64,000 nt of DNA. Origin: Cyanobium sp. E1_MAG_00006. GTDB lineage: Bacteria; Cyanobacteriota; Cyanobacteriia; PCC-6307; Cyanobiaceae. The translations under genes and the position numbers were made by a program. Numbering within the stretch: the first letter of the stretch is position 1; the number at the start of each line of letters is the position of its first letter. The stretch covers positions 12,455-76,454 of the forward strand of contig JAIYAQ010000021.1 of NCBI GenBank assembly GCA_027488975.1, in the 5' to 3' direction. Shown here piece after piece: positions 1 through 64,000 of this stretch. Below the pieces are notes generated by a model that was not told where the DNA came from, made no database searches, and worked only from the letters and a program-made list of their open reading frames with translations.

Positions 1-71
1 GCTCCAGAGGTGGAGGCCGCCTGAAACAGGGCGGCACTGGTGGCAGGCCGTCCGTGTGGCGTCGCCTGCCT

Positions 72-272
72 TCAGATGCCCTCGATCAGGCTGCGGCTGC
101 GGCAATTCACTTCCTCAAGCACCACACCGTCCTGATCCACCAGGCGATAGCAGCGCCCTGTGAGCCGGGCCTTGGTCATCGCCGCGGTGTAGGCCTTGAA
201 GTGGGTGCGCCGCCAGACTTCGTTGCGCCAGTCAGGCTCGCCCAGGCCTCGGCTCTGGATCACGATCGGCAT
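72..272 (-). CDS. small hypothetical protein (picocyanobacterial type)
   Basis: ORF MPIVIQSRGLGEPDWRNEVWRRTHFKAYTAAMTKARLTGRCYRLVD..., ATG at 272, GC3-rich codons. Confidence 0.6.
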   Translation of the reverse strand: MPIVIQSRGLGEPDWRNEVWRRTHFKAYTAAMTKARLTGRCYRLVDQDGVVLEEVNCRSRSLIEGI

Positions 273-597
273 GGCGGCAAGCACTCGGTCCAGTGCCTCC
301 AGCCTCCACAGTGCGGACTGCTCCTGCCCGAAATCTGCCGGGCTTCTTCGGGATTGGTACGACGGCGGCGCTGTTGCGCTGCAGCCGCTGAATCGGCGGT
401 GCCTCGCGGCGAATTCTCACGCGGTACGTCACATGGGCCGGACCGAAGTGCTGGATCAGGGCTTCACGGGCCTCATGCTGCAGTTCCTCAAGGCTGGCGG
501 CCTCGATCGTGATCGGTAGCGGCCCGGCACTGGCGCGGAGCTGAGCCGCCGCACCCGGCGGTCCGCCTGGCTGCAAGCGGAACTCGATCTCACGCAT
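232..597 (-). CDS. HicB-like small protein, paralog of 27958-28164
   Basis: MREIEF...ITIEAASLEELQHEAREALIQHFG resembles the HicB-like pattern IxTEAxxLEELxxxxRDAVxxHF; near-identical core in the second copy; C-terminal extension doubtful. Confidence 0.55.
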   Translation of the reverse strand: MREIEFRLQPGGPPGAAAQLRASAGPLPITIEAASLEELQHEAREALIQHFGPAHVTYRVRIRREAPPIQRLQRNSAAVVPIPKKPGRFRAGAVRTVEAGGTGPSACRHADRDPEPRPGRA

Positions 598-687
598 GGC
601 GTATGGCCTCTCTCGCAATGCCATCCTGTGCGCCATCGCCATTCCTACGGCGTGCCGGCGAATACGGCTCCCCGCACCTGCCGGCAC

Positions 688-1047
688 TCAGCCCCCCGGC
701 CGCAGGGGCACAGCAATGCGGTTGCCATTGGCCGTGTTGGTGAACACGGCATTCCCCTGGCCGAGCACCTCGCGTCGCCAGATCCCGCCGAGCGAATCGC
801 GCAGGGTTGAGAAGGGAAAGCCCTCCTGGATGAGCCGGTAGGTCATCGTCTTGCCGTCCTTCCAGACGATCCGCACCGTGCCGTCGCTGCTGTGGCTGTC
901 GCGGCAGGGAATCGTGCGGTCGTTGAAGCTGCAGGGCTTCCAGGGTTCAGCCCCGGCCGCCATGGCCGGCAGGCTGACCATGGCCACAAGGGCGGCGGTG
1001 CACAGACTCAAGCGGCCGCGACCGTTGCGAACAGGGGCCCGATCCAT
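688..1047 (-). CDS. secreted hypothetical protein
   Basis: signal peptide (LVAMVSLPAMA-AG) followed by a small beta-rich domain with two Cys. Confidence 0.7.
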   Translation of the reverse strand: MDRAPVRNGRGRLSLCTAALVAMVSLPAMAAGAEPWKPCSFNDRTIPCRDSHSSDGTVRIVWKDGKTMTYRLIQEGFPFSTLRDSLGGIWRREVLGQGNAVFTNTANGNRIAVPLRPGG

Positions 1048-1106
1048 GGCGGCGATGGCACACACTCTGGCCGTAGTCTTCCGCCGATCGGAGGATTCGG
1101 CCGCGT

Positions 1107-1598
1107 TCAGCGGCCCTGGATCAGCGCAGGCTGCTCGGGATGGCGCCGGCCGAGCTGACGATCCTCGGCCGCACGGCGGCAGGTGAGCAGAAACAGCGAC
1201 ATCTCGATCCCGAAGGCCTGCTCAAACTGCCCCACCACATTGCGGCTGGCGCTGAGGCCACACGCCACAATCGCGCGGCGCAGACCCTGGCGAGGCTGCG
1301 CGCTGAGCGCTGCGAACAATCGGTTGAGGCGATGCTCGAACAGCGCCTCGGCGGGTGTCATGCCGCGGATCTGTTCAAAGCTGAAATCCAACCAATCCTT
1401 AGGAATCCCCAGGGATGGGACCATCTCACCCAGGGCGCCGGGCTCGGAAAAATGCTGCGCGAAATAGCGAAGCCCAACCGCCACAATCTGAATCGGAGTG
1501 CCGCAGCCCTCCCCCAGCCGACCGAACGGATCCACACCAGCAGAACGGTCATCGGCTGAGCCACGGGCAGCCGAGCGTGGAACGGCTGAGCGGGACAT
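1107..1598 (-). CDS. stand-alone, degenerate AraC-type HTH protein
   Basis: LRYFAQHFSEP...SFEQIRGMTPAEALFEHRLNRL...IVACGL...FEQAFGI follows the AraC HTH spacing (F..GMTP..y..RL...A..CG...F...FG); no sensor domain; start uncertain. Confidence 0.55.
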   Translation of the reverse strand: MSRSAVPRSAARGSADDRSAGVDPFGRLGEGCGTPIQIVAVGLRYFAQHFSEPGALGEMVPSLGIPKDWLDFSFEQIRGMTPAEALFEHRLNRLFAALSAQPRQGLRRAIVACGLSASRNVVGQFEQAFGIEMSLFLLTCRRAAEDRQLGRRHPEQPALIQGR

Positions 1599-1867
1599 GG
1601 CAGAGCCGGGAACAGCCCTGAAAGGCTCCGGCAGAAGACACAGCGCCACGGTGGAATCGTTTCACCTCCTTCTTCCTTCAGGCTGGGCGGGGCTGGGTGG
1701 CTTTGCAAGCAAGCCGGCGGAACTGGCACACAGCGCAAGACTTCAGCCCGCATGCGATGCCTGCAGGCCATGCAGGAGCGGCGGATTGATGAACAACGCA
1801 ACTCGCAGTTCAGCACTGGACGCTGCATCAACAAGCGTTATGGTGGCCGGAGATCACCATTTCATCC

Positions 1868-2230
1868 ATGCTCACCGGTTCCGATCTTCTCGCCAAAGTC
1901 AAGGATCTCGGCGATGCCTCCAAGTCCGATCTCGTGCGTGCCTGCGGCTACGTGAGCACCAAGAAGGACGGCAGCGAACGCCTGAACTTCACCGCTTTCT
2001 ACGAGGCTCTGCTGGAAGCCAAAGGCCTGAGCCTTGGCAGCGACGGAGCCGGCAAAGGTAAAGGCGGCCGCAAGCTCAGCTATGTGGCCACAGTGCAAGG
2101 CAACGGCAATCTGCTGGTGGGCAAGGCCTACACCGCCATGCTCGATCTCAAGCCGGGCGATGAGTTCGAGATCAAGATCGGTCGCAAGCAGATCAAGCTG
2201 ATCCCCGCCGGCGGCGCCGAAGAGGAGTGA
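1868..2230 (+). CDS. abrB: cyanobacterial AbrB-like transcriptional regulator (cyAbrB)
   Basis: MLTGSDLLAKVK...ACGY...FTAFYEALLEAKG...LSYVATVQGNGNLLVGKAYT...PGDEFEIK. Confidence 0.95.
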   Translation: MLTGSDLLAKVKDLGDASKSDLVRACGYVSTKKDGSERLNFTAFYEALLEAKGLSLGSDGAGKGKGGRKLSYVATVQGNGNLLVGKAYTAMLDLKPGDEFEIKIGRKQIKLIPAGGAEEE

Positions 2231-2267
2231 TCGTCCGCAACCCACTCAGTCCAGTTCTGTCGCTGCG

Positions 2268-2672
2268 ATGCTCCGCTTTCTGCTGAACCTGCTCTGGTTC
2301 GTGTTGGGCGGCGTTGTGATGGGCCTGGGCTGGTGGCTGGCCGGCATCATCTGTGCGATCACGATCGTGGGCCTGCCCTGGGCGCGGTCCTGTTTCGTGA
2401 TCGGCAATTTCTCCTTCTGGCCCTTCGGTCAGGAAGCCGTCAGCAGGCGCGAGCTCCATGGCCGTGGCGACCTCGGCACCGGCCCGCTCGGCCTGCTCGG
2501 CAATGTGTTGTGGTTTCTGGTGGCGGGCTGGTGGCTGGCGATCGGCCACCTCAGCTCAGCGCTGGCTTGTTTCATCACGATCGTCGGCATTCCCTTTGGG
2601 ATGCAGCACATCAAGCTGGCCCTGATCGCCCTGGCACCGGTGGGGATGCAGGTGGTGCCGCGGCGCAACTGA
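2268..2672 (+). CDS. yccF: YccF-domain inner membrane protein
   Basis: duplicated LGNxLWF...GWW/AIGH...ITIVGxP...PxG repeats. Confidence 0.9.
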   Translation: MLRFLLNLLWFVLGGVVMGLGWWLAGIICAITIVGLPWARSCFVIGNFSFWPFGQEAVSRRELHGRGDLGTGPLGLLGNVLWFLVAGWWLAIGHLSSALACFITIVGIPFGMQHIKLALIALAPVGMQVVPRRN

Positions 2673-2780
2673 GCCCAGGGCTGGCGCCGCACACTGCAGC
2701 ACTAATGTGTCAGATCCCCCCGCCGTGGTCCGCAGCAGCCGTTTGGAGCTAGCAGTAGGGGGTTGTGCCATAAGCCCGCC

Positions 2781-3545
2781 GTGATCCCGGAGACCGCAGC
2801 CAGCCCGCTCAGGATCTTGGTGGCCGACGATGAGGCCAGCATCCGCCGCATCCTGGAAACCCGTCTGCGCATGCAGGGGCACGAGGTGATGGCCGCCGAG
2901 AACGGTGAGCGTGCTCTGGAGCTGTTCCGTGGCTTCGCGCCGGATCTTGTGGTGCTCGACGTGATGATGCCCGAGCTGGACGGCTTCGCCGTGATCGAGC
3001 GGATCCGGGCTCAATCGGAGGTGCCGATTATCCTGCTCACCGCCCTCAGTGAGGTGTCGGACCGGATCACCGGCCTGCAGCTCGGTGCTGATGACTACAT
3101 GGTCAAACCCTTCAGCCCCAAGGAGCTGGAGGCCCGCATCCGTTGCATGATGCGCCGCACCCGCCTCGGCCAGGCGAGCGCGGCAGCGGGCGGCAGCCGC
3201 GGCGCCGCCCAGCTGGTGCTCGGTGATCTGCGCGTGGATGTGAACAAGCGCCAGGCTTACCGCAACGACGAGCGCATCCGGCTCACGGGGATGGAGTTCA
3301 ACCTGCTGGAGCTGCTGATCAGCCGTTCGGGAGAACCGATCAGCCGCCTCGACATCCTTGAGCACGTGTGGGGGTACAAGCCCGAGCGCTCCTCCGACAG
3401 CCGCGTGGTGGACGTGCACATCTCACGGCTGCGCGCCAAGCTCGAGCAGGACCCTGAACAACCCGAGCTGATCCTCACCGCCCGGGGCATGGGCTACATG
3501 TTCCAGCGGATTCCCCAAGCGGTGGCGGCGACTCCGTCGACCTGA
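2781..3545 (+). CDS. OmpR-family response regulator, RpaB/Ycf27-like paralog
   Basis: receiver DLVVLDVMMP (phospho-Asp intact), KPFSPKELEARI; wHTH LTGMEFNLLELL...VWGY.PER..DSRVVDVHISRLRAKLE.DP..PELILTARG.GY; GTG start assumed. Confidence 0.85.
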   Translation: MIPETAASPLRILVADDEASIRRILETRLRMQGHEVMAAENGERALELFRGFAPDLVVLDVMMPELDGFAVIERIRAQSEVPIILLTALSEVSDRITGLQLGADDYMVKPFSPKELEARIRCMMRRTRLGQASAAAGGSRGAAQLVLGDLRVDVNKRQAYRNDERIRLTGMEFNLLELLISRSGEPISRLDILEHVWGYKPERSSDSRVVDVHISRLRAKLEQDPEQPELILTARGMGYMFQRIPQAVAATPST

Positions 3546-3573
3546 GGGGTGATTCATCCCCATAGCAGAACTC

Positions 3574-4479
3574 TCACTCCTCGGGCCCGATGCCCTGCGC
3601 AGTCCGGTCGTGCTCCAGCAGCCGCTCCACCAGGAGCTTGAGCAGCAACGACACGATTGCCACGCCGCCCAGAACGGTGGCGGCACCGAAGGCCAGCTCG
3701 GTGTTGTACTGCTTGTAGGCGTCCTCCACAAACAGCGGCAGGGTCTGGGTTTCGCCGCGGATGTTGCCGCTCACCACCGACACAGCCCCGAATTCTCCGA
3801 GAGCCCTGGCGGCGGTGAGGATCAGGCCGTAGAGAGCCGCCCAGCGCACCGAGGGGAGGGTCACCTTCCAGAACACCTGCCAGTCATTGGCCCCGAGCGT
3901 CTTGGCGGCTTCCTCCTGGTCCCAGCCCTCCTCCTCGAGCAGCGGAATCACCTCCCTAGCCATGAACGGGAAGGTCACGATGATCGTGGCCAGCACGATG
4001 CCAGGGGTGGAGAAGATGATCTTCAGGCCGAGGGCGTTCAGCAGCCCGGCGAACAGCCCGTTGTTGGGGCTGTAGAGCAGCACCAGCATTAGACCCACCA
4101 CCACCGGCGAGATCGAGAACGGCAGGTCGATCACGCTGAGCAGCAGGGCCTTGCCGGGGAACTGGCGCCGGGCAATGGCAGTGGCCGCCGCGAGGCCGAA
4201 GATGCAGTTAGCTGGCACCACGATGGCCGCATCCAGCAGCGTGAGGCGCAGGGCCGACATCAGATCGGGCGACTGGAAGTTCTCCAGGAACGGGGCCAGG
4301 CCCTTGGCGAACGCCTGAACCACAACGGCAATGGCCGGCAGCAGGATGATCACGCCCACGTAGAGGCACGAGACCAGCACGATCAGGGCGGGGCCCAGGC
4401 TTTTCAGGCGTGCCCGGAAGGTGGGTTTGACCCAGGCGGGCGGCTGAACATCCTCGAGTGGCGGGGTGACGAAAGTCAT
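3574..4479 (-). CDS. cysW: sulfate ABC transporter permease CysW
   Basis: IDLPFSISPVVVGL, EEAAKTLGA (EAA loop), ARALGEFGAV, TQTLPLFVEDAYKQY. Confidence 0.95.
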   Translation of the reverse strand: MTFVTPPLEDVQPPAWVKPTFRARLKSLGPALIVLVSCLYVGVIILLPAIAVVVQAFAKGLAPFLENFQSPDLMSALRLTLLDAAIVVPANCIFGLAAATAIARRQFPGKALLLSVIDLPFSISPVVVGLMLVLLYSPNNGLFAGLLNALGLKIIFSTPGIVLATIIVTFPFMAREVIPLLEEEGWDQEEAAKTLGANDWQVFWKVTLPSVRWAALYGLILTAARALGEFGAVSVVSGNIRGETQTLPLFVEDAYKQYNTELAFGAATVLGGVAIVSLLLKLLVERLLEHDRTAQGIGPEE

Positions 4480-4522
4480 GGCAACACCGGCGGCAGAGAG
4501 CTGAGCGGGAGAGCGGAGCGCA

Positions 4523-5377
4523 TCAGGTGGCCTCGGCGCCCTGGTAGCGCTGACCCCAGACCTGCAGGAGGTTGATCACCAGCAGACTCACCAGTGCGAA
4601 CAGCAGCATCACGGTGCCGATCACCGTGGCGGCCGGCAGGTCGTATTCCTCCAGCTTCTGCACGATCAGCGTGGGCGTGATCAGATCGCGGAAGGGCACG
4701 TTGCTGGAGATCATGATCACGGATCCGTACTCCCCCACAGCGCGGCTGTAACCCTGGGCGACGCCCGAGAGAATCGCCGGCAGCAGTTGCGGCAGGACCA
4801 CTCGGAAGAAGGTCTGGCTCTGGCTCGCGCCGAGGCACCACGACGCCTCCTCCTGCTCCTTCTCGAGGGAACGGAGCACCGGCTCCACGGTGCGCACCAC
4901 GAAGGGAAGGGAGATGAACACCATCGCCACGGCAACCCCGAAGGAGGTGAAGGCCACCTTCACGCCGAACAACTGCAGGATCGGCCGGCCCAGCCAGCCC
5001 TCTTCGCTGTAAACGGCCGTGAGCGCCAGGCCCGCCACGGCGGTGGGGAGGGCAAAAGGCAGATCGATCAGCGAATCCAGCAGCCGCTGGCCAGGGAAGC
5101 GGCAACGGATGAGTGCCCAGGCAATCACCAGGCCAAACAGACCATTGATCAGGCTGGCGATCAGGGCCAGTCCGAAACTGATCTTGTAGGTGGCCACAGC
5201 CTCGGGGGATGTGGCGATCTCCCAGAAGTCCGCCGGCCCGACGTGGAAGGCCTTGAGCAACATGCCGCCGAGCGGCAGAAAGAGCATCAGGCTGAGATAC
5301 AACCAGGTGATGCGCCACGACCAGCTGGGCAGCTGGAGCCTGGGCAAGCGCCGCAGGCGGGAGAGAACAGCGGCCAT
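4523..5377 (-). CDS. cysT: sulfate ABC transporter permease CysT (CysU)
   Basis: DLPFALPTAVAGL, LPFVVRTVEPVL, EEASWCLGAS, GEYGSVIMIS; ATG at 5377 chosen, ORF extends to 5458. Confidence 0.95.
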   Translation of the reverse strand: MAAVLSRLRRLPRLQLPSWSWRITWLYLSLMLFLPLGGMLLKAFHVGPADFWEIATSPEAVATYKISFGLALIASLINGLFGLVIAWALIRCRFPGQRLLDSLIDLPFALPTAVAGLALTAVYSEEGWLGRPILQLFGVKVAFTSFGVAVAMVFISLPFVVRTVEPVLRSLEKEQEEASWCLGASQSQTFFRVVLPQLLPAILSGVAQGYSRAVGEYGSVIMISSNVPFRDLITPTLIVQKLEEYDLPAATVIGTVMLLFALVSLLVINLLQVWGQRYQGAEAT

Positions 5378-5569
5378 TGCGCTGGTCGTACCGGAGTAAC
5401 CCGAACGTACCACCAGATCAGAGTCAATACAACGGTAATCCACCGGGTTTATGGCCATAGCATGCCGCTAGCGCTTGCCGCCAACGGAGCAGACGGATCA
5501 GGGAGCTGGAGCAGCCCGAGCTGACCCCATCCCTACGTCTGGTCAAAATGGATCAAACGATCAGCCGCC

Positions 5570-6592
5570 ATGGGCATCCGGGTCGCCAACGTCAGTAAGC
5601 GCTTCGGTGACTTCCACGCCGTGGATGAAGTCAGCGTTGATGTGGAGAGCGGCTCCCTGGTGGCCCTGCTGGGCCCATCCGGTTCCGGCAAGAGCACCCT
5701 GCTGCGCCTGATCGCCGGCCTTGAGGAGATCGACAGCGGCCGCATCTGGATCACGGGTGAAGAAGCCACCGGCCGCACCGTTCAGGACCGCCAGGTGGGC
5801 TTCGTGTTCCAACACTTCGCCCTGTTCAAGCACCGCACGGTGCGCCAGAACGTGGCCTTCGGCCTGGAGCTGCGCCGCTGGAAACGGGAGGCGATCCGTC
5901 GCCGCGTCGACGAACTGCTGGACCTGGTGCAGCTGCAGGGCCTCGGCAACCGCTACCCCTCCCAGCTCTCCGGTGGCCAGCGGCAGCGGGTGGCCCTGGC
6001 CCGGGCGCTGGCGGTGCAACCGCGGGTGCTGCTGCTGGACGAACCCTTCAGCGCCCTCGACGCCAAGGTGCGCAAGGAACTGCGGGCCTGGCTGCGCCAG
6101 CTCCACGATGAGATGCACGTCACCACCGTGATCGTGACCCACGACCAGGAGGAGGCGATGGAGGTGGCCGACAAGATCGTGGTGATGAACCACGGCAGGG
6201 TGGAGCAGATCGGCACCCCGGCTGAGATCTATGACCACCCGGCCACCCCCTTCGTGATGGGCTTCATCGGGGCGGTCAACGTGTTGCCCCAGGGGGCGAT
6301 CCAGGTGGCCAGTGGCACCGGCGCCGGCACTCCGGCGGAAGCGCAGTTGTTCGTACGCCCCCACGATGTGGAGGTGTTCACCGAGCCCCAGGCCGGCACC
6401 GTTGCCGTGGAGCTGCGCCGCCTCAGCCACATGGGCCGCGATCTGCAGGCCGAGCTGGTGATGGCCGATGGCCAGGTGATCACAGCCCAGATCCCACGCG
6501 AGCAGATGGCGTTCGACAGCGTCAGCCCCGGCAGCCTCCTCCACGTGCGCAGCCGCGAGGCCCGCGCCTTCACGCCGGACTACAGCATCTGA
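5570..6592 (+). CDS. cysA: sulfate ABC transporter ATP-binding protein CysA
   Basis: Walker [44 protein letters not shown]-like C-terminus. Confidence 0.95.
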
Positions 6593-6668
6593 ACCGGCGC
6601 GCAAGCCCCAAGGGCACATCACCGATCGGGAATAGCCTTTATGTTGCCGCCAGTCCTCGGAGCGGCTG

Positions 6669-7058
6669 TTGTTCTCGGCCACCTTTCGCTATGCCCTGAT
6701 CAGCCTGCTGGAGATCGCCGGCTCGGAGGACGGTGTGAACACGGCCTTGATCGCCCAGCGCCACAACATTCCCGGCACGTATCTCGCCAATGTGCTGCGT
6801 GATCTGCGCCGGCTGGGAGTGATCGTGAGCCAGAAGGGGCGCCGCGGCGGCTACCTGCTGGCCAAACCTCCGGAGCAGATCGATCTGCTGGCCATGCACC
6901 GTGGACTGGCTGGATCCAACGATCCAGCGGGATCGAAGCTGCAGGCACCCAGCGGCGCTGAAGTGTGGCTCCAGGCGATCGAGAACCGCTGGCGCCAGGA
7001 GCTGGCGAACACCAGCCTGCTGGACGTGCAACAGTTCGTACAAAAAGGTACGGAATGA
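6669..7058 (+). CDS. Rrf2-family transcriptional regulator (Cys-free)
   Basis: RYAL..L..IA...IA.R.NIP..YL..VL..LRR.G.I.S.KG..GGY.LAKPPEQI; no cysteines. Confidence 0.85.
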   Translation: MFSATFRYALISLLEIAGSEDGVNTALIAQRHNIPGTYLANVLRDLRRLGVIVSQKGRRGGYLLAKPPEQIDLLAMHRGLAGSNDPAGSKLQAPSGAEVWLQAIENRWRQELANTSLLDVQQFVQKGTE

Positions 7059-7151
7059 CTCGTCAATCCGCAGGCATCACAAGCGATGCGGCGCCAATCG
7101 TGAGCAGTTTTCACTGAAGATCGCGGCCAGAGCTGGCATCAGGAGGCCAGC

Positions 7152-7181
7152 AAAAAGCCAGCCACTGGAGGGCGGCTGGCT
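7152..7181 (-). terminator. Rho-independent terminator for the cysR transcript
   Basis: 8-bp stem AGCCAGCC/GGCTGGCT with an A-run on the + strand side (U-tract on the minus strand). Confidence 0.6.
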
Positions 7182-7224
7182 GGAGGAAGATCCACGAAGG
7201 ATCGAATGGATGGGTCTCAGGTGG

Positions 7225-7305
7225 TCAGGCCTGCGTGGTCTCTGACTGCAACATTCTCGCCCTGTGGGTACAGGCGAGGATGGCGATGGCGATCCAGAGC
7301 AACAT
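7225..7305 (-). CDS. 26-aa hydrophobic micropeptide (not in ORF track)
   Basis: MLLWIAIAILACTHRARMLQSETTQA*; ATG 2 nt after the stop of the upstream 58-aa ORF, upstream of the terminator. Confidence 0.4.
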   Translation of the reverse strand: MLLWIAIAILACTHRARMLQSETTQA

Positions 7306-7307
7306 GA

Positions 7308-7484
7308 TCAGCCCCCACGCCCCTGAGGCTTGTGGGCAACAGTTGCTGAATCAACCTCCAGCCAGTAAGCAGCCAGGCGACCATCGCAGCGGAACTGAGC
7401 CAGGGTCAGGGGGCCCTGGTGATGCAGCAGCTGGCCGTTGCGAAACTGCAGCGTATAACGAGGTGCAGAAGATGAGTGGGTCAT
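7308..7484 (-). CDS. 58-aa microprotein ending in Gly-Gly, ThiS/MoaD-like N-terminus (not in ORF track)
   Basis: MTHSSSAPRYTLQFRNGQLLHHQGPLTLAQFRCDGRLAAYWLEVDSATVAHKPQGRGG*; RBS GGAGGAG-ACG-ATG directly after the cysR stop. Confidence 0.6.
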   Translation of the reverse strand: MTHSSSAPRYTLQFRNGQLLHHQGPLTLAQFRCDGRLAAYWLEVDSATVAHKPQGRGG

Positions 7485-7495
7485 CGTCTCCTCCC

Positions 7496-8074
7496 TCAGG
7501 CAAAAACGGCGGAGATCGCGGTGGAGGGGATAAACAGATCGTCCTTACTGATCTGTTGCAGCACACCCTCACCCTTGTAACGGTTGAGCATCTTGGTCAC
7601 CGTCACCCGTGTCAGGCCGCAGAGATCAGCCAGTGATTTGTGGGTGAGGTTCATGTCCTTGAGCGAGAGGCGATAGCCCCTGGAACTCACCTGGCCGAAA
7701 CGCCGGCCGATCCAGGCCAGCAGGGTCAGCAGTCGCTGGTCGGCCGAGCGGATGCGGTTGAGTTGAAGAATCTCCTCGAGGTTCTGGATCTGCTGGAGCA
7801 GCAGCCGCTCCACATCGGAAGCGGCCGGCTGGAACTGCTCCACGATCACGGTGGAGATGCACTGGATCTCCACGGGCTTGAGGGCGGAGTAGGCGGCGGT
7901 GACCCAGTCACCGGGCCCCCAGACCCCGAGAACGATGAACTCTCCATCCTCGTCCCATGTGGAGGTGCGGATGTAGCCGTCCTGAATCTTCCAGTTCAGG
8001 GTTTCCTGCAGCACGTCACCGGGCTGCAGGGTGAGGCGGAGCGGTTGCTGTGTGGCGGTGGTGGCGGCAGGCAT
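7496..8074 (-). CDS. cysR: Crp/Fnr-family regulator, CysR-like
   Basis: Crp fold (G.F..LG.WGPGD) and HTH LTHKSLADLCGLTRVTVTKML; location inside a sulfate ABC cluster as known for Synechococcus CysR. Confidence 0.75.
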   Translation of the reverse strand: MPAATTATQQPLRLTLQPGDVLQETLNWKIQDGYIRTSTWDEDGEFIVLGVWGPGDWVTAAYSALKPVEIQCISTVIVEQFQPAASDVERLLLQQIQNLEEILQLNRIRSADQRLLTLLAWIGRRFGQVSSRGYRLSLKDMNLTHKSLADLCGLTRVTVTKMLNRYKGEGVLQQISKDDLFIPSTAISAVFA

Positions 8075-8250
8075 GGCGTGTCTGGCAGATGGATGTCATG
8101 GCTTGAAGGAAGGCCAGCGAAGCGCTGGCCGTAAGCACTCGGCGACAACAGCTCGTACGAGAGCCCGCGAGATGGCCCAAACTATAGCACTTATGCCCAA
8201 CCGGGAAACCGGATTATGTCGGCAGACCCGGATCTCTCGCCTGCCTCCGC

Positions 8251-8682
8251 TCAGATGAAGTACATGGCCTGTGGTTGCCGCAGGGCATCACGCCGCTCGA
8301 TCAGCCGCTCCAGGCTGGTGCCCTCAAGGGCCTGCAGCCGGGCCCGATCCAGCTCGCCAGCAAAGGCGTGCAGCGCCTCGAACTCCGGCGTCTGTCGCCC
8401 AACGGCATCACGACTGGCGCCATCCCCTTCCAAGCAGCTCACAACCTCGGACACGAGGATCTCGCCAGGGGGTCGGGTGAGCTGATATCCACCCTTCGGA
8501 CCGCGGATACTGCGCAGAATCCCGCCGCGCCGAAGGCTGGTGAGCATCTGCTCCAGGTAGCGATCGGGAATGCCCTGGCGCGTGGCGATCTCGCCCACCT
8601 GCAGCACCCCGCCACTGCTGTAAAGGCCGGCCAGCTCGATCAGAGCCACCAGGCCGTATTTGGTCTTGGAGCTGAAGGCCAC
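8251..8682 (-). CDS. Rrf2-family regulator, CymR-like
   Basis: FSSKTKYGLVALIELA...EIATRQGIPDRYLEQML..LRRGG.LRSIRGPKGGY.L.RPP; no 3-Cys Fe-S motif; C-terminus ...QAMYFI; GTG start at 8682. Confidence 0.85.
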   Translation of the reverse strand: MAFSSKTKYGLVALIELAGLYSSGGVLQVGEIATRQGIPDRYLEQMLTSLRRGGILRSIRGPKGGYQLTRPPGEILVSEVVSCLEGDGASRDAVGRQTPEFEALHAFAGELDRARLQALEGTSLERLIERRDALRQPQAMYFI

Positions 8683-8831
8683 TGGCTTACCGGAGATTGA
8701 TCTCAGACCGGATTGTGACAGCGGGAGCAGGGCCCGAAGGAGGCACCCGACTTTTCCGATGATGTAAACGGGAATACGCTGCAAGGGCCCTTCAGATCCG
8801 TACCTTGCCCCGAGTATCCAATCGAATTTAC

Positions 8832-9878
8832 GTGGCATCCCTTTCCACCCTGTTGCCCCGCCGGCTCGGTGCGGGCCTGGCCCTCACCGCCCTGGCAGCG
8901 AGCAGCGGCTCGGTCCTGCTGGCCGCCCAGGCCCAGGCCCAGGCGAATAAGCAGCAGCAGATTCTGCTGGTGAGCTACGCCGTCACCAAGGCGGCCTACG
9001 ACAAGATCATTCCTCTCTTCCAGGCCGACTGGAAGAAGAAGACCGGTCAGACCGTGGTCATCAAGACCAGCTATGGCGGCTCCGGCTCCCAGACCCGCGC
9101 TGTGATCGATGGCCTTGAGGCCGATGTGGTCGGCCTGGCCATGGCCGCCGACGTCACCAAGATCGAGAAGGCCGGCCTGATCCAGCCCGGCTGGGCCGAA
9201 GAGCTGCCCAACGACTCGGTGGCGACCAACTCCACCGTGGCTTTCTTCGTGCGCCCGGGCAACCCCAAGAAGATCAACAGCTGGAAAGATCTCGACAACA
9301 AGGACGTTGACGTGGTCACCGCCAATCCCAAGACCTCCGGTGGCGCCCGCTGGAACTTCCTGGGCCTGTGGGGCTCAGTGACCGAGACCGGTGGTTCGGA
9401 AGCCGATGCCAGGAAGTACATCGCCTCGGTGCTGCGCAACGTGGATGTGCTGCCCAAGGACGCCCGCGAAGCCACCGACACCTTCGTGAAGCGGCGCAAG
9501 GGTGATGTGCTGCTGAACTGGGAGACCGAAGCGATCCTGGCCAAGAAGAACGGCGAGTGGACTGTTCCCTACAAGCTCCCCAGCCCCAACGTGCTGACAG
9601 AAATGCCGATCGCCGTGGTCGACAAGAACGTGGACAAGCGCGGCACCCGCAAGGTGAGCGAAGCGTTCGCCAGGTTCCTGTTCTCGCCTGCGGCCCAGAG
9701 GGCCTTCGTGGATAACGGCTTCCGCCCGGTGACACCGGAAGGCAAGAAGTATGCCGGCACCCGCTTCCAGCAGGTGAAGTTCTACCGGGTGGGCGATTTC
9801 GGTGGCTGGCCCGGGGTCGACCGGAAGTTCTTCGGCAAGGGCGGCGTCTGGGATCAGATCTTCTCCAAGAACCGCTGA
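8832..9878 (+). CDS. sbpA: sulfate-binding periplasmic protein (copy 1)
   Basis: LLVSYAVTKAAYD, SYGGSGSQTRAVIDGLEADVV, NPKTSGGARWNFL, NWETEA; AQA-type signal peptide; start uncertain. Confidence 0.92.
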   Translation: MASLSTLLPRRLGAGLALTALAASSGSVLLAAQAQAQANKQQQILLVSYAVTKAAYDKIIPLFQADWKKKTGQTVVIKTSYGGSGSQTRAVIDGLEADVVGLAMAADVTKIEKAGLIQPGWAEELPNDSVATNSTVAFFVRPGNPKKINSWKDLDNKDVDVVTANPKTSGGARWNFLGLWGSVTETGGSEADARKYIASVLRNVDVLPKDAREATDTFVKRRKGDVLLNWETEAILAKKNGEWTVPYKLPSPNVLTEMPIAVVDKNVDKRGTRKVSEAFARFLFSPAAQRAFVDNGFRPVTPEGKKYAGTRFQQVKFYRVGDFGGWPGVDRKFFGKGGVWDQIFSKNR

Positions 9879-9916
9879 TCCCCGACTCCGACGGAGGGAC
9901 ACCACACCAGAAGCCC

Positions 9917-9947
9917 AGGCCTCGGCGGTCTCCGCCGGGGCCTTTTT
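9917..9947 (+). terminator. Rho-independent terminator after sbpA
   Basis: 12-bp stem AGGCCTCGGCGG-TCT-CCGCCGGGGCCT (one G-U pair) followed by TTTT. Confidence 0.85.
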
Positions 9948-9972
9948 GCAGCAGAAGCTTTGCAGCAGAAGC
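9945..9972. repeat. 14-bp tandem duplication
   Basis: TTTGCAGCAGAAGC x2, exact. Confidence 0.85.
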
Positions 9973-10019
9973 ACCCGCCCGCCGCGGTAGGCTTATCTCT
10001 TGTTACACATCAGATTACC

Positions 10020-11093
10020 GTGGTATCCAGCCCCGCCGGTCGTGTCAGTCGGTTTGCATCAAGTGCTGTGCTGGCCTCCACCGCCTGCATCGCCCTTGCC
10101 GGCTTGACGGGCTGCGGCACGCCAAAGGCCACGACAGAAGCGGGGAATAGCAGCAGTTCCCCGCAGCAGCTCCTGCTGGTGAGCTACGCCGTCACCAAAG
10201 CGGCCTACGACCGCATCCTGCCCGCCTTCGAAGCGGACTGGAAGGCCAGAACGGGGCAGAGCGTGAGCGTGAAGACCAGTTACGGCGGCTCCGGCTCCCA
10301 GACCCGTGCCGTGATCGATGGACTGGAGGCCGATGTGGTGGGGCTTGCCCTGGGCGGCGATGTGCTGAAGCTCCAGAAGGCCGGCCTGATCGAGGCTGGC
10401 TGGGATAAAGAGCTGCCGCACGACTCCACCATCACCCACTCGGTGGTGGCCCTGATCACCCGCGAGGGCAATCCCAAGGGCATCCGAACCTGGAAGGATC
10501 TCGGCAAGGCAGGCGTTTCGGTGGTGACGGCCAACCCCAAGACCTCCGGTGGCGCCCGCTGGAATTTCCTGGCGCTGTGGGGATCAGCCAGCCGTGATGG
10601 CGGCAGTGAGGCTCAGGCCCGTGCCTTTGTGGGCCAGGTGTACGGCAATGTTGAGAGCCTGCCGCGGGATGCACGCGAGGCTTCGGATGTGTTCCTCAAG
10701 CGCGGCCAGGGGGATGTGCTGATGAACTACGAGAACGAGGCGATCCAGGCGCGCAAGAGCGGCGAGCTGACGCAATCCTTCCTGGTGCCGGAGCAGAACA
10801 TCCGCATCGATGCCCCGATCGCCGTGGTGGACAGGAATGTGGACAAGCACGGCACCCGCAAGGCCGCCGAAGCGCTGGCGACGTTCCTGCAGAGTGAGAA
10901 GGCTCAGACCATCTTCGCGGAGGAGGGATTCCGGCCGGTGAACGAGACCGTGTGGACCAAGGTCAAGGATCGTTTCGCTCCGGTGCCGCGGCTGTTCAGC
11001 GTGGCCGATTTCGGTGGCTGGGAGAAGGTCAACGCCACCTTCTTCGGCGACGGCGGCCTCTGGGATCAACTGTTCCGCCAGCGCCGGGGCTGA
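10020..11093 (+). CDS. sbp: sulfate/thiosulfate-binding lipoprotein (Sbp copy 2)
   Basis: same Sbp motifs as copy 1; lipobox LAGLTG-C; NYENEA; start uncertain. Confidence 0.9.
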   Translation: MVSSPAGRVSRFASSAVLASTACIALAGLTGCGTPKATTEAGNSSSSPQQLLLVSYAVTKAAYDRILPAFEADWKARTGQSVSVKTSYGGSGSQTRAVIDGLEADVVGLALGGDVLKLQKAGLIEAGWDKELPHDSTITHSVVALITREGNPKGIRTWKDLGKAGVSVVTANPKTSGGARWNFLALWGSASRDGGSEAQARAFVGQVYGNVESLPRDAREASDVFLKRGQGDVLMNYENEAIQARKSGELTQSFLVPEQNIRIDAPIAVVDRNVDKHGTRKAAEALATFLQSEKAQTIFAEEGFRPVNETVWTKVKDRFAPVPRLFSVADFGGWEKVNATFFGDGGLWDQLFRQRRG

Positions 11094-11899
11094 TGTGTGA
11101 ACTGCTGGCCCTCAGCGCCAATACCCCCACAGACATGCGCTTCTCCTTCCGCGGCCTGGCGCGGCGCGGCGGCGCGACGGGGGACCATGGCGACGGCTGG
11201 GGGCTGGCCAGCTTCGACCCCCAGGGGGGTGGGCTGAACATCTATCGCGAGCAGACACCCGCCGCCTTCTCACCGGTGGCGGCCCATCTCTCCGAACTGG
11301 ACCTGAAATCACTCGTGTCGCTGGCGCACATCCGCAAAGCCACCCAGGGCGTGGTGACCCTGGAGAACTGCCATCCCTTCCATCGCCAGTGGCTGGGTCA
11401 GGACTGGGTGTTCGCCCACAACGGCGACATCCGCACCGACATTCCCGGGGGCGATCACTACCGCCCGATCGGCGACACCGACAGCGAAGCCGCCTTCTGC
11501 TGGATGCTCAACCAGCTCAGCGAGCGATTCACTGCGCCGACAGCAGCTCCGCCCGATGGACATGCCCTGTTCCCGCTGCTGAACACCTACTCAGCGCACC
11601 TCGCCGGCCATGGCATCTTCAACTGCCTGATCAGCAACGGTGAGTGGCTCTACGCCTATTGCGGCACCAAGCTGCACACGATCACCCGCCGGGCGCCATT
11701 CACCTCGGCCACCCTGGCGGATGACGATGTGACGGTGGACTTCTCGACGCTGACCACCATTCGTGACGTGGTGACGATCGTGAGCACCGAGCCGCTCACC
11801 AGCAATGAAGCCTGGCGCCCGCTCGATGTGGGTGAGGCCCTGCTGCTGCAGCGCGGTGAGGTGGTGGAACGGCGTCTGGCCCCTCAGAGCGGGCTCTGA
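11093..11899 (+). CDS. class II glutamine amidotransferase (YafJ-like Ntn hydrolase)
   Basis: starts MCELL (Cys2 nucleophile), DHGDGWG, AHIRKATQG, NCHPF, FAHNG, GDTDSE; TGATG overlap with the sbp2 stop. Confidence 0.9.
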   Translation: MCELLALSANTPTDMRFSFRGLARRGGATGDHGDGWGLASFDPQGGGLNIYREQTPAAFSPVAAHLSELDLKSLVSLAHIRKATQGVVTLENCHPFHRQWLGQDWVFAHNGDIRTDIPGGDHYRPIGDTDSEAAFCWMLNQLSERFTAPTAAPPDGHALFPLLNTYSAHLAGHGIFNCLISNGEWLYAYCGTKLHTITRRAPFTSATLADDDVTVDFSTLTTIRDVVTIVSTEPLTSNEAWRPLDVGEALLLQRGEVVERRLAPQSGL

Positions 11900-11967
11900 C
11901 CCTGGAGACCGGCCAGACCACCCCGCAGGACGTACGCATCGCGATGGCCGAGCCTCAAAGCGAGAGC

Positions 11968-12144
11968 TCAGGGCTCAAGAGGTGGCGTCTGCTGACTGAT
12001 CATCCAGTTTGTGGCCGCCTGCTGGGTGTGCCAGGCCTGGAGCAACTGCTTGGCCAGGCTGCGCAGGGCATCGGCGTCGGCAGTGGCCTCGATGGCCCGG
12101 TTGAAGCGCTCGATTTCGAAGTGCTGGCTGAGGCTCAGTTCCAT
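11968..12144 (-). CDS. nblA: NblA-like phycobilisome degradation adaptor
   Basis: MELSLSQHFEIERF...LAKQLLQAW..QQAATNWMI aligns by eye with NblA LSLEQQF.I..F...L..L..Q....A....; 58 aa, two helices. Confidence 0.6.
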   Translation of the reverse strand: MELSLSQHFEIERFNRAIEATADADALRSLAKQLLQAWHTQQAATNWMISQQTPPLEP

Positions 12145-12180
12145 GTCCGCTTGCATCCGAATACTCCCTTGACTGGCGGG

Positions 12181-12221
12181 AATGTATCGGGATGGCACTT
12201 TGCTGGCGTAGCGATCAGCAC
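12181..12221 (-). promoter_or_regulatory. putative NtcA-activated (class II) promoter of the nblA-like gene
   Basis: minus strand reads GTG-N8-TAC (12221-12208), 21 nt, then TACATT (TAN3T, 12186-12181). Confidence 0.55.
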
Positions 12222-12313
12222 CAACCCACAGCCCTGTTCCTGTTTCGGGTTATGACAACGGCCACGCTCATCAGCGCTGCAAATCAGAATCATCAGCGAT
12301 CTGGAGTGGTTGC

Positions 12314-12478
12314 ATGCGCCTGAGCTGGCCCCAGCACCTGCTGACCGCCCGGACCCTCGAGCTGAGCGGCCCTGAGGAGCGCGGCATGGCCCTGGCCCTG
12401 ATGGGCATGGCGCTGCTGCTGCTCTCTCAGGACCTGCTCGACCTGGAAGCCGGTCATCCCAGCGCCGAGGAGCACTGA
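12314..12478 (+). CDS. 54-aa hypothetical protein (not in ORF track)
   Basis: MRLSWPQHLLTARTLELSGPEERGMALALMGMALLLLSQDLLDLEAGHPSAEEH*; GC3-rich; convergent with hsp20. Confidence 0.5.
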   Translation: MRLSWPQHLLTARTLELSGPEERGMALALMGMALLLLSQDLLDLEAGHPSAEEH

Positions 12479-12481
12479 GCC

Positions 12482-12919
12482 TCAGGCCTCCACCTGCACG
12501 CTTACCGTGGTGGCGGTGTTGGCTTTGGGAGCCGTCACCGTGAGCAGGCCATCGCGATAGCGGGCCTGCAGCTGATCACGATCAATCGGAGCCGGGAAGC
12601 GGAAGCTGCGGCTCCAGGTGCCGTAGCGGAACTCGCTCACCAAGGGGCGAGCCCCAACGTCGCTGGCGTCGGCCGCGGCCTCTTCAGGCTGGCTGCGCTG
12701 GTTGCGGCGCTCGGCGCTGATCACCAGGGTGCGGTCGGTGGCCTTGACATCGATGGCGCCCTTGTCGACGCCGGGGAGCTCCAGCACCACCGCGTAAGCC
12801 TCGGCAGTTTCATGCACTTCAGCGGCGGGCACCCGCTCGGCGGTCTGCAGCTGCTGGCTCAGTTGCTGCTCGATGCGATCGAACAGTTCAAACGGAGAGG
12901 AGGTGCGCAGGGTCAACAT
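12482..12919 (-). CDS. hspA: Hsp20/alpha-crystallin small heat-shock protein
   Basis: PAAEVHET..AY.V.LELPGV...IDV....L.ISAERR...SEFRYG.WSRSF.FP...D......YRDGLL.V..PK. Confidence 0.9.
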   Translation of the reverse strand: MLTLRTSSPFELFDRIEQQLSQQLQTAERVPAAEVHETAEAYAVVLELPGVDKGAIDVKATDRTLVISAERRNQRSQPEEAAADASDVGARPLVSEFRYGTWSRSFRFPAPIDRDQLQARYRDGLLTVTAPKANTATTVSVQVEA

Positions 12920-13156
12920 GGTTTGCATGGCGAAGGATGGATGTCGGGGTCGTCGTTCGCCCCCGCTGCAGCCATGCTCAGCCGGCTATCCCGGGGCGGG
13001 GATCGTGGCAGCCGTACCGATCGTTTCGGCCCTCACCACCGCGGTACGGCAGACCGATCCAAAGGGTGAGGGCAGCCGAATCAACCCAGTAGCCACACCG
13101 CTGAACCGTGGCCAGGGTGAGGGCCACCCCCACACCCGCCTCCGCGGCCACCGCCC

Positions 13157-14008
13157 GTGATTCCTCCCCAGAAGCAGATGACCGGCATGCTCGGGCACCC
13201 CGTGGCCGAGAACCCGATCGATCGCATGTTCGATTCGGTGTATGCCCACTACGGCCTCAACTGGCAGTTCTGGAAGAACGACATCGCCAACGAGGCCGAC
13301 CTGGCCAAGGCGGTGGCAGCCCTGATCCCGCTCGGTTACAGCGGCGCCTGCATCACCGTGCCCTACAAGGTGGCCGTGATCCCGCTGCTGGATGCCGTCG
13401 ACGACGACGTGCGCGCCATCGGTGCCGCCAACTACATGACGATCGAGAACGGTCGGCTGATTGGCCACAACAACGATGGCAAGGGTGTGGTGAAGGCGAT
13501 CGAGAAGCTGGTGCCCCTGAAAGGGCAGCACGTGGTGATGCTCGGCGCCGGCGGCGCCGGCCGGGCCATGGCCGTGGAGATCGCCTGGGCCGGTGCCGCC
13601 GCCATGACGCTGGTGACCCGCCGCGAAGCCCAGGGCCGCGAGGTGGCGGAGCTGGTGCAACGCGCCAGCGGCGTGCCCTGCCACTGGCAGGCGTGGGACG
13701 GCGAGGTGAGCGTGCCGGCCGGCACCACCCTGCTGATGAACGCCACCCACCTGGGCTGCGCGCCGGAGCTGGAGCCGGTGCCGATCCGCTGGGACACGGT
13801 GGATCCCGGCTGCACCGCCGTGGACGTGATCACCAACCCACGCCTCACACCCTTCCTGCTCACCGCCCGCGAGCGCGGCTGTGGCATCGTCAACGGCGTG
13901 GAGATGCTGGTGCAGCTGGCGATGCAGATCTTCCAGTGCTGGACAGGCATCGAGCCCGATGAGGCCGTGTTCCAGACGGCCGTGGCCAACGCGCTCGGGG
14001 AGGGCTGA
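13157..14008 (+). CDS. shikimate dehydrogenase-family protein (atypical AroE paralog)
   Basis: ITVPYK, IGAANY, HNNDG, LGAGGAGRA, NAT.LG, G.EMLV.A; N-terminal SxSP motif replaced by ENPIDRMFD. Confidence 0.85.
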   Translation: MIPPQKQMTGMLGHPVAENPIDRMFDSVYAHYGLNWQFWKNDIANEADLAKAVAALIPLGYSGACITVPYKVAVIPLLDAVDDDVRAIGAANYMTIENGRLIGHNNDGKGVVKAIEKLVPLKGQHVVMLGAGGAGRAMAVEIAWAGAAAMTLVTRREAQGREVAELVQRASGVPCHWQAWDGEVSVPAGTTLLMNATHLGCAPELEPVPIRWDTVDPGCTAVDVITNPRLTPFLLTARERGCGIVNGVEMLVQLAMQIFQCWTGIEPDEAVFQTAVANALGEG

Positions 14009-14190
14009 TGGTCGCCGGCCTCAGCGACGCCGACCTGGCCCATCTCGCCCGCTGCGCCTGGCAACGGCAGCAGGGTGCCCTCGATCGCGACCGCGCCCAG
14101 CGCGAATTCACCACCGTGGCGCTCTGGAACGCGGCTGGCTGCCGGCGCGCAAGCGGTAGTGGTCCGAGCCAAACCTGTGGCCTGGCGTGA
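14008..14190 (+). CDS. hypothetical protein
   Basis: 60-aa ORF, TGATG-coupled to the aroE-like gene. Confidence 0.4.
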   Translation: MVAGLSDADLAHLARCAWQRQQGALDRDRAQREFTTVALWNAAGCRRASGSGPSQTCGLA

Positions 14191-14222
14191 GAGCCGAAAC
14201 CGGAGCCCTCAGCTCTGAGCCC

Positions 14223-14432
14223 TCACTCCTCAGGCTTGAGGAAGCGGCCCGCCAGACGCACGGCCAGCACCACGGCCGCCACGCCGTAGGAGGCGAAGGT
14301 GATGGTCTGGCCGGCGGTGCCGCTGGCATAGGCGCCGCGCTCCAGCAGCACCGCATCGGCGATCGAGGCCGCCGTGCCCCAGAGCAGCACCCAGACGCTC
14401 ACGTAGGCGACACCCTTCAACGTGCGATCCAT
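14223..14432 (-). CDS. small two-TM membrane protein
   Basis: MDRTLKGVAYVSVWVLLWGTAAS...FASYGVAAVVLAVRL. Confidence 0.7.
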   Translation of the reverse strand: MDRTLKGVAYVSVWVLLWGTAASIADAVLLERGAYASGTAGQTITFASYGVAAVVLAVRLAGRFLKPEE

Positions 14433-14528
14433 GGGCGGGGGCTGAGGCGGCCGCAACCCTAAGCCGCGTCAGCCGCAAGGAGCGCCGCGCCAGACTCACG
14501 GCCCTGCAACGGCCTCTGCCATCCCCTG

Positions 14529-15194
14529 ATGACCCGCACCATCGCCATCAGCGGCGCCTCCGGCAAGACCGGCTACCGCATCGCCGAGGAGGTGCTGGCC
14601 GCCGGCGACCGGCCGCGGCTGCTGCTGCGGCCCAACTCCGTGGTGCCCGCCAGCCTGGCGGGCTGCGAGCAGCACCGCCTCGATCTGGCCGATGCCGCGG
14701 CCCTCGATGCCGCCCTGCAAGGCGCCGATGCCCTGGTGATCGCCACCGGCGCCCGCCCCTCGGTCGACCTCACCGGTCCGATGCGCGTCGATGCCTGGGG
14801 GGTGCAGCGCCAGGTGGCGAGCTGCCAGCGGCTGGGGCTGCGGCGCGTGCTGCTGGTGAGCTCCCTCTGCGCCGGCCGCTGGCAGCACCCGCTCAACCTG
14901 TTCGGCCTGATCCTGGTGTGGAAGCGCATCGGCGAACGGGCCCTGGAAACCAGCGGACTCGACTGGACCGTGATCCGCCCCGGCGGCCTCTCGGAACGGG
15001 AGCAGGGCCTGGAGCAGGAGGGCATCCGCTGGAGCGGCCCCGATAGCCAGGAGAGCGATTCGATCCCGCGCCGCCTGGTGGCCCGCTGCTGCCTCGAGGC
15101 CCTGAACACTCCCGCCGCGATCGGCCGGATCCTGGAGATCACCAGTGCGCCGAAGCTGCCGCTGGTGCGGCTGGAGGCGGTGCTGGCGGGCTGA
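14529..15194 (+). CDS. NAD(P)-binding atypical SDR (NmrA/Ycf39-like)
   Basis: GASGKTG, LVSSLCAG, LILVWK, GLDWTVIRPGGL, SIPR.LVA. Confidence 0.85.
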   Translation: MTRTIAISGASGKTGYRIAEEVLAAGDRPRLLLRPNSVVPASLAGCEQHRLDLADAAALDAALQGADALVIATGARPSVDLTGPMRVDAWGVQRQVASCQRLGLRRVLLVSSLCAGRWQHPLNLFGLILVWKRIGERALETSGLDWTVIRPGGLSEREQGLEQEGIRWSGPDSQESDSIPRRLVARCCLEALNTPAAIGRILEITSAPKLPLVRLEAVLAG

Positions 15195-15220
15195 CCTCGC
15201 CGCACCGGCCGGGCCCGCTT

Positions 15221-15859
15221 TCAGGGCAGCAGCGCAGCCATGAACGCATCCATGCGCTCCACAGCCAGCGCCCAGTTCTCGGCCTCGCTGCGGCCGGAGC
15301 TCACGGTGGGCTTGAAACTGTGGTCGCCGGCGTTGATCCACTCCAGCTGGATCGCCGTTGCGAGGGCATACGTCTCCACCTCGGTGCGCTTGCCGAAGCT
15401 GTCGCGCTCGCCCTGCAGGATCAGCGTGGGGGTGGCCAGGCCCGCCAGGTGCTCGGTGCGCAGCTGCTGCGGTTTGCCGGGGGGATGGAAGGGATAGCCG
15501 AGGCAGATGCAGCCGCGCACCCCCGCCGAGGCCGCCAGCTCATCCACCAGCAGGCTGGCGATGCGCCCACCCATCGACTTGCCACCGATCAGCAGCGGCG
15601 CGCCCGCTCCCGCCATCGCCAGCTGCTCGCGGAACGCCTCCTGCAGTTTCGGCAGCCGGTCGGGGGCACTGCCGCGGCCGCTGAGGCGCCGCTTGGCCAT
15701 GTAAGGGAACTCGAAGCGCAACACCTGCCAGCCGCGGGCCGCCAGCCCCGTGGCCATCGCCGCCATGAACGGGCTGTCCATCGGCGCGCCGGCGCCATGG
15801 GCCAGCAGCAGGCGCAGGGGCGCGTCAGCAGGGCCGTCGATCAGACCGGAGAACGCCAC
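15221..15859 (-). CDS. alpha/beta hydrolase (KANL3/Tex30-like)
   Basis: LAHGAGAPMDS, FEFPYM, GGKSMGGR nucleophile elbow, LGYPFHPPGK, QGERD.FG, GDHS. Confidence 0.85.
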   Translation of the reverse strand: MAFSGLIDGPADAPLRLLLAHGAGAPMDSPFMAAMATGLAARGWQVLRFEFPYMAKRRLSGRGSAPDRLPKLQEAFREQLAMAGAGAPLLIGGKSMGGRIASLLVDELAASAGVRGCICLGYPFHPPGKPQQLRTEHLAGLATPTLILQGERDSFGKRTEVETYALATAIQLEWINAGDHSFKPTVSSGRSEAENWALAVERMDAFMAALLP

Positions 15860-15897
15860 TGACCGTCAGTCCGTTGCCACGAACGAACGTAGTGCTG

Positions 15898-15966
15898 ATG
15901 CGCGCCGCCCTGAACACCAACCTGCTGGTGCACGCCGACCCGCTGCTGACACAGTTGCTGCACTGA
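15898..15966 (+). pseudogene. possible remnant of a PIN/VapC toxin N-terminus
   Basis: 22-codon ORF MRAALNTNLLVHADPLLTQLLH*, resembling the PIN start M.A.LDTN.LV.A. Confidence 0.3.
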
Positions 15967-16005
15967 CCTTCAAGCCGTCAGCTCCAGGTCGTCCGCCTCA
16001 GCCGC

Positions 16006-16875
16006 ATGGATGCCGCCAGCCCCATCCCCCTGAAGCTCTGGCCGCTGGAGCAGCTGCCGCCCCTGCCGCATCTGCGGCTGGCGGTGGTGGGGCACGTGGA
16101 GTGGGTGAGCCTGGTGGCGGTGCAGGACCTACCGCAGGCCGGCACCATTGCCCACGCCCGCGCCTTCCGCGAGGAGCCGGCCGGCGGTGGCGCCGTGGTG
16201 GCTGCCTGCCTGGCGCGACTGCTGGGGCAACCGGTGCCGTTCTTCACGGCCCTGGGGCGCGATGCCATCGGCGAGCAGGCGGTGGAACGGCTCAGCGCCC
16301 TGGGGCTGGAGCTTCACGTGGCCTGGCATGAGGGGCCCACCCGCCGCGGCGTGAGCCTGGTGGATCAGCACGGCGACCGCGCCATCACCGTGATCGGCGA
16401 ACGGCTCACCCCCATCGCTGCCGATCCACTGCCGTGGCCGAGCCTGGCCCACTGCGACGGCGTGTTCGTGACGGCGACGGACGCCGCCGGCCTGCAGGCC
16501 TGCCGCCGCGCGCGACTACTGGCCGCCACCCCGCGGGTGAGCCTCCCCGTGCTGCAGCAGGCGGGGGTGCTGCTCGATGCCCTGATCGGCAGCGGCCTGG
16601 ATCCGGGCGAGGCGGTGCCCGCTGGTGCGCTGACGCCGGCGCCGCGGCTGCGCATCGCCACCGAAGGTGCCGCCGGCGGCCTGGCCCTGCCCGGCGGTCG
16701 CTTCCAGGCCCCGCAGCTCCCCAGCGCCGCCATCGACTCCTACGGCTGCGGCGACAGCTTTGCCGCCGGCGTGACCGCCGGCCTGGCCGCGGGCTGGAGC
16801 CTGGAGCAGGCGATCAGCCTCGGCTGCCACTGCGGCGCCGCCTGCGCCACCCACCTGGGCCCGTATCCAAGCTGA
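16006..16875 (+). CDS. PfkB/ribokinase-family kinase
   Basis: GGGAVVA, FTALGRD..G, DSYGCGDSFAAG (PfkB signature 2). Confidence 0.9.
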   Translation: MDAASPIPLKLWPLEQLPPLPHLRLAVVGHVEWVSLVAVQDLPQAGTIAHARAFREEPAGGGAVVAACLARLLGQPVPFFTALGRDAIGEQAVERLSALGLELHVAWHEGPTRRGVSLVDQHGDRAITVIGERLTPIAADPLPWPSLAHCDGVFVTATDAAGLQACRRARLLAATPRVSLPVLQQAGVLLDALIGSGLDPGEAVPAGALTPAPRLRIATEGAAGGLALPGGRFQAPQLPSAAIDSYGCGDSFAAGVTAGLAAGWSLEQAISLGCHCGAACATHLGPYPS

Positions 16876-16894
16876 CGGGATCAGGGTGCGGCAA

Positions 16895-16910
16895 GGGGGG
16901 GGGGGTGGGG
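16895..16910. repeat. G11-T-G4 homopolymer tract
   Basis: GGGGGGGGGGGTGGGG in the gap between convergent genes. Confidence 0.85.
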
Positions 16911-16915
16911 CCGCG

Positions 16916-17131
16916 TCAGGCGGGGGGCTCGCCGGCGGGCTTCAGCGGCGAACCTGGGGCATTGCAACAGATCGCGGCGGCCTCACCGGTGGTGAGGTTG
17001 CGCAGATGGCTGAGTTCCATGCCCTGCTCAAGCGCCCACTGGCAGGCCTCATGAGATGCCCGAGTGAGATCAGCCTCCTGCAGCTGCATCAGCATTGTGC
17101 GGCCCTCAATACGGGCCTCGTAGGTGTGCAC
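16916..17131 (-). CDS. hypothetical protein (71 aa)
   Basis: GTG start: VHTYEARIEGRTMLMQLQEADLTRASHEACQWALEQGMELSHLRNLTTGEAA...; the SW-repeat upstream part of the track ORF is the microsatellite. Confidence 0.5.
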   Translation of the reverse strand: MHTYEARIEGRTMLMQLQEADLTRASHEACQWALEQGMELSHLRNLTTGEAAAICCNAPGSPLKPAGEPPA

Positions 17132-17192
17132 GGCCTGGTGAATCTTGGGACTGCTCCAGGCTGGACACGCCGGGCGAGATTGTCCATAACCG

Positions 17193-17264
17193 GACCATGA
17201 CCATGACCATGACCATGACCATGACCATGACCATGACCATGACCATGACCGCGACCGTGACCGG
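17193..17264. repeat. hexanucleotide microsatellite (GACCAT)9 plus 3 degenerate units
   Basis: nine exact GACCAT (17193-17246), then GACCGC GACCGT GACCGG. Confidence 0.95.
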
Positions 17265-17289
17265 TCGGCTGAAATCCTGAGCACCACCG

Positions 17290-17676
17290 ATGCGCCATCT
17301 GAGCTGGGCCGAGTTCGACCACGCCGTGGAGACCATCGCCGGCTCCTGCCGCGGCAGCGCCTTCAACGGAATCCATGGCATTCCCCGCGGCGGCCTGGTG
17401 CTGGCGGTGGCCCTCAGCCACCGTCTGGAGCTGCCGCTTCTGGAGACGCCGCAGCCGGGTTGCCTGGTGGTGGACGATGTCTACGAAACCGGCCAGACCC
17501 TGGCTCCCCATCGCAACCTGGCGGGATCCCGCGTGGTGGTGTGGGTGAGCAAGGCTGAACCGCAATGGTGGCAGGCGGTGGAGGTGACTCACTCCTCCGA
17601 ATGGATCGTCTTCCCCTGGGAACAGGCCGCCGCGGCCGCCCGCGATGAAGCGGACTACCACGCCTCGCGGCCATGA
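17290..17676 (+). CDS. type I phosphoribosyltransferase (purine PRT-like)
   Basis: GIPRGGLVLA, PRPP loop LVVDDVYETGQTL, WIVFPWE. Confidence 0.88.
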   Translation: MRHLSWAEFDHAVETIAGSCRGSAFNGIHGIPRGGLVLAVALSHRLELPLLETPQPGCLVVDDVYETGQTLAPHRNLAGSRVVVWVSKAEPQWWQAVEVTHSSEWIVFPWEQAAAAARDEADYHASRP

Positions 17677-18173
17677 GCGGCTCCGATCGGCACGCGGCGC
17701 GCCCACGCCTGTATCTGGCCTCGCCCTATGGCTTTTCGCCCCACTGGCGCCGGCGACTGCTGCCGGATTTCATCACGGCTCTCGAAGCGCTGGAGCTGGA
17801 GGTGTGGGAGCCATTCAGCCGCAACGGCCAGGTGGACATGGCCCGGCCCGGCTGGGCCTGGCAGGTGGCGCAGGCGGATCTGCAGGATGTGCGCGATGCC
17901 GACGCCATGCTCGCCATCGTGAATGGAACGCCTCCCGATGAGGGCGTGATGCTGGAACTGGGAGCCGCGATCGCCCTGGCCAAACCGGTGTTCCTCTACC
18001 GCGACGACTTTCGCCGCTGCAGCGACTCCGAGGACTACCCCCTCAATCTGATGGTGTTCAGCGGGTTGCCGCTGCACGGCTGGCAGGACTACCTCTACGG
18101 CGCGATCGAGGAGCTGGGCGATCCCGGCAAGGCTTTGCTGCGCTGGCGTCGAACCTGGTGCGAGGCCGGCTGA
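17673..18173 (+). CDS. nucleoside 2-deoxyribosyltransferase-family protein
   Basis: LYLASPYGFS, DL.DV..AD...A..NG.PPDEGV..ELG.A.AL.KP; ATGA overlap with the PRT gene. Confidence 0.88.
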   Translation: MSGSDRHAARPRLYLASPYGFSPHWRRRLLPDFITALEALELEVWEPFSRNGQVDMARPGWAWQVAQADLQDVRDADAMLAIVNGTPPDEGVMLELGAAIALAKPVFLYRDDFRRCSDSEDYPLNLMVFSGLPLHGWQDYLYGAIEELGDPGKALLRWRRTWCEAG

Positions 18174-18234
18174 AGCCAGGTCAGCCAGCGCGGCGTCACC
18201 TAGCTTCAGGGCGCCGTTGTCACACCGCTGGCCG

Positions 18235-18726
18235 ATGCTTCGTTCCGTTCTTCCGAGCCGCCAGGCGGCGGCTGCACTGGCGGCCGCGCTCACCGCAGGC
18301 CTCCTGGGCTCCGCCGGTGCAGCGCGGGCAGAGTCGTGCCAGTTCCTGCAACCGATCGGCGGCAATGGCGCAACCCCGATCGTGAGCAAGTCGGTGGGGC
18401 GGGGCAAGTTGATCGGCAAGACCAACTGGAACACCGATTTCATCGTTGACCAGCCCTACCGCAACTACAAGTTCTTCTTCACGGCCAACTCCTCCGATGC
18501 CAACGCCCAGTACCCGGTGCAGGGGTACATGAAGTTCAGCGATGGTTCCAACCTGGAGGTGATCAACACCCAGATGAACCCGCCGATCGGCACCGGCAAG
18601 ATGTTCGGGCCGTTTGCGGCCGTTCCCGGCAAGCAGGCCAGCCAGATGAACTTCAAAGTGGGGGCCAGCGACGACCCCAACGCCCTCGGCTTCAGCTACC
18701 GCATCTCGGTGCAGGGCTGCCGATGA
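18235..18726 (+). CDS. secreted hypothetical protein
   Basis: signal peptide ending AARA-ES; beta-rich mature domain flanked by two Cys. Confidence 0.75.
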   Translation: MLRSVLPSRQAAAALAAALTAGLLGSAGAARAESCQFLQPIGGNGATPIVSKSVGRGKLIGKTNWNTDFIVDQPYRNYKFFFTANSSDANAQYPVQGYMKFSDGSNLEVINTQMNPPIGTGKMFGPFAAVPGKQASQMNFKVGASDDPNALGFSYRISVQGCR

Positions 18727-20243
18727 GCCGCAAGCCGCTCTGGGCCGGGCCGCTGCTTGCCGGCCTGCTGGGCTCACCGCTGCTGCCACCGGCTCCGGCC
18801 GCGGCAGTCGAGGAGATTGTTGTCACCATCCCCCTGCTCGATGCCAGCTTGAAGCTGCGGGTGAGCGAGCTGCAGAGTGCGGAAGCCCTCCGGCGCGGCA
18901 GCAGCGATCTGGCGGAGCTCGATCGGGCCAGCAACGGTGCGGTGGGCCGTCAGCTGCTGGCGGTGCTGAACCAGCCGGTTCCGCTCAGCATCACCCAGGT
19001 GGCCGATGGCTCGGTGGGCTCGCCCCTGCTGGAGCAGGCCCTGCTCGTGCTGTCCTCCTTCGGCACGGTGGAGGGGCGCCCCGCCGATCTCTCAGGAGAA
19101 ACGCTGCGTCAGGCCCTGCGCAAGGCATCCAGCAACGGCCAGCCCACCCTGCTGAGCCTGATCCAGGCGATCCCGGGCGAGAGGGTCACCCTGGATCTGG
19201 GCAGGGCCCGCACCATCGCGCTGCGCATGGCGGCCCAGCGCCGGGAGGCAGAACGCCTGCTCACCACCCTGCCGCCGGCACCAGCGGCGCAACCCTCCGC
19301 GCTGTCTGGCGTCAGTCCCATCCCGAGCGTGCCCGCGAGAACGGTGCAGCTGGCGGTGGCGCATCGGCCGAAGCCCCTGGATCTGGTTGTGCTGGAACCA
19401 CGGTCCGGCGCCAATGGACGCCTGGTGCTGATCTCCCACGGCCTGTGGGACGGCCCCGACAGCTTCATCGGCTGGGGGCAGCTGCTGGCCAGCCGCGGCT
19501 ACACCGTGATCCTGCCTCGCCACCCCGGCAGCGATCAGAGCCAGCAGCAGGCGGTGCTCTCCGGAACAGCGCCGCCGCCGGATCCGAAGGAACTCGCGCT
19601 GCGCCCGAAGGATCTCGCCGCGGTGATCGATGGCAGCGGCCAGCTGGGCCTGGCACGGCCGGTGGACAGCCAGCGCGTGGTGGTGCTCGGCCACTCCTGG
19701 GGTGCCACCACCACCCTGCAGCTGGCGGGGGTCAGACCGAAGGGCAGCGAACTCAGAGAGCGCTGCGGCAACCTCGAGGATCCCGATCGCAACCTGAGCT
19801 GGACCCTGCAGTGCAGCTGGCTGAGCGGGGTCGATGAGGCCGCCATCCAGGACCGTCGGGTGATCGCCGTCGGTGCGGTGAGCCCGCCGATGTCGTTGCT
19901 GTTTCCGCGCGGCTCCGGCCTCGACCTCAGCGCCCGGGTGCTGCTGGTGAGCGGCAGCCGCGACTGGGTGGTGCCCCCTGATCCGGAGGCCGTCGATCCC
20001 ATGCGCAGGGGCAAGACCCAGGGCAACCAGCTGGTGCTGGTGCAGGGCGGCGACCACTTCAACCTGCGCCCTGGAACGCAGGCGGATGGTGGTGTGCTCG
20101 GCGCGCTGCTGCTGAGCTGGACGAACGCGGCCTTCGCCGCCGGCGATGCCGCCCGGCCGGGCCCGGGGGCGACACCCCTGCTCCGCCAGGGGCCATGGGG
20201 GAATGCACAGATGCCACTGGTGGATGCCACGCCGGGGCTCTGA
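18723..20243 (+). CDS. DUF1400-like alpha/beta hydrolase (predicted dienelactone hydrolase family)
   Basis: signal peptide, N-terminal helical domain, SHGL, HPGS, GHSWGA nucleophile, GDHF. Confidence 0.8.
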   Translation: MSRKPLWAGPLLAGLLGSPLLPPAPAAAVEEIVVTIPLLDASLKLRVSELQSAEALRRGSSDLAELDRASNGAVGRQLLAVLNQPVPLSITQVADGSVGSPLLEQALLVLSSFGTVEGRPADLSGETLRQALRKASSNGQPTLLSLIQAIPGERVTLDLGRARTIALRMAAQRREAERLLTTLPPAPAAQPSALSGVSPIPSVPARTVQLAVAHRPKPLDLVVLEPRSGANGRLVLISHGLWDGPDSFIGWGQLLASRGYTVILPRHPGSDQSQQQAVLSGTAPPPDPKELALRPKDLAAVIDGSGQLGLARPVDSQRVVVLGHSWGATTTLQLAGVRPKGSELRERCGNLEDPDRNLSWTLQCSWLSGVDEAAIQDRRVIAVGAVSPPMSLLFPRGSGLDLSARVLLVSGSRDWVVPPDPEAVDPMRRGKTQGNQLVLVQGGDHFNLRPGTQADGGVLGALLLSWTNAAFAAGDAARPGPGATPLLRQGPWGNAQMPLVDATPGL

Positions 20244-20285
20244 CCTCCGGGTCTCTGACCCCCGGGTCACTGACTCCTGGGGCCA
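20241..20285. repeat. three 15-bp imperfect tandem repeats upstream of sbcD
   Basis: TGACCTCCGGGTCTC / TGACCCCCGGGTCAC / TGACTCCTGGGGCCA. Confidence 0.75.
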
Positions 20286-20302
20286 TCCGCCAGGCTGAAC
20301 CG

Positions 20303-21472
20303 ATGCGCCTGCTGCACACCTCCGACTGGCACCTCGGCCGGCAGTTCCACGGGGCATCGCTGCTGCAGGAGCAGGCGGCGGCGATGGACCGGATCGTGGC
20401 GCTGGCGGCGGAGGCCGAGGTGGATGCGGTGTTGATCGCCGGCGACCTCTACGACCGCGCCATCCCACCAGCAGAGGCGGTGCAGCTGTTCAACGACACC
20501 CTGGCCCGCCTGAGCCGGGCCGGGGCGGCGGTGGTGGCGATCGCCGGCAACCACGATTCGCATGTGCGCGTGTCGATCTACGACCCGCTGCTCTCGGCCT
20601 TCGGGGTGACGATCCGCGGCGATGTGCGGCGGGCCGCCGAGCCGGTGCTGGTGACACCGCGGCGGGGTGGTGAGCCGGTGGCGATCTACCCGCTGCCCTA
20701 CCTAGAGCCGTCGGTGGATGGACCGCTCCTGGCGGAGGAGGGCAGCCCGGCGCGGCTCAGCCACCAGGAAGTGACGCGCCGGGCCCTGGCGCGGATCGGC
20801 CACGACCGAGCCAGCCGGCCGCAGCAGCGCTCCGTGCTGGTGGCCCACACCTTCGTGGCCGGCGGGGAGACGTCCGAATCGGAACGGGAGCTGACGGTCG
20901 GCAACGTCGACCGGGTGAGCGTCGACACGTTTGCCGGCTTCGACTACGTGGCGCTTGGGCATCTGCACGGCTCCCAGCAACTCGATGGCCCGCGGGTGGC
21001 CTACTCCGGCACACCGCTGCCCTACTCCTTCTCCGAGCAGCACCACAGCAAATCGGTGCGGATCATCGAGCTCGATGCCGGCGGGGCGGCAGCGGTGGAG
21101 ATCGTGCCCCTGGGGGTGGGCCGGCCGCTGCGCACCCTCGAGGGACCGATCGAGGCGCTCTGCAGTGATCCCTGCCACGACGACGCGCGCCACGCCTGGG
21201 TGCGGGTGATCCTCACGGACGACGACCTGCCACTGCAGGCCATGGCACGGCTGCGCCAGCGCTTCCCCCACGTGGCCGAACTGCGGCATCGGCCAGCGGA
21301 GCGGGTGCGGGCCACGCTCGGCGAGCGGCAAGAGCAGGTGCGCCAGGCCGGTTCACCGCTGGATCTGGCCCTGGCGTTCTTCAGTGATCAGCAGGGCCGA
21401 CGTGCTGAAGCGGCGGAAGCCGAGCTGCTGCGCCGCGCCATCGAGGCCGCCATCCGCGGAGGCGAGCGTTGA
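20303..21472 (+). CDS. sbcD: exonuclease SbcCD nuclease subunit
   Basis: LHTSDWHLG, IAGDLYD, IAGNHD, AHTFV, YVALGHLH, YSGTPL.YSFSE. Confidence 0.93.
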   Translation: MRLLHTSDWHLGRQFHGASLLQEQAAAMDRIVALAAEAEVDAVLIAGDLYDRAIPPAEAVQLFNDTLARLSRAGAAVVAIAGNHDSHVRVSIYDPLLSAFGVTIRGDVRRAAEPVLVTPRRGGEPVAIYPLPYLEPSVDGPLLAEEGSPARLSHQEVTRRALARIGHDRASRPQQRSVLVAHTFVAGGETSESERELTVGNVDRVSVDTFAGFDYVALGHLHGSQQLDGPRVAYSGTPLPYSFSEQHHSKSVRIIELDAGGAAAVEIVPLGVGRPLRTLEGPIEALCSDPCHDDARHAWVRVILTDDDLPLQAMARLRQRFPHVAELRHRPAERVRATLGERQEQVRQAGSPLDLALAFFSDQQGRRAEAAEAELLRRAIEAAIRGGER

Positions 21473-24400
21473 AACCCCATCGGCTGGAGCTGGAGGCGTT
21501 CGGGCCCTACGCCGAACCCACCGCGATCAACTTCGACACCCTCAGCGACGAAGGGCTGTTCCTGATCCACGGCAGCACCGGCGCCGGCAAGACCTTCCTG
21601 CTCGATGCCCTCAGCTTCGCGCTCTACGGCGAGGTGTCGGGCGATCGCAACGTGCGTTCGTTGAAGTCGGATCACGCCGCACCAGCAGCCGTGCCGCGGG
21701 TGCAGCTGGAGTTCTCCTGCGGCGGCGCCCGCTACCGGGTGGAGCGCTGCCCCGCCTACACCGCCCCCAAGGCCCGCGGCCAGGGCTTCACCGACAAGGC
21801 TGCCCAGGCGGTGCTGTGGCGGCTGAACGGCTCGGAGGCGGAGCCGATCGCCAGCCGCACCACGGAGGTGAGCCGCGAGGTGGAACAGCTGGTGGGCCTC
21901 AACGGCTCCCAGTTCCGCCAGGTGATCCTGCTGCCCCAGGGCCGCTTTGCCGAGGTGCTGCGCGCCCGGGCGGAAGACCGCGAGGCCCTGCTCAAGACCC
22001 TGTTCGACAGCGTGCGCTTCGAGCAGGCGAGCTTCTGGCTCGACGAGCGGGCCAAGGCGGCACGCCTGGAGCTGACCGAACAGAACCGCAACCTCGAGCA
22101 GCTGCAGCGCCAGGCCGCGCAGACCTGGAGTCCGTACGCGCCGGCGGCCGATGCCACGGCAACAACGGAACCAACCGAAGCCGCCGTACCCGAGCCGCCG
22201 CAGCCCCTGAGCCTGCCGGAGCTGCAGGCACGGATCGCCGCGGTGGTGGCAGCCGCGGCCAAGCGGCTCGACCAGAGCAGCACCGCCCTGGAGGCGGCCC
22301 AGCAGGCGAAGGCGGCGGTGGACCGCCAGGCGGAGCGCTGGGATCGGCGCGCCAATGCGGCAGCCACGCTCGCCGATCTGGAGGCCAAGCAGCCGCTGGT
22401 GGACGAGTACCGCCAGCGCCTGCAACGGGCCCAGCAGGCGGAAACCCTGCGGGCCAGCCTCGAGGCCGAGGATGCCGCCCGGCAGGAGCTGCAGCGGAGG
22501 CAGGAGCAGCTCGGCAGCCAGCTGCGCCGCACGATCCGGGCCAGGGACGCCGCCCAGGCCCTGCCGCAGGAGCTGGTGCTGCTCGATCTGCTCACGCCGC
22601 CGGGCCTGGAAGCCCTGGGCAATGCCCGCAGCGCCCTGGCAGCCCGGCGGGCGGAGGTGACGGCCTTGAGCAACAAGGCCCAGGAGGCCGCCCAGGCCGA
22701 GAACGCCGCGCAGCAGGCTGCGCGCCTGGCGGCCGACGCCACCGCCAAGCTGAACCGCGATCGCGCCGCCCTCGAGGCCAGGCAGAAGCAGCTGCAGGCC
22801 GCAACGGAGACCTGGCGCCAGGCCTGCTCCGCCGGCGACCAGCTCGATGGCCTGCAGCGGGCGGCCCAGGCAGCGGCGGATCGAGCTGCTGCCAGTGAGG
22901 CACTGCTGGCCGCCCAGACGCGGCAGCGCGAGGCGATCACCGCCCAGAACAGTGCCGATGCCCAGCTCAATGCGGCCCAGGCGGCACTGCTGGAGCTGCG
23001 CCAGCGCCAGATCGCCGGCATGGCCGCACGGCTGGCCGGCGATCTGGACGACGGCGCCCCCTGCCCGGTGTGCGGCTCAGCGCACCATCCGGCACCGGCG
23101 CTGCCGTCGAACGACGCCGTGGCCGACGCGACACTGACGGCCGCCGAACAGCAGCTGAGCACCGCCGGCGCGGCAGCCCGCCGGGCAGCCTCAGCGCTCG
23201 CCACCGTGGCGAGCGAGCTGAAGGCGCTGGCCGAGAAGGCGGGAACGGCGGTCGACGACCCGGCCGCCGCCCGCCTGGCCGCCCACCAGGCCCGCGACAG
23301 CCTGCAGAACGCCAGCGGGCTGGCCGCCGAGGTGGAGCGTCTGCAGCGGGCCATCCAGGGCCATGAACGCGAGCTGCAGGCCCTGCAGAGCAACCTGCAG
23401 GCCGCCGCCACGGAACAGGCGGTGCACAGCAGCGCCGCCGCCGCTGACCTTGGCCGGGCGAAGGCGCTGCGGGCCGAGATCGCCCTGGAGCTGGGGGAGG
23501 CTGTGGATCCCCGAGCGGTGCTCGAAGGCTTCACAACCCTCGAGGCGGCCCTGAAGGAACTGGCCCAGGGCGCCGAGGCCAGCGCCAGTGCCGGCACCCG
23601 ACTGGAGCAGGCCAGCGCGCGTCTGGAGCGGGAGCTGAGCGGAACGGAGTTCGCCGATGCGCTGGCGGTGCGGGCGGCCCTGAAGGAGGAGCGGTGGCGG
23701 CTGGAGCTGGCGGAGCGGATCGCCAAGGTTGAACGGCAACTGATCGAGGCGCGGGCGGTGCTGGGCGCCGCCGATCTGGCCGACCTGCCGCCAGAGCGGC
23801 CCGATACCGCCGCCGCCGAGGCGGCGTTGACCGCCACCGATGCCGAGCGCACCGCAGCGGTGGAGCGCCACAGCGAAGCCCGCACGGCCCGCAACGCGAT
23901 CGACCAGCTGGCAGCGGAGCATCGGCAGGTGGAGGCCGCTGTGCAGACGGCGCAGCAGCGGGCCAGCCTGCTGAGCGCCGTGGCCGATCGCTGCCTGGGG
24001 CGAACGGCCCCCTACATCTCCCTGCAGCGCTGGGTGCTCTCCACCTACCTGGCGGAGATCTGCCGCTATGCCAACCAACGGCTGGAGCTGATGACCTCCG
24101 GCCGCTACCAGCTGCGCCTCAGCGATGAGGGCGGTCGCGGCGGCCGCAATGCCGGCCTCGGCCTGCGGGTGCTGGATGCCTACACCGGCGAAGAGCGCGA
24201 GGTGAGCAGCCTCTCGGGCGGCGAGACGTTTCAGGCCTCCCTAGCCCTGGCCCTCGGCGTGGCCGACACGGTGCAGGCCCACTCCGGTGGCGTGCATCTC
24301 GATGCCCTGTTCATCGACGAGGGCTTCGGCAGCCTCGATCCCGACAGCCTGCAACTGGCCATGGATGAACTCGACCGCCTGCGCGACGGCGGGCGCATGA

Positions 24401-24513
24401 TCGGCGTGATCAGCCATGTTGGCGCGCTGAAGGAGCGAATCCGGGCCGGTATCGCCATCAGCACCGGCGAGCGGGGCTCCGTGGCCAGGCTGTGCCGCAC
24501 CGGCCCGGACTGA
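21469..24513 (+). CDS. sbcC: SbcC SMC-family ATPase
   Basis: Walker A GSTGAGKT, LPQGRF, long coiled coil with zinc hook CPVCGS, LSGGETF, LFIDEGFGSLD, ISHV; TTG start overlapping sbcD. Confidence 0.93.
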   Translation: MKPHRLELEAFGPYAEPTAINFDTLSDEGLFLIHGSTGAGKTFLLDALSFALYGEVSGDRNVRSLKSDHAAPAAVPRVQLEFSCGGARYRVERCPAYTAPKARGQGFTDKAAQAVLWRLNGSEAEPIASRTTEVSREVEQLVGLNGSQFRQVILLPQGRFAEVLRARAEDREALLKTLFDSVRFEQASFWLDERAKAARLELTEQNRNLEQLQRQAAQTWSPYAPAADATATTEPTEAAVPEPPQPLSLPELQARIAAVVAAAAKRLDQSSTALEAAQQAKAAVDRQAERWDRRANAAATLADLEAKQPLVDEYRQRLQRAQQAETLRASLEAEDAARQELQRRQEQLGSQLRRTIRARDAAQALPQELVLLDLLTPPGLEALGNARSALAARRAEVTALSNKAQEAAQAENAAQQAARLAADATAKLNRDRAALEARQKQLQAATETWRQACSAGDQLDGLQRAAQAAADRAAASEALLAAQTRQREAITAQNSADAQLNAAQAALLELRQRQIAGMAARLAGDLDDGAPCPVCGSAHHPAPALPSNDAVADATLTAAEQQLSTAGAAARRAASALATVASELKALAEKAGTAVDDPAAARLAAHQARDSLQNASGLAAEVERLQRAIQGHERELQALQSNLQAAATEQAVHSSAAAADLGRAKALRAEIALELGEAVDPRAVLEGFTTLEAALKELAQGAEASASAGTRLEQASARLERELSGTEFADALAVRAALKEERWRLELAERIAKVERQLIEARAVLGAADLADLPPERPDTAAAEAALTATDAERTAAVERHSEARTARNAIDQLAAEHRQVEAAVQTAQQRASLLSAVADRCLGRTAPYISLQRWVLSTYLAEICRYANQRLELMTSGRYQLRLSDEGGRGGRNAGLGLRVLDAYTGEEREVSSLSGGETFQASLALALGVADTVQAHSGGVHLDALFIDEGFGSLDPDSLQLAMDELDRLRDGGRMIGVISHVGALKERIRAGIAISTGERGSVARLCRTGPD

Positions 24514-24615
24514 TCCGGGACTCTGCCGTTCCAGTGCCTTGCTGCCGCGACAGCCGGTTGGCAGCCAAGGAAGCCCTGGCTTGACTGATGGGATCGCCGC
24601 TTTGGTCCACGCGCC

Positions 24616-24996
24616 ATGTCCAGGTCCCGCTCCTCGTTCCTTTCCGATTTCAAGGCGTTCATCAACCAGGGCAACGTCGTCGAACTCGCCGTCGCCGTGG
24701 TGATCGGTGCGGCCTTCGGCAAGGTGGTGGATGCGGTGGTGAGCCTGGTGATGGGCTCGCTGCTGCAGCCGGCCCTCAAGGCCGCCAACGTGGACGACAT
24801 CGCCCGCTGGCCCGCCGGAGCGGTGCTGGTGGCCCTGATCAATTTCGTTCTGATCGCCTTCGTGGTGTTCCTGATCGTGCGGGCGATCGAGGGCATGCGC
24901 CGCCGCGAGAACGCCGAGGCAGGGCCCGATCCGCAGGCCCAGCTGGCCGCCGCCGCCACCCGCCTGACCGACGCACTCGACCGGCGCCAGCTCTGA
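24616..24996 (+). CDS. mscL: large-conductance mechanosensitive channel
   Basis: FKAFINQGNVVELAVAVVIGAAFGKVV, INFVLIAFVVF. Confidence 0.93.
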   Translation: MSRSRSSFLSDFKAFINQGNVVELAVAVVIGAAFGKVVDAVVSLVMGSLLQPALKAANVDDIARWPAGAVLVALINFVLIAFVVFLIVRAIEGMRRRENAEAGPDPQAQLAAAATRLTDALDRRQL

Positions 24997-25078
24997 ATCA
25001 CGAACGTCCGCCAGCCCCCTTGAAGCCGCCGCGCTTCCGGTGCCATAAACAAATGGAAGAAAGCCGGAAGCCCGCTTC

Positions 25079-25261
25079 ATGTCCGATTCACGCCTGGTCG
25101 CCGCCACGCCGAGAGGCTCAACCATCGAGGCGGTGGGCCCAGGCACCTATCGGGTCTGCGACATCAGCCGGCACTGCCGCGAGGTGAACGGCCTCTGGCA
25201 GGCCCAGGAACTGCTGCAGCAGGCCGAACAACTGCACCGGCATCCGGACGACCTGCCCTGA
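25079..25261 (+). CDS. small hypothetical protein
   Basis: 60 aa, RVCD...C.EV.GLW.A; TGATG-coupled to the GNAT gene. Confidence 0.6.
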   Translation: MSDSRLVAATPRGSTIEAVGPGTYRVCDISRHCREVNGLWQAQELLQQAEQLHRHPDDLP

Positions 25262-26139
25262 TGCCCTCCTTTCTCCGAATCCTGCCGCTGGAGACGGACG
25301 ACATCCCGGCGGTGACCGCCTGGGCACGGCAGGAGGGCTTCGCGCCCGGGCTCGGGGATGTGGCGATCTACCGCCACACCGATCGCCAGGGCATCTGGGT
25401 GGGCTGGCTGGGCAATGAGCGGATCGGCTGCATCACCGGCGTGCGCTACAACGCCGCCTACGGCTTCATCGGGCTCTACCTGGTGCGTCCGCCCTGGCGG
25501 GGCCGGGGCTATGGCCTGCAGCTCTGGCGCCACGCCCTTGAGCACCTGCAGGATCTCGCCTGCATCGGCGTGGAAGCGGCGCCGGATCGAGCGGACGACT
25601 ACGCCAGCTGGGGCTTCCGACCGGCCTCGGCCACGGTGCGCTGGCAGGCGATCAGCGACGGTGAACCAGCCGCCAGTCCGGAACCCGGCGGCCCCTGGCA
25701 GCTGCTGGCAGGAGACGCCATCCCACCGCAAGCGGTGCAGTGGTTTGATGCCCAGCGCGAGCCGAGCCCGCGGCCCCACTTCCTGGCCCAGTGGCTGAAC
25801 CATCGCGCTGGCACGGTGCTGGCCCTGGTGGACGAGCAGGGCAGCTGCCATGGCTTCGGGCGGATCCGCCCCTGCCTGCTGCATCGCGGTGAGGGCTGGC
25901 GGATCGGTCCGCTGATGGCCGAAACACCCGAGGCCGCCGCCCGATTGCTGCGGGGATTGCTGCTTCGGCACGCCGGCGTGGTGCTGATCGATGCCCCGGC
26001 CGCCAATACCCAGGCCGCCGCCGTGCTGGAGCAGCAGGGCTTCAGCCCCATCTCCCAAACGTTGCGCATGTACCGCGGGTCGGCGCCAGCCGTGTCGCTC
26101 CAGGACGTCTACGGCCTGGCCTGCCTGGAGCTGGGCTGA
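25261..26139 (+). CDS. GNAT N-acetyltransferase (YitH-like)
   Basis: FIGLYLVRPPWRGRGYG, Y..WGF, WRIGPL.A, C-terminal MYRG. Confidence 0.85.
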   Translation: MPSFLRILPLETDDIPAVTAWARQEGFAPGLGDVAIYRHTDRQGIWVGWLGNERIGCITGVRYNAAYGFIGLYLVRPPWRGRGYGLQLWRHALEHLQDLACIGVEAAPDRADDYASWGFRPASATVRWQAISDGEPAASPEPGGPWQLLAGDAIPPQAVQWFDAQREPSPRPHFLAQWLNHRAGTVLALVDEQGSCHGFGRIRPCLLHRGEGWRIGPLMAETPEAAARLLRGLLLRHAGVVLIDAPAANTQAAAVLEQQGFSPISQTLRMYRGSAPAVSLQDVYGLACLELG

Positions 26140-26172
26140 GCGCGCCCGCCAGGGTGGGCGGCCTGTTGGTGA

Positions 26173-26607
26173 TCAGGCCACGAAGCGCTTGTAGAGCCAG
26201 CGCACGAAGCCACCCACCACCGGCACCGGCTCGAAGGTCGGGCCGACGAAGTCGAAATAGTCGCGGTGATCGCAGATCAGGCCCTCGCTGTTGAACAGCA
26301 GCCGGCTGGTGCCGGGGTAGATGAACTCGATCCCCTTGATCTTCAGCCCCATCTCCCACTCCACGAAGGCCGCATCGTCAGCGATGGCGATGGCGCCGGT
26401 GGTCAGATACACGTCGTCGCAGCGGCGCAGCAACCCCTCCTGGGCCGCGATGTAGGCGGCGATGCCGCGCTTCTCCTGGGTGGGGTCCTGGAAGTGAACG
26501 TCGTCGGCATAGAGCTCGCGCCACTGCTCCTCGCTCGGGGCGGGGGCGCCGTAGGGCTTGGTGAACAGGGCCCGCAGGCTGGCGACATCCACGACGACGA
26601 CTGGCAT
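26173..26607 (-). CDS. NTF2/SnoaL-like protein
   Basis: LYADDVHFQDP, F.EW.M, G.S.L.F...G.I..HRDYFD. Confidence 0.85.
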   Translation of the reverse strand: MPVVVVDVASLRALFTKPYGAPAPSEEQWRELYADDVHFQDPTQEKRGIAAYIAAQEGLLRRCDDVYLTTGAIAIADDAAFVEWEMGLKIKGIEFIYPGTSRLLFNSEGLICDHRDYFDFVGPTFEPVPVVGGFVRWLYKRFVA

Positions 26608-26640
26608 CAATGGGCGCCAAGCTAGTGGCCCCGCCCAAGC

Positions 26641-27867
26641 TCAGGCCAGCGGCCGGCCCTTCCAGGTCCAGCCTCGGCCGCTGAGGGTGCGCCACACCGA
26701 GGTGGGGCCGATCGCCGCCACCACCAGGCCGCCGGCCCCCATCAGCCACCACAGGGTGAGCGGCAGCTGGAACTGGCGGCGGGTCCACAGCCGCAGGGCC
26801 AGTTGCAGGCCGATGCCCGCCAGGGCGAGGGCCAGGGCCGCCAGCAGCAGCGGGCGCTGGGCGGGCAGCAGCGTCGTCGCGATCGCCGCCGCCGGCGTGA
26901 GCAGCCAGGGGCCGCTGAACATCAGCAGCACCACCCCGGCCGCCAGCAACGCCCGGGCCACGCTGCCCTCCAGACCCAGCAGCCAGTTCTTGGTCCAGCC
27001 CTCCCAGAGCGAGGCGAAGTCTGCGTACATGCGCAGGTCGAGCGCATCGAGCGCCAGCATGTAGCGCAGGCGATGGCCGCCGGCCTTGATCCGCCGCGCC
27101 AGGGCCAGATCTTCCACCACCTCCGCCGCCAGGACGCGATGGCCGCCGATCGCCTCATAGGCGCTGCGGCGAAACAACATGAACGGCCCGGCGGCGAAGG
27201 CCACCGGACTGGCGGGATCATTGGCGGCCTCGATCGGGAAGCCCAGCCCCAGCAGGCTGGCCATGATCGGCTGCACCAGCCACTCCGCCAGGCAGCCGCA
27301 ACTCAGCCGCGGCGCCAGGCTGAGCAGATCCGCCCCATCGGCCGTGGCCTGAGCCAGGGCACGCCGCAGCGTGGCGGGCTGCAGGCGCACATCGGCATCG
27401 ATGAACAGCACCCAATCGCTGTCCACCTGCTCCATGGCACGGCTGCAGGCCCAGTTCTTGCCCACCCAGCGCTCGCCCGCCGGCCGCGGCCCGGCATCGA
27501 GCAGCGCAAAGCGGGCGTCCGCCGCACCCCACTCTTGCTCCAACTCCTGCTCCAGCTCACGCACCGCCTCGTGGGCGATCGCCACAGTGGCATCGCTGGA
27601 TCGGTCATCGACCAGCAGCACCCGCCAGGCGCCGCAGGGCGACTGGCTGCGCAGCACGCTGCCGAGGCAGGCGGCGATGTTGGCGGCCTCGTTGTAGGCG
27701 GGCACCACCACCGTGAGGGAGCCATCAACGGGGAGCTCCGGCGCCTGGGCCAACCGCGGCGCCCGCGCAAACACGCGCGCCAGGCCGGCGAGCAGGATCA
27801 CCAACCCCAGCGCAGCGGAGCCGGTCAGCAGCAGCAGAACCCAGGCGAGGAGCTCGGCCGGATTCAT
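26641..27867 (-). CDS. membrane GT2 glycosyltransferase (carotenoid glycosyltransferase CruG/CruC-like)
   Basis: VVVPAYNEA, VDDRSSD, W.GK.WAC, LFIDAD, GPFMLF, VVEDL.LA, W.GW.KN. Confidence 0.8.
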   Translation of the reverse strand: MNPAELLAWVLLLLTGSAALGLVILLAGLARVFARAPRLAQAPELPVDGSLTVVVPAYNEAANIAACLGSVLRSQSPCGAWRVLLVDDRSSDATVAIAHEAVRELEQELEQEWGAADARFALLDAGPRPAGERWVGKNWACSRAMEQVDSDWVLFIDADVRLQPATLRRALAQATADGADLLSLAPRLSCGCLAEWLVQPIMASLLGLGFPIEAANDPASPVAFAAGPFMLFRRSAYEAIGGHRVLAAEVVEDLALARRIKAGGHRLRYMLALDALDLRMYADFASLWEGWTKNWLLGLEGSVARALLAAGVVLLMFSGPWLLTPAAAIATTLLPAQRPLLLAALALALAGIGLQLALRLWTRRQFQLPLTLWWLMGAGGLVVAAIGPTSVWRTLSGRGWTWKGRPLA

Positions 27868-27957
27868 GCCGAAACCATCCGCTGCATCATTCAGGGCCAC
27901 CAGGCTGATCAGCCGGCCATGCTGACCGGCCACGGTTCTTGCGGTTCAGCCAGGCCT

Positions 27958-28164
27958 TCACGCCGCAACGGCACGCCGCAGCCGCACGCGGTAGGTGGCG
28001 TGGCTCGCGCCGAAGTGCGCCATCACCGCATCGCGGGCCTCGTGCTGCAGCTCCTCAAGGCTCGCCGCACTGATGCGCAGCGGATAGCCGGCGGCCTGGG
28101 CGATGAGTGGACCGCTGGCCCCACAGCACAGCTGCTGGCGCAGATGGAACACGATTTCGCGCAT
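27958..28164 (-). CDS. HicB-like small protein, paralog of 232-597
   Basis: MREIVF...LRISAASLEELQHEARDAVMAHFGASHATYRVRL. Confidence 0.6.
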   Translation of the reverse strand: MREIVFHLRQQLCCGASGPLIAQAAGYPLRISAASLEELQHEARDAVMAHFGASHATYRVRLRRAVAA

Positions 28165-28248
28165 GTCTCCTCAGCGTCTCTCCGCTGTCCATGCTGGAGC
28201 GGCTGCCCGGCTCTGGGCGGGCTGCCGCAGATCCGCGGCACCGTTTGC

Positions 28249-31200
28249 TCAGGCGCCAGGGCGCTGCAGACGCACCAGAACGCCACACGCCGGCCGCTCC
28301 TGGCCAAGCGGCAGCAGATCAAGCCGGTAGGGGCCCAGCCGTTGCCCATCGAGGGGCAACCAGGCCGTCAGCCCGAGGAGAGCTTCTCCAGACTGCAGCA
28401 CCTGCCCGGCCTGCTGACGCAGGGAGAGCGGCTGCTGGAGTGACGCGACGCCAGCGGCTGCCGGTGCAACCTCCAGCGCCAGCTGATCCAACAGCGGCTG
28501 CAACGCAGCACCGGCCCCCACCCCCAGGGCTTCGGCGAAGCCGGCATTGCTGTGGGCCAACCGCAGCGCCCCATCAAGCAGTGCCAGCGGGGAGGCCTCC
28601 CCAGCCGCCAGGGTCTTGAAGCCGGCGGCCAGCAGCTCGGTGGTCCGGGAAAGCTGGGTCTGGCGGGTCACATCGGCGAGGGTGCCGACCACGCCGTGAT
28701 CGTTGCTGTCCTCCAGCACCGTGGCCATCTCCTGCAGGGTTCGCTCCTGCCCGTCGCGCCGGATCAGGCGATAGGTCACGCTCCAGCCCACCTGTTGCAT
28801 GCCGCGCGCCGCGGCCACCGCAAGGCGGTCGTCCGGGTGAATGGCGTCGTCCAGCAGCGCTGAATTGCGGCAGAGCTCCTCAGCACTCCAGCCCGTGAGG
28901 CCCTCGATGCGTCGGCTGAGATACAGGATGCGCCGCATCGTGTGATCCCGCTTCCAGACCACCTGATCGAGGGCATCAGCCAGGCTCGCGAACTCGCGCA
29001 GGGAGGCTTCCGCCACCCGCCGCAGAGCCACCAGCTCGGAGACATCCGTGAGGGTGAGGATGGCGCCGAGTCGGCCGCCGTGGCGGTCGCGGTAGGGCAT
29101 GATCTGCGCCAGGTAGGCCACCTCCTCGCTGGCGGCTTCGATGCTGCGCCGCTCGTCGCCGTTCACCACCGCCAGCAGGGCATCGCGCAGCCCCGGCAGC
29201 GGCACGGTGGTGGGCACGCCGATCAGCGGCTGACCCACATCGCTGTCCACCAGTCCGAACACCCGCACCGCCAGCGGTGAGAAGCGGCTGATGCGCAGCT
29301 CGCGATCCACGATCACCATCCCTTGGCTCAGGGAGCTCTGGATGTTCTCGAGATCGTTGTTGAGGTGCTCGAGCTGATCGCTGCGGGTGCGCAGCTGCTG
29401 ATTCACCCCCCCCAGCTCCTCATTGGTGGCCTGCAACTCCTCATTCGAGGCCTCCAGCTCCTCATTCGAGGACTGCAACTCCTCCGACGACGCCTGCAGC
29501 TCCTCCGAGGAGGCTTCCAGTTCCTCATTGGCCTGCTCCAGATCCGCCATGGAGCGCCGCAGCGAATCCTGGCTGGCGAGCAGTTCGCGTTCGAGCCGTT
29601 CAATCTCACGGGCGAAGGCGGCATCCCGCTCGGTGATGCCCAGGCCGGCCAGGGGCGACACCGTGTCGCGTTCCTGCCGCACAAAGGAGAGCACCGTGAG
29701 CGCCCGTTCGCCCACCTGCAGTGGTGCCGCCTCCAGGCGGATCGGGCCGGCCAGGCCCGCGAACTGCAGACTGCCGCTGCTGGCGGCGGCGCGATCGGCC
29801 CGCACCAGCAGCAACAGGGCCCGCGCCTCCGACTGCAGCTCATCGCGCAGAAAGGCCCCGGCGGCGGCGGTCATCCGTCCTTCCGGCAGCTTGCAGTACG
29901 GGGAGACATCACCGACCACCTCCACCAGATCGTGGTTTTCATCCACCACGAGGCAGGGATGGGCAAGGGTGCGGATCAGAGCCTCCAGCAAGTGGATGTG
30001 CTGTTCCGGCACCGTTTCGCGCGCGGCGGCCAGGGCATGGACAGGCCGTGGCGGCAGCGCTGCGGCCTGCATCGGCTTGGCCAGGGTGAGCCGGGCGCGG
30101 GCACGCCCCTGGCGGCTGCGCGCGTAGATGCGATGCAGCGGGTTGACCACCGAGAACCCCGAGGTGCGTCCAAGTGATTCGGAGCTGCCCAGGAACAGCA
30201 GTCCACCGTTGTGCAGGGAGAAGCCGAACAGATCGATCACCCGCTCCTGCAGGGGCGCCGTGAAATAGATCAGCGCATTGCGGCAGGAGATCAGGTCGAT
30301 GTTGGGGAAGGGCGGATCCTCGCTGACGTTGTGGCGCGCGAACACGATGCAGCTGCGCAGCTCCTTGCCGATCTCGAAGTTGTTCTCGTGGCGCACGGCG
30401 AAGCGCTCGAACAACGCCTCCGGGATCGCCTTGGCCGCAGAGATCGGGTAGAGCCCCCGGCGACCGATCGCCAGGCTCTGCTCATCAAGATCGGTGGCGA
30501 AGATCTTGAGCTGCTGGCTGAGGTCGGCTGGATGCCCCAGCACCTCGCTCACGAGCATGCCGATGGAGTAGGCCTCCTCGCCGGTGGCACAGGCCGGCAC
30601 CCACACCCGCAGACAATCGCCGGGATCACGGCGAGCGAGCAGCGGCTCCAGCTGGCGGCCGAGGGCGGCGAAGGCATCCGGATTGCGGAAGAAGGAGGTC
30701 ACCGTAACCAGCAGGTTCTGCAGCAGGGCCTGCCCCTCGCTGGGATCCGTGGACAGCAACGGCAGGTAGTCCTCAAGGTTGTGCACGCCGCGGATCGCCA
30801 TGCGCCGCTGCACCTGGCGCCGCAGCGTCGATTCCTTGTACTGGGAGAAATCCACGCCGGTGCACTGCTTCAGCTGTGCGGCGGCGCTGGTGAGCAGCAG
30901 CGGCGCCGTGTCGTCCTCCAGGCGGCTGGTCCAGTCGCGGCCACTACTGAACCAGGCGCAGAGCTGGGCGCCGAGGGCGGCCGGATCAGCCACCAGATCC
31001 ACACGGCCCAGGGCGATCGCCGCCCGCGGCATGCCATCGAAGCGAGCGCTTTCGGGTGCCTGCACCAGCGTGAGTCCGCCGGCACCGCCCACCGCCCGCA
31101 GCCCACAGGCCCCATCCGAGCCGGTGCCGGAGAGCACCACGGCCACCCCCCGCTCGCCCCAGCTGGCCGCCAGCGATTCGAACAGGGCATCAATGGAAGG

Positions 31201-31521
31201 GCTCGGCCCGAACCGCGGCTCAGGCGGCACCAGGCGCAGGCTGCCGTCGTCGAAGCTGGCATCGCAGTTCGGCGGCAGCACAACGATCTGCCCAGGCTGC
31301 AGCGGGGTCAGGTCTGTGGCGGCGACCACCGGCAACCGCGTGCAGCGCCTGAGCAGCTCTACCAGCTGGCTGGGATGCTCAGGCGCGAGATGCTGAGCCA
31401 CCACGTAAGTGGCAGTGCCACCCGGCGGCAGCGGGCCCAGCAACTCCTGAATCGCCTCCAGCCCACCCGCCGACGCTCCGATGACGACCACACGGTCGAG
31501 GCCTGCTGCACTGGAATCCAT
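28249..31521 (-). CDS. CheB methylesterase-CheR methyltransferase-coiled coil-PAS fusion
   Basis: CheB GASAGG, QHL, LSGTGSDG; CheR VTSFFRN, WVPACATGEEAYS, IFATD, DLISCRN; EELQSSNEEL heptads; PAS IHPDD; no kinase domain. Confidence 0.9.
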   Translation of the reverse strand: MDSSAAGLDRVVVIGASAGGLEAIQELLGPLPPGGTATYVVAQHLAPEHPSQLVELLRRCTRLPVVAATDLTPLQPGQIVVLPPNCDASFDDGSLRLVPPEPRFGPSPSIDALFESLAASWGERGVAVVLSGTGSDGACGLRAVGGAGGLTLVQAPESARFDGMPRAAIALGRVDLVADPAALGAQLCAWFSSGRDWTSRLEDDTAPLLLTSAAAQLKQCTGVDFSQYKESTLRRQVQRRMAIRGVHNLEDYLPLLSTDPSEGQALLQNLLVTVTSFFRNPDAFAALGRQLEPLLARRDPGDCLRVWVPACATGEEAYSIGMLVSEVLGHPADLSQQLKIFATDLDEQSLAIGRRGLYPISAAKAIPEALFERFAVRHENNFEIGKELRSCIVFARHNVSEDPPFPNIDLISCRNALIYFTAPLQERVIDLFGFSLHNGGLLFLGSSESLGRTSGFSVVNPLHRIYARSRQGRARARLTLAKPMQAAALPPRPVHALAAARETVPEQHIHLLEALIRTLAHPCLVVDENHDLVEVVGDVSPYCKLPEGRMTAAAGAFLRDELQSEARALLLLVRADRAAASSGSLQFAGLAGPIRLEAAPLQVGERALTVLSFVRQERDTVSPLAGLGITERDAAFAREIERLERELLASQDSLRRSMADLEQANEELEASSEELQASSEELQSSNEELEASNEELQATNEELGGVNQQLRTRSDQLEHLNNDLENIQSSLSQGMVIVDRELRISRFSPLAVRVFGLVDSDVGQPLIGVPTTVPLPGLRDALLAVVNGDERRSIEAASEEVAYLAQIMPYRDRHGGRLGAILTLTDVSELVALRRVAEASLREFASLADALDQVVWKRDHTMRRILYLSRRIEGLTGWSAEELCRNSALLDDAIHPDDRLAVAAARGMQQVGWSVTYRLIRRDGQERTLQEMATVLEDSNDHGVVGTLADVTRQTQLSRTTELLAAGFKTLAAGEASPLALLDGALRLAHSNAGFAEALGVGAGAALQPLLDQLALEVAPAAAGVASLQQPLSLRQQAGQVLQSGEALLGLTAWLPLDGQRLGPYRLDLLPLGQERPACGVLVRLQRPGA

Positions 31522-31593
31522 GGAAACCTCAGCGGATGGGCAGGCGCCAGCCGAACCTAGCCAGGACGCAAAGGCCGCGAATTATCAGAGGAG

Positions 31594-31633
31594 TGCACGC
31601 CTGTAAGACAGGTGCAAGCTCAAGGAATTGAGC
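31594..31633. promoter_or_regulatory. two adjacent hairpins in a lower-GC divergent intergenic region
   Basis: TGCACGCCTGT-AAG-ACAGGTGCA and GCTCAA-GGAA-TTGAGC. Confidence 0.4.
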
Positions 31634-31908
31634 ACCGCAGATTGCTAGCGTATTCGCAGCAGGGGAGATTCAGAATCATTCCGCGGGGACAGGCGACTTC
31701 CCGCAGAAAACAACCGGCACGACAGTATTCCCATTCTATTGCCAGTCTGATCGCAGGAGCTATCACTCACTCGATCACACAACCAACAACCGCACCCGGC
31801 AAGTCGATCTGACACGACCACCAGACACGGGCTTCAGATACGCAGGCCCATCCAGCCAGTGCGGCCTTTCCACAGCACAGCTCTCACAACGCCTTATCGG
31901 GTCACACC

Positions 31909-32085
31909 ATGAACAACGCTACGACTGAACGCCACACGATGTTTCGCAAGCCCGTTCGCATCTCGATCACGCTGGCCCATTCCATCTACTTGGAACTGGA
32001 ACGCAAAAGTGATGAGCAGGGCCGCTCCCTCTCCAACCTGGCGGCCTATCTGATTGAGGGATCACTTCGTCAGAACAACTCTTAG
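31909..32085 (+). CDS. ribbon-helix-helix (CopG/Arc-like) regulator, 58 aa (not in ORF track)
   Basis: MNNATTERHTMFRKPVRISITLAHSIYLELERKSDEQGRSLSNLAAYLIEGSL: beta strand RISITL plus GRSLSNLAAYL helix; alternative ATG at 31939. Confidence 0.8.
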   Translation: MNNATTERHTMFRKPVRISITLAHSIYLELERKSDEQGRSLSNLAAYLIEGSLRQNNS

Positions 32086-32090
32086 CCGCG

Positions 32091-33242
32091 ATGTCCGCCG
32101 GCGAGGATGCGATCCGCAATTCCGCCACATCGCCCGGTTCCACGCGTCCGTTCGTTCAGCTCCTGCGCCCACTGAGTGAGGAGCCGCTGCCCGCCATCGT
32201 TGAGGAGGCGCCGCTGCCTCGGCCAGGCCACCAAACGAGCCGAGACGCATCAACCGACGCGGACTCAGCGGCATGGTGGGGCTTTCACCAGCCCTGCCGC
32301 CATGCCCAGGTGATCGCCCTGAGCGGCCCAGCGATCACAACGCAGCTGGCAGCGCGCCCCTGGATCGGGCTGATCCAGGTGAAGGCGGGCGCAATCTGCC
32401 TGCAGCTGGACAACCACCGCTATCCCTGTGCAGCAGGGGGCTGTCTGCTGGTGCCTGAACGGACCATCCACTGGCAGAGCACAGCCTTCAGCGTGGTCTG
32501 TGTGATGGCTGCGGCCCCCTATCTGGCAGATCTGCTCCGGCCGATGCTGCAGCGTTCGAGCGGGCAGGGCAACCAGCCATGGCCGCCGCAGGTGCCAACG
32601 TTGCTGCATCCCCAGCCAGGCAGCGACGAGGCCGCCTTGATCGCTGCGCTGGAGCGCAATCTGCAGACAATGGCGGAGCTGGCAGATGGTCGATCGGCCT
32701 TGATCGAAACGCTGGGCCTTGATGAGCAGCTCTGCCGGATCCTGACCTTGCTGGCCGTTCCAGCCGCCCGACGTGTGCCGATGGAGCAGCGGCGCATGGC
32801 GAACGGGTCAGATGACACCGCAACCGAGATGGAAGCGGAACAACTGTTCGACCGGGATGCCTTCGAAGCGCTGATCGCTTACATCAACGCCAACCTCGAT
32901 CAGCCCCTCAACCTGACACTGCTGCAGAACCACATCCATTACTCCAGGCGGGCGCTGCAATATGCCTTCCGCCAGCGACTGGGTTGCACCGCCACCCAGT
33001 GGATTCGCGGCCAGCGGCTGGACAAGGCCCACAGACTGCTGGGCCATGCAGCGCCCGGCGAAAGCGTGGCCAGCATCGCCCAGGCCTGCGGCTATCGCTC
33101 CATGAGCCTGTTCAGCATCGAGTTCCAGCAACGCTTTCACATCAAGCCGTCGGTGCTGCTGCGCGAAGCCCGCTCCAGCAGCGGCCACGCAAACCTGGAA
33201 CGAACGGAGCCAAGCCAGGAGGATCAGGTCTCCGGTCTGTAG
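32091..33242 (+). CDS. AraC-family transcriptional regulator
   Basis: YINANLDQPL.L..L.....YSRRALQYAF....G.T..QWIR..RL..A...L...SVA.IA..CGY.S.S.F...F..RF...PS. Confidence 0.9.
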   Translation: MSAGEDAIRNSATSPGSTRPFVQLLRPLSEEPLPAIVEEAPLPRPGHQTSRDASTDADSAAWWGFHQPCRHAQVIALSGPAITTQLAARPWIGLIQVKAGAICLQLDNHRYPCAAGGCLLVPERTIHWQSTAFSVVCVMAAAPYLADLLRPMLQRSSGQGNQPWPPQVPTLLHPQPGSDEAALIAALERNLQTMAELADGRSALIETLGLDEQLCRILTLLAVPAARRVPMEQRRMANGSDDTATEMEAEQLFDRDAFEALIAYINANLDQPLNLTLLQNHIHYSRRALQYAFRQRLGCTATQWIRGQRLDKAHRLLGHAAPGESVASIAQACGYRSMSLFSIEFQQRFHIKPSVLLREARSSSGHANLERTEPSQEDQVSGL

Positions 33243-33418
33243 TCGTATTCGGGTGGGACCACCGGAGCAGGCCGGCTGCGCAGTTCCCAGAGGCTGCAAC
33301 GGTGGATCGAGGCCTCCGCCGATGAGAAGGTGCGCTGCCAGATCCGGCAGGCTCCCTGCGGGCCAAGCGGACTGGTGAAATGCCTGCAGCTGAGACAGAA
33401 GCTCAAGCCAGCACCCAT
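33224..33418 (-). CDS. small Cys-rich protein
   Basis: FCLSCRHF...GACRIW...HRCSLW (CxxCxxF..C..C); better GC3 than the competing frame. Confidence 0.45.
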   Translation of the reverse strand: MGAGLSFCLSCRHFTSPLGPQGACRIWQRTFSSAEASIHRCSLWELRSRPAPVVPPEYDYRPET

Positions 33419-33555
33419 AGCATGGGATTGCACTCACGCTAGTCATGGCCGACCACACCTGGAGGTGAGGGTCCAAGGCCGCCATGACGGCGAGCGCCCC
33501 CGGCAGCGCCAGCGGCACTGAAGCTGGCTACAACAGGGATATCTGCCTTCCTCTG

Positions 33556-33915
33556 ATGCTCCGCAAACGTCTGGCAACAGCCACAGCAGTTGCCGCACTG
33601 GCTTCCGGACTGGTGGCGATGCCCGCCCGGGCCGAGATGCCTGTCAGTCAGATCCGTGCCGCCAACCTGGCGCGCATGGAAGCTGAGCGGATCAACGGTG
33701 GCCTCAGCCGCTACTTCACCGCCAACTGCATGCACCAGCGCGGTGGCGGCAGCTGCATGGTGAACGCGGGCCCCAATGGCTACCTGTTCAACTTCCTCGG
33801 CGGCGCGCCTGGCTGGGAGGTGAACAAGCAGGCCGCCAGCGTGGAAACCCGCATCCTGATCTCGCCCGATGGCAGCAGCGTCGTGAACGTTGAGTACAAC
33901 GGCACACCGCGCTGA
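33556..33915 (+). CDS. secreted hypothetical protein
   Basis: signal peptide MLRKRLATA...PARA; RAANLARM.AE..NGGL..Y. Confidence 0.75.
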   Translation: MLRKRLATATAVAALASGLVAMPARAEMPVSQIRAANLARMEAERINGGLSRYFTANCMHQRGGGSCMVNAGPNGYLFNFLGGAPGWEVNKQAASVETRILISPDGSSVVNVEYNGTPR

Positions 33916-33924
33916 GGTAGGCGA

Positions 33925-34848
33925 TCAGTGGGCGGCCTCAATCGGCCGCGCGCTGAACAGGCTTGCCACCCCCTTGAGCGCGATCTGCTGCGCAGGGCCG
34001 ATCCGCAGACCGCTGTCATCGCTGAGCTGGTCCACCAGTGCCTGCGATGCCAGCAGGGGTTTCTGCAGCACCTTGGTCTGCCCCTCAAGCCGGCTGGCGA
34101 TGTTCACCGTGTCGCCCACGAGCCCGAAGCGCAGGTCATCACTGGGGCCCACCTTGCCCACGATCACCGGGCCGAAATGAATGCCCACACCGATGGCCAG
34201 TTTCACATCGAAATCACGCTCAATCACCCGGGAGAGCGTCTGGATCCGCTCCAGCATTTCCAGGCCGGCATCCACCGCCTGGCGGCAACCGATGCGCGGG
34301 TCGGTCTCCAGACCAAAGACGGCACTGATCTCATCACCGACGTAGAGATTCACCAGACCGCCATGCTTGACGATCACCTGCTTGAGGGCAGAGAAGTAGC
34401 GGTTGAGGATATAGATCACATCGAAGGCTGGGCAGGATTCGGTGATCGGCGTGAAGTTGCGCATATCCGCAAACAACACCGATACCGATAGCGAGCGGAT
34501 CTGACCGAGCCCCTCCTGCTTCTCCAGCCATCGCTGACGCTTCTTTTCCTCCGGCGGCGTGATCAGCCGCTTCACGGTCACGCGCCCTGGGCCTGTGATG
34601 CGCGTGGTACAGGCCAGGCGGATGTTATCCGGCCAGCGGCGACGCTCGGCCAGCAGCATTTCCGCATCACTGCGCGGTGCCAGCTGATCCAGGCCCTCAA
34701 TCACCTCCACCCGGCAGGTGGAGCAGATGCCGTTGCCGCCGCAGGCCGCCACGGTTGGGATCTCAGACGCAACGGCGATATCGAGCTGGCTGGAATCCGG
34801 TGGAAACCAAGGACACGACAGGGCCGCGCAGTCGAATGTGATCGCCAT
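33925..34848 (-). CDS. class III nucleotidyl cyclase with N-terminal 2Fe-2S ferredoxin domain
   Basis: CGGNGICSTCRV...RLAC; LFADMRNFT, YVGDE, GIHFG, GDTVNIASRLE. Confidence 0.9.
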   Translation of the reverse strand: MAITFDCAALSCPWFPPDSSQLDIAVASEIPTVAACGGNGICSTCRVEVIEGLDQLAPRSDAEMLLAERRRWPDNIRLACTTRITGPGRVTVKRLITPPEEKKRQRWLEKQEGLGQIRSLSVSVLFADMRNFTPITESCPAFDVIYILNRYFSALKQVIVKHGGLVNLYVGDEISAVFGLETDPRIGCRQAVDAGLEMLERIQTLSRVIERDFDVKLAIGVGIHFGPVIVGKVGPSDDLRFGLVGDTVNIASRLEGQTKVLQKPLLASQALVDQLSDDSGLRIGPAQQIALKGVASLFSARPIEAAH

Positions 34849-34957
34849 TGGACCAACCTCAAAGGACCCACCCGAGTCGGTGAGTTGCAACAGGTACCGC
34901 AACAATCCCCCAGCCCCTTAAGGTTTACTTTAGAAAGCGGGCACTCGGAGGCTGCCG

Positions 34958-35038
34958 ATGGCCGCAACCCTCTCCCTGCTCAGCGGTTTCTGCCTGCTGG
35001 GCCTGGTGCTGATCCAGCTGCTGTTCACCATTCTCTGA
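34958..35038 (+). CDS. 26-aa single-TM micropeptide (not in ORF track)
   Basis: MAATLSLLSGFCLLGLVLIQLLFTIL*; GGAGG 6 nt upstream; AT-rich promoter-like stretch at 34918-34936. Confidence 0.55.
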   Translation: MAATLSLLSGFCLLGLVLIQLLFTIL

Positions 35039-35045
35039 ACCGCCG

Positions 35046-36812
35046 TCAGGCCCCATCGAAACGGCCGCCAGCGCCACTGCTGGCCAGTGCCACGCCCTCC
35101 TCCTGCATCGCCACCAAGATCCGCCGCAGCAGCTCCCGCTGGGCGGCCCATTGCCCGCCGGCCTTGGTGGTGAGCACGATGCTGAGGTCGATGGCCGTCG
35201 GCGTGACCTGTTTCACTCCGCGCAACCAGGGCGGAGCGAGCAGCTGATCGCTCCAGTGCGGATCGGCGGCAAACACCTCGCATTCACGGGCCAGCAGGGC
35301 CAGGGCCCGCTCAATCTGGGCATGCTGCGGCTCCAGGGGGATCAGCACCTCAATGCCGGAGCGAAGCTTGGTGTGGTTGATCAGCTGCTGCGGCGCGCTG
35401 TTGGCGAACTGCACCGCGCGCTGATCACTGGTGCGCAGCTCCGTCATCAGGATGCCGACATCCACCACCTCGCCAGTCACGCCGTTCACCTCCACCACGT
35501 CGCCAACGGCGTAGTGATCATCAAGCAGCGCAACCAGGCCGGCCACCCCATCACGCAGCAGCCCCTGGAAAGCGATCGCCAGACCACCCAGCAGGGCGCC
35601 TCCAGCCAGCCAGGCGCCGACGGTGAGTTGACGGATCCCCGGAACATCGGCCAACACAAGCACCACCAGCGCCCCGATGCATCCCAGATCGATCAGGCGA
35701 TGGCTGACCTGGCTGAGGTTGAGGTAGCGCTGCTTCCGGCGCGCCCGCTCCGCCAGAGGCACCGCCAGGCTGCTGACCCACTGGCGCAGCACGAACCGCG
35801 CCAGCCAGCGCAGGGCGGCGGCGCACAAGCCGAGCAGAGCGATCTTGAACAGGATCGACAGGGGCTGCATCAGCACCGCAATCGCCACCGGGATCCGGCC
35901 CGGGATGGCGCTGACCAACAGGCCCGCCAGCATCACCAGCTGCGCAAGAACCGCCACAAACAACAGGCGCAGCAGCCACTGAATCCGCCACGGGCGGCTG
36001 AACACCGCTGATCCATCGGGTGCAACCTGATCGCTCTGGCGCTGCAGCTGCCGTCGCAGCCTCGCCCAAAAAGCGACGGTGATGGCGCAGGTGCCCGCCA
36101 GCAGCAGGGCCGAGATCAGCACGATCTTCAGCCGCAGGGCGAGCTGGCTCTCCTGCATGGTGAAGCGGGCATGGCGCAGACGCCGCTGCAGCACCTGCTG
36201 CCAGCGTCGGGCGAGCTGGTCGCGGCTCAGGCCGTGCAATTGCGCATCGGCCTCCGTCACCGTGAGCAGCGGCAGGGGGGCGGAGCGTCCCTTGATCCGG
36301 GCCTGCAGCTGCAGCTGGCCATCGGCTCCGCTGCTCACGGCGACGGCCAGATCCTGGGGTGGGCCGAGGACCGACCAGGGATCACCGCTGCAGAGGCGCT
36401 GGGTGGACGGACCACCCAGAACAAGGCCCTCCAGGATGGCCTCGGCGATCCCCTCACCACCGCTGCAGAGGGTATGGGGCTCGTAGAGCAGGCTGAGATT
36501 GCCTTCAATCACCGCGGCGCGCTGACGCGCATCCGGCGCATCCTCTCCGCGGCTCACCACCGGCGCCGCCACGCTGATGGCCGGAATGCCAAGGATGCGA
36601 ACCGGCGCCACGTCGTAACTCCCAACCGCCTCGATCGGCTCCGCCACGGGGCTGCTGGGTTCAGCTGCGAGCCCTGCGGCGCTCAACAGGGTCAGGCTCA
36701 GCACCAGGAGCCCGAGGCTCCGCTTCAGCCAGCGCAGGAGCCCTGAGCGCGTGCGCCCAGAGTGGTGAGCGGTCCGCCAAGTCACAACGTCTGCAGCGGG
36801 AAACATCCGCAT
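35046..36812 (-). CDS. MscS-family mechanosensitive channel with large periplasmic N-domain
   Basis: GLAIAFQGLLRDGVAG..L....YAVGD.V.....G.V........ELR; start uncertain. Confidence 0.85.
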   Translation of the reverse strand: MRMFPAADVVTWRTAHHSGRTRSGLLRWLKRSLGLLVLSLTLLSAAGLAAEPSSPVAEPIEAVGSYDVAPVRILGIPAISVAAPVVSRGEDAPDARQRAAVIEGNLSLLYEPHTLCSGGEGIAEAILEGLVLGGPSTQRLCSGDPWSVLGPPQDLAVAVSSGADGQLQLQARIKGRSAPLPLLTVTEADAQLHGLSRDQLARRWQQVLQRRLRHARFTMQESQLALRLKIVLISALLLAGTCAITVAFWARLRRQLQRQSDQVAPDGSAVFSRPWRIQWLLRLLFVAVLAQLVMLAGLLVSAIPGRIPVAIAVLMQPLSILFKIALLGLCAAALRWLARFVLRQWVSSLAVPLAERARRKQRYLNLSQVSHRLIDLGCIGALVVLVLADVPGIRQLTVGAWLAGGALLGGLAIAFQGLLRDGVAGLVALLDDHYAVGDVVEVNGVTGEVVDVGILMTELRTSDQRAVQFANSAPQQLINHTKLRSGIEVLIPLEPQHAQIERALALLARECEVFAADPHWSDQLLAPPWLRGVKQVTPTAIDLSIVLTTKAGGQWAAQRELLRRILVAMQEEGVALASSGAGGRFDGA

Positions 36813-36840
36813 GCTGGCGGCAGCTTCAGCGGCAGGCAGC

Positions 36841-36867
36841 AAAAACCCCCGGGGAGAGCCCGAGGGT
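36841..36867 (-). terminator. intrinsic terminator on the minus strand, just upstream of mscS
   Basis: 9-bp stem whose only mismatch becomes a G-U pair on the minus strand, 5-nt loop, then a U-run. Confidence 0.7.
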
Positions 36868-36880
36868 CATGCTGTTTCAA

Positions 36881-36990
36881 CTGAGCGTGAAGCCTGAAGC
36901 TGGTCTTTGAAGCGTGAAGCTTGAAGCTGGACTGTGAAGCTGAACGTTGAACCTTGATTCTGTGGATTGCGTGGTTTGTTGATCGTTGTT
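36881..36990 (-). ncRNA. candidate repeat-rich sRNA or attenuator leader
   Basis: six NTGAAGC heptamers plus degenerate copies (36887-36960), A/C-rich 5' part, no in-frame ATG, ends at a terminator. Confidence 0.4.
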
Positions 36991-37408
36991 ATGAACGTTG
37001 CCCGTTGGTCGGGCGTGTCGACCGGGGCGAAGCGGCTGGCGGTGGCGCCTGGGGCCAAGCGATCCTGGGGGCGGGCGGGGTCAGCTCCGGGGCGCCTCAG
37101 GCGGTGCGGATGGAGCCTCGACAGTTCAGACGTCCCAACACAGTGTCCGAACCGACGAGCCGCCCATGGTTGGGTGAAGACTGTTGGAGCAGGGCCCTTG
37201 AGTCAGCGTGCTTCTGGCCGGTGGCGGGGTGGCGTGTCGTCCATCGGGGACGCCTCCGTGTTCGTTGCACTCACCATCGCTCCGCGAGCGCACGCGCACA
37301 ATCGGCCATTACACGCATTGCAGCGCCGCGCCAGCGGCATGAGGATGGACTGTCTGGGCGCTCTTCACCCCGTTTCCAATAGGCTCAGGCCCGCAGCGCT
37401 TCGCTCCC

Positions 37409-37624
37409 TTGCCCCAGCCCGCGTTCCAGTACGAGCCGCTTGAGAAGTTCGGCGAAGGGCTCACCACGCGCCGCCCCTGGAACACGGAAGCCCTGGCAGG
37501 GGTGGAGCGCCTCAATGGCCGCGTGGCGATGCTCGGCTTCGCCGCAGCCCTGATCGGCGAATGGCTCACCGGCCATGGCCCTGCGGGCCAGCTGCTGGCG
37601 GTGCTGCGCTGGTATCTGAGCTGA
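37409..37624 (+). CDS. hli: high-light-inducible protein (HLIP)
   Basis: ERLNGRVAMLGF chlorophyll-binding motif. Confidence 0.9.
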   Translation: MPQPAFQYEPLEKFGEGLTTRRPWNTEALAGVERLNGRVAMLGFAAALIGEWLTGHGPAGQLLAVLRWYLS

Positions 37625-37678
37625 GGCCAAAGGCGGCGCCGCTGTGCACAATCCGGGCAGAGCGTCATCGATCGCCCC

Positions 37679-38226
37679 ATGTCCCTGCGCAACCGCCTGA
37701 CGGCCGCTGCCGCCCTCACCGCCCTTGGGCTCACGGCCGCCAGTACCAGGTGATGACCAACAGCCCTGTGTACAGCGAGCAGCTCAAGCTCAACGCCTTC
37801 TGGAGCACCAAGGACCGCACCCATGAACTGCCAGGGTCGATCCAGTCGCCGGATCGCTTCGTGCGCGGCTCCTTATACCTGGAGCAGCTCCCCCCCACCA
37901 GCGATCCCCGCCAGGCCCTGGCCGGGGTGATGAGCGTGATGCGCAACATCTCGGTGCCCTGGGGCACGCCGGATCCTGAGCATCCGAACATCTCGCCCAC
38001 CTGGTGGCGCATCCTGATCGATCAGAAAAAACGGGTGTATTACTTCGATTCAGCCCTCTCCCCGCAGATGGTCTGGCTGAACCTCAACCAGATCGATCTG
38101 GGCCCCGGCAGCGGCGTGCGTGCCATCAAGATCGAGGGCAACGACACGCTCCAGGGCAACGTGACCCGCCAGTTGCAACCGGCGCCGGCCATCCGCTTCC
38201 TGGCACCGAAGGGAGCGCCGGGCTGA
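37679..38226 (+). pseudogene. choloylglycine hydrolase/penicillin V acylase (Ntn) pseudogene with internal deletion
   Basis: signal peptide MSLRNRLTAAAALTALGLTAA ends at a stop (37751-37753); the other frame gives HGRQYQVMTNSP...LPG...DRF.R...NISVPWG...NISPT.W (C-terminal half only, no catalytic Cys1). Confidence 0.8.
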
Positions 38227-38334
38227 TCACCAGCGCAGCATCCGGATCCAGAACCACCAGAGGAGCGCCACCGGCAACATCGCCAACAGCAGCACTTCCA
38301 GGCTCTGGATCTGCTCAGAGGTCAACACAATCAC
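38227..38334 (-). CDS. 32-35-aa single-TM micropeptide (not in ORF track)
   Basis: (VIV)LTSEQIQSLEVLLLAMLPVALLWWFWIRMLRW*; GTG/TTG starts. Confidence 0.5.
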   Translation of the reverse strand: MIVLTSEQIQSLEVLLLAMLPVALLWWFWIRMLRW

Positions 38335-38411
38335 ACAGGTCCGTAGCGATCCGCACATCCTCGCCTAGGCACTGATCACCAGGCTTCGAAGAGATTCAAC
38401 ACCTGGATCCC

Positions 38412-38696
38412 ATGGCCAACTACACCATCCAGATCGAAGCGGGCAGCAGCTTCACCTGCAGCGAAGACACCTACATCCTCGATGCGGCCGAGGATCAGGG
38501 TATCGACCTGCCCTATTCCTGCCGGGCCGGCGCCTGCAGCACCTGTGCGGCACAACTGGTGAGCGGCAATGTGGATCAGGCTGATCAATCCTTCCTTGAC
38601 GACGACCAGATGAGCCAGGGCTACGCCCTGCTCTGCGTGAGCTATCCCCAGTCGGACTGCACCATTCGGACCGGGGTGGAAGAGGAGCTTCTCTGA
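38412..38696 (+). CDS. petF: plant-type 2Fe-2S ferredoxin (PetF paralog)
   Basis: [23 protein letters not shown]...DQSFLDDDQ...LLCV.YP.SD. Confidence 0.93.
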
Positions 38697-38706
38697 GCCC
38701 CCCTCA

Positions 38707-39129
38707 TCAGCGGCTGATGTCGGCGTGCAGCAGGTTCATCACGCTGAGGATCTGGTCAGCCAGTGCAGCATCCAGCTCAAGCACCGTTGCCAGGTTGTCG
38801 AGGATGTTCCGCTCGTCAGCCTGGAGGTGGCCATCGGATCGCATGATTTCCGCCGCCACGGCATAAGCGGTGCTGCGCTGTTCCGGGCTGAGCACGGCAG
38901 CCGCTTCCACCATCAAGTGCTGGGCCCCGATCTTCTGCAGGCGGCTCAGCAGCTGGTCCATCAGCTTCACCATGCGCTCACTGCCGTACTCGGCAAACGG
39001 CTGGCGGTAGTCGAGGGAATGGCGCAGCGCCCGCGAACCGGCCGGAGTGAGCACCCCATCCCAGGAGACGGCAGCGAGGGCGATGGCCGCGAACGCGGAT
39101 GGCGCATCGAGATCAGTGGCGATGGTCAT
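38707..39129 (-). CDS. TerB-family protein
   Basis: A.S.DG, AYAVAAEIMRSDG.L...E..IL..LA..L. Confidence 0.75.
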   Translation of the reverse strand: MTIATDLDAPSAFAAIALAAVSWDGVLTPAGSRALRHSLDYRQPFAEYGSERMVKLMDQLLSRLQKIGAQHLMVEAAAVLSPEQRSTAYAVAAEIMRSDGHLQADERNILDNLATVLELDAALADQILSVMNLLHADISR

Positions 39130-39406
39130 GACCAGCCTCGGCAGACATCAACAGGGCTTCGCCAGCCTCATGCAGCTGCTGCACGGCCCAGCCATGGTTG
39201 AGCAGATGCCGCGCGAACAGGGTGGCCTGGCTGCGCCCAGGGAACTGCATGCGCTCAATCACACAGTCCGGCAGCCGATCGGGATGATCGGTGGTGTGAA
39301 TGGCTTCCAGACCGTCGGCACTTCTGCGCTCGAAGTGCCAGTGGCCGCGATAGGGAGCTTTTTCGTTCTGAAGCGTGAGCAAAGACAAGGGAAGCGAACA
39401 GGCCAT
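39113..39406 (-). CDS. hypothetical protein
   Basis: ORF overlapping the terB start, plausible composition; start uncertain. Confidence 0.45.
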   Translation of the reverse strand: MACSLPLSLLTLQNEKAPYRGHWHFERRSADGLEAIHTTDHPDRLPDCVIERMQFPGRSQATLFARHLLNHGWAVQQLHEAGEALLMSAEAGHDHRH

Positions 39407-39594
39407 GGCCACCCGTTTACAGCGAACGGTGTTGCGTCAGGAATCAGTCGACAACCGCGGCAGACCCTGATCTGCCGCCAATGCGACAGGACGGGTAAAA
39501 CTTATTGCGCTTGCGCCGTGATCCGCTGAGAATCAGCACATGCGCCCCAGTGCCGGCAGGCGCCACCCGTCGTCACCCCTGCATGCCCAATTCG

Positions 39595-39608
39595 GTAGCC
39601 ATGCTGAC
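39595..39608 (+). promoter_or_regulatory. imperfect NtcA-like site upstream of glnN
   Basis: GTA-GCCATGCT-GAC; no canonical TAN3T 21-23 nt downstream. Confidence 0.3.
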
Positions 39609-39660
39609 AACGCAAGGGGGTGGCCGGCGAGTTGGGTGACCCTAACCAGACCCTTTCAGC

Positions 39661-41829
39661 ATGCCCTCTCCCGCACGCCTCCAGGCCATCAGCACGATCC
39701 TGCAGCGCCAGGCGGTCAGCGTTGAACCCACAGCGCCACTGAGCGAGCTGTGGGGCTGCAATGTCTTCAGCCTCGACACGATGAAATCGGCTCTGCCCAA
39801 GGCCGTGTTCAAGTCGATCGAGCGTTCGATCCGTGAAGGCAGCAAGCTCGAGAGCTCGGTGGCCGATGTGGTGGCTCAGGCGATGAAGGACTGGGCCACC
39901 AGCCGCGGCGCCTTGTATTACGCCCACGTTTTCTATCCGCTCACCAACCTCACCGCCGAGAAGCACGACGGCTTCATCTCACCCCAGAGAGATGGCAAGG
40001 CGATCACCGAGTTCACCGGCAAGCTGCTGGTGCAGGGTGAGCCGGATGGCTCCTCCTTCCCCAACGGCGGCCTGCGCACCACCTTCGAGGCCCGCGGCTA
40101 CACCGCCTGGGATGTCACCAGCCCGGCCTGGCTGATGGAGACGCCCAACGGCGTCACCCTCTGCATCCCCACCGTGTTCGTGAGCTGGACCGGAGAGGCG
40201 CTCGACAAGAAGACACCCCTGCTGCGCTCCAACTCGGCCATGAACGCCCAGGCGCAGCGGCTGCTGCGCCTGCTCGGCGAAACCAAGATCGCTCCGGTGA
40301 ATTCCAGCTGCGGTGCCGAGCAGGAGTATTTCCTGGTGGATGCGGCGTTCACGGCACTGCGCAGTGATCTGCAGCTCTCCGGCCGCACCCTGTTCGGTGC
40401 GGCTCCGGCCAAGGGGCAGCAGTTCGACGACCACTACTTCGGCGCCATCCCCGAGCGGGTGCAGGTGTTCATGCAGGACGTGGAAACCCAGCTCTACAAG
40501 CTGGGCGTCCCCGCCAAGACCCGCCACAACGAAGTGGCGCCCGGTCAGTTCGAGATCGCCCCCTACTTCGAGGCTGCCAACGTCGCCACCGACCACCAGC
40601 AGCTGACGATGACCGTGCTCAAGACCACGGCCAAGAAGCACGGCTTCACCTGCCTGCTGCACGAGAAGCCGTTCGCCGGCGTCAACGGCAGCGGCAAGCA
40701 CGTGAACTGGTCGATCGGCAACAGCACCCAGGGCAACCTGCTGGATCCGGGCAACACACCCCACGCCAACCTGCAGTTCCTGCTGTTCTGTGGCGCGATC
40801 ATCCGCGGCGTGCACCGCTTCGGACCGCTGATGCGGGCCGCCATCGCCACCGCCAGCAACGACCACCGGCTCGGCGCCAATGAAGCGCCGCCGGCGATCA
40901 TCTCGGTGTACCTCGGCAGTCAGCTGGAGGATGTGTTCAACCAGATTCGCAGCGGCCGGCTGGAGGGTTCCGCCCAGGCGGCACTGATGTCGCTCGGCGT
41001 CGACACGCTGCCGGATCTCAACAAGGATCCCGGCGACCGCAACCGCACCTCCCCCTTCGCCTTCACCGGCAACCGCTTCGAGTTCCGCGCTGTCGGCTCG
41101 GGCCAGTCGGTGGCCGGCCCCCTGGTGGTGCTGAACACGATCCTGGCCGATTCGCTGCAGTGGATCAGCGATCAGCTGGAGCCGATGCTCGCCGGCGGCC
41201 AGCCGCTGGAGGAGGCCGCCTTCGCGGTGCTGCGGCAGACCATGGAGAACCACGGCGCCGTGGTGTTCGGCGGCGACGGCTACTCCAGCGAATGGCATCG
41301 CATCGCCGTGGAGGAGCGGGGCCTGGAAAACCTGCGCACCAGCGCCGATGCCCTGCCGGTGCTCGAGCGGCAGGAGATCCGCGATCTGTTCCAGCGCCAG
41401 GGGGTGCTCAGCGCGGTGGAACTGCAGAGCCGCTACGAGGTGTACACCGAGCAGTACGTCCAGGCGATCGAGGTGGAGGCCCGTCTGGTGCTGCGAATCG
41501 CCCGCACCCAGATCTATCCGGTGGTGATGGATGTGCTCGAGCGCCTCAGCCGCTCCCTGAAGGATCAGGAACTGCTTGGGCTCTCGCCGGATCGCTCCCT
41601 GGCCAGCAGCGTGGCCAACCTCAACCAGGCGCTGATCAGCCAGTGCGGCGCCCTCGAGGCGGCGATCAACAACCCTCCCCACGACAGCCAGGGCCACCTG
41701 CGCCACTGCGCCGATGTGCTGCTGCCCCTGATGGGCGATGTGCGAGCCGCCGTCGATGGCCTGGAAACCCTGGTCGACGAGGCCTCCTGGCCGCTGCCCA
41801 CCTACCAGGAGCTGCTGTTCGTGCGCTGA
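39661..41829 (+). CDS. glnN: glutamine synthetase type III
   Basis: [81 protein letters not shown]. Confidence 0.96.
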
Positions 41830-41836
41830 AGCCGCT

Positions 41837-41861
41837 CCCCCGGCGCCAACCGCGCCGGGGG
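41837..41861 (+). terminator. GC-rich hairpin after glnN
   Basis: perfect 10-bp stem CCCCCGGCGC-CAACC-GCGCCGGGGG; weak U-tract. Confidence 0.5.
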
Positions 41862-41910
41862 GCCCATTTGTGGCTAGGCAGGGAACTCAGCTCCGCCTGG
41901 AGGGTGCCGT

Positions 41911-42591
41911 GTGGCCGTTGGCTTCTGCCTCAATGCATCGTCGTTGACCTGCCAGGTGGCGATCAGCGCAGGGGTGCTGAGCGGCACGGTTCTGCTCCAG
42001 CCAGCGGCGTGCCTGGCCGCCGCCCCTGCCGATGGAACGCAGACCTGGCCGATGGGCCGTGGCATGCACGGCATGGCCCCCGCCGATCAGCGCTTCATCG
42101 TGATGATGCTTCCCCATCACGATGGCGCCATCGCGATGGCGGAACTGGCCCGCACCAGGGCCAGGCGTGCCGAGATCAAGGCGCTGGCCCAACAGATCGA
42201 AACCAGTCAGCGCGCGGAGAATGCCCAGATGCGCCGCTGGTGGCAGCAGTGGTATGGCGGTGAGGTGCCCATCCCCGCCGGAGCGACACAGGCCGCCATG
42301 CCGGGAATGGGGAGGGTGGCAGGGTCCCGCTCAGGCATGGCCTCCAGCCTGGAGGAGCTGAAGCGGGCCAGCGATTTCGATCGCGCCTTCATCGAGCAGA
42401 TGATTCCGCATCACCGCATGGGCGTGATGATGGCCTCCCATGCGCAATGGAACACCCGGCATGCCGAGCTGCGCGCGCTGCAGGCCGCCATGGTGAGCGC
42501 CCAGAGCCGGGAGATCCGGCAGATGGAGCAGTGGTATCTGCAGTGGTACGGCGCCTCAGCGCCCGGAACCGCTCAGCCGCTGCCGCAGTGA
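41911..42591 (+). CDS. DUF305 (CopM-like) Met/His-rich exported protein
   Basis: two repeats F...M..HH..A/G..MA...Q..E...M..W. Confidence 0.88.
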   Translation: MAVGFCLNASSLTCQVAISAGVLSGTVLLQPAACLAAAPADGTQTWPMGRGMHGMAPADQRFIVMMLPHHDGAIAMAELARTRARRAEIKALAQQIETSQRAENAQMRRWWQQWYGGEVPIPAGATQAAMPGMGRVAGSRSGMASSLEELKRASDFDRAFIEQMIPHHRMGVMMASHAQWNTRHAELRALQAAMVSAQSREIRQMEQWYLQWYGASAPGTAQPLPQ

Positions 42592-42753
42592 GGCCAGCAG
42601 GCGCTGCAGGGGATGGAGCCGACTGCGGGCCTCGCTCTCGCGACGGGCATCGGCACAGGTGGAGCAGAGCACCTGGCCGCTCATCCGGCGGTAGTGCTGA
42701 GCCGATCGCTCGATGAAGGTGCCGCAGCCCTTGCAGGGAAAGATCGGACTCAT
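42556..42753 (-). CDS. small CxxC...CxxC zinc-ribbon-like protein
   Basis: MSPIFPCKGCGTFIE...VLCSTC. Confidence 0.6.
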   Translation of the reverse strand: MSPIFPCKGCGTFIERSAQHYRRMSGQVLCSTCADARRESEARSRLHPLQRLLASLRQRLSGSGR

Positions 42754-42853
42754 CGACAATGTAAAAACATTGGCATAGTCCAGGCGACTCCCACCGGACT
42801 GCCGCCATTGGCACCGCAATTGGCACCGTCCTCGGCACAGCGGCGGGCTCTGT

Positions 42854-43057
42854 TCAGGAGTTCGGCTGCACGGCCAGCCGATCGGCCAGGGCCAGGCACT
42901 GATCCATCTCCTGCCAGAGCAGATCCCGACGTTCCGGCGTGACGGCGAAGGAGCGGTGATGCAGGTCCCGGCCGAGGTAGCGCAGGGCATCGCAGATCCG
43001 ACGACGGTCGTCGGCGCTGAGCTCAGCGGCAGATTCCACAGCGGGGTCGGCACTCAT
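42854..43057 (-). CDS. small helical hypothetical protein
   Basis: MSADPA...RRRICDALRYLGRDLHHRSF..., GC3-rich. Confidence 0.65.
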   Translation of the reverse strand: MSADPAVESAAELSADDRRRICDALRYLGRDLHHRSFAVTPERRDLLWQEMDQCLALADRLAVQPNS

Positions 43058-43175
43058 GAACAGATCCTGTCGCAGCGGGGTTGTGCTGAGGCTTGCGGCG
43101 GTGCGGAGGTGGCGCTGCGCAGAGGAAAGCCTGATGCTGATGGCATTGGTGAGCGCCAAGCAACACTGCCGTTCA

Positions 43176-44027
43176 ATGGCCCAGCAGAACCACGAATCCA
43201 GCGCCGGTTACGGCACCCTGCTCGCCCTGCTGGCCCTGGGCTTTGTGCTGGCCTATTGGAAGCTGTTCCTGGCCGTGGGGCTCGTGGGGCTGTGCATCAT
43301 CGGCCTGGCCTACGCGGTTCTGCGGCAGAACCAGCAGCAGCTCAGGGCCTTGGTGAGCACGGCGGAGCGGCGTGTCCGCAACGACCCCTGCCAGGTGCGG
43401 GGACAGTTCGGCGTGATCCAGTCGCTCACCCTGGCGGGCGACCTGCAGTATCCCCGGATCGATGTGCGGTGCCAGACGATCGGCTCCCGGCACGACCGTC
43501 TCGTGACCGACGCGATACGCATCAGCCTCAGCCCGCCGGCGGAGCGCTTGCAACTGCGTTCAACCGGCGGAGCGGCCAGCTGGCTGCGGGCCGGTGGCAT
43601 CACCCGGCTGGAGGATCTCTCCGTGGAGGCCAGGGCCGTCAGGGCCGCCATGGACTGTCTGCGGGAGCGGGAGTGGACCGGCGGAGCGCTGGCCCAGCTG
43701 GATGAACTACGCGGCTCAGTGATCGACACCCTGGCCAAAGCCGAGGGCAACGAGCTGCTGCAAGCGGCCATCCCGCAGCTGCAGCAAGCCCTGGTCGCCT
43801 TCAACACGGAGCGGGACAAGCTGCAGGAGGCCAACCACAGCGCCGGCGAGATGCTGCGCAAGCTGCACGACTTTCTCAGCGTCCCCGATGGCATCCGGCC
43901 GATCCTGAACTTTGATCTCGATCAGGTCTTTGATCCCCAGCGCCTCACCGCACTGGAACAGTCGTTCGCCGAGGTGGTGCTGCTGAACGACACCTTCCGT
44001 GAACTCTCCAGGGACGCGCTGGGCTGA
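43176..44027 (+). CDS. membrane-anchored hypothetical protein
   Basis: N-terminal TM hairpin, C-terminal coiled/helical region. Confidence 0.7.
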   Translation: MAQQNHESSAGYGTLLALLALGFVLAYWKLFLAVGLVGLCIIGLAYAVLRQNQQQLRALVSTAERRVRNDPCQVRGQFGVIQSLTLAGDLQYPRIDVRCQTIGSRHDRLVTDAIRISLSPPAERLQLRSTGGAASWLRAGGITRLEDLSVEARAVRAAMDCLREREWTGGALAQLDELRGSVIDTLAKAEGNELLQAAIPQLQQALVAFNTERDKLQEANHSAGEMLRKLHDFLSVPDGIRPILNFDLDQVFDPQRLTALEQSFAEVVLLNDTFRELSRDALG

Positions 44028-44030
44028 GGG

Positions 44031-44294
44031 TCAGGCCGCCTGGTGTCGATCACTCACCAGAGCACCGGTGCAGGCCACGGGCAACAGGCTGGAGCGGCCA
44101 GCGCAATACCAGGCTTCAACCAGTGCCTTGCTGGAGCGGGGCATCAGCTCTCCGGCCAGGATCCAGAGCTCGTCATGGAGCACCTGGGTCTGATCCGGCA
44201 TTCCCACATACCAGGGGGTCTGCAGATCCACTGACAACTCCTCATGGAGGAGCAGCAATCCCTCGAGAACGCAGGAGGCGAGATCGGGTGTCAT
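44031..44294 (-). CDS. hypothetical protein
   Basis: MTPDLASCVLEGLLLLHEELSVDLQTPWYVGM... Confidence 0.5.
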   Translation of the reverse strand: MTPDLASCVLEGLLLLHEELSVDLQTPWYVGMPDQTQVLHDELWILAGELMPRSSKALVEAWYCAGRSSLLPVACTGALVSDRHQAA

Positions 44295-44360
44295 CGCAAC
44301 GGAAGAATCACCATCCACGCACACCACGGGGACCGGCAGCAAGGGCGCGATCTCAAAAAA

Positions 44361-44432
44361 TGGGTCGTCTGAGATTCGAACTCAGGACCAATCGGTTAAA
44401 AGCCGAGTGCTCTACCGCTGAGCTAACGACCC
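44361..44432 (-). tRNA. trnK: tRNA-Lys (anticodon UUU)
   Basis: GGGTCGTTAGCTCAGCGGTAGAGCACTCGGC-TTT-TAACCGATTGGTCCTGAGTTCGAATCTCAGACGACCCA: cloverleaf, T-loop TTCGAAT, no encoded CCA. Confidence 0.97.
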
Positions 44433-44520
44433 GCCCGGCCCAAGCAGGGCACGGCGGTGGCCCTTGCGGGCACCACGTGAACGTATCACCCGGGAGGGTC
44501 GTGCACCAACCAGGCCGAGG

Positions 44521-45087
44521 ATGGCCGGCAACCGCCGCCGCGGCCCCTCAGCCGCCCCTGTGATGACCACCCGCCCCTGGCCCGAACCCACCGTGCACCC
44601 GCAGGCCTGGGTGGCCGACTCAGCTGTGCTGATCGGTGATGTGCGCCTGGCGGCCGGCGCCAGCCTCTGGCCCACGGCCGTGGCCCGCGGCGATGTCTGC
44701 CCGATCGTGATCGGCGAGGGCAGCAACGTGCAGGACGGAGCGGTGCTGCACGGCGATCCCGGCCAGCCGGTGACGATCGGCGCCGATGTGACCATCGGCC
44801 ATCGGGCCGTGGTGCATGGCGCCACCCTGGAGGATGGCTGCCTGATCGGCATCGGCGCGATCGTGCTGAACGGCGTCACCGTGGGGGCCGGCGCCCTGGT
44901 GGCGGCAGGCTCGGTGGTGACCCGCGATGTGCCGCCCCGGGCCCTGGTGATGGGTGCCCCGGCCCAGCAGAAACGTGAGCTGAGCGAGGAGGCCGCCGCC
45001 GAGCAGCGCCAGCACGCCCGCCGCTACCGCCAACTCGCCATGGCCCATGCCGGCCGCTCCAGCGACCCCGGCTTCCAGCCAGCTTGA
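44521..45087 (+). CDS. gamma carbonic anhydrase-family protein
   Basis: hexapeptide repeats, [23 protein letters not shown] (Zn His); start 44521 or 44563. Confidence 0.9.
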
Positions 45088-45187
45088 GCGCAGCATTTGC
45101 TGCGAAATCGATCAACCGCTTACAGCGCCTTCCGCTCCACGGTCTGCTTCCGTAGGATCCAGCAACGCCTTTTCTCTGATTCCAGCC

Positions 45188-45310
45188 ATGGACGCACGGC
45201 TCCTGCTTGTTGTGACCCCGATCCTGCTGGCCGCCGGCTGGGCCGGGTTCAACATCGGCCGCGCTGCCGTGGGCCAGCTGCAGCTGCTGATCAAGCGCGC
45301 CAACGGCTGA
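45188..45310 (+). CDS. psbY: photosystem II protein Y
   Basis: [32 protein letters not shown]. Confidence 0.9.
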
Positions 45311-45387
45311 GCAGCGCCCAGGCGTCGCTCCGCAACCCCTGCGCCACCGGCTCCTAGCCTGATCCCTTCAGGCAGAGACGGTTTCGC

Positions 45388-46857
45388 GTGTCAGAGCCCT
45401 TCCAGGCGAGCAGCTCAGCCCCGATCCTGGTGATCGGCGCCGGCCTGGCAGGCACCGAGGCGGCCTGGCAGATCGCCAGGGCCGGCCTGCCGGTGCGGCT
45501 GGTGGAAATGCGGCCGGTGCGCCGCTCCCCCGCCCACCACAGCAGCGAATTCGCCGAGCTGGTGTGCAGCAACAGCTTCGGGGCCCTCAGCAGCGACAGG
45601 GCCGCAGGCCTGCTGCAGGAGGAACTGCGCCGCCTCGGTTCGCTGGTGATCGGCACCGCCGATCAGCACGCCGTTCCGGCCGGCGGTGCCCTGGCGGTCG
45701 ACCGCGGCCGCTACAGCGCCGCTCTCACCGCCGCCCTCGAGCAGCACCCACTGGTGACGGTGGAGCGCCGCGAACACACAGACCTGCCCGGCCCCGGCGA
45801 GATCGCCGTGCTGGCCACCGGCCCGCTCACCAGCGAACCCCTGGCCGAAGCGCTGCGCGCCTTCACCGGCCGGGCCGACTGCCACTTCTTTGATGCCGCC
45901 AGCCCGATCGTGGAGGGCGAGAGCATTGACCTCTCGGTGGCGTTCCGCGCCTCTCGCTACGACAAGGGCGACGCCGACTACATCAACTGCCCGATGAGCA
46001 AGGAGCAGTTCCTCGCCTTCCGCGAGGCGCTGCTGAGCGCCGAGCAGGCCGAACTCAAGGATTTCGAAAAGGAGAACGCCACCTTCTTCGAGGGCTGCCT
46101 GCCGATCGAGGAGCTGGCCCGCCGCGGCGAAGACACCATGCGCTACGGCCCGCTCAAGCCGATCGGCCTCTGGGATCCCCGCTGGGGCGATGTGAACGAC
46201 CGCGATGTGCGCCGCGCCAACCGCGCCTACGCCGTGGTGCAGCTGCGCCAGGAAGACAAGGACGGCCGCCTCTGGAACCTGGTGGGCTTTCAGACCAACC
46301 TCAAATGGGGCGAGCAGAAGCGGGTGCTGCGCCTGATCCCTGGCCTGGAGAACGCCGAGTTCGTGCGCTTCGGGGTGATGCACCGCAACACCTTTCTCGA
46401 GGCACCCCAGCTGCTGGATCCCAGCCTGCAGTTCCGCCAGCGCCCCACGCTGCTGGCGGCGGGTCAGATCACCGGCACCGAGGGCTACGCGGCGGCGGTG
46501 GCCGGTGGCTGGCTGGCTGGCACCAACGCCGCTCGACTGGCCCGGGGACTGGAACCGATCAGCCTGCCGCCCACCACGATGATCGGCGCCCTCACCCACT
46601 TCATCGCCACCGCTCCCTCCGGCAGGTTCCAGCCGATGCCCCCCAACTTCGGCCTGCTGCCGGAGCTGGCGGAGCGGATCAAGGCCAAACGCGAGCGCTA
46701 CGGCGCCTATCGCGATCGGGCCCTGGCGGATCTGGAGCCCTTCACCGGCGCGGCTGAGCAGGCCGGGTTAGTACAGGGGGGGAATGGCATGGTGCCAACG
46801 CGATGCAGCTCTCCGGCCGTGACGCCAGCGGCGCACCTGCAGCCCACAACGCCCTGA
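45388..46857 (+). CDS. trmFO: methylenetetrahydrofolate-tRNA-(uracil-5)-methyltransferase
   Basis: [65 protein letters not shown]. Confidence 0.95.
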
Positions 46858-47780
46858 GCGAACAGCACAGCCTGGCGCTCGGGCTGTGGGTGAGCCTGGC
46901 CATCGCCGTGCTCGGCCTGGTGTCGTACGTGCTCTCCGGCTCGGAAGCGGTGCTGCTGGATGGGCTCTACGCCGGCGTGATGGCCGTCACCAGCCTGGTG
47001 GCAGCGCGGGTGGGCGCGAATGTGGTGCGGCCGCCGGATCGCGGCTGGCCGTTCGGCTACGAGGGGCAGGAGGCGGTGTACGTGCTGCTGCGCTCGTTGC
47101 TGCTGCTCGGCATCCTCAGCTTCGCCGGCCTGAACGCCGCGCGCGACCTGCTGGCCTGGTGGCAGGGCGACAGCCCGGAAGCCATTGCCACTGGCCCGGT
47201 GGGCTGGTACGGCCTGCTGGGCGGCCTGAGCTGCGGGGCACTGGCCTGGGCACAGCACCGCAGCTGGGTGTCCGGCGGCCGCTGCAGTGAACTGCTGCGC
47301 ACCGAATCGCGCGCAGCCCTGCTCGACACCGCCATCACCGGCGGGACCGGCGCGGTGCTGGTGGCGGCGCCGCTGCTGAACAGCACCGCTCTGGCACCCC
47401 TGGTGCCGGTGGCCGATGCGTTGCTGGTTCTCGTTCTCTCGCTGGTGGTGGCCGGCGAACCGCTGCACCGTTTCCGCCTGGCCCTGCGCGAAACCGCCGG
47501 CGCCGCCTGCGAGCCGGAGCTGATCCAGCGCACGCGCTGCGGCGTCCAGACCCTCGTGGAGGCCGCCGCCGCCCAGCTGCTCGACCTCTCGGTGGTGAAG
47601 CTGGGCCGGATCAGCTATGTGGTGGCCTACGTGAACCCCGCCCGAGCGGTGGAGGCCAGCTGGCTCGACAACCTGCGCACCCAGCTCGAAGCCAGCTGTA
47701 CCAGCCTGTTGGGTCCCGTGCGGGCCGAGGTGGTGCTCACCGGCCGGCCGCCGTTCCGTGAGGCCGTGGCCGCGGACTGA
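46803..47780 (+). CDS. cation diffusion facilitator-family transporter (divergent)
   Basis: 6 [16 protein letters not shown]...E, C-terminal domain; overlaps the trmFO 3' end. Confidence 0.7.
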
Positions 47781-47837
47781 ATGGTTCCAGGCGCCACCGC
47801 CGGCTTCTAGGGTCGCCCCAGATCGCACAGCCCGCCG

Positions 47838-49409
47838 GTGACCGCCAGCCCTGCCTCCGACTGGGACGTGATCGTGATCGGCAGCGGCATCGGCGGGCTG
47901 GTGACCGCCTCGCAGCTGGCGGCCAAAGGGGCACGCACGCTGGTTCTGGAGCGCTACCTGATCCCGGGCGGCTCGGGCGGCAGCTTCCGGCGCGAGGGCT
48001 ACACCTTCGATGTGGGCGCCTCGATGATCTTCGGCTTCGGCGAGAAGGGGCACACCAACCTGCTCACCCGCGCCCTGGCTGATGTGGGCCAGCACTGCGA
48101 CACGATCCCCGATCCGGCCCAGCTCGAATACCACCTTCCCGGCGGCCTCAATGTGGCGGTCGACCGGGACTATGACCACTTCATCAGCGAACTCACCGCC
48201 CGCTTCCCCCACGAGGCCCAAGGCATCCGCAGCTTCTACGACACCTGCTGGCAGGTGTTCCGCTGTCTGGATGCGATGCCGTTGCTCTCGCTCGAGGATC
48301 CGGCCTACCTGGCCAAGGTGTTCTTCCGGGCACCGCTGGCCTGCCTGGGCCTGGCCCGCTGGCTGCCCTTCAATGTGGGTGATGTGGCCCGCGCCCACAT
48401 CAAGGATGAACAACTGCTGAAGTTCATCGACATGGAGTGCTTCTGCTGGAGCGTGATGCCGGCCGATCGCACGCCGATGATCAACGCCGGCATGGTGTTC
48501 TCCGATCGCCATGCCGGCGGCATCAACTACCCCAGGGGTGGCGTCGGTGTGATCGCCGAGAAACTGGTGGCGGGGCTGGAGGCCCATGGCGGCGCCATTC
48601 GCTACAAGGCCCGCGTCACCGATGTGCTGATCGAGGGCGATGGTGCTGCCGGCCAGGCCGTGGGCGTGAAGCTCGCCAACGGCGAAACGATCCGCGCCCG
48701 CCGCGTGGTGAGCAACGCCACCCGCTGGGACACATTCGCTGGCGAGGGCAGCGAAGGCGCGGTGAACCATCCGCTGGTGGATGCCGCCCACACGCCACAG
48801 GCCGAAGCCACCTGGCGGCGGCGCTACCGCCCGTCCGCTTCGTTCCTCTCCCTGCACCTGGGCATCGACGCCGCTGTGGTGCCGGAGGGCTTCCACTGCC
48901 ATCACCTGCTGCTGGAGGAGTGGGCCGCCATGGAGGCCGAACAGGGGGTGGTGTTCCTGTCGATGCCGACGCTGCTGGATCCCTGTCTGGCCCCGGCAGG
49001 CCGCCACATCCTGCACACCTTCACCCCCAGCTCGATCGAGGAGTGGAAGCACCTCTCACCCGCCGACTACCGCGCCAAGAAGGAGGCCGACGCCAACCGC
49101 CTGATTGCCCGCCTCGAGGCGATCCTGCCTGGCCTGGCCGGCGCCGTGCGCCACCGCGAGGTGGGCACCCCCCGCAGCCACCGCCGCTTCCTCGGCCGCA
49201 TGGGCGGCAGCTACGGCCCGATCCCGGCCCTACGCCTACCCGGCCTGCTGCCGATGCCGTTCAACCGCACGGGCGTGAGCGGCCTCTACTGCGTGGGTGA
49301 TTCCTGCTTCCCTGGCCAGGGCCTGAACGCCGTGGCCTTCAGCGGCTTCGCCTGCGCCCACCGCATCGGCGCCGATCTGGGCCTCAACCCCTGGGCGCTG
49401 CCGGCCTGA
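47838..49409 (+). CDS. crtH: carotenoid isomerase CrtH
   Basis: IGSGIGGL, GYTFDVGASMIFGFG, IDMECFCWS, DRH.GGINYP.GG, CVGDSCFPGQGLNAVAFSG. Confidence 0.92.
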   Translation: MTASPASDWDVIVIGSGIGGLVTASQLAAKGARTLVLERYLIPGGSGGSFRREGYTFDVGASMIFGFGEKGHTNLLTRALADVGQHCDTIPDPAQLEYHLPGGLNVAVDRDYDHFISELTARFPHEAQGIRSFYDTCWQVFRCLDAMPLLSLEDPAYLAKVFFRAPLACLGLARWLPFNVGDVARAHIKDEQLLKFIDMECFCWSVMPADRTPMINAGMVFSDRHAGGINYPRGGVGVIAEKLVAGLEAHGGAIRYKARVTDVLIEGDGAAGQAVGVKLANGETIRARRVVSNATRWDTFAGEGSEGAVNHPLVDAAHTPQAEATWRRRYRPSASFLSLHLGIDAAVVPEGFHCHHLLLEEWAAMEAEQGVVFLSMPTLLDPCLAPAGRHILHTFTPSSIEEWKHLSPADYRAKKEADANRLIARLEAILPGLAGAVRHREVGTPRSHRRFLGRMGGSYGPIPALRLPGLLPMPFNRTGVSGLYCVGDSCFPGQGLNAVAFSGFACAHRIGADLGLNPWALPA

Positions 49410-49476
49410 ACCAACGGCCGCAGTCGGCTGCCGATGCAGAACTGCACCACTAGGCTTCAGAGAGCGTCGGCATCCT

Positions 49477-51900
49477 GTGAAGCTCCTGCGCTCCTGGCTC
49501 AAACAGGAACGTGTGGCATCCCGCAACAGCAGCTGGGGCGCCACCCTTCGCATCTCCCTCCTGCTGCTGCTGGCCAGCCTGAGCCTTGAAGGTCTGCGCC
49601 GCATCAGCAACAGCACGGCGCAGCAGCTTCAGCGCCAGAACGAGCAGCTGGAGCTGCTCAACTGGATCGCCAGGAACACCAACCGCCCCCTGCAGGACTG
49701 GGCCAACTGGGACGACAGCTACAACTACGTCACAGGCAAAGATCCCGATTTCGTCAACCGCTACATGGAGACAACGGGCCTGCTCGATGGCGGCGCCGTA
49801 CTCGCCATCGTGGATGGCCGTGATCAGCTGACGGCCCTCACCGGGGCCGACAGCCGTGATAAGACCCCCAAAAGTCCACTCCTGCACTGCCTGCGCGGTG
49901 TGGCTGCCATGCAGCAACGCAGCGGTGAGTATTCCCTGCCGGTGATCTGCCCCAGCAGCCGCGGCCCGCTGGTGGGCGGCGTCGCCACCATCACCGACAA
50001 CCTGATCCGCCGGACCACGACGTCCCGCCTCTTCTACCTCGTACCCCTGCTGCAGAGTGGCACCGCATCCTCATTGCAGGAGGGGATGAGCACGCTTGGT
50101 AAGCAGCTGGTGCTGAGCGGAACAGCCCCGGGACAGGCCGGCCTTTCACAGCGCGCGGTGATTCCAACCCTGTGGACCGGCGACGGGCAGAAGCTGGCCG
50201 TGCGAGCCCCCGACAGCAGCACCACACTCACCCGTGAGCTGCTGGCCCTGGCCGTTCTGGCGCTCGGCGCTGTGCTGACCATCCTCACCCTGCGCGCCCA
50301 GTGGATGCTGGCCCAGCGGCGCCTGCAGCTGGAGCGGCTGCGCCGCGAACGGTTGAGCAGCCAGCGGATCCGCCGCACCGAGCGCGAGCTGACCCAGCTG
50401 CTTGATCAGGTGCAGTTCGGCAACGACGCCAACGAATCAAAGGCCTTCGCCCGCATGCTGAAGCGGCGTGTGAGCGATCCCGGTATCAAGGGCAGCCGCT
50501 CCCAGCAGGTGGAGCAGCTGGCAGAGCGCTTTGAGGGAGTGCTGCAGACCGCCCGTTCACTGGCCCTGCTTGATGCCACCACCGGCCTGCCCAATCGCAG
50601 CTACTTTCTCGAGCGCCTCAACTGGGAAAGCGAACGCAGCCGCAACAGGGGCGTTTCCCTGGCACTGCTGTTCATCAACATCGACAAGTTCAAGCAGATC
50701 AACGAAACCTATGGCCACAGCACCGGTGATGGCGTGCTGCAGCGTGTGGCCAGCGGGCTGGAGCAACTGATTGAAAGCAACGACTTCCTGGCACGCTTCG
50801 GCGGCGATGAGTTCAGCCTGATTCTCAACACCGAAAACCTCCCCGATCCAAGCGAAGAAACACTGCGTGAGTACTCTAACCAGCGAGCGCTTGATCTGCT
50901 CGAGCGCTTCCAGAGCAACGCCCGCCTGCATCCTGATCAGCTCAAGATCAGCCTCAGCATCGGTATCGCCATCAGCGATGCAACAGGTACCTCACCGGAG
51001 GAACTGATCCGTCGCTCCGACATGGCGATGGTGCTGGCCAAGACGCGGCGTCAGCAGAGGGTCTCGGTGTTCAACATCGATAGCGACTGGGACGAGCTGA
51101 ACAATTACAGGCTGTTCAACGCGCTGCAAAACGACATCAGCCACGCCCCTGAGCGGTTCTCGATCGTGTTCCAGTCGATCGTGGATGCCAGCGAACAGAT
51201 GTGCAAGGTTGAGGCCCTCAGCCGCTGGGCGAATCCTGATTTCCCCGATGTTCCAGCGGATCTGATCTTCGCCCTGGCGGAGCGCTATCGACTCGTACCG
51301 GAACTCGGTCGGGTGATCCTCGAACACACCTTGCAGGAACTCGTGAAGTTGCGCCAGGAGCTGGAGCGTCCCGATCTCAACGTAGCGATCAACATCAGTC
51401 CGAGTCAGCTCAGCCAGCAGGACTTCGGTACCTGGCTTCTGGCCCAGCTCAGCCTGCAGCGCATCAGGCCTGAGACCGTGACAGTCGAGATCACGGAATC
51501 GGCCGTGGTGGAAACCAGCCCGGAGCTCACCGACAACCTCGAGGCCCTGCGCCGGGCAGGGGTGAAGCTCGCCCTCGACGACTTCGGCACCGGCTTCTCC
51601 TCGCTGCTTCTGCTGATGTGGCTCAAGCCCGATGAGCTCAAGATCGACAAGAGCTTCGTGCTGGCCGCCTCCCGCGACCCGGTGGCCCTGAAGATCGTGC
51701 AACTGCTGCAGGCCCTCACGGCCCAGATGCAGTTGCTGCTCGTGGCCGAGGGCGTGGAAGATGAGGCCTTGCTGCTGCTGCTGCGCCAGGCAGGCGTCCA
51801 GCGCTTCCAGGGTTACCTGTTCGCCCGCCCCCTGAGCCGCCCCGCGCTCGTGGCCCAGTACAAGGCCCACGCCCCACACTCCAGCGGGGTACCTGCATAG
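49477..51900 (+). CDS. CHASE4-GGDEF-EAL c-di-GMP enzyme
   Basis: DWANWDDSY (CHASE4-like), RFGGDEF, EALSRW, EITES, DDFGTGFSS, KIDKSF, AEGVE, QGYLF. Confidence 0.9.
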   Translation: MKLLRSWLKQERVASRNSSWGATLRISLLLLLASLSLEGLRRISNSTAQQLQRQNEQLELLNWIARNTNRPLQDWANWDDSYNYVTGKDPDFVNRYMETTGLLDGGAVLAIVDGRDQLTALTGADSRDKTPKSPLLHCLRGVAAMQQRSGEYSLPVICPSSRGPLVGGVATITDNLIRRTTTSRLFYLVPLLQSGTASSLQEGMSTLGKQLVLSGTAPGQAGLSQRAVIPTLWTGDGQKLAVRAPDSSTTLTRELLALAVLALGAVLTILTLRAQWMLAQRRLQLERLRRERLSSQRIRRTERELTQLLDQVQFGNDANESKAFARMLKRRVSDPGIKGSRSQQVEQLAERFEGVLQTARSLALLDATTGLPNRSYFLERLNWESERSRNRGVSLALLFINIDKFKQINETYGHSTGDGVLQRVASGLEQLIESNDFLARFGGDEFSLILNTENLPDPSEETLREYSNQRALDLLERFQSNARLHPDQLKISLSIGIAISDATGTSPEELIRRSDMAMVLAKTRRQQRVSVFNIDSDWDELNNYRLFNALQNDISHAPERFSIVFQSIVDASEQMCKVEALSRWANPDFPDVPADLIFALAERYRLVPELGRVILEHTLQELVKLRQELERPDLNVAINISPSQLSQQDFGTWLLAQLSLQRIRPETVTVEITESAVVETSPELTDNLEALRRAGVKLALDDFGTGFSSLLLLMWLKPDELKIDKSFVLAASRDPVALKIVQLLQALTAQMQLLLVAEGVEDEALLLLLRQAGVQRFQGYLFARPLSRPALVAQYKAHAPHSSGVPA

Positions 51901-51928
51901 CCTTAACACCAATCCATGGCAGGCGCCG

Positions 51929-52219
51929 ATGGCAGGCTCAGGCTCGCCAACCCCCAGCTCCCAGGAACTGGCCCGCTACCTCGAGCAACGTGGCGAGCTC
52001 AGTAAACCCTGGATGCTGCAACTGCTGCGCCTCACCAAGCTGAAGGAGGCGAAGGACACGATGGAGCCGCAGGAGTTCCTCGACCGCCTGCAGGAGGCCC
52101 ACGCCGATCTGATGCGCCTCGGCGAGTTCTGGAAAGGACGCGAACAGGAAGTGTTCGGCGGCCGTTACCAACCCTCCAGCCTGATCGAACCCCTGCCCGG
52201 CTCCCCCGAGGATCGATGA
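51929..52219 (+). CDS. conserved-type hypothetical protein
   Basis: ELARYLE.RGELSKPW.LQ.LRL.KLKE...GEFWKG.E.EVF. Confidence 0.75.
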   Translation: MAGSGSPTPSSQELARYLEQRGELSKPWMLQLLRLTKLKEAKDTMEPQEFLDRLQEAHADLMRLGEFWKGREQEVFGGRYQPSSLIEPLPGSPEDR

Positions 52220-52776
52220 GCCGCGCCTACGGCATGGCCCTGCCGATCCGGGGCACGCTGGTTCTGCTTTATCTGGCACTGGTGCTGCCCCTGCCCGCAC
52301 TGGCGCCGGCGCCGCTGCAACCCTGGCTGCTGGCGGCACTGCCGCTGGGGCTTCTGCTGGTGCTGGCCATCTCCAGCGAGCGGGTGGAGCTGGACGATAC
52401 CGGCCTGCGCCTGAGCCACCCTGCCTGGTGTCGCTGGCTGCTGCGCCACGGCTGGCAGCTGAGCTGGGAGCAGATCACCGGCATCACGCCGGTGGCCACC
52501 AGCCAGGGCGGTCGGGTGTTCTACTTACGCACCAGCGCAGCCAACGGGGCGGGCACCAGTGTGCTGCTGCCCCAGCGGCTGGAGCAGTTCGACGACTTTC
52601 TGGCCCGCTTCGGCCGGCACACGGGGCTGGCCACCGGCTCCATCGGCCGGATCAGCCCGGCCTGGACCTACCAGCTGCTGGCAGCGCTCAGCGCCCTGAT
52701 GGTGGTGGCGGAACTGGGGGCCGGCTGGGCCCTGGCTACGGGGCGATGGGCGTTCCCACCAGGCTCTGGGTTGTAG
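52216..52776 (+). CDS. membrane protein with PH-like domain
   Basis: two N-terminal TMs, W..I..I, C-terminal TM; ATGA overlap. Confidence 0.7.
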   Translation: MSRAYGMALPIRGTLVLLYLALVLPLPALAPAPLQPWLLAALPLGLLLVLAISSERVELDDTGLRLSHPAWCRWLLRHGWQLSWEQITGITPVATSQGGRVFYLRTSAANGAGTSVLLPQRLEQFDDFLARFGRHTGLATGSIGRISPAWTYQLLAALSALMVVAELGAGWALATGRWAFPPGSGL

Positions 52777-53488
52777 AGCCCGCCTCAGGGATCGTATCGA
52801 GGCTGAAGCGGTAACCCTGTTGGCGGACCGTTTCGATGCCGCCGCCTTCGCCCAGGCCGGCCTGCTCCAGCTTGCGGCGCAGGGTGAGCACCTGGGTATC
52901 CACAGAACGAGGGCCACCGCTGAACGCTGGCCAAGCCATGCGCAGCAGCTCGCTGCGGCTGCGCACCATGCCCGGCGGCATCAGCAGGGCACAGAGCAGG
53001 GCAAACTCGCGAGGGCTGAGCTCCACCGGCTGGTCGCGCAGTGTCACCTGGCGCAGCAGCAGATGCACCTCCAGCGGCCCCACACACACCCGCTCCTGCA
53101 GGCCACTGCCACTGCGGCGCAGCAGAGAGCGGCAGCGGGCCGCCAGTTCCTCCAGGCCGAAGGGCTTGCGCAACACATCATCGGCGCCGGCATCCAGCAA
53201 CGACACCACCGGTTCAGCACCGGAGCGGGCCGTGAGCACCATCACCGGGCAACGCAGCTGTGCCGCAAGGCGCAGGGCCGAGGTTTCCTCCAGCAGCTCA
53301 GCGGCCACCAGCAGATCGGGGGTGAGGTCGTCGCAGAGGGCCACTGCCTCGGCAGCCGAGGCAACCGCCGCCGCCAGGTGACCGTCCTGACGCAGCCGCT
53401 GGGCCAGAACGGTGCGCAGGGTTGGGTGGGGATCCACCACCAGAACCCTTTTCAGGCCAGATTCAGCGCCAACCGGGGAGGGTTCCAC
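52736..53488 (-). CDS. OmpR-family response regulator with pseudo-receiver (NblR-like context)
   Basis: GADD.L.KPF.LEEL.AR, wHTH LSPREF.LL, RSVDTQV..LRRKL, VRQQGY; DLLVAAE lacks the phospho-Asp. Confidence 0.8.
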   Translation of the reverse strand: MEPSPVGAESGLKRVLVVDPHPTLRTVLAQRLRQDGHLAAAVASAAEAVALCDDLTPDLLVAAELLEETSALRLAAQLRCPVMVLTARSGAEPVVSLLDAGADDVLRKPFGLEELAARCRSLLRRSGSGLQERVCVGPLEVHLLLRQVTLRDQPVELSPREFALLCALLMPPGMVRSRSELLRMAWPAFSGGPRSVDTQVLTLRRKLEQAGLGEGGGIETVRQQGYRFSLDTIPEAGSTTQSLVGTPIAP

Positions 53489-53581
53489 CCGCTTCTCCTT
53501 GCCTCTGCTTACGCTATCGGGAATTCCCTGGGCACAGCGGTATCAGGCGATGCCTTGCAAGCTGTCCCCCCCCGTGCAGCC

Positions 53582-53848
53582 ATGACGGCCCTGCAGAACC
53601 CCGAAGCCATCCGCCACTTCCAGTCGCTCTGCGATGCCTGTCAGGGGCTGGCGAGTCGCTACCACGGACCCTCGGAACTGCGCCTCTACGCCGACGGCTA
53701 TCTGCATGCCCTGCGCCGTACAGCCGTGCTGGATCCGATCAGCCAGCGGCGCCTTGAGGAGCTGGTGGATCGCTGGATCCTCGATCCATCCAGCTTCATC
53801 GGCCCCGGCGGCGACATGAGCACCCTCTACGAATCGGGACGGAACTGA
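53582..53848 (+). CDS. small conserved cyanobacterial protein (DUF6761-like)
   Basis: MTALQNPEAIRHFQSLCDA...LRLYADGYLHALRR...W..DPS.F. Confidence 0.75.
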   Translation: MTALQNPEAIRHFQSLCDACQGLASRYHGPSELRLYADGYLHALRRTAVLDPISQRRLEELVDRWILDPSSFIGPGGDMSTLYESGRN

Positions 53849-53911
53849 CAGCCCGTCCCCGGTCGCTCAAGCCAGTTCAGCTGAGACCAGCTCAGCCAAG
53901 ACCAGCTCGGT

Positions 53912-54232
53912 TCAGGCCAACTCGACGGCCAGCTTCTCGCGCAGCTCACCTGAGTTATACATCTCGATCAGGATGTCGGATCCGCCGATGAACTCACCGT
54001 TCACGTACACCTGCGGGATGGTGGGCCACTCGGAGAATTCCTTGATGCCCTGGCGGATCTCCATGTCGGAGAGCACGTCGAAGGTTTCAAACGGCACCGC
54101 CAGGGCGTTGAGGATCTGAACAACGTTGTTGCTGAAGCCGCACTGGGGCATCAGCTTGTTGCCCTTCATGAACACAACGATCGGGCTGCTGGCCAACAGG
54201 GCCTCGATGCGGGCTTGAACGGCGGTATCCAT
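53912..54232 (-). CDS. grxD: monothiol glutaredoxin Grx4
   Basis: FMKG...PQCGFS, WPTIPQVY..GEFIGGSD. Confidence 0.95.
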   Translation of the reverse strand: MDTAVQARIEALLASSPIVVFMKGNKLMPQCGFSNNVVQILNALAVPFETFDVLSDMEIRQGIKEFSEWPTIPQVYVNGEFIGGSDILIEMYNSGELREKLAVELA

Positions 54233-54235
54233 GGG

Positions 54236-54472
54236 TCAGGCGTTGGGGGTGGAGGTCTGCAGGGCAAGGGCGTGGATAGCCTCGCTGGCCAGTTCGCTGC
54301 GCAGGGCGCCGTACACCAGCTGGTGCTGCTTCACCCGGCTCAGGCCGGCGAATGCGCTGGACACCACGGTCACCTGCAGGTGATCACCGCCGCCGGTGAG
54401 GTCCTCCACCTCGACACGGGCATCGGGCAGGGCCTGACTGATGGCAGACCTCACCTGATCAGGGTGAACCAT
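54236..54472 (-). CDS. bolA: BolA-family protein
   Basis: [24 protein letters not shown]...IHALAL.T. Confidence 0.93.
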
Positions 54473-54529
54473 GAGCAACGATCCGGTGGCTGGGCGGGAA
54501 TCTAAGCAGCGGCAGAGCGGGGTTGGCGC

Positions 54530-55063
54530 TCAGCTGCCAGGGGCCGCCACGCCGCCGGCGTAGGGCGTGCTCACAAAACCGATCTCCAGCAGGTTCTGGT
54601 AGGCCTTCTGGCCCTGCGGACTGGAGGGCGACATCAGCTGGACCACTTCCACCAGCAGGGGCACCGCCACCTCCGGCTGGTTCATGCGACGCAGCACAGC
54701 AGCCAGCCGGAGGTTGATGGCGGCCTGCAGTTCAACGGCGCGGCGGCCCTTGTCATCCATCTCGCGGGGGATGCGGGCATCGAGGCCGCGGAAGGCACCG
54801 CTGAGGTTGCGGTAGAAGCGCGCCAGGTTCTGGGCACCGAGCCGGGCCTGGTCGTAATCGGCCTTGGCCTGGGCAAGCTTGCCCGCGCCGGCTGCCGCAT
54901 CACCCTGAGCCACCTTGGCGCTGATCGCCTCGAGATTGAAACCTGTGCTGCTCGACTCGAGCACCTTCTTGGGCTCCTCGAGGGCGTGGACCGCCACAGG
55001 CAGAACGGTGGGGGCCAGCAGCGCCAGGGCGGCGAGGCTGAGGGCAGCGAAGGGCCGGCGCAC
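54530..55063 (-). CDS. exported helical hypothetical protein
   Basis: signal peptide, TPR-like helices, F.GLD.RIP.EM. Confidence 0.7.
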   Translation of the reverse strand: MRRPFAALSLAALALLAPTVLPVAVHALEEPKKVLESSSTGFNLEAISAKVAQGDAAAGAGKLAQAKADYDQARLGAQNLARFYRNLSGAFRGLDARIPREMDDKGRRAVELQAAINLRLAAVLRRMNQPEVAVPLLVEVVQLMSPSSPQGQKAYQNLLEIGFVSTPYAGGVAAPGS

Positions 55064-55089
55064 GGAACGGGCTCGGAGATCGGCAGACT

Positions 55090-55875
55090 CTACGGGCGCT
55101 GCAGCGGCCGGCCCACAGCCGCGCGGGCCAGCCGTTCCACCGCCTGCAGGCCGGCAGCCAGTTCGCTGTTGAGAGCCGCGGCAGCGGCACGGCCAGGCCC
55201 CTGCAGGCGCAGGGGTTCACCGAAACAGAGGGCCGCGCGGTCGCCGAAGCGTGGTCTGGCATGGCTGTAGGCAATGCCCACGGGCAGCACCGGCACCGCA
55301 ACCCCCTGGCCCTCGGCCAGAGCCGCCAGCCTGGCCAGTCCTGGCATCAGCCGCAGCTGGGCGTCGTCCTGATAGATGCGCCCCTCCGGGAACACCACCA
55401 GCTGCTGTCCCGCCTGCAGCAGCTCCACCGCAAAGCGCAGCGACGCTGCCGCCGGCTTGCGCGGGTTCACCGGAAAGCAGCCGAGCCGATGCAGAAACCA
55501 GCCCTGCAAGCCCACCATCTCGTCGCTGCTCACCATGAAGCGGCAGTCGCGGCCGGTCACACGGCGGCCTGCGGACCGAGGCAGCATCAGAGCATCCCAG
55601 CGGGAGCGGTGGGTGGGGGCCAGCAGCAGCGGCCCGGCCATCGGTAGATGCTCGGCTCCGAGCACACGCACTCCGCGGCGGAAGAAGCCGCTCAGAGCCA
55701 CGTCCTGCGTGAGCACCATCGCCAGCGGTGCCAGCCACGGATTGATGCCATTGCAGAGGCTGCGCTCCCGCGCGGAGATCACAGCCGGGCGCTGCCGAGA
55801 GCTCTCCAGCGCGGTGTCCGGAGAGCTTTCCGCCGCCTGCTGCACCGGTTCGTGCATGGTCGTGGGAGCGTTCAC
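55090..55875 (-). CDS. plsC: 1-acyl-sn-glycerol-3-phosphate acyltransferase
   Basis: PTHRSRWD (HxxxxD), VVFPEG, PV.I.Y. Confidence 0.85.
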   Translation of the reverse strand: MNAPTTMHEPVQQAAESSPDTALESSRQRPAVISARERSLCNGINPWLAPLAMVLTQDVALSGFFRRGVRVLGAEHLPMAGPLLLAPTHRSRWDALMLPRSAGRRVTGRDCRFMVSSDEMVGLQGWFLHRLGCFPVNPRKPAAASLRFAVELLQAGQQLVVFPEGRIYQDDAQLRLMPGLARLAALAEGQGVAVPVLPVGIAYSHARPRFGDRAALCFGEPLRLQGPGRAAAAALNSELAAGLQAVERLARAAVGRPLQRP

Positions 55876-56014
55876 CCGCGGGGCCTGGTCCTCAAAATCA
55901 AGCTAGAGCTGCCAATCCCCCCCAACAGCAGCGGGCGGGCAGTTGCGGGAGCGGGCCTCGGCCGCGGCAGTGGCGGTGCTCCATAGGATCCAGCCAGCAG
56001 CCCATCGCGATGCC

Positions 56015-56764
56015 ATGGCCAGCCTCGGCGTGAACATCGATCACATCGCCAACGTGCGCCAGGCCCGCCGCACCGTGGAACCCGATCCCGTCAGTTACGC
56101 CCTGCTGGCCGAACTGGGCGGTGCCGACGGCATCACCGTGCACCTGCGCGAAGACCGTCGCCACATCCAGGACCGCGATGTGGAACTGCTGCGCCAGACC
56201 GTGCGCAGCCGCCTCAACCTGGAGATGGCCGCAACGCCGGAGATGGAGGCGATCGCCCTGCGCCTCCGGCCCGACATGGTGACCCTGGTGCCGGAGAAGC
56301 GGCAGGAGGTGACCACCGAAGGCGGCTTGGACGTGGCCGGTCAGCTGAGCGGTCTCACCGGGCTGGTGGGCCGTCTGCAGGAGGCCGGCATCGGCGTCAG
56401 CCTGTTCGTGGACGCCGAGCGCAACCAGTTGGAGGCCTGCCGGGCGAGCGGCGCCCGCTGGGTGGAGCTGCACACCGGCACCTATGCCGAGGCCAGCTGG
56501 GTCGAGCAGCCGCTGGAGCTGGCGCGGCTCACCGAGGGCAGCTTCATCGCCCGCAGCCTCGGACTTCGCGTCAACGCCGGCCACGGCCTGACGTATCAGA
56601 ACGTGGAGCCGGTGGCGGCGATCGAGGGGATGGAGGAGCTGAACATCGGCCACACGATCGTGGCCCGCGCCCTGGCCGTGGGGCTGGAGGAAGCGGTGCG
56701 CCAGATGAAGGCGCTGGTTCAGAATCCCCGCCGGGACCCCCTGTTCGGCAGCACCAGTTCATGA
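56015..56764 (+). CDS. pdxJ: pyridoxine 5'-phosphate synthase
   Basis: [60 protein letters not shown]. Confidence 0.96.
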
Positions 56765-57081
56765 CCCAGTACCACTTCGTGGCCGCCAGTGAGGCCTTCC
56801 TCACCGTGGAGGAGCCCCTCGATGAGGTGCTGCGCGAGCGGGTGCGCAACTACGCCGAACAGGGCAAGGCGATCGATTTCTGGCTGGTGAAGCGTCCGGC
56901 CTTCCTTGAGGCGCCCGAGCTGGCCACCGTGGCCGCCACCGTGCCGCGGCCAGCTGCCGCTGTGGTCTCCACCGACGCCAAATTCATCGAATTCATGAAG
57001 CTGCGGCTGGAATTCGTTGCCAAGGGCAGCTTCGAAGCCCCCACCGCCACCATCCCTGACCCCCTGGCCGGCGCCGCCTGA
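56761..57081 (+). CDS. ycf54: Ycf54, MgPME cyclase accessory protein
   Basis: [21 protein letters not shown]......DFWLV..PAFL, VVSTD..FI.F.KLRL. Confidence 0.92.
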
Positions 57082-57093
57082 GGCGGGCCCAGC

Positions 57094-57453
57094 TCAGAAC
57101 AGCCCGAGGAACTTGCGGCGGGGTGCGGCTTCACCTTCGGCGGTCGGAGCCTGTGGCCTGCCCTGGTCACCGTCCTGCTGGTAACGCGGCTTGGCGTCAC
57201 CAATGGTCAACACCGCTTCCTTGTTCTTCCACCACAGCCAGTCGCGGATCGGCGGAGTGCGGGTGAGCTCAGCGCGGGTGAGACCCAACCCCAACTTGGC
57301 GGAGGCACCGAGCAGCACCTCCACCATCTGATCGCCGTTCACACACTTGGCCAGGGCCTCGTTGGTGCGCTTGGCCCCATCAAGGGCCTTCACCAGAATC
57401 GCCACCCGCTGGCTCACCGAAAGCATGCGGGGATCCGTGGGCTGAGGGTCCAT
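57094..57453 (-). CDS. hypothetical protein
   Basis: MDPQPTD...LVKALDGA..TN.AL..C...P.RDW.WWK. Confidence 0.7.
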   Translation of the reverse strand: MDPQPTDPRMLSVSQRVAILVKALDGAKRTNEALAKCVNGDQMVEVLLGASAKLGLGLTRAELTRTPPIRDWLWWKNKEAVLTIGDAKPRYQQDGDQGRPQAPTAEGEAAPRRKFLGLF

Positions 57454-57585
57454 CGCCGCGCTGTTGGTTAGGGGCAAGTTATCAGCGTTAACCCTTGCCC
57501 CAGCGGCGCTCTGCCGCAGCGTTGTCGCGTCGGGGCTGACAGATCGGCGGCAGGCGGGCCAGACTGACTGCACTGAGACGTCCGC

Positions 57586-58284
57586 ATGACGCCCGTCAGC
57601 CGCCGACTGCACCACTGGGTGATCGGCGACGTTCATGGTTGCGCTGACTCCCTTGAGCAGTTGCTGGAGCGGCTCCCCGCCGGAGACCGACTGATCTTCT
57701 GCGGCGATGTGATCAACCGTGGTCCGGCCATCGCCTCAACGATGGAGCGCATCTGGGGGCTGGTGGAGCAGGGCAGGGCCGTCTGGCTACGGGGCAACCA
57801 CGAGCAGGACCTGATCACCGCCCTGCGGAGAGGGCACTGGCAGAACGAGCGCCAACTGGCGGGCTGCGACACCTTCCGCCATCTGGGTGAGCGGGCCTGT
57901 CGCCGCTGGCTCAGTCGTCTGGAGAGCCTGCCGCTGGCCTACTGGGGTGATGGCTGGGTGGCCACCCATGCCGGCTTCGATCCCGAAACCTGGCGGCCGG
58001 ACCTGCGGGTGCGGATGGCCTTCTGGCAGCACTACGACGGCCGCTTCGGTGAGGTGGTGATCGGCCACACCCCCGGCCCGCATATCCGCCACCTCCCTCA
58101 CATCGTGATGGTGGATACGGGCGCCTGCTACGGGGGGGATCTGAGTGCTTACTGCCCGGAAACGCGCGCCGTGATCGCCGTGCCCGGCCTGCGCGGCAGC
58201 GCCGCCACCCTCAGCCTCGCCCCCACAATCCCGGCAACGGTCCCTGTCACCGTCGAGGCCGCCGCCAGCCTGAGCCGCTGCTGA
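57586..58284 (+). CDS. metallophosphoesterase (ApaH/Ser-Thr phosphatase-like)
   Basis: GDVHG, GDVINRG, GNHE, HAG, GHTP, DTG. Confidence 0.9.
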   Translation: MTPVSRRLHHWVIGDVHGCADSLEQLLERLPAGDRLIFCGDVINRGPAIASTMERIWGLVEQGRAVWLRGNHEQDLITALRRGHWQNERQLAGCDTFRHLGERACRRWLSRLESLPLAYWGDGWVATHAGFDPETWRPDLRVRMAFWQHYDGRFGEVVIGHTPGPHIRHLPHIVMVDTGACYGGDLSAYCPETRAVIAVPGLRGSAATLSLAPTIPATVPVTVEAAASLSRC

Positions 58285-58287
58285 GCC

Positions 58288-61200
58288 TTGCTCACCCTCT
58301 ACCGCAGCAACCGCGCTGAGCTGCTGGCCCAGGTGCTGGCCACCCGGCTGCAGCTGGAGCCTCCAGGCCCCCTCGCCCAGATCCAGGTGGTGGTGAACAC
58401 CTGGCCCACCAGCCGCTGGCTGGGGGAGCAGATCGCCCTGGCCGGCAGCCGCCCCGACGATCCGCCCGGAAGCGGCATCGCCGCCAACCTGCGCTTTCCG
58501 TTCCCCGCCAGCCGGCTGCGGCAGCTGGTGGATGCCGTGCTCGCACAGCCGGAGGACAGCCCCGGCAGCGGCGATGACCCCTGGCGCGCCCAGAACCTGG
58601 TGTGGCCGGTGCTGGAGCTGCTGCCTGCCCTGCTGAGCGACCCCAGCGCCGCACCGCTGCAGCACTGGCTCGAGCGCCGTGCCCCTGGCCGCGATCGCCT
58701 GGATGCCCCGCTCTGGCAGCTGGGCCGTGCCATCGCCGACGCCCTCGACGACTACGGCCTCTATCGCCCCGCGATGCTCGAGGCCTGGCTGGACGGCCGG
58801 GATCTCGATGGAGGCGGTCGTCCCCTGGCCGAAGCCCTGCGCTGGCAGCCACTGCTGCTGCGCCAGCTGGCGGAGCGGCTCGATCGCCAGCCCTTCGGCC
58901 TGCGGGCCCGCCGCGCCATCGCGCTGCTGCAACAGCTTCAACCGGACCAAGCGCCGATGGCCATCAGCGACGGCCAACCCCTGCGGCTGTTTGGCCTCAG
59001 CAGCCTGGCGCCGGTGCAGGTGGAGCTGCTGCAGGCGCTCTCGGCCCACCTGCCGGTGGAGCTCTACCTGCTCACCCCCTGCCGCGACCTCTGGCAACGC
59101 CACGACGCCGGCTCCGGCGAACCCCTCGGCAGCGACTGGCTGCTGGAGGTGCCCGGTCTGGAGGCCCGCTTCGGGCGACTGGGGGCCGAGTTCCAGCAGC
59201 TGCTCGAGGGCAGCGGCGACACCCAGCCCGGCAACTGGCAGGACTGGGATGCCTTCTTTCTGCCCGCCAGCGCCGCAACGGCGGGTGGCGGCGCCATGGG
59301 AACCACCAGCCGGCCAGCCACCCTGCTGGAGCAACTGCAGGAGCGTCTGGCCGCCGGCACCGTCGAGGCCGGTGCCACAGAAGCCGACAGCGCGCTGCAA
59401 CGGGCGCCGGACGACGCCTCCCTGGAGTTCCACGCCTGCCCCGGCCGGCTGCGCCAGCTGCAGATCGTGCGCGATCGGCTGCTGCAGCTCCTGGCCGCGG
59501 ACGAGAGCCTTGAGCCTCGCGACATCCTGGTGATGACGCCGCAGGTGGAGGCCTTCGCCCCACTGGTGGGAGCCGTGTTCGGTGACAGCGAAGCCACCGG
59601 GGTGAGCCTGCCCTGGCGTCTTACCGACCGCAGCCAGCAGAGCGAGGCGGGCCTCGGCCAGGGGCTGCTGGGCCTGCTGCAGCTCGGCGGCGAACGCCTC
59701 ACAGCCACCGCCCTGGAGACGCTGCTCGGCTGCGGCCCGCTGCTGCGCCATCAGGGCATCGATCCCGCTGAGGCTGGGGCGCTGACGGCCCTGCTGCAGC
59801 GCGCCGGCTTCCGCTGGGGCCTCGACGGGCGCGACCGCGGAGGCGACTCCAGCCACAGCCTCGGCTGGGCCATCGATCGGCTCGTTCTCGGGCTGGTGCT
59901 GCCCCAGGAGCCGGGGCTGGCACCGGGTGAAACCGCACCGCTGGCGATGAGCGGCAGCCTCGAGCAGCAGGGGCGCTGGCTGGGCCTGCTGCGGCAGCTG
60001 CAACGCAGCCTGCACTGGCTGGGTGAGGCCCGCAGCGTGGCCGACTGGGTGACGGGCCTGCGTCAGCAGCTGCTGGAGTTGTTCGGTGATGGTGGCGAGC
60101 TGGCCTGGGAGCTGCAGGCCATCCAGGCGGTGCTGGCCGACTGGAATGCCGTGGCCGGCGCCAGCCCGCTGCTGCTTGAGGCGCCGGTGGTGGCGGAGGT
60201 GCTGGGCGAGCGGCTGAGCGAGGGCAGCGGCCGCTTCGGCCACCGCTCTGGAGCTCTCACGATCAGCGCCCTCGAACCGATGCGGGCCATCCCCCACAGG
60301 GTGGTGGTGCTGATGGGGCTCGATGCCGGCGCCTTCCCCCGCCAGCGCCAGCGCCCCGGCTTCCACCTGCTCGAGCAGCAGCGCCGCCTCGGGGATCCCA
60401 GCAGCGGCGACCAGGACCGTTACGTGCTGCTGGAAAGCCTGCTCTCGGCTCGTCAACACCTGCTGATCAGCTGGAGCAATCGGGATGAACGCAACGGCGA
60501 TCGCCTCGAGGCCTCCACACCGGTGCGCCAGTGGCTGGACCTGTTGACACAGCAGCTCCGGGGCGAGCTGCCGCTGCGGGAGCACGCCGCCAGCCCGCTG
60601 GAGCGGCGCAACTTCCTGCCGCAGCCGCCCTGGCCGCCCGCCAGCTGCGACCGCCGGCTGCTCACGGCCCGCCGCCAGCTGGAGCGCAACCCCGAGGCGG
60701 CCGTACAGGGCCTGGCCTGGCGCGAACCCGCCAGCCCGGGGGACAGCCCCGTTCCCCTCCCACCCGAGGAGGCCTGGACGGATCTGCTGGCCTGGATCGA
60801 AGCCCCCCAGGCCAGCTGGCTGGAGGCCCTGGGGCTGCGGCCCCGGGAGTGGGACACACCAGTGCGCGACCTGGAGGATCTGCGCCTCGATGAGCGCCAG
60901 CGTTCCGCCCTGCTGCGCAGCCAGCTCGATGGCGACGGGCTCCCTGCCCCAGACGCCCTCCAGGACGCTCCGCCCGACTGGAGCCTGATCGAGCGGGGGC
61001 GCGGCAGTCTGCCGCCGCTGGCAGCCGGGCAACTGGAAGTCCGGCAGCTGGAACAGCGCTGGACCTCGCTGCAGCAGTGCCTGGACCTGCTGGGACCGCC
61101 ACAGCGCCGCACCAGCAGCTGGCAGGGGCTGGAGGCCACGCTGAGCTGGCGGGGCAACCAGCTGGTGCTCAGCCAAACCAGCCGGCCGCGCAGCCGCCAG

Positions 61201-61647
61201 CGGCTGCGGCTCTGGCTGGAGCTGCTGCTGGCCGCCGCCAGCGGCCAGAGCCCCGGTGGCGCCGCCCTGGTGGGCCGGGACGACGACACCCTGCGTGTGC
61301 TCGAGCGGTTCGATCCCCCCGCAGCCAACCAGGCCGCCGAGCTGCTTGCCCAGCTGCGCGGGTGGCGCGAGCAGCACCGCAGCACCTGCTGGCCCCTGCC
61401 GCCTGGAACCGGCTGGGCCTTCGCCGCCTTCGAGCAGTCCGGGCCAGGCCAAGGGAGTGGCTGGCGCAAGGCCCGCGACGCCTGGGAAGGGGGCTTCAAC
61501 GGCGGCGGCGAGCGGCGCGAGGCGGTGCAGGCCCTCTGCTTCGGATCGGATCTGCCCCTGGCGGAGCTGCTGACGCCGCAGTCCCAGCAGCTGGCCCTGG
61601 CGCTGCATACCCCGCTGCTGGAGCGGCGACAGGAGGTGAAGCGATGA
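58288..61647 (+). CDS. recC: exodeoxyribonuclease V gamma subunit
   Basis: LTLYRSNRAE.L, SRWL...IA, Y..YRP, LEFHAC, RDILVM.P, LEPMRAIPH, DRY.LLE.LLSAR. Confidence 0.93.
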   Translation: MLTLYRSNRAELLAQVLATRLQLEPPGPLAQIQVVVNTWPTSRWLGEQIALAGSRPDDPPGSGIAANLRFPFPASRLRQLVDAVLAQPEDSPGSGDDPWRAQNLVWPVLELLPALLSDPSAAPLQHWLERRAPGRDRLDAPLWQLGRAIADALDDYGLYRPAMLEAWLDGRDLDGGGRPLAEALRWQPLLLRQLAERLDRQPFGLRARRAIALLQQLQPDQAPMAISDGQPLRLFGLSSLAPVQVELLQALSAHLPVELYLLTPCRDLWQRHDAGSGEPLGSDWLLEVPGLEARFGRLGAEFQQLLEGSGDTQPGNWQDWDAFFLPASAATAGGGAMGTTSRPATLLEQLQERLAAGTVEAGATEADSALQRAPDDASLEFHACPGRLRQLQIVRDRLLQLLAADESLEPRDILVMTPQVEAFAPLVGAVFGDSEATGVSLPWRLTDRSQQSEAGLGQGLLGLLQLGGERLTATALETLLGCGPLLRHQGIDPAEAGALTALLQRAGFRWGLDGRDRGGDSSHSLGWAIDRLVLGLVLPQEPGLAPGETAPLAMSGSLEQQGRWLGLLRQLQRSLHWLGEARSVADWVTGLRQQLLELFGDGGELAWELQAIQAVLADWNAVAGASPLLLEAPVVAEVLGERLSEGSGRFGHRSGALTISALEPMRAIPHRVVVLMGLDAGAFPRQRQRPGFHLLEQQRRLGDPSSGDQDRYVLLESLLSARQHLLISWSNRDERNGDRLEASTPVRQWLDLLTQQLRGELPLREHAASPLERRNFLPQPPWPPASCDRRLLTARRQLERNPEAAVQGLAWREPASPGDSPVPLPPEEAWTDLLAWIEAPQASWLEALGLRPREWDTPVRDLEDLRLDERQRSALLRSQLDGDGLPAPDALQDAPPDWSLIERGRGSLPPLAAGQLEVRQLEQRWTSLQQCLDLLGPPQRRTSSWQGLEATLSWRGNQLVLSQTSRPRSRQRLRLWLELLLAAASGQSPGGAALVGRDDDTLRVLERFDPPAANQAAELLAQLRGWREQHRSTCWPLPPGTGWAFAAFEQSGPGQGSGWRKARDAWEGGFNGGGERREAVQALCFGSDLPLAELLTPQSQQLALALHTPLLERRQEVKR

Positions 61648-64000
61648 CCCTGCCACGCTTCGACGCCAACGCCCTTCCCCTCAGCCCGGGCATCCGCCTG
61701 CTGGAGGCCAGCGCCGGAACGGGCAAGACCTTCGCCCTGGCCCATCTCGTGCTGCGGCTGCTGAGCGAAGGGCCGCGGCCCCTGGCGATCGAGCAGCTGC
61801 TGGTGGTGACCTTCACCGATGCCGCCGCCGCCGAGCTGCGGGACCGGATCGCACGCCGCCTCCAGGAGGCCCTCAACCTGCTGGAGTGTGCCGCCGCCGC
61901 CGCCACGGAACCGACCCGGCAGCCGGACCAGCCTCTGGCGGACTGGTTGACGGCCCAGGGCACCGTCCCGTCCGCGACCCTGCGCGGGCGACTGCTCCTG
62001 GCCCTCGAGCAACTGGAGCGGGCCGACATCACCACCATCCACGGCTTCTGCCGCCGCACCCTGCAGCGCCAGGCCCTCGAGGCCGGGCTGGGCCCCGCCG
62101 TGGGGCTGGAGAACAGGGCAGCCGAACGGCGCGAGCAGATCGTGCAGGACTACTGGCAACAGCAGGTGCTGCCGCTGCCCCTCGGCCAGCTGGCGGGCCT
62201 GCTCAAGCGGCAGATCGACCAGGAACGGCTGGCCCGGCTGCTGCGGGATCTGGACGGCGACCCCGCCCTGGAGCTCGACCCCCTGCCGCCAGGCATCAGG
62301 GCCGAGCACGCGCTGGCCCCCCAGCTGCAGGAGCTCTGGCAGGCGAACTGGCAGCGCTTCACGCAGCTCTGGGCGGCCGACAGCGCGGCTCTGGAGGAGA
62401 GCTTCGCTGCCCTGGCCCGCAGCGCCAAGGCGGATGGGCTCGACTACAAGCCCTACCGGCTCAAGGCCAAAGCCGACAAGCTCGAACGGGTTCAGGCCTG
62501 GCTCGACGGTCTCGACGGAACGCCCAGCTACGAGGCGCTGCTGACCCTGCCGGAGCTGCGCACCTACTTCCATCCGGGTCCCGCCGCAAAGGTCGTGGCG
62601 ACGCTTGACGGCGAAGGCCACCGGCTGCCGCAGGCCGCCCTGCTTGAAGCGGTGGCGGCCCTGGTGGATGGAACCGCCGAGCTGGTGCTGCTGCACTTCG
62701 GCCACTGGGGCCGGGCCGAGCTGGCCCGCCGGCGCGAGCGCAGCGGCGAGATGAGCTACGGCCAGCTGCTGGAGCAGCTGGACCCCGGCGAGAGCGGCGG
62801 CGCTCCGCCACGTCCCACTCCGCTGCTGGCGGCGGTGGCGTGCCGCTATCGGGCCGCCCTGATCGATGAATTCCAGGACACCGATCCGATCCAGTGGCGC
62901 ATCCTGCAGACCGCCTTCACCGGCGAGCCGGCGCGCCACCTGCTGGTGATGGTGGGCGATCCCAAGCAGGCGATCTATCGCTTCCGCGGTGGTGAGCTGG
63001 CCACCTACCGGCTGGCGGCGGATCAGGCGGATCAGCGCGAGGGCCTGATGGAGAACCGCCGCTCCAGCGAGGGGCTGATCGCCGGCCTCAACGCCCTGAT
63101 GGAGCCGGGTCTGGTGCGCTCGCAGCTGGAGGTGCCGCCCGTGCTCTGCCGGGCCCGCGGCGAACGGCTGCTGTTGCAGGAGGGGGAACAGCCGTTGCAG
63201 CTGCTGCCGATCGAGCCCGATCAGCTGGAGGCCCAGGTGGCCGCCCTCTGCCAGGGGCTGCTGGAGCGCGATCTGGAACTGGAGCAGGGCAAAGGCACGG
63301 CACAGCGCCGCCGGCTGACGCCCGGCGACATCTGCCTGCTGGTGAGCCGCCACAATCAGGCCGAGGCGGTGCGGGTGGCGCTGGAGCGGCGCGGCCTGCC
63401 CAGCCGGCTGGTGAGCAACGCCGACGTGTTTGCCAGCGAGGGAGCCCTGGCCCTGCAGCGGTTGCTCGATGCCCTGGCCGCTCCCGGTGATCCGGGCCGA
63501 CTGCGACTTCTGGCGGCGTCCAGCCTGCTGGGCTGGACGGCCTCCCAGCTCGCCGCCACCGAGCCACAGGACTGGGATGCGCTGGCGGACACCCTCAGCC
63601 GCCTGGCGGAGCTGCTGCCACGCCAGGGGATCACGGCCGTGCTGGGGCAGCTGCTCGGCGGCGGCTGCCTGGCCCGTCTGGCCCTGCGCGGCAGAGCCCT
63701 GGGGGATCTGCAGCAGGCGGCCGAGCTGGTGCAGGAGCAGATGCACCGCCAGGGGCTGCAGGCGGCGGCCGCGGCCGACTGGCTGCGCAACCTGCGCTTG
63801 CAGGAGGAGCGGCAGATCCCCGAGGAACACCTCTGCCGCAGTGATGCCGCCGAATCGGCGATCGCGGTGGTGACGGTGCACCGCAGCAAGGGCCTGGAAT
63901 TTCCCGTGGTGATCTGCCCCTACCTCTGGAAAGGACCGCCGGCACCGCGGGCCGGCAGCAAGGCAGCGGGCCGGCGCTGGCGGCCGCCGGGCAGCGACCG
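61644..64000 (+). CDS. recB: exodeoxyribonuclease V beta subunit (partial, runs off window)
   Basis: ATGA overlap with recC, AGGAGG RBS; LEASAGTGKT, VVTFT.AAA.EL, TIHGFC, LIDEFQDTD, VGDPKQAIY.FRG, VTVHRSKGLEF in frame at the window end. Confidence 0.93.
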   Translation, partial: MTLPRFDANALPLSPGIRLLEASAGTGKTFALAHLVLRLLSEGPRPLAIEQLLVVTFTDAAAAELRDRIARRLQEALNLLECAAAAATEPTRQPDQPLADWLTAQGTVPSATLRGRLLLALEQLERADITTIHGFCRRTLQRQALEAGLGPAVGLENRAAERREQIVQDYWQQQVLPLPLGQLAGLLKRQIDQERLARLLRDLDGDPALELDPLPPGIRAEHALAPQLQELWQANWQRFTQLWAADSAALEESFAALARSAKADGLDYKPYRLKAKADKLERVQAWLDGLDGTPSYEALLTLPELRTYFHPGPAAKVVATLDGEGHRLPQAALLEAVAALVDGTAELVLLHFGHWGRAELARRRERSGEMSYGQLLEQLDPGESGGAPPRPTPLLAAVACRYRAALIDEFQDTDPIQWRILQTAFTGEPARHLLVMVGDPKQAIYRFRGGELATYRLAADQADQREGLMENRRSSEGLIAGLNALMEPGLVRSQLEVPPVLCRARGERLLLQEGEQPLQLLPIEPDQLEAQVAALCQGLLERDLELEQGKGTAQRRRLTPGDICLLVSRHNQAEAVRVALERRGLPSRLVSNADVFASEGALALQRLLDALAAPGDPGRLRLLAASSLLGWTASQLAATEPQDWDALADTLSRLAELLPRQGITAVLGQLLGGGCLARLALRGRALGDLQQAAELVQEQMHRQGLQAAAAADWLRNLRLQEERQIPEEHLCRSDAAESAIAVVTVHRSKGLEFPVVICPYLWKGPPAPRAGSKAAGRRWRPPGSD

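What the first reader, a model, noticed from the sequence alone, without database searches (positions are those of the whole stretch)
33925..34848. 2Fe-2S ferredoxin-fused class III cyclase with non-canonical base-specificity residues
Seen: metal-binding Asp residues (FADMR, VGDE) and the NxxxR transition-state pair are intact. The purine-selecting position reads L-Y-V-G-D instead of K (adenylyl) or E (guanylyl), and the second position is Gly (FGLVGD) instead of D/T (adenylyl) or C (guanylyl). As I recall, Gly occurs there in the Synechocystis guanylyl cyclase Cya2. Inference: a redox/Fe-sensing cyclase that may make a non-cAMP nucleotide or need a heterodimer partner.
Basis: partly seen in the sequence, partly recalled or inferred. 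Interest (0 to 1): 0.65.

Follow-up and report, generated by a model that had tools for sequence, protein, structure and literature searches.

The report
Ferredoxin-fused cyclase with Leu-Gly base pocket
This picocyanobacterial gene encodes an iron-sulfur (2Fe-2S) domain fused to a cyclic-nucleotide cyclase whose two base-selecting residues are Leu and Gly; the pair is conserved across a whole clade rather than being a one-off defect, so this is an untested, probably redox-controlled signalling enzyme whose product is unknown.

Summary
Window 33925..34848 (-) encodes a 307-aa protein with an N-terminal 2Fe-2S ferredoxin domain (four invariant Cys) and a class III cyclase domain. Both metal Asp, the transition-state Asn/Arg and the phosphate Arg/Lys are intact. 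The base-specifying positions are Leu168 and Gly242. They align with Glu488 and Gly562 of the Synechocystis guanylyl cyclase Cya2, the best solved match.

Leu-Gly is not strain-specific. It is invariant in a monophyletic picocyanobacterial clade (59 sequences, down to 47% identity) that is under purifying selection (dN/dS about 0.08-0.13). It is the only cyclase-homology domain in a 99.98% complete genome, so the enzyme must work as a homodimer. The heterodimer idea fails.

The gene is rare: about 5 of 301 family genomes. Even so, it repeatedly sits beside cyclic-nucleotide signalling genes such as GAF-HD-GYP, a CRP-type regulator, cNMP-binding proteins and MscS channels.

My best reading is an active cyclase regulated by its Fe-S cluster, with a hydrophobic, low-selectivity purine pocket, probably making cAMP. 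The product is not determined. A cGMP or non-canonical product is not excluded.

No characterised Fe-S-fused cyclase turned up in the searched literature. I rate this a new variant of a known kind, of moderate interest.

The parts
33925..34848 (-). Whole gene: Fer2-cyclase fusion, 307 aa plus TGA stop
   Evidence: ORF list. Pfam Fer2 + Guanylate_cyc. Homologs of about 305 aa start at the same Met.
34567..34845 (-). 2Fe-2S ferredoxin domain (aa 2-94). Cluster ligands Cys36 (34741-34743), Cys42 (34723-34725), Cys45 (34714-34716), Cys80 (34609-34611), spacing C-x5-C-x2-C-x34-C.
   Evidence: Pfam PF00111. The four Cys are invariant in 63 diverse homologs and in about 145 of 150 superfamily representatives. 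Best solved relatives are PnsB3, terpredoxin, putidaredoxin and adrenodoxin. AF2 pLDDT is 83-95.
34498..34566 (-). Conserved interdomain linker (aa 95-117; ITPPxExK...KQxGLGxIR), predicted helix 99-112 followed by a flexible hinge
   Evidence: P98, P99, E101, Q111, G113, L114, G115 and I117 are invariant in the clade. pLDDT is low at 105-120.
34479..34490 (-). Strain-specific in-frame 6-bp tandem duplication (TATCGG x2). It adds Ser-Val at the start of strand beta1, about 6 residues before the metal Asp128.
   Evidence: DNA alignment with L002 shows a 6-base gap. The insertion is absent from all 28 aligned clade members. Coordinates.
33934..34497 (-). Class III cyclase homology domain (aa 118-305)
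   Evidence: Pfam PF00211 71 bits. PDB phmmer best hit Cya2 2W01, E 3e-20. Foldseek target-normalised TM 0.85-0.90 to CyaC, CyaB and Cya2.
34465..34467 (-). Asp128, first metal-binding Asp (FADMR)
   Evidence: Invariant. Aligns with Cya2 D448.
34345..34347 (-). Leu168, at the position of the adenine-selecting Lys or guanine-selecting Glu
   Evidence: Aligns with Cya2 Glu488, the engineered Lys of 6FHT and the bPAC Lys. Invariant in the 59-member clade.
34333..34335 (-). Asp172, second metal-binding Asp (VGDE). It is followed by Glu173, a signature shared only with the sister Gln clade.
34123..34125 (-). Gly242, second base-specifying position (Asp/Thr in adenylyl cyclases, Cys/Ser in guanylyl cyclases, Gly in Cya2)
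   Evidence: Aligns with Cya2 Gly562 and the bPAC Thr. Invariant in the clade.
34090..34104 (-). Asn249...Arg253 transition-state pair (VNIASR). Ser252 sits where Cya2 has the GTP-favouring Tyr.
33973..33975 (-). Lys292 (LKG), equivalent to the terminal-phosphate Lys (Cya2 K608)
   Evidence: Nearly invariant L291, K292, G293. Residue list.
35046..36842 (-). MscS-family channel gene directly upstream on the same strand (197-bp gap). A possible but unproven functional partner.
   Evidence: Pfam MS_channel_2nd. The same arrangement is seen in L003. An unrelated MscS with a cNMP-binding domain lies next to the ortholog in L117. The gene is replaced by other genes in the closest relative L002.

Best explanation
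The gene encodes a soluble, homodimeric class III nucleotidyl cyclase whose activity is set by an N-terminal 2Fe-2S ferredoxin domain. That domain would report the redox state, or the presence, of the cluster. In practice this means photosynthetic or ferredoxin-pool redox poise, oxidative stress or iron supply. The signal would pass through a conserved Pro-Pro/helix linker to the catalytic dimer.

The catalytic machinery is complete. The base pocket has been remodelled into an uncharged, mostly hydrophobic cavity lined by Leu168, Val170, Gly242, Leu243 and Ser252. This arose once, from a Gln-bearing ancestor, and has been kept since.

Such a pocket should select the purine by shape and backbone contacts rather than by a Lys or Glu side chain. 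I therefore expect cAMP as the main product in vivo, possibly with substantial cGMP side activity. The product would then be read by cNMP-binding and GAF proteins.

Shown here: the domains, the residue mapping, the conservation, the purifying selection, the single cyclase in the genome and the gene neighbourhoods. Inferred: cluster binding, redox regulation, catalytic activity and product identity.
For: **Anatomy**
- Fer2 and Guanylate_cyc both score above their Pfam cut-offs.
- All catalytic residues are present and conserved.
- The model is confident and the cyclase domain matches class IIIb structures.

**Function is maintained**
- Leu-Gly is invariant in a 59-row clade with SH-aLRT support 99.
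- dN/dS is 0.079 between the window and L002, and 0.10-0.13 for other close pairs.
- Several other pocket-region positions co-vary with the pair: F142, E173, S175, P235, L239, L243. This points to remodelling, not decay.

**Homodimer**
- There is a single PF00211 hit in the 99.98% complete genome.

**Embedded in cNMP signalling**
- GAF-HD-GYP is the divergent neighbour in L006, L111, L118 and L119.
- L117 carries a CRP-type regulator with an Arg-Ser-Ala phosphate-binding cassette, a cNMP-binding protein, and an MscS channel with a cNMP-binding domain.
- L113-L115 carry a cNMP-binding protein and a GAF-GAF-PAS Lys-Thr cyclase.
- L002 carries GAF-PAS-GGDEF-EAL.

**Shares a candidate receptor with ordinary adenylyl cyclases**
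- The only cNMP-binding domain in this genome with a near-canonical cassette belongs to an 881-aa Fer4_5 membrane protein.
- That protein is present in 8 of 11 genomes with a strong cyclase domain and in 1 of 10 without (Fisher p = 0.0075).
- It is present in three genomes where the Leu-Gly enzyme is the only cyclase found at the threshold used.
- The other picocyanobacterial cyclases are Lys-Thr or Lys-Ala.

**The Lys position is variable in this superfamily**
- Among 150 representatives it is K, N, Q, A, M, V, T, S, D, R, E or L, with catalytic residues kept.
- Side-chain recognition at this position is therefore not obligatory in this lineage.
Against: - No activity, cluster or product data exist. 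Everything about the product is indirect.
- In canonical adenylyl cyclases the Lys is important for catalysis as well as selectivity (general knowledge of Rv1625c and mammalian enzymes), so a Leu enzyme could be weak.
- The receptor co-occurrence is with cyclases in general. It is not corrected for phylogeny and rests on 21 genomes.
- Genomes of the same genus that lack any cyclase domain still carry 7-8 cNMP-binding domains, so these domains alone do not prove cNMP signalling.
- Neighbourhoods are not conserved across the clade: sigma-70 and MgtE in L004, GH63 in L007, none informative in L116.
- GAF domains bind many ligands.
- The gene is rare and has been lost or pseudogenised in relatives (G022 frameshift plus stop), so it is dispensable.
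- This particular copy carries a 2-residue insertion at the linker/beta1 junction, with unknown effect.
Confidence: 0.5

Rival explanations
1. The remodelled Leu-Gly pocket gives a different product. It could be a dedicated guanylyl cyclase, since Gly is shared with Cya2 and Glu173 might stand in for the missing Glu. It could instead be a pyrimidine (cCMP/cUMP) cyclase used for housekeeping signalling.
For: - The best solved sequence match is the guanylyl cyclase Cya2, which has Gly at the second position.
- Glu173 next to the metal Asp is a clade signature shared with the Gln clade and absent from Lys-Thr relatives.
- An MscS neighbour in L117 has an Arg-Thr-Ala cassette.
- Pyrimidine cyclases are known to use quite different specificity residues from purine cyclases, so unusual pairs can mean unusual products.
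Against: - The guanine-binding Glu is absent.
- The Cya2 Tyr that boosts GTP use is Ser here, as in adenylyl cyclases.
- Matches to PADLOC PycC models are unspecific. A Lys-Thr relative scores higher, 105 bits against 64.5.
- No Pycsar-type effector is adjacent.
- The adjacent CRP-type regulator in L117 has an Arg-Ser-Ala cassette, as in cAMP receptors.
Confidence: 0.22
2. The cyclase domain is catalytically weak or dead. The protein would then act as a redox-sensing scaffold or nucleotide-binding regulator rather than as a second-messenger source.
For: - Loss of the Lys or Glu side chain often lowers activity strongly in canonical enzymes (general knowledge).
- One subclade (P0032, P0033, P0045) has also replaced the transition-state Asn by Ile.
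- The gene is patchy and has been lost or pseudogenised in relatives.
- This copy has a 2-aa insertion at beta1.
Against: - Both metal Asp, Arg130, Asn249, Arg253 and Lys292 are invariant or nearly so across the clade, under dN/dS of about 0.1. That is hard to explain without catalysis.
- Ma1120 lacks the Asn and is still active.
- The gene is repeatedly placed beside cNMP receptors.
Confidence: 0.12
3. The protein supplies only half of an active site and needs a second cyclase subunit (heterodimer).
For: In one lineage the ortholog lies two genes from a GAF-GAF-PAS Lys-Thr cyclase.
Against: - This genome (99.98% complete) has a single cyclase homology domain.
- G235 and G249 also show only this one at the threshold used.
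- One chain carries both the metal-binding residues and the base and transition-state residues, as homodimeric class III enzymes do.
Confidence: 0.03

Closest known systems
Cya2 guanylyl cyclase of Synechocystis PCC 6803 (PDB 2W01)
   Same: - Best solved sequence match (E 3e-20).
- Same class IIIb-like fold (target-normalised TM 0.85-0.89).
- Homodimeric design.
- Gly at the second base-specifying position.
   Different: - Cya2 has Glu488 where this protein has Leu168.
- Cya2 has a Tyr before the catalytic Arg where this protein has Ser252.
- Cya2 is a membrane CHASE2 receptor with no Fe-S domain.
Class IIIb soluble adenylyl cyclases CyaC (Spirulina, 1WC1), CyaB (P. aeruginosa, 3R5G), bPAC and OaPAC
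   Same: - Top structural matches.
- Same catalytic residues.
- A small sensor domain fused to the N-terminus of the cyclase, as in the BLUF photoactivated cyclases.
   Different: - They carry Lys-Thr (alignment for bPAC).
- Their sensors are BLUF or bicarbonate sites, not an Fe-S cluster.
Mycobacterial cyclases with non-canonical pairs (Rv1900c Asn-Asp, Rv0386 Gln-Asn); cited from my own knowledge, not tested here
   Same: They are a precedent that class III enzymes lacking the Lys can still be active adenylyl cyclases, sometimes with relaxed specificity.
   Different: - They have polar residues rather than Leu, and no Gly.
- They have different domain partners and are not close relatives.
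Wider Fer2-cyclase superfamily (Pfam architecture Fer2 + Guanylate_cyc; also Fer2-globin-cyclase and Fer2-CDGSH-cyclase-Rieske)
   Same: - Same architecture and the same four Cys.
- 426 representatives at E <= 1e-30.
- The Gln-(Ser/Ala/Gly) Fer2-globin clade is the sister group.
   Different: - About two thirds of representatives are Lys-Thr.
- Leu-Gly is confined to the picocyanobacterial clade, 3 of 150 representatives.
- I found no experimentally characterised member in the searched literature.
Pycsar pyrimidine cyclases (PycC)
   Same: Homologous cyclase fold. PADLOC PycC models match at 64.5 bits.
   Different: - The match is generic, since a Lys-Thr relative scores 105 bits.
- No cNMP-activated TIR or TM effector is adjacent.
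- PycC specificity residues lie elsewhere.
PnsB3 (NDF4), the 2Fe-2S subunit of chloroplast NDH
   Same: Closest solved relative of the Fer2 domain (E 6e-9). It shares the CxGxGxCxTCxVE...RLAC pattern.
   Different: PnsB3 is a structural or electron-transfer subunit of a membrane complex, with no cyclase domain.

Membership tests
Class III nucleotidyl cyclase (PF00211) | Profile match above the curated cut-off, and the cyclase fold | tested here: met
   71 bits against a cut-off of 21.9. AF2 pLDDT 89.9. Foldseek target-normalised TM 0.85-0.90 to CyaC, CyaB and Cya2.
Class III nucleotidyl cyclase (PF00211) | Two metal-binding Asp, transition-state Asn and Arg, phosphate-binding Arg and Lys | tested here: met
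   D128, D172, N249, R253, R130 and K292 align with Cya2 D448, D492, N569, R573, R450 and K608. They are invariant or nearly so in the clade.
Class III nucleotidyl cyclase (PF00211) | Dimerisation and NTP-to-cNMP turnover | not testable with these tools
   Needs biochemistry. A single cyclase domain in the genome implies a homodimer.
[quoted passage not shown] | Lys at the first and Asp/Thr at the second base-specifying position | tested here: not met
   Leu168 and Gly242.
Guanylyl cyclase (Glu + Cys/Ser, or Cya2-type Glu + Gly with Tyr) | Glu at the first position | tested here: not met
   Leu168 aligns with Cya2 Glu488.
Guanylyl cyclase (Glu + Cys/Ser, or Cya2-type Glu + Gly with Tyr) | Gly at the second position, and Tyr before the catalytic Arg (Cya2 type) | tested here: inconclusive
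   Gly242 is met. The Tyr is not met, because Ser252 occupies that position.
2Fe-2S ferredoxin (PF00111) | Profile match above the cut-off, and four Cys ligands | tested here: met
   31.7 bits against a cut-off of 21. C36, C42, C45 and C80 are invariant and align with the Cys of PnsB3 and terpredoxin.
2Fe-2S ferredoxin (PF00111) | A bound, redox-active cluster | not testable with these tools
   Needs UV-visible or EPR spectroscopy on purified protein.
Pycsar (PycC cyclase plus cNMP-activated effector) | A specific PycC match and an adjacent TIR or TM effector with a cNMP-binding domain | tested here: not met
   PycC models score 64.5 bits, but a Lys-Thr relative scores 105 bits. The neighbours are an MscS channel and a secreted 143-aa protein with no PADLOC hit.

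The most novel reading that the evidence does not exclude
The Leu-Gly clade may be a redox-gated cyclase with a new nucleotide specificity. It could be a true dual-purine enzyme or produce a non-cAMP/cGMP messenger. It would link the state of an Fe-S cluster, and thus the ferredoxin pool, to MscS-type channels and GAF/cNMP-binding effectors in freshwater picocyanobacteria. That would make it the first Fe-S-regulated nucleotidyl cyclase and would define a new specificity code for class III enzymes.
Probability: 0.2. Interest if true: 0.8.

Novelty: new variant of a known kind. Interest (0 to 1): 0.55.

Why it matters
- **New input signal.** Class III cyclases are known to be regulated by light, haem/NO, bicarbonate, pH and small ligands. 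I found no characterised case of an Fe-S cluster as the sensor. Yet the Fer2-cyclase architecture has hundreds of diverse representatives.
- **Simple test system.** This picocyanobacterial clade is a compact 300-aa soluble protein, and it is the only cyclase domain found in its genome.
- **Specificity rule.** Its conserved Leu-Gly pair, and the wide variation at the Lys position across the superfamily, bear on the textbook rule that Lys-Asp/Thr means ATP and Glu-Cys means GTP.
- **Physiology.** If the enzyme reports redox or iron status, it would give a direct route from photosynthetic electron flow to cyclic-nucleotide signalling in abundant lake picocyanobacteria.

Tried and rejected
- **Heterodimer partner.** Rejected: there is one PF00211 hit in the whole genome. 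There is no class I cyclase. One small CYTH ORF exists but such ORFs are widespread, so I did not count it as a partner.
- **Strain-specific degeneration.** Rejected by clade-wide invariance and low dN/dS.
- **Pycsar membership.** Rejected after a control showed the PycC models hit any class III cyclase.
- **Conserved operon partner.** Not found. Synteny differs among L002, L003, L004, L006, L007, L111 and L113-L119. Only a loose, recurrent association with GAF, cNMP-binding and MscS genes remains.
- **Window MscS versus the MscS with a cNMP-binding domain in L117.** They are not orthologs, and the window MscS has no detectable cNMP-binding domain.
- **Counting cNMP-binding domains as a proxy for signalling.** Uninformative, because genomes of the genus that lack a cyclase domain still carry 7-8 of them.
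- **Promoter and terminator scan around the gene.** Nothing above chance.
- **Literature.** Five searches for an Fe-S or ferredoxin-fused cyclase gave no relevant paper. The Cya2 structure paper itself is not held.
- **Coordinates of the AF2 model.** Not available to scripts, so I could not do pocket geometry or dimer modelling.
Full report
**What is there**

The finding's coordinates match a minus-strand ORF, 33925..34848, of 307 aa plus a TGA stop. A longer reading from a TTG at 34905 is possible. However, homologs are about 305 aa and start at the same Met-x-Ile/Val-Thr-Phe. The upstream extension is also not conserved in the 95%-identical locus L002.

Pfam finds a 2Fe-2S ferredoxin domain (PF00111, 31.7 bits, cut-off 21). 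It also finds a class III cyclase domain (PF00211, 71 bits, cut-off 21.9).

An AlphaFold2 model built on 63 homologs is confident (mean pLDDT 89.9). It shows two domains joined by a helix (residues 99-112) and a flexible hinge. The cyclase part superposes on CyaC, P. aeruginosa CyaB and Cya2 at target-normalised TM 0.85-0.90 and rmsd 1.6-2.0 Å.

**The residues**

The best solved sequence match is the Synechocystis guanylyl cyclase Cya2 (2W01, E 3e-20). In that alignment:
- Asp128 and Asp172 are the metal ligands.
- Asn249 and Arg253 are the transition-state pair.
- Arg130 and Lys292 are the phosphate binders.
- Leu168 lies under Cya2 Glu488, and under the Lys of the engineered 6FHT and of bPAC.
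- Gly242 lies under Cya2 Gly562, and under the Thr of bPAC.

A review tabulates exactly these Cya2 residues and describes its 'unusual Glu-Gly pair'. A second paper confirms the E-G pair and the role of a Cya2 Tyr in favouring GTP. That Tyr position is Ser252 here, as in adenylyl cyclases.

**Is Leu-Gly an accident of this strain?**

No, for three reasons.
- Among 120 homologs from a 5.8-billion-protein search, every member of the close group (95% down to 47% identity) has Leu and Gly at these two positions. This group comes from picocyanobacterial genomes and lake metagenomes, including Cyanobium, Vulcanococcus and 'Synechococcaceae/Prochlorococcaceae' MAGs.
- On a maximum-likelihood tree of the cyclase domain, the 59 Leu-Gly sequences form one clade (SH-aLRT 99). 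The clade is sister (support 93) to a Gln-(Ser/Ala/Gly) clade, mostly of Fer2-globin-cyclase proteins.
- Pairwise dN/dS is 0.079 for window against L002 (dN 0.024, dS 0.30) and 0.10-0.13 for other close pairs.

Several further positions are fixed in this clade and differ in Lys-Thr relatives: F142, E173, S175, S206, P235, L239 and L243. This looks like a remodelled pocket rather than decay.

Mapped onto the pocket residues of mammalian adenylyl cyclase (from my own knowledge of that structure, not tested here), the cavity would be lined by Leu168, Val170, Gly242, Leu243 and Ser252. None of these is a charged side chain.

**The wider family**

An exhaustive HMMER search of 1.84 billion cluster representatives gives 426 proteins at E <= 1e-30. 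Among the best 150, almost all keep the four Cys and the Asp/Asp/Asn/Arg set. The 'Lys' position, however, varies widely:

| Pair or residue at the 'Lys' position | Representatives |
|---|---|
| Lys-Thr | 96 |
| Asn-Thr/Ser | about 20 |
| Gln-x | about 12 |
| Ala, Met, Val, Thr, Ser, Asp, Arg or Glu | a few each |
| Leu-Gly | 3 |

Fer2-cyclases are thus a large, uncharacterised family in which the canonical Lys is often dispensable. Leu-Gly is the picocyanobacterial version.

**Partner or no partner**

The window's genome (2.70 Mb, 99.98% complete) contains exactly one cyclase homology domain, and it is this one. It has no class I cyclase and one small CYTH ORF. The enzyme must therefore act as a homodimer, which removes the heterodimer idea.

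The other cyclases of related picocyanobacteria are multidomain Lys-Thr or Lys-Ala enzymes.

**Distribution**

The gene is rare.
- In 301 genomes of the family, full-length orthologs occur in five.
- One further genome (G022) has a frameshifted copy carrying a stop, and another (G207) has a fragment.
- Within the genus, only this genome and the one behind L002 carry it.

It is an accessory gene.

**Neighbourhoods**

There is no conserved operon.

| Locus | Neighbours of the cyclase gene |
|---|---|
| Window, L003 | MscS-family channel directly upstream on the same strand |
| L002 (closest relative) | A bile-acid-type symporter and a GAF-PAS-GGDEF-EAL protein in place of the channel |
| L006, L111, L118, L119 | Gene sits between speA and alaS, divergent from a GAF-HD-GYP protein |
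| L113-L115 | A cNMP-binding protein with an ABC/C39 exporter on one side; a GAF-GAF-PAS Lys-Thr cyclase on the other |
| L117 | A CRP-type regulator (cassette ...SRSA...), a second cNMP-binding protein, and an MscS channel with a C-terminal cNMP-binding domain (...ARTA...) |
| L004, L007, L116 | Nothing suggestive |

The recurrent company of cyclic-nucleotide receptors argues that the enzyme is an active messenger source. The CRP-type Arg-Ser-Ala cassette leans towards cAMP, but only weakly.

**A candidate receptor in this genome**

Of the nine cNMP-binding-domain ORFs, one is NtcA-like and most have degenerate phosphate-binding cassettes. Only one keeps a near-canonical cassette (GELGLITGMPRMATV). 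It belongs to an 881-aa membrane protein with a Fer4_5 4Fe-4S motif.

Orthologs of this protein are present in 8 of 11 tested genomes with a strong cyclase domain, and in 1 of 10 without. Fisher p is 0.0075, not corrected for phylogeny. The positives include G000, G235 and G249, where the Leu-Gly enzyme is the only cyclase found at the threshold used. In the other positive genomes the cyclases present include ordinary multidomain ones, and those sampled across the family are Lys-Thr or Lys-Ala. This suggests that the Leu-Gly enzyme feeds the same kind of receptor as ordinary adenylyl cyclases.

The caveat is that genomes of the genus without a cyclase domain still hold 7-8 cNMP-binding domains.

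**The Fer2 domain**

The cluster motif is C36-x5-C42-x2-C45-x34-C80. Its closest solved relatives are the chloroplast NDH subunit PnsB3 (E 6e-9), followed by terpredoxin, putidaredoxin and adrenodoxin. The clade also has an extra invariant Cys7.

A cluster whose oxidation state or integrity controls the catalytic dimer is the obvious mechanism, but it is an inference.

**This particular copy**

Compared with every homolog, this copy carries an in-frame 6-bp tandem duplication (TATCGG TATCGG, window 34479-34490). It adds Ser-Val at the start of strand beta1, a few residues before Asp128. Linker length often matters in sensor-cyclase fusions, so this could alter regulation.

**Not a defence cyclase**

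PADLOC PycC models match at 64.5 bits, but a Lys-Thr family member scores 105 bits. No Pycsar effector is nearby. Pycsar enzymes also choose pyrimidines with residues at other positions.

**Literature**

Five full-text searches found no paper on a ferredoxin- or Fe-S-fused nucleotidyl cyclase. The library lacks most subscription journals. I recall, without a checkable source, that older surveys of class III cyclase domain partners list a ferredoxin-type domain. The architecture is therefore probably catalogued but uncharacterised.

**Verdict**

- Best explanation (about 0.5): an active homodimeric cyclase regulated by its Fe-S cluster, with an uncharged, low-selectivity purine pocket, making mainly cAMP.
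- Rivals: a different product (about 0.2), a weak or dead enzyme (about 0.1), a heterodimer (about 0.03).
- It is a new variant of a known kind, of moderate interest, and easily testable.

Noticed in passing
window 34479-34490 (-): In-frame 6-bp tandem duplication (TATCGG x2) inside the cyclase gene. It adds Ser-Val at the linker/beta1 junction and is absent from L002 and all other homologs. It could be a real strain variant or an assembly error.
   Followed up: partly
window 35046-36842 (-) versus L002:685-4221: The MscS-family gene upstream of the cyclase is reduced to short fragments in the 95%-identical relative. That relative has a bile-acid-type symporter and a GAF-PAS-GGDEF-EAL gene there instead. 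This is a local hotspot of gene turnover.
   Followed up: partly
G000:C39:68682-71324 (locus L121:1183-3828, +): 881-aa membrane protein with a Fer4_5 (4Fe-4S) motif, a long helical region and a C-terminal cNMP-binding domain. It has the only near-canonical phosphate-binding cassette in the genome. Its presence tracks the presence of cyclase domains across 21 genomes (8 of 11 against 1 of 10).
   Followed up: partly
window 28249-31521 (-): 1090-aa CheB-like/CheR-like fusion with a repetitive acidic coiled-coil stretch (EELEASSEELQ...) and C-terminal PAS-like regions. It is conserved at 97% in L002. I assigned the domains from the translated sequence alone and ran no domain search.
   Followed up: no
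window 34567-34845 (-): The Fer2 domain's closest solved relatives are the chloroplast NDH subunit PnsB3 (E 6e-9), ahead of the adrenodoxin/putidaredoxin-type ferredoxins. This hints at a cyanobacterial origin for that plant subunit's fold family.
   Followed up: no
proteins P0058-P0101 and P0069-P0090 (distant homologs): Related architectures are Fer2-globin-cyclase (base pair Gln-Ser/Ala/Gly, Bacteroidota) and Fer2-CDGSH-cyclase-Rieske (Asn-Thr/Ser, marine Alphaproteobacteria). These are multi-cofactor redox cyclases, and I found no characterised member.
   Followed up: partly
L117:2380-3294 (P0033; also P0032, P0045): A subclade of the Leu-Gly enzymes has replaced the transition-state Asn by Ile and the preceding Asp by Glu (ETVIIASRLE). 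Yet it sits among a CRP-type regulator, a cNMP-binding protein and an MscS channel with a cNMP-binding domain.
   Followed up: partly
G022:C1:1138030-1138930 (L096): The ortholog in this related genome is split by a frameshift and carries a TAA stop, so it is a pseudogene. G207 keeps only a fragment.
   Followed up: no
window 37409-37624 (+) and 38412-38696 (+): A high-light-inducible (HLIP-type) protein gene and a plant-type ferredoxin (petF-like) gene lie within 4 kb of the cyclase. I identified both by reading the translations and did not test them.
   Followed up: no

Follow-up and report, generated by a model that had tools for sequence, protein, structure and literature searches.

What are the tandem heptamers and the hairpin that lie directly upstream of an mscS gene in this cyanobacterial genome: an RNA of their own, a leader of the channel gene, or part of a larger unit? 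The question was raised by a preliminary description of positions 36841-36990 of the window, i.e., the whole 64,000-nt stretch of Cyanobium sp. E1_MAG_00006 DNA that was analyzed. There the interval was taken for a separate heptamer RNA; it is instead the tail of a predicted ~420-nt member of a conserved, multi-copy small RNA (sRNA) family. We consider it probable that the stretch represents the 3' tail and terminator of one paralog of this picocyanobacterial family, with Yfr103 as its most likely identity. For annotation, the repeat and the terminator in front of mscS, which look like orphans, would thereby be explained.

The heptamer array and the terminator

The minus strand reads GGTTCAA CGTTCA GCTTCAC AGTCCA GCTTCAA GCTTCAC GCTTCAA AGACCA GCTTCAG GCTTCAC GCTCAG from 36953 to 36881. 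The six exact GCTTCA units noted earlier were located on this strand at 36888-36893, 36895-36900, 36908-36913, 36915-36920, 36922-36927 and 36935-36940, with the degenerate units GGTTCA, CGTTCA, AGTCCA, AGACCA and GCTCAG interspersed among them and flanking them. The 27-bp higher-order duplication was recovered by TRF as a 27-nt period at 36884-36944 (2.3 copies, 88% matches), and CAGCUUCA, a longer form of the GCUUC unit, occurs in three units of the array. The A/C-rich 5' part corresponds to the 57 nt upstream of the array (36954-37010), which are 75% A+C. The statement that no ATG is present was wrong, as one lies at 36870-36868, immediately 5' of the hairpin.

Cyanobacterial STRR repeats, which the array had brought to mind, are likewise tandem heptamers in non-coding DNA. 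STRR families have many dispersed copies in heterocystous genera, and their sequences are other than GCTTCA. The window array is derived from an sRNA motif, and a whole-genome scan found it to be the one cluster with at least four GCTTCA units in the 2.70-Mb genome; membership in STRR therefore fails, since the array is unique in its genome. Outside the window, at ~82042-82072 of the same contig (G000:C17), three GCTTCA units recur with a 12-nt period (GCTTCACTGGCAGCTTCAGTAACAGCTTCAC), probably within coding sequence, and a similar cluster is found in G005:C145.

The array is followed by a hairpin of the form ACCCUCGGG-CUCUC-CCCGGGGGU with a U5 run (36867-36841), which is present in both the MFE and the centroid folds. 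Its strand-specific U.G pair forms on the minus strand only, as had been proposed. A simple promoter/terminator scan did not pick up the hairpin at 36867-36841. The distance from the end of the U-run to the first ATG of mscS (36812-36810), given before as ~30 nt, was measured as 29 nt.

A larger predicted sRNA gene in the window

The interval 36841-36990 makes up the last third of a predicted RNA gene of ~420 nt, which runs on the minus strand from ~37262 to 36841 (Table 1). The repeat and the terminator first described there are real, and their coordinates cover just the 3' third of the transcription unit. The anatomy of the unit was drawn from alignments of 46-137 copies. From 5' to 3', it consists of the palindrome GCAATGCGTGTAAnGGCCGATTGC, a -10-like region, a 5' hairpin with GGAGG and ATG, the 5' strand of helix P1 (GAAGC-n2-3-GCUG), the invariant GGCCCCUGCUCCAACAGUCU, a variable stem-loop, a GCA(C/U)C/GGUGC hairpin, GGCCCCAGG, the 3' strand of P1 (CAGC-n-GCUUC), a tail and the terminator. 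The tail between the P1 strand and the terminator is poorly constrained across the family, measuring roughly 15-240 nt, and the palindrome GCAATGCGTGTAAnGGCCGATTGC, at 37321-37299 in the window, is conserved in the alignments upstream of family copies.

From this arrangement we infer a transcription start site (TSS) at ~37262, 3' of the conserved palindromic operator. Transcription would end at the hairpin and U5, and P1, formed by 5' GAAGC..GCUG with 3' CAGC..GCUUC, would close a core of ~240 nt. Given a TSS placed ~70 nt upstream of the CUGCUCCAACA box, core and tail lengths put typical family members at ~290-330 nt to the terminator.

Table 1. Features of the predicted sRNA locus and its neighbors, in window coordinates.
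Feature	Position	Strand	Remarks
Divergent high-light-inducible protein (HLIP) gene	37409..37624	+	Pfam PF00504; a neighbor, not a family-wide partner
Promoter imperfect palindrome GCAATGCGTGTAATGGCCGATTGTGCGCGT	37292..37321	-	Precedes nearly all family members; spans -59..-30 with a TSS at ~37262 (inferred)
Predicted full transcript, Yfr103-family paralog	36841..37262	-	~420 nt; core in >130 loci; terminator closes the unit
SD-like GGAGG (37257-37253) and mini-ORF ATG..TGA (37244-37203)	37203..37257	-	Encodes MDDTPPRHRPEAR; stop inside the P1 5' strand
Closing helix P1, 5' strand GAAGC-ac-GCUG	37204..37214	-	
Closing helix P1, canonical 3' strand CAGC-c-GCUUC	37029..37038	-	Motif repeated by the heptamer array
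A/C-rich linker	36954..37028	-	~85-89% identity; common to the closest relative, G005, only
Heptamer array	36881..36953	-	Six exact GCUUCA and degenerate units; two 27-nt super-units; 73 nt
Intrinsic terminator of the sRNA	36841..36867	-	8-9 bp G+C-rich stem, 5-nt loop, U5; homologous to paralog terminators
CUGAAGCUG between terminator and mscS ATG	36821..36829	-	Perfect 9-nt complement of array CAGCUUCAG
MscS-family channel gene	35046..36812	-	588-aa ORF; Pfam PF00924 (MS_channel_2nd), E 9e-13; outside the RNA element

Distribution of the family

When related genomes were searched with 36780-37060, the tail was matched in one genome, that of G005, and many genomes matched two short blocks, namely the GGCCCCAGGCGCCA..GCCAGCnGCTTC region and the terminator. 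The matched loci show ~300 nt of conserved sequence further upstream. A core query (37020-37330) gave matches in 79 of the 121 genomes of the taxonomic family, low-GC Prochlorococcus-like ones included. The ~240-nt core, together with the promoter palindrome and the terminator, is found at more than 130 loci in Vulcanococcus, Cyanobium, marine Synechococcus and low-light Prochlorococcus. Within marine Synechococcus, all genomes of one genus (30/30) carry the family in 1-8 copies each. Named genomes among the matches listed by a pattern scan are Cyanobium, Vulcanococcus (to which the window belongs), Synechococcus RCC307 and MIT S9452, and Prochlorococcus MIT 0707, along with many single-cell genomes.

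The family is absent from the small complete genomes of 1.7-1.8 Mb. The core was not found in 16 genomes of other families, where the best match was a fragment of at most 33 nt with an E value above 1e-4, and the phage and plasmid collections contained no family match. Rfam 15 returned no relevant match for the window or the paralog loci at either gathering or permissive thresholds (E up to 10), so a covariance model is needed for the family.

The genome that contains the window carries two full copies, one on C17, in the window, and one on C13, as well as a divergent copy on C2. The second full copy (G000:C13:11128-11523, minus strand) faces a convergent gene. The divergent one (G000:C2, ~184650-185060, plus strand) belongs to a subfamily with a GGAGC/GCUCC closing helix and has an additional hairpin inside and a tail of 110 nt. 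Elsewhere, copies occur in clusters: four lie within 25 kb at G008:C1:276046-301116, a divergent pair is separated by 1.5 kb at G072:C1:120576-122251, and three are arranged in tandem with 450-bp spacing at G119:C1:2267994-2269128. Such clustering is compatible with a role of the copies as recombination substrates around variable islands.

Core structure and helix P1

RNAalifold and pair counting were applied to an alignment of 79 sequences (A1), in which 94.8% of the helix cells are paired, compared with 33-43% when the partners were slid; at P1 the proportion reaches 97.5%. The alignment holds 37 double-change cells vs 11.3 +/- 2.3 in shuffles (0 of 500), and the P1 pair 62-331 is realized as AU in 49 sequences, GC in 27 and CG in 2. 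An alignment-free comparison gave the same picture: 77 of 83 copies contain the complement of their 5-mer within their own 3' region, vs 7% in cross-controls. P1, the closing helix of the ~240-nt core, is shown by the pair counts to covary. On the minus strand, G.U pairs are frequent (e.g., UG 24 at pair 217-257) and A.C combinations rare; as G.U lies far above A.C, the RNA strand is the minus strand of the window.

In the ensemble fold of the window copy, canonical P1 has a predicted pairing probability of 0.99, while pairing of the array with the 5' strand reaches at most 0.007. A competition in cis of the array for the P1 5' strand was rejected on this partition-function result.

Probable identity with Yfr103

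Yfr103 is a non-coding RNA family of marine picocyanobacteria, reportedly treated by Voigt et al. in 2014. According to the text on Yfr103 in Hou et al. 2016 (PMC5069720), Synechococcus CC9605 has seven paralogs of 290-328 nt, with loci including 520334-520624 and 523173-523498, which together form its most abundant transcript. According to the same text, homologs exist in further marine Synechococcus, RCC307 being named, as well as in low-light Prochlorococcus, and in both groups no transcript exceeds Yfr103 in abundance, whether in culture or in the sea. It further gives the RNA a strongly conserved structure and an imperfect repeat at -30 to -59 of the promoter, and terms its function 'enigmatic' (PMC5069720).

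The window copy is a member of our family by both sequence and structure. The family, in turn, shares with the published description of Yfr103 a multi-copy organization, a structured core, predicted transcripts of ~300 nt, a palindrome ~30-59 nt upstream and absence from Rfam. With the TSS placed at 37262, the palindrome spans exactly -59..-30, as published for yfr103. The copy number compares well with the seven published paralogs (two full copies and one divergent copy in the own genome, up to 7-8 in relatives), and the conserved structure is matched by the pairing frequencies in A1. The range also agrees: RCC307 and Prochlorococcus MIT 0707 are among the matches listed, marine Synechococcus and low-light Prochlorococcus carry the family, small high-light-type genomes do not, and freshwater Cyanobium and Vulcanococcus are added. 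Against the published 290-328 nt, typical loci would come to ~290-330 nt and the window copy to ~420 nt, all of our ends being predicted ones. We therefore regard the identity of the family with Yfr103 as very likely, on the basis of a match to the published description (copy number, predicted size, range and palindrome) and not of a sequence alignment.

The window copy departs from published Yfr103 in its origin from a freshwater Vulcanococcus-type genome and in its predicted length, which is greater by ~100 nt because of the A/C-rich linker and the 73-nt heptamer array. From other family members it differs by substitutions at two otherwise invariant helix positions. The locus would extend the family to freshwater Vulcanococcus and Cyanobium.

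Origin of the array and its possible role

G005, the closest relative, carries an orthologous RNA that is 85-89% identical and ends in the same terminator, but lacks the 60-nt array. At the insertion point its sequence reads ...CAAGGTTCA|CGCTTAGTTCAAACTGCATGACCC..., where the window has 60 extra bases (36947-36888). Since the insertion is absent from G005, the array arose after the split; it is also absent from the other 23 same-genus genomes sampled. Judged by these comparisons, the array is a recent, lineage-specific expansion of 60 bases in the tail of the predicted sRNA. It probably formed by slippage on the degenerate GGTTCAC GCTTAGT, two heptamers that are still visible in G005. This tandem expansion would have added six exact and several decayed GCUUCA units to the long tail of the window lineage. 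The repeated GCUUC corresponds to the 3' strand of P1, whose 5' partner is GAAGC.

We lean towards the view that the array is without function, a tolerated slippage product and thus a microsatellite in a spacer. A more tentative possibility is that selection maintains its GCUUCA units as exposed copies of the conserved CAGCUUCR element, which would act in trans by displaying this element to an RNA or protein that recognizes it. Such a multivalent tail might titrate or recruit a partner, which could be another Yfr103 paralog, through its GAAGC 5' strand, an mRNA that contains UGAAGC(UG), or an RNA-binding protein; this, too, we regard as possible and no better than that. A functional tail would account for the choice of the P1 3' strand as the repeated unit and for the integrity of the six cores, as all three differences between the 27-nt units fall outside GCUUCA ((9/27)^3 = 0.04). 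Against selection, neither the closest relative nor any other sampled genome of the genus has the array.

The tails of other family members bear on the same question. Extra GCUUC is enriched in them, with 17 occurrences in 9 of 72 tails vs 2.3 in shuffles (maximum 9), whereas tails of the GGAGC/GCUCC subfamily are devoid of extra GCUCC, of which 3.2 were expected. The 8-mer CAGCUUCA turns up independently in no fewer than four further tails (L066/G068, L133, L007 and L056), GUUUCA/AUUUCA repeats are found in the tail of L054, and a 14-nt repeat, GCCAGCAGCUUCA, is present in five or six copies in the groEL 3' UTR of another genus. However, local duplication of a canonical motif could yield such recurrence without selection, and heptamer microsatellites of the GGCTTCA type are widespread among unrelated bacteria. 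One array unit is 91% unpaired in the ensemble, but the majority are tied up in pairing with one another (unpaired probability 0.2-0.4), and the genome contains no outstanding complementary target, the best being a 16-nt match with an E value of 0.03. The intact cores, the GCUUC enrichment and the recurrence of CAGCUUCA argue against pure neutrality of the array.

The analogy with CsrB fails in its defining parts, as GGA loops are missing and the genome has no CsrA gene (PF02599 absent, control genomes positive). The window RNA does resemble the CsrB/RsmY/RsmZ sponges in being a terminator-ended non-coding RNA with a single short motif repeated many times. It differs from them in its motif, which is GCUUCA and not GGA in hairpin loops, in the lack of CsrA, and in that its repeats were inserted recently in one lineage and do not form the conserved part of the RNA.

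Genome searches for GCTTCA arrays had been recommended; among the matches listed, one other array in an sRNA tail was recovered, in G068, and heptamers from metagenomes were without the sRNA core. G068 has two sRNA paralogs with tandem repeats in long tails, namely GAUUUCA/GUUUCA in L054 (G068:C154) and CACAGCUUCAA in L066/L297 (G068:C401). Outside the tails, a family-wide pattern scan returned several AGCTTCA repeats among the matches listed, at about twice the control rate. In G148, which represents another genus of the same family, five to six tandem copies of the 14-nt GCCAGCAGCTTCA, the exact consensus of the P1 3' strand, are located in the groEL 3' UTR before the terminator (L300/L317; G148:C25:3044-3106, minus strand). 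A metagenome scan for three consecutive heptamers yielded, among the matches listed, unrelated GGCTTCA microsatellites, none of them with the sRNA core. Intergenic GGCTTCA/CGCTTCA microsatellites of this kind occur in unrelated bacteria (L192, L196, L202, L208, L226, L245, L252 and L254), and some of the metagenome loci have inverted TGAAGCC arrays nearby.

A candidate mini-ORF at the 5' end

Of 137 copies, 135 combine GGAGG with a start codon 4-9 nt further on and the peptide M(D/A)DTPP; a missing ATG is made good by TTG, GTG or an in-frame ATG one codon upstream. The mini-ORF is 7-14 codons long in most copies and ~25 codons in two, and its stop, which is UGA or, in Prochlorococcus, UAG, falls within or at the P1 5' strand. 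Substitutions in codons 3-6 were counted in 35 rows that had been found by BLAST, and hence were not fixed by the search pattern; first, second and third positions changed 2, 1 and 35 times, respectively. The third-position variation, the kept start codon and the stop inside P1 suggest that this nominally 'non-coding' RNA may be decoded or bound by ribosomes. Part of the mini-ORF region also forms a GGaGGCG/CGCCaCC helix, so a constraint at the RNA level contributes to the conservation. Neither the mini-ORF nor the repeat of the P1 strand appears in the text on Yfr103 in Hou et al. 2016 (PMC5069720).

A short conserved 5' ORF, a stop in a helix strand and a terminator downstream are also features of the trp/his-type leader-peptide attenuators. 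In contrast to these, the sRNA has ~170 nt of conserved structured RNA between the P1 strands and no conserved downstream gene, and in the window copy ~360 nt, 3' tail included, extend from the ORF stop to the terminator. Also unlike them, Yfr103 RNA is reported to accumulate as an end product.

The features to which the locus points are a covarying closing helix, the CAGCUUCR motif amplified independently in several tails, and a 5' mini-ORF with coding-like substitutions that ends inside the helix. As a speculation to which we assign a low probability, CAGCUUCR could be the recognition site of Yfr103, locked in P1 and freed by ribosomes translating the mini-ORF (MDDTPP...), whose stop is part of the other strand of P1. 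On this view, a paralog whose tail keeps 6-8 copies exposed at all times would be a multivalent variant, or a sponge, that does not depend on translation. If true, such a release of P1 would give a first access to the mechanism of the small RNA that is most abundant in marine picocyanobacteria.

Alternative explanations of the locus

The window copy could be a decaying sRNA pseudogene, because its changes hit two otherwise invariant helix positions (37094 U->C; 37066 U->A, the latter common to G005). The unusually long tail and the array would then be debris, with no transcript of consequence, in a neighboring region that is in flux, as the mscS deletion in G005 indicates. We judge such decay to be improbable. 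The two deviations, counted over 73 columns conserved at >=92%, are ordinary for the family (median 1, 90th percentile 3), and the promoter palindrome, SD, mini-ORF, P1 and terminator are intact in both the window and G005 despite ~11-15% divergence of the flanks.

Control of mscS by an attenuator had been suggested as a role for the stretch. In this scheme, the RNA would act in cis as a leader with conditional read-through, and CAGCUUCAG of the array would pair with CUGAAGCUG and control mscS translation. The short distance from the terminator end to the mscS ATG favors the scheme, as does the perfect 9-nt complement at 36829-36821, a 9-mer with a density of 1 per 38.8 kb per strand in the genome. 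This complementarity is at best a weak lead, noticed after the fact in a GCUGCC-rich stretch of low complexity; at the corresponding site G005 reads CUGAGGCUG, a wobble-compatible counterpart, although its mscS start is lost. No alternative antiterminator fold was seen in the MFE, centroid or ensemble folds. Moreover, at more than 130 loci the RNA and its terminator form a gene in their own right, followed by unrelated or convergent genes; what lies downstream varies from locus to locus, and linkage to mscS is not conserved.

In G005, mscS is mostly deleted and the RNA, the terminator and the next ~36 nt are kept. This loss makes the RNA separable from mscS, and an attenuator of mscS is very unlikely because the closest relative keeps RNA and terminator with most of the channel gene gone. 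The position upstream of mscS is incidental, and the RNA is independent of mscS. At the G005 locus (L004, G005:C120, 1181-1375, minus strand), mscS is cut to a 64-aa C-terminal remnant 3' of the orthologous sRNA, with a different transporter gene next to it, and the sRNA adjoins a rearrangement-prone region.

Translation of the 63-aa ORF at 36867-37058 is hardly credible: the frame is open in the window, a 43-aa version is open in G005 and the 60-nt insertion keeps the frame, but an open frame is expected by chance since stop codons are rare in T-poor sequence, the start is a TTG within an invariant RNA motif without an SD, and paralogs have just the first 10-14 codons in common, which are RNA-constrained. 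Nor is the ORF conserved at the protein level, given a +1/-1 indel pair and scattered replacements relative to the G005 version and no match in Pfam, and the original view of a non-coding, minus-strand element with its own intrinsic terminator holds. Readings as a TnpB/IscB omega-RNA, a riboswitch, a tmRNA or a group II intron were dropped, because there is no nuclease gene, no Rfam match and no conserved downstream gene.

An association with HLIP genes was considered as a family trait and rejected, the HLIP motif being present near 5 of the 137 family loci. In the window and in Vulcanococcus limneticus (L124), the HLIP gene is divergent and lies ~150 bp from the putative start of the sRNA.
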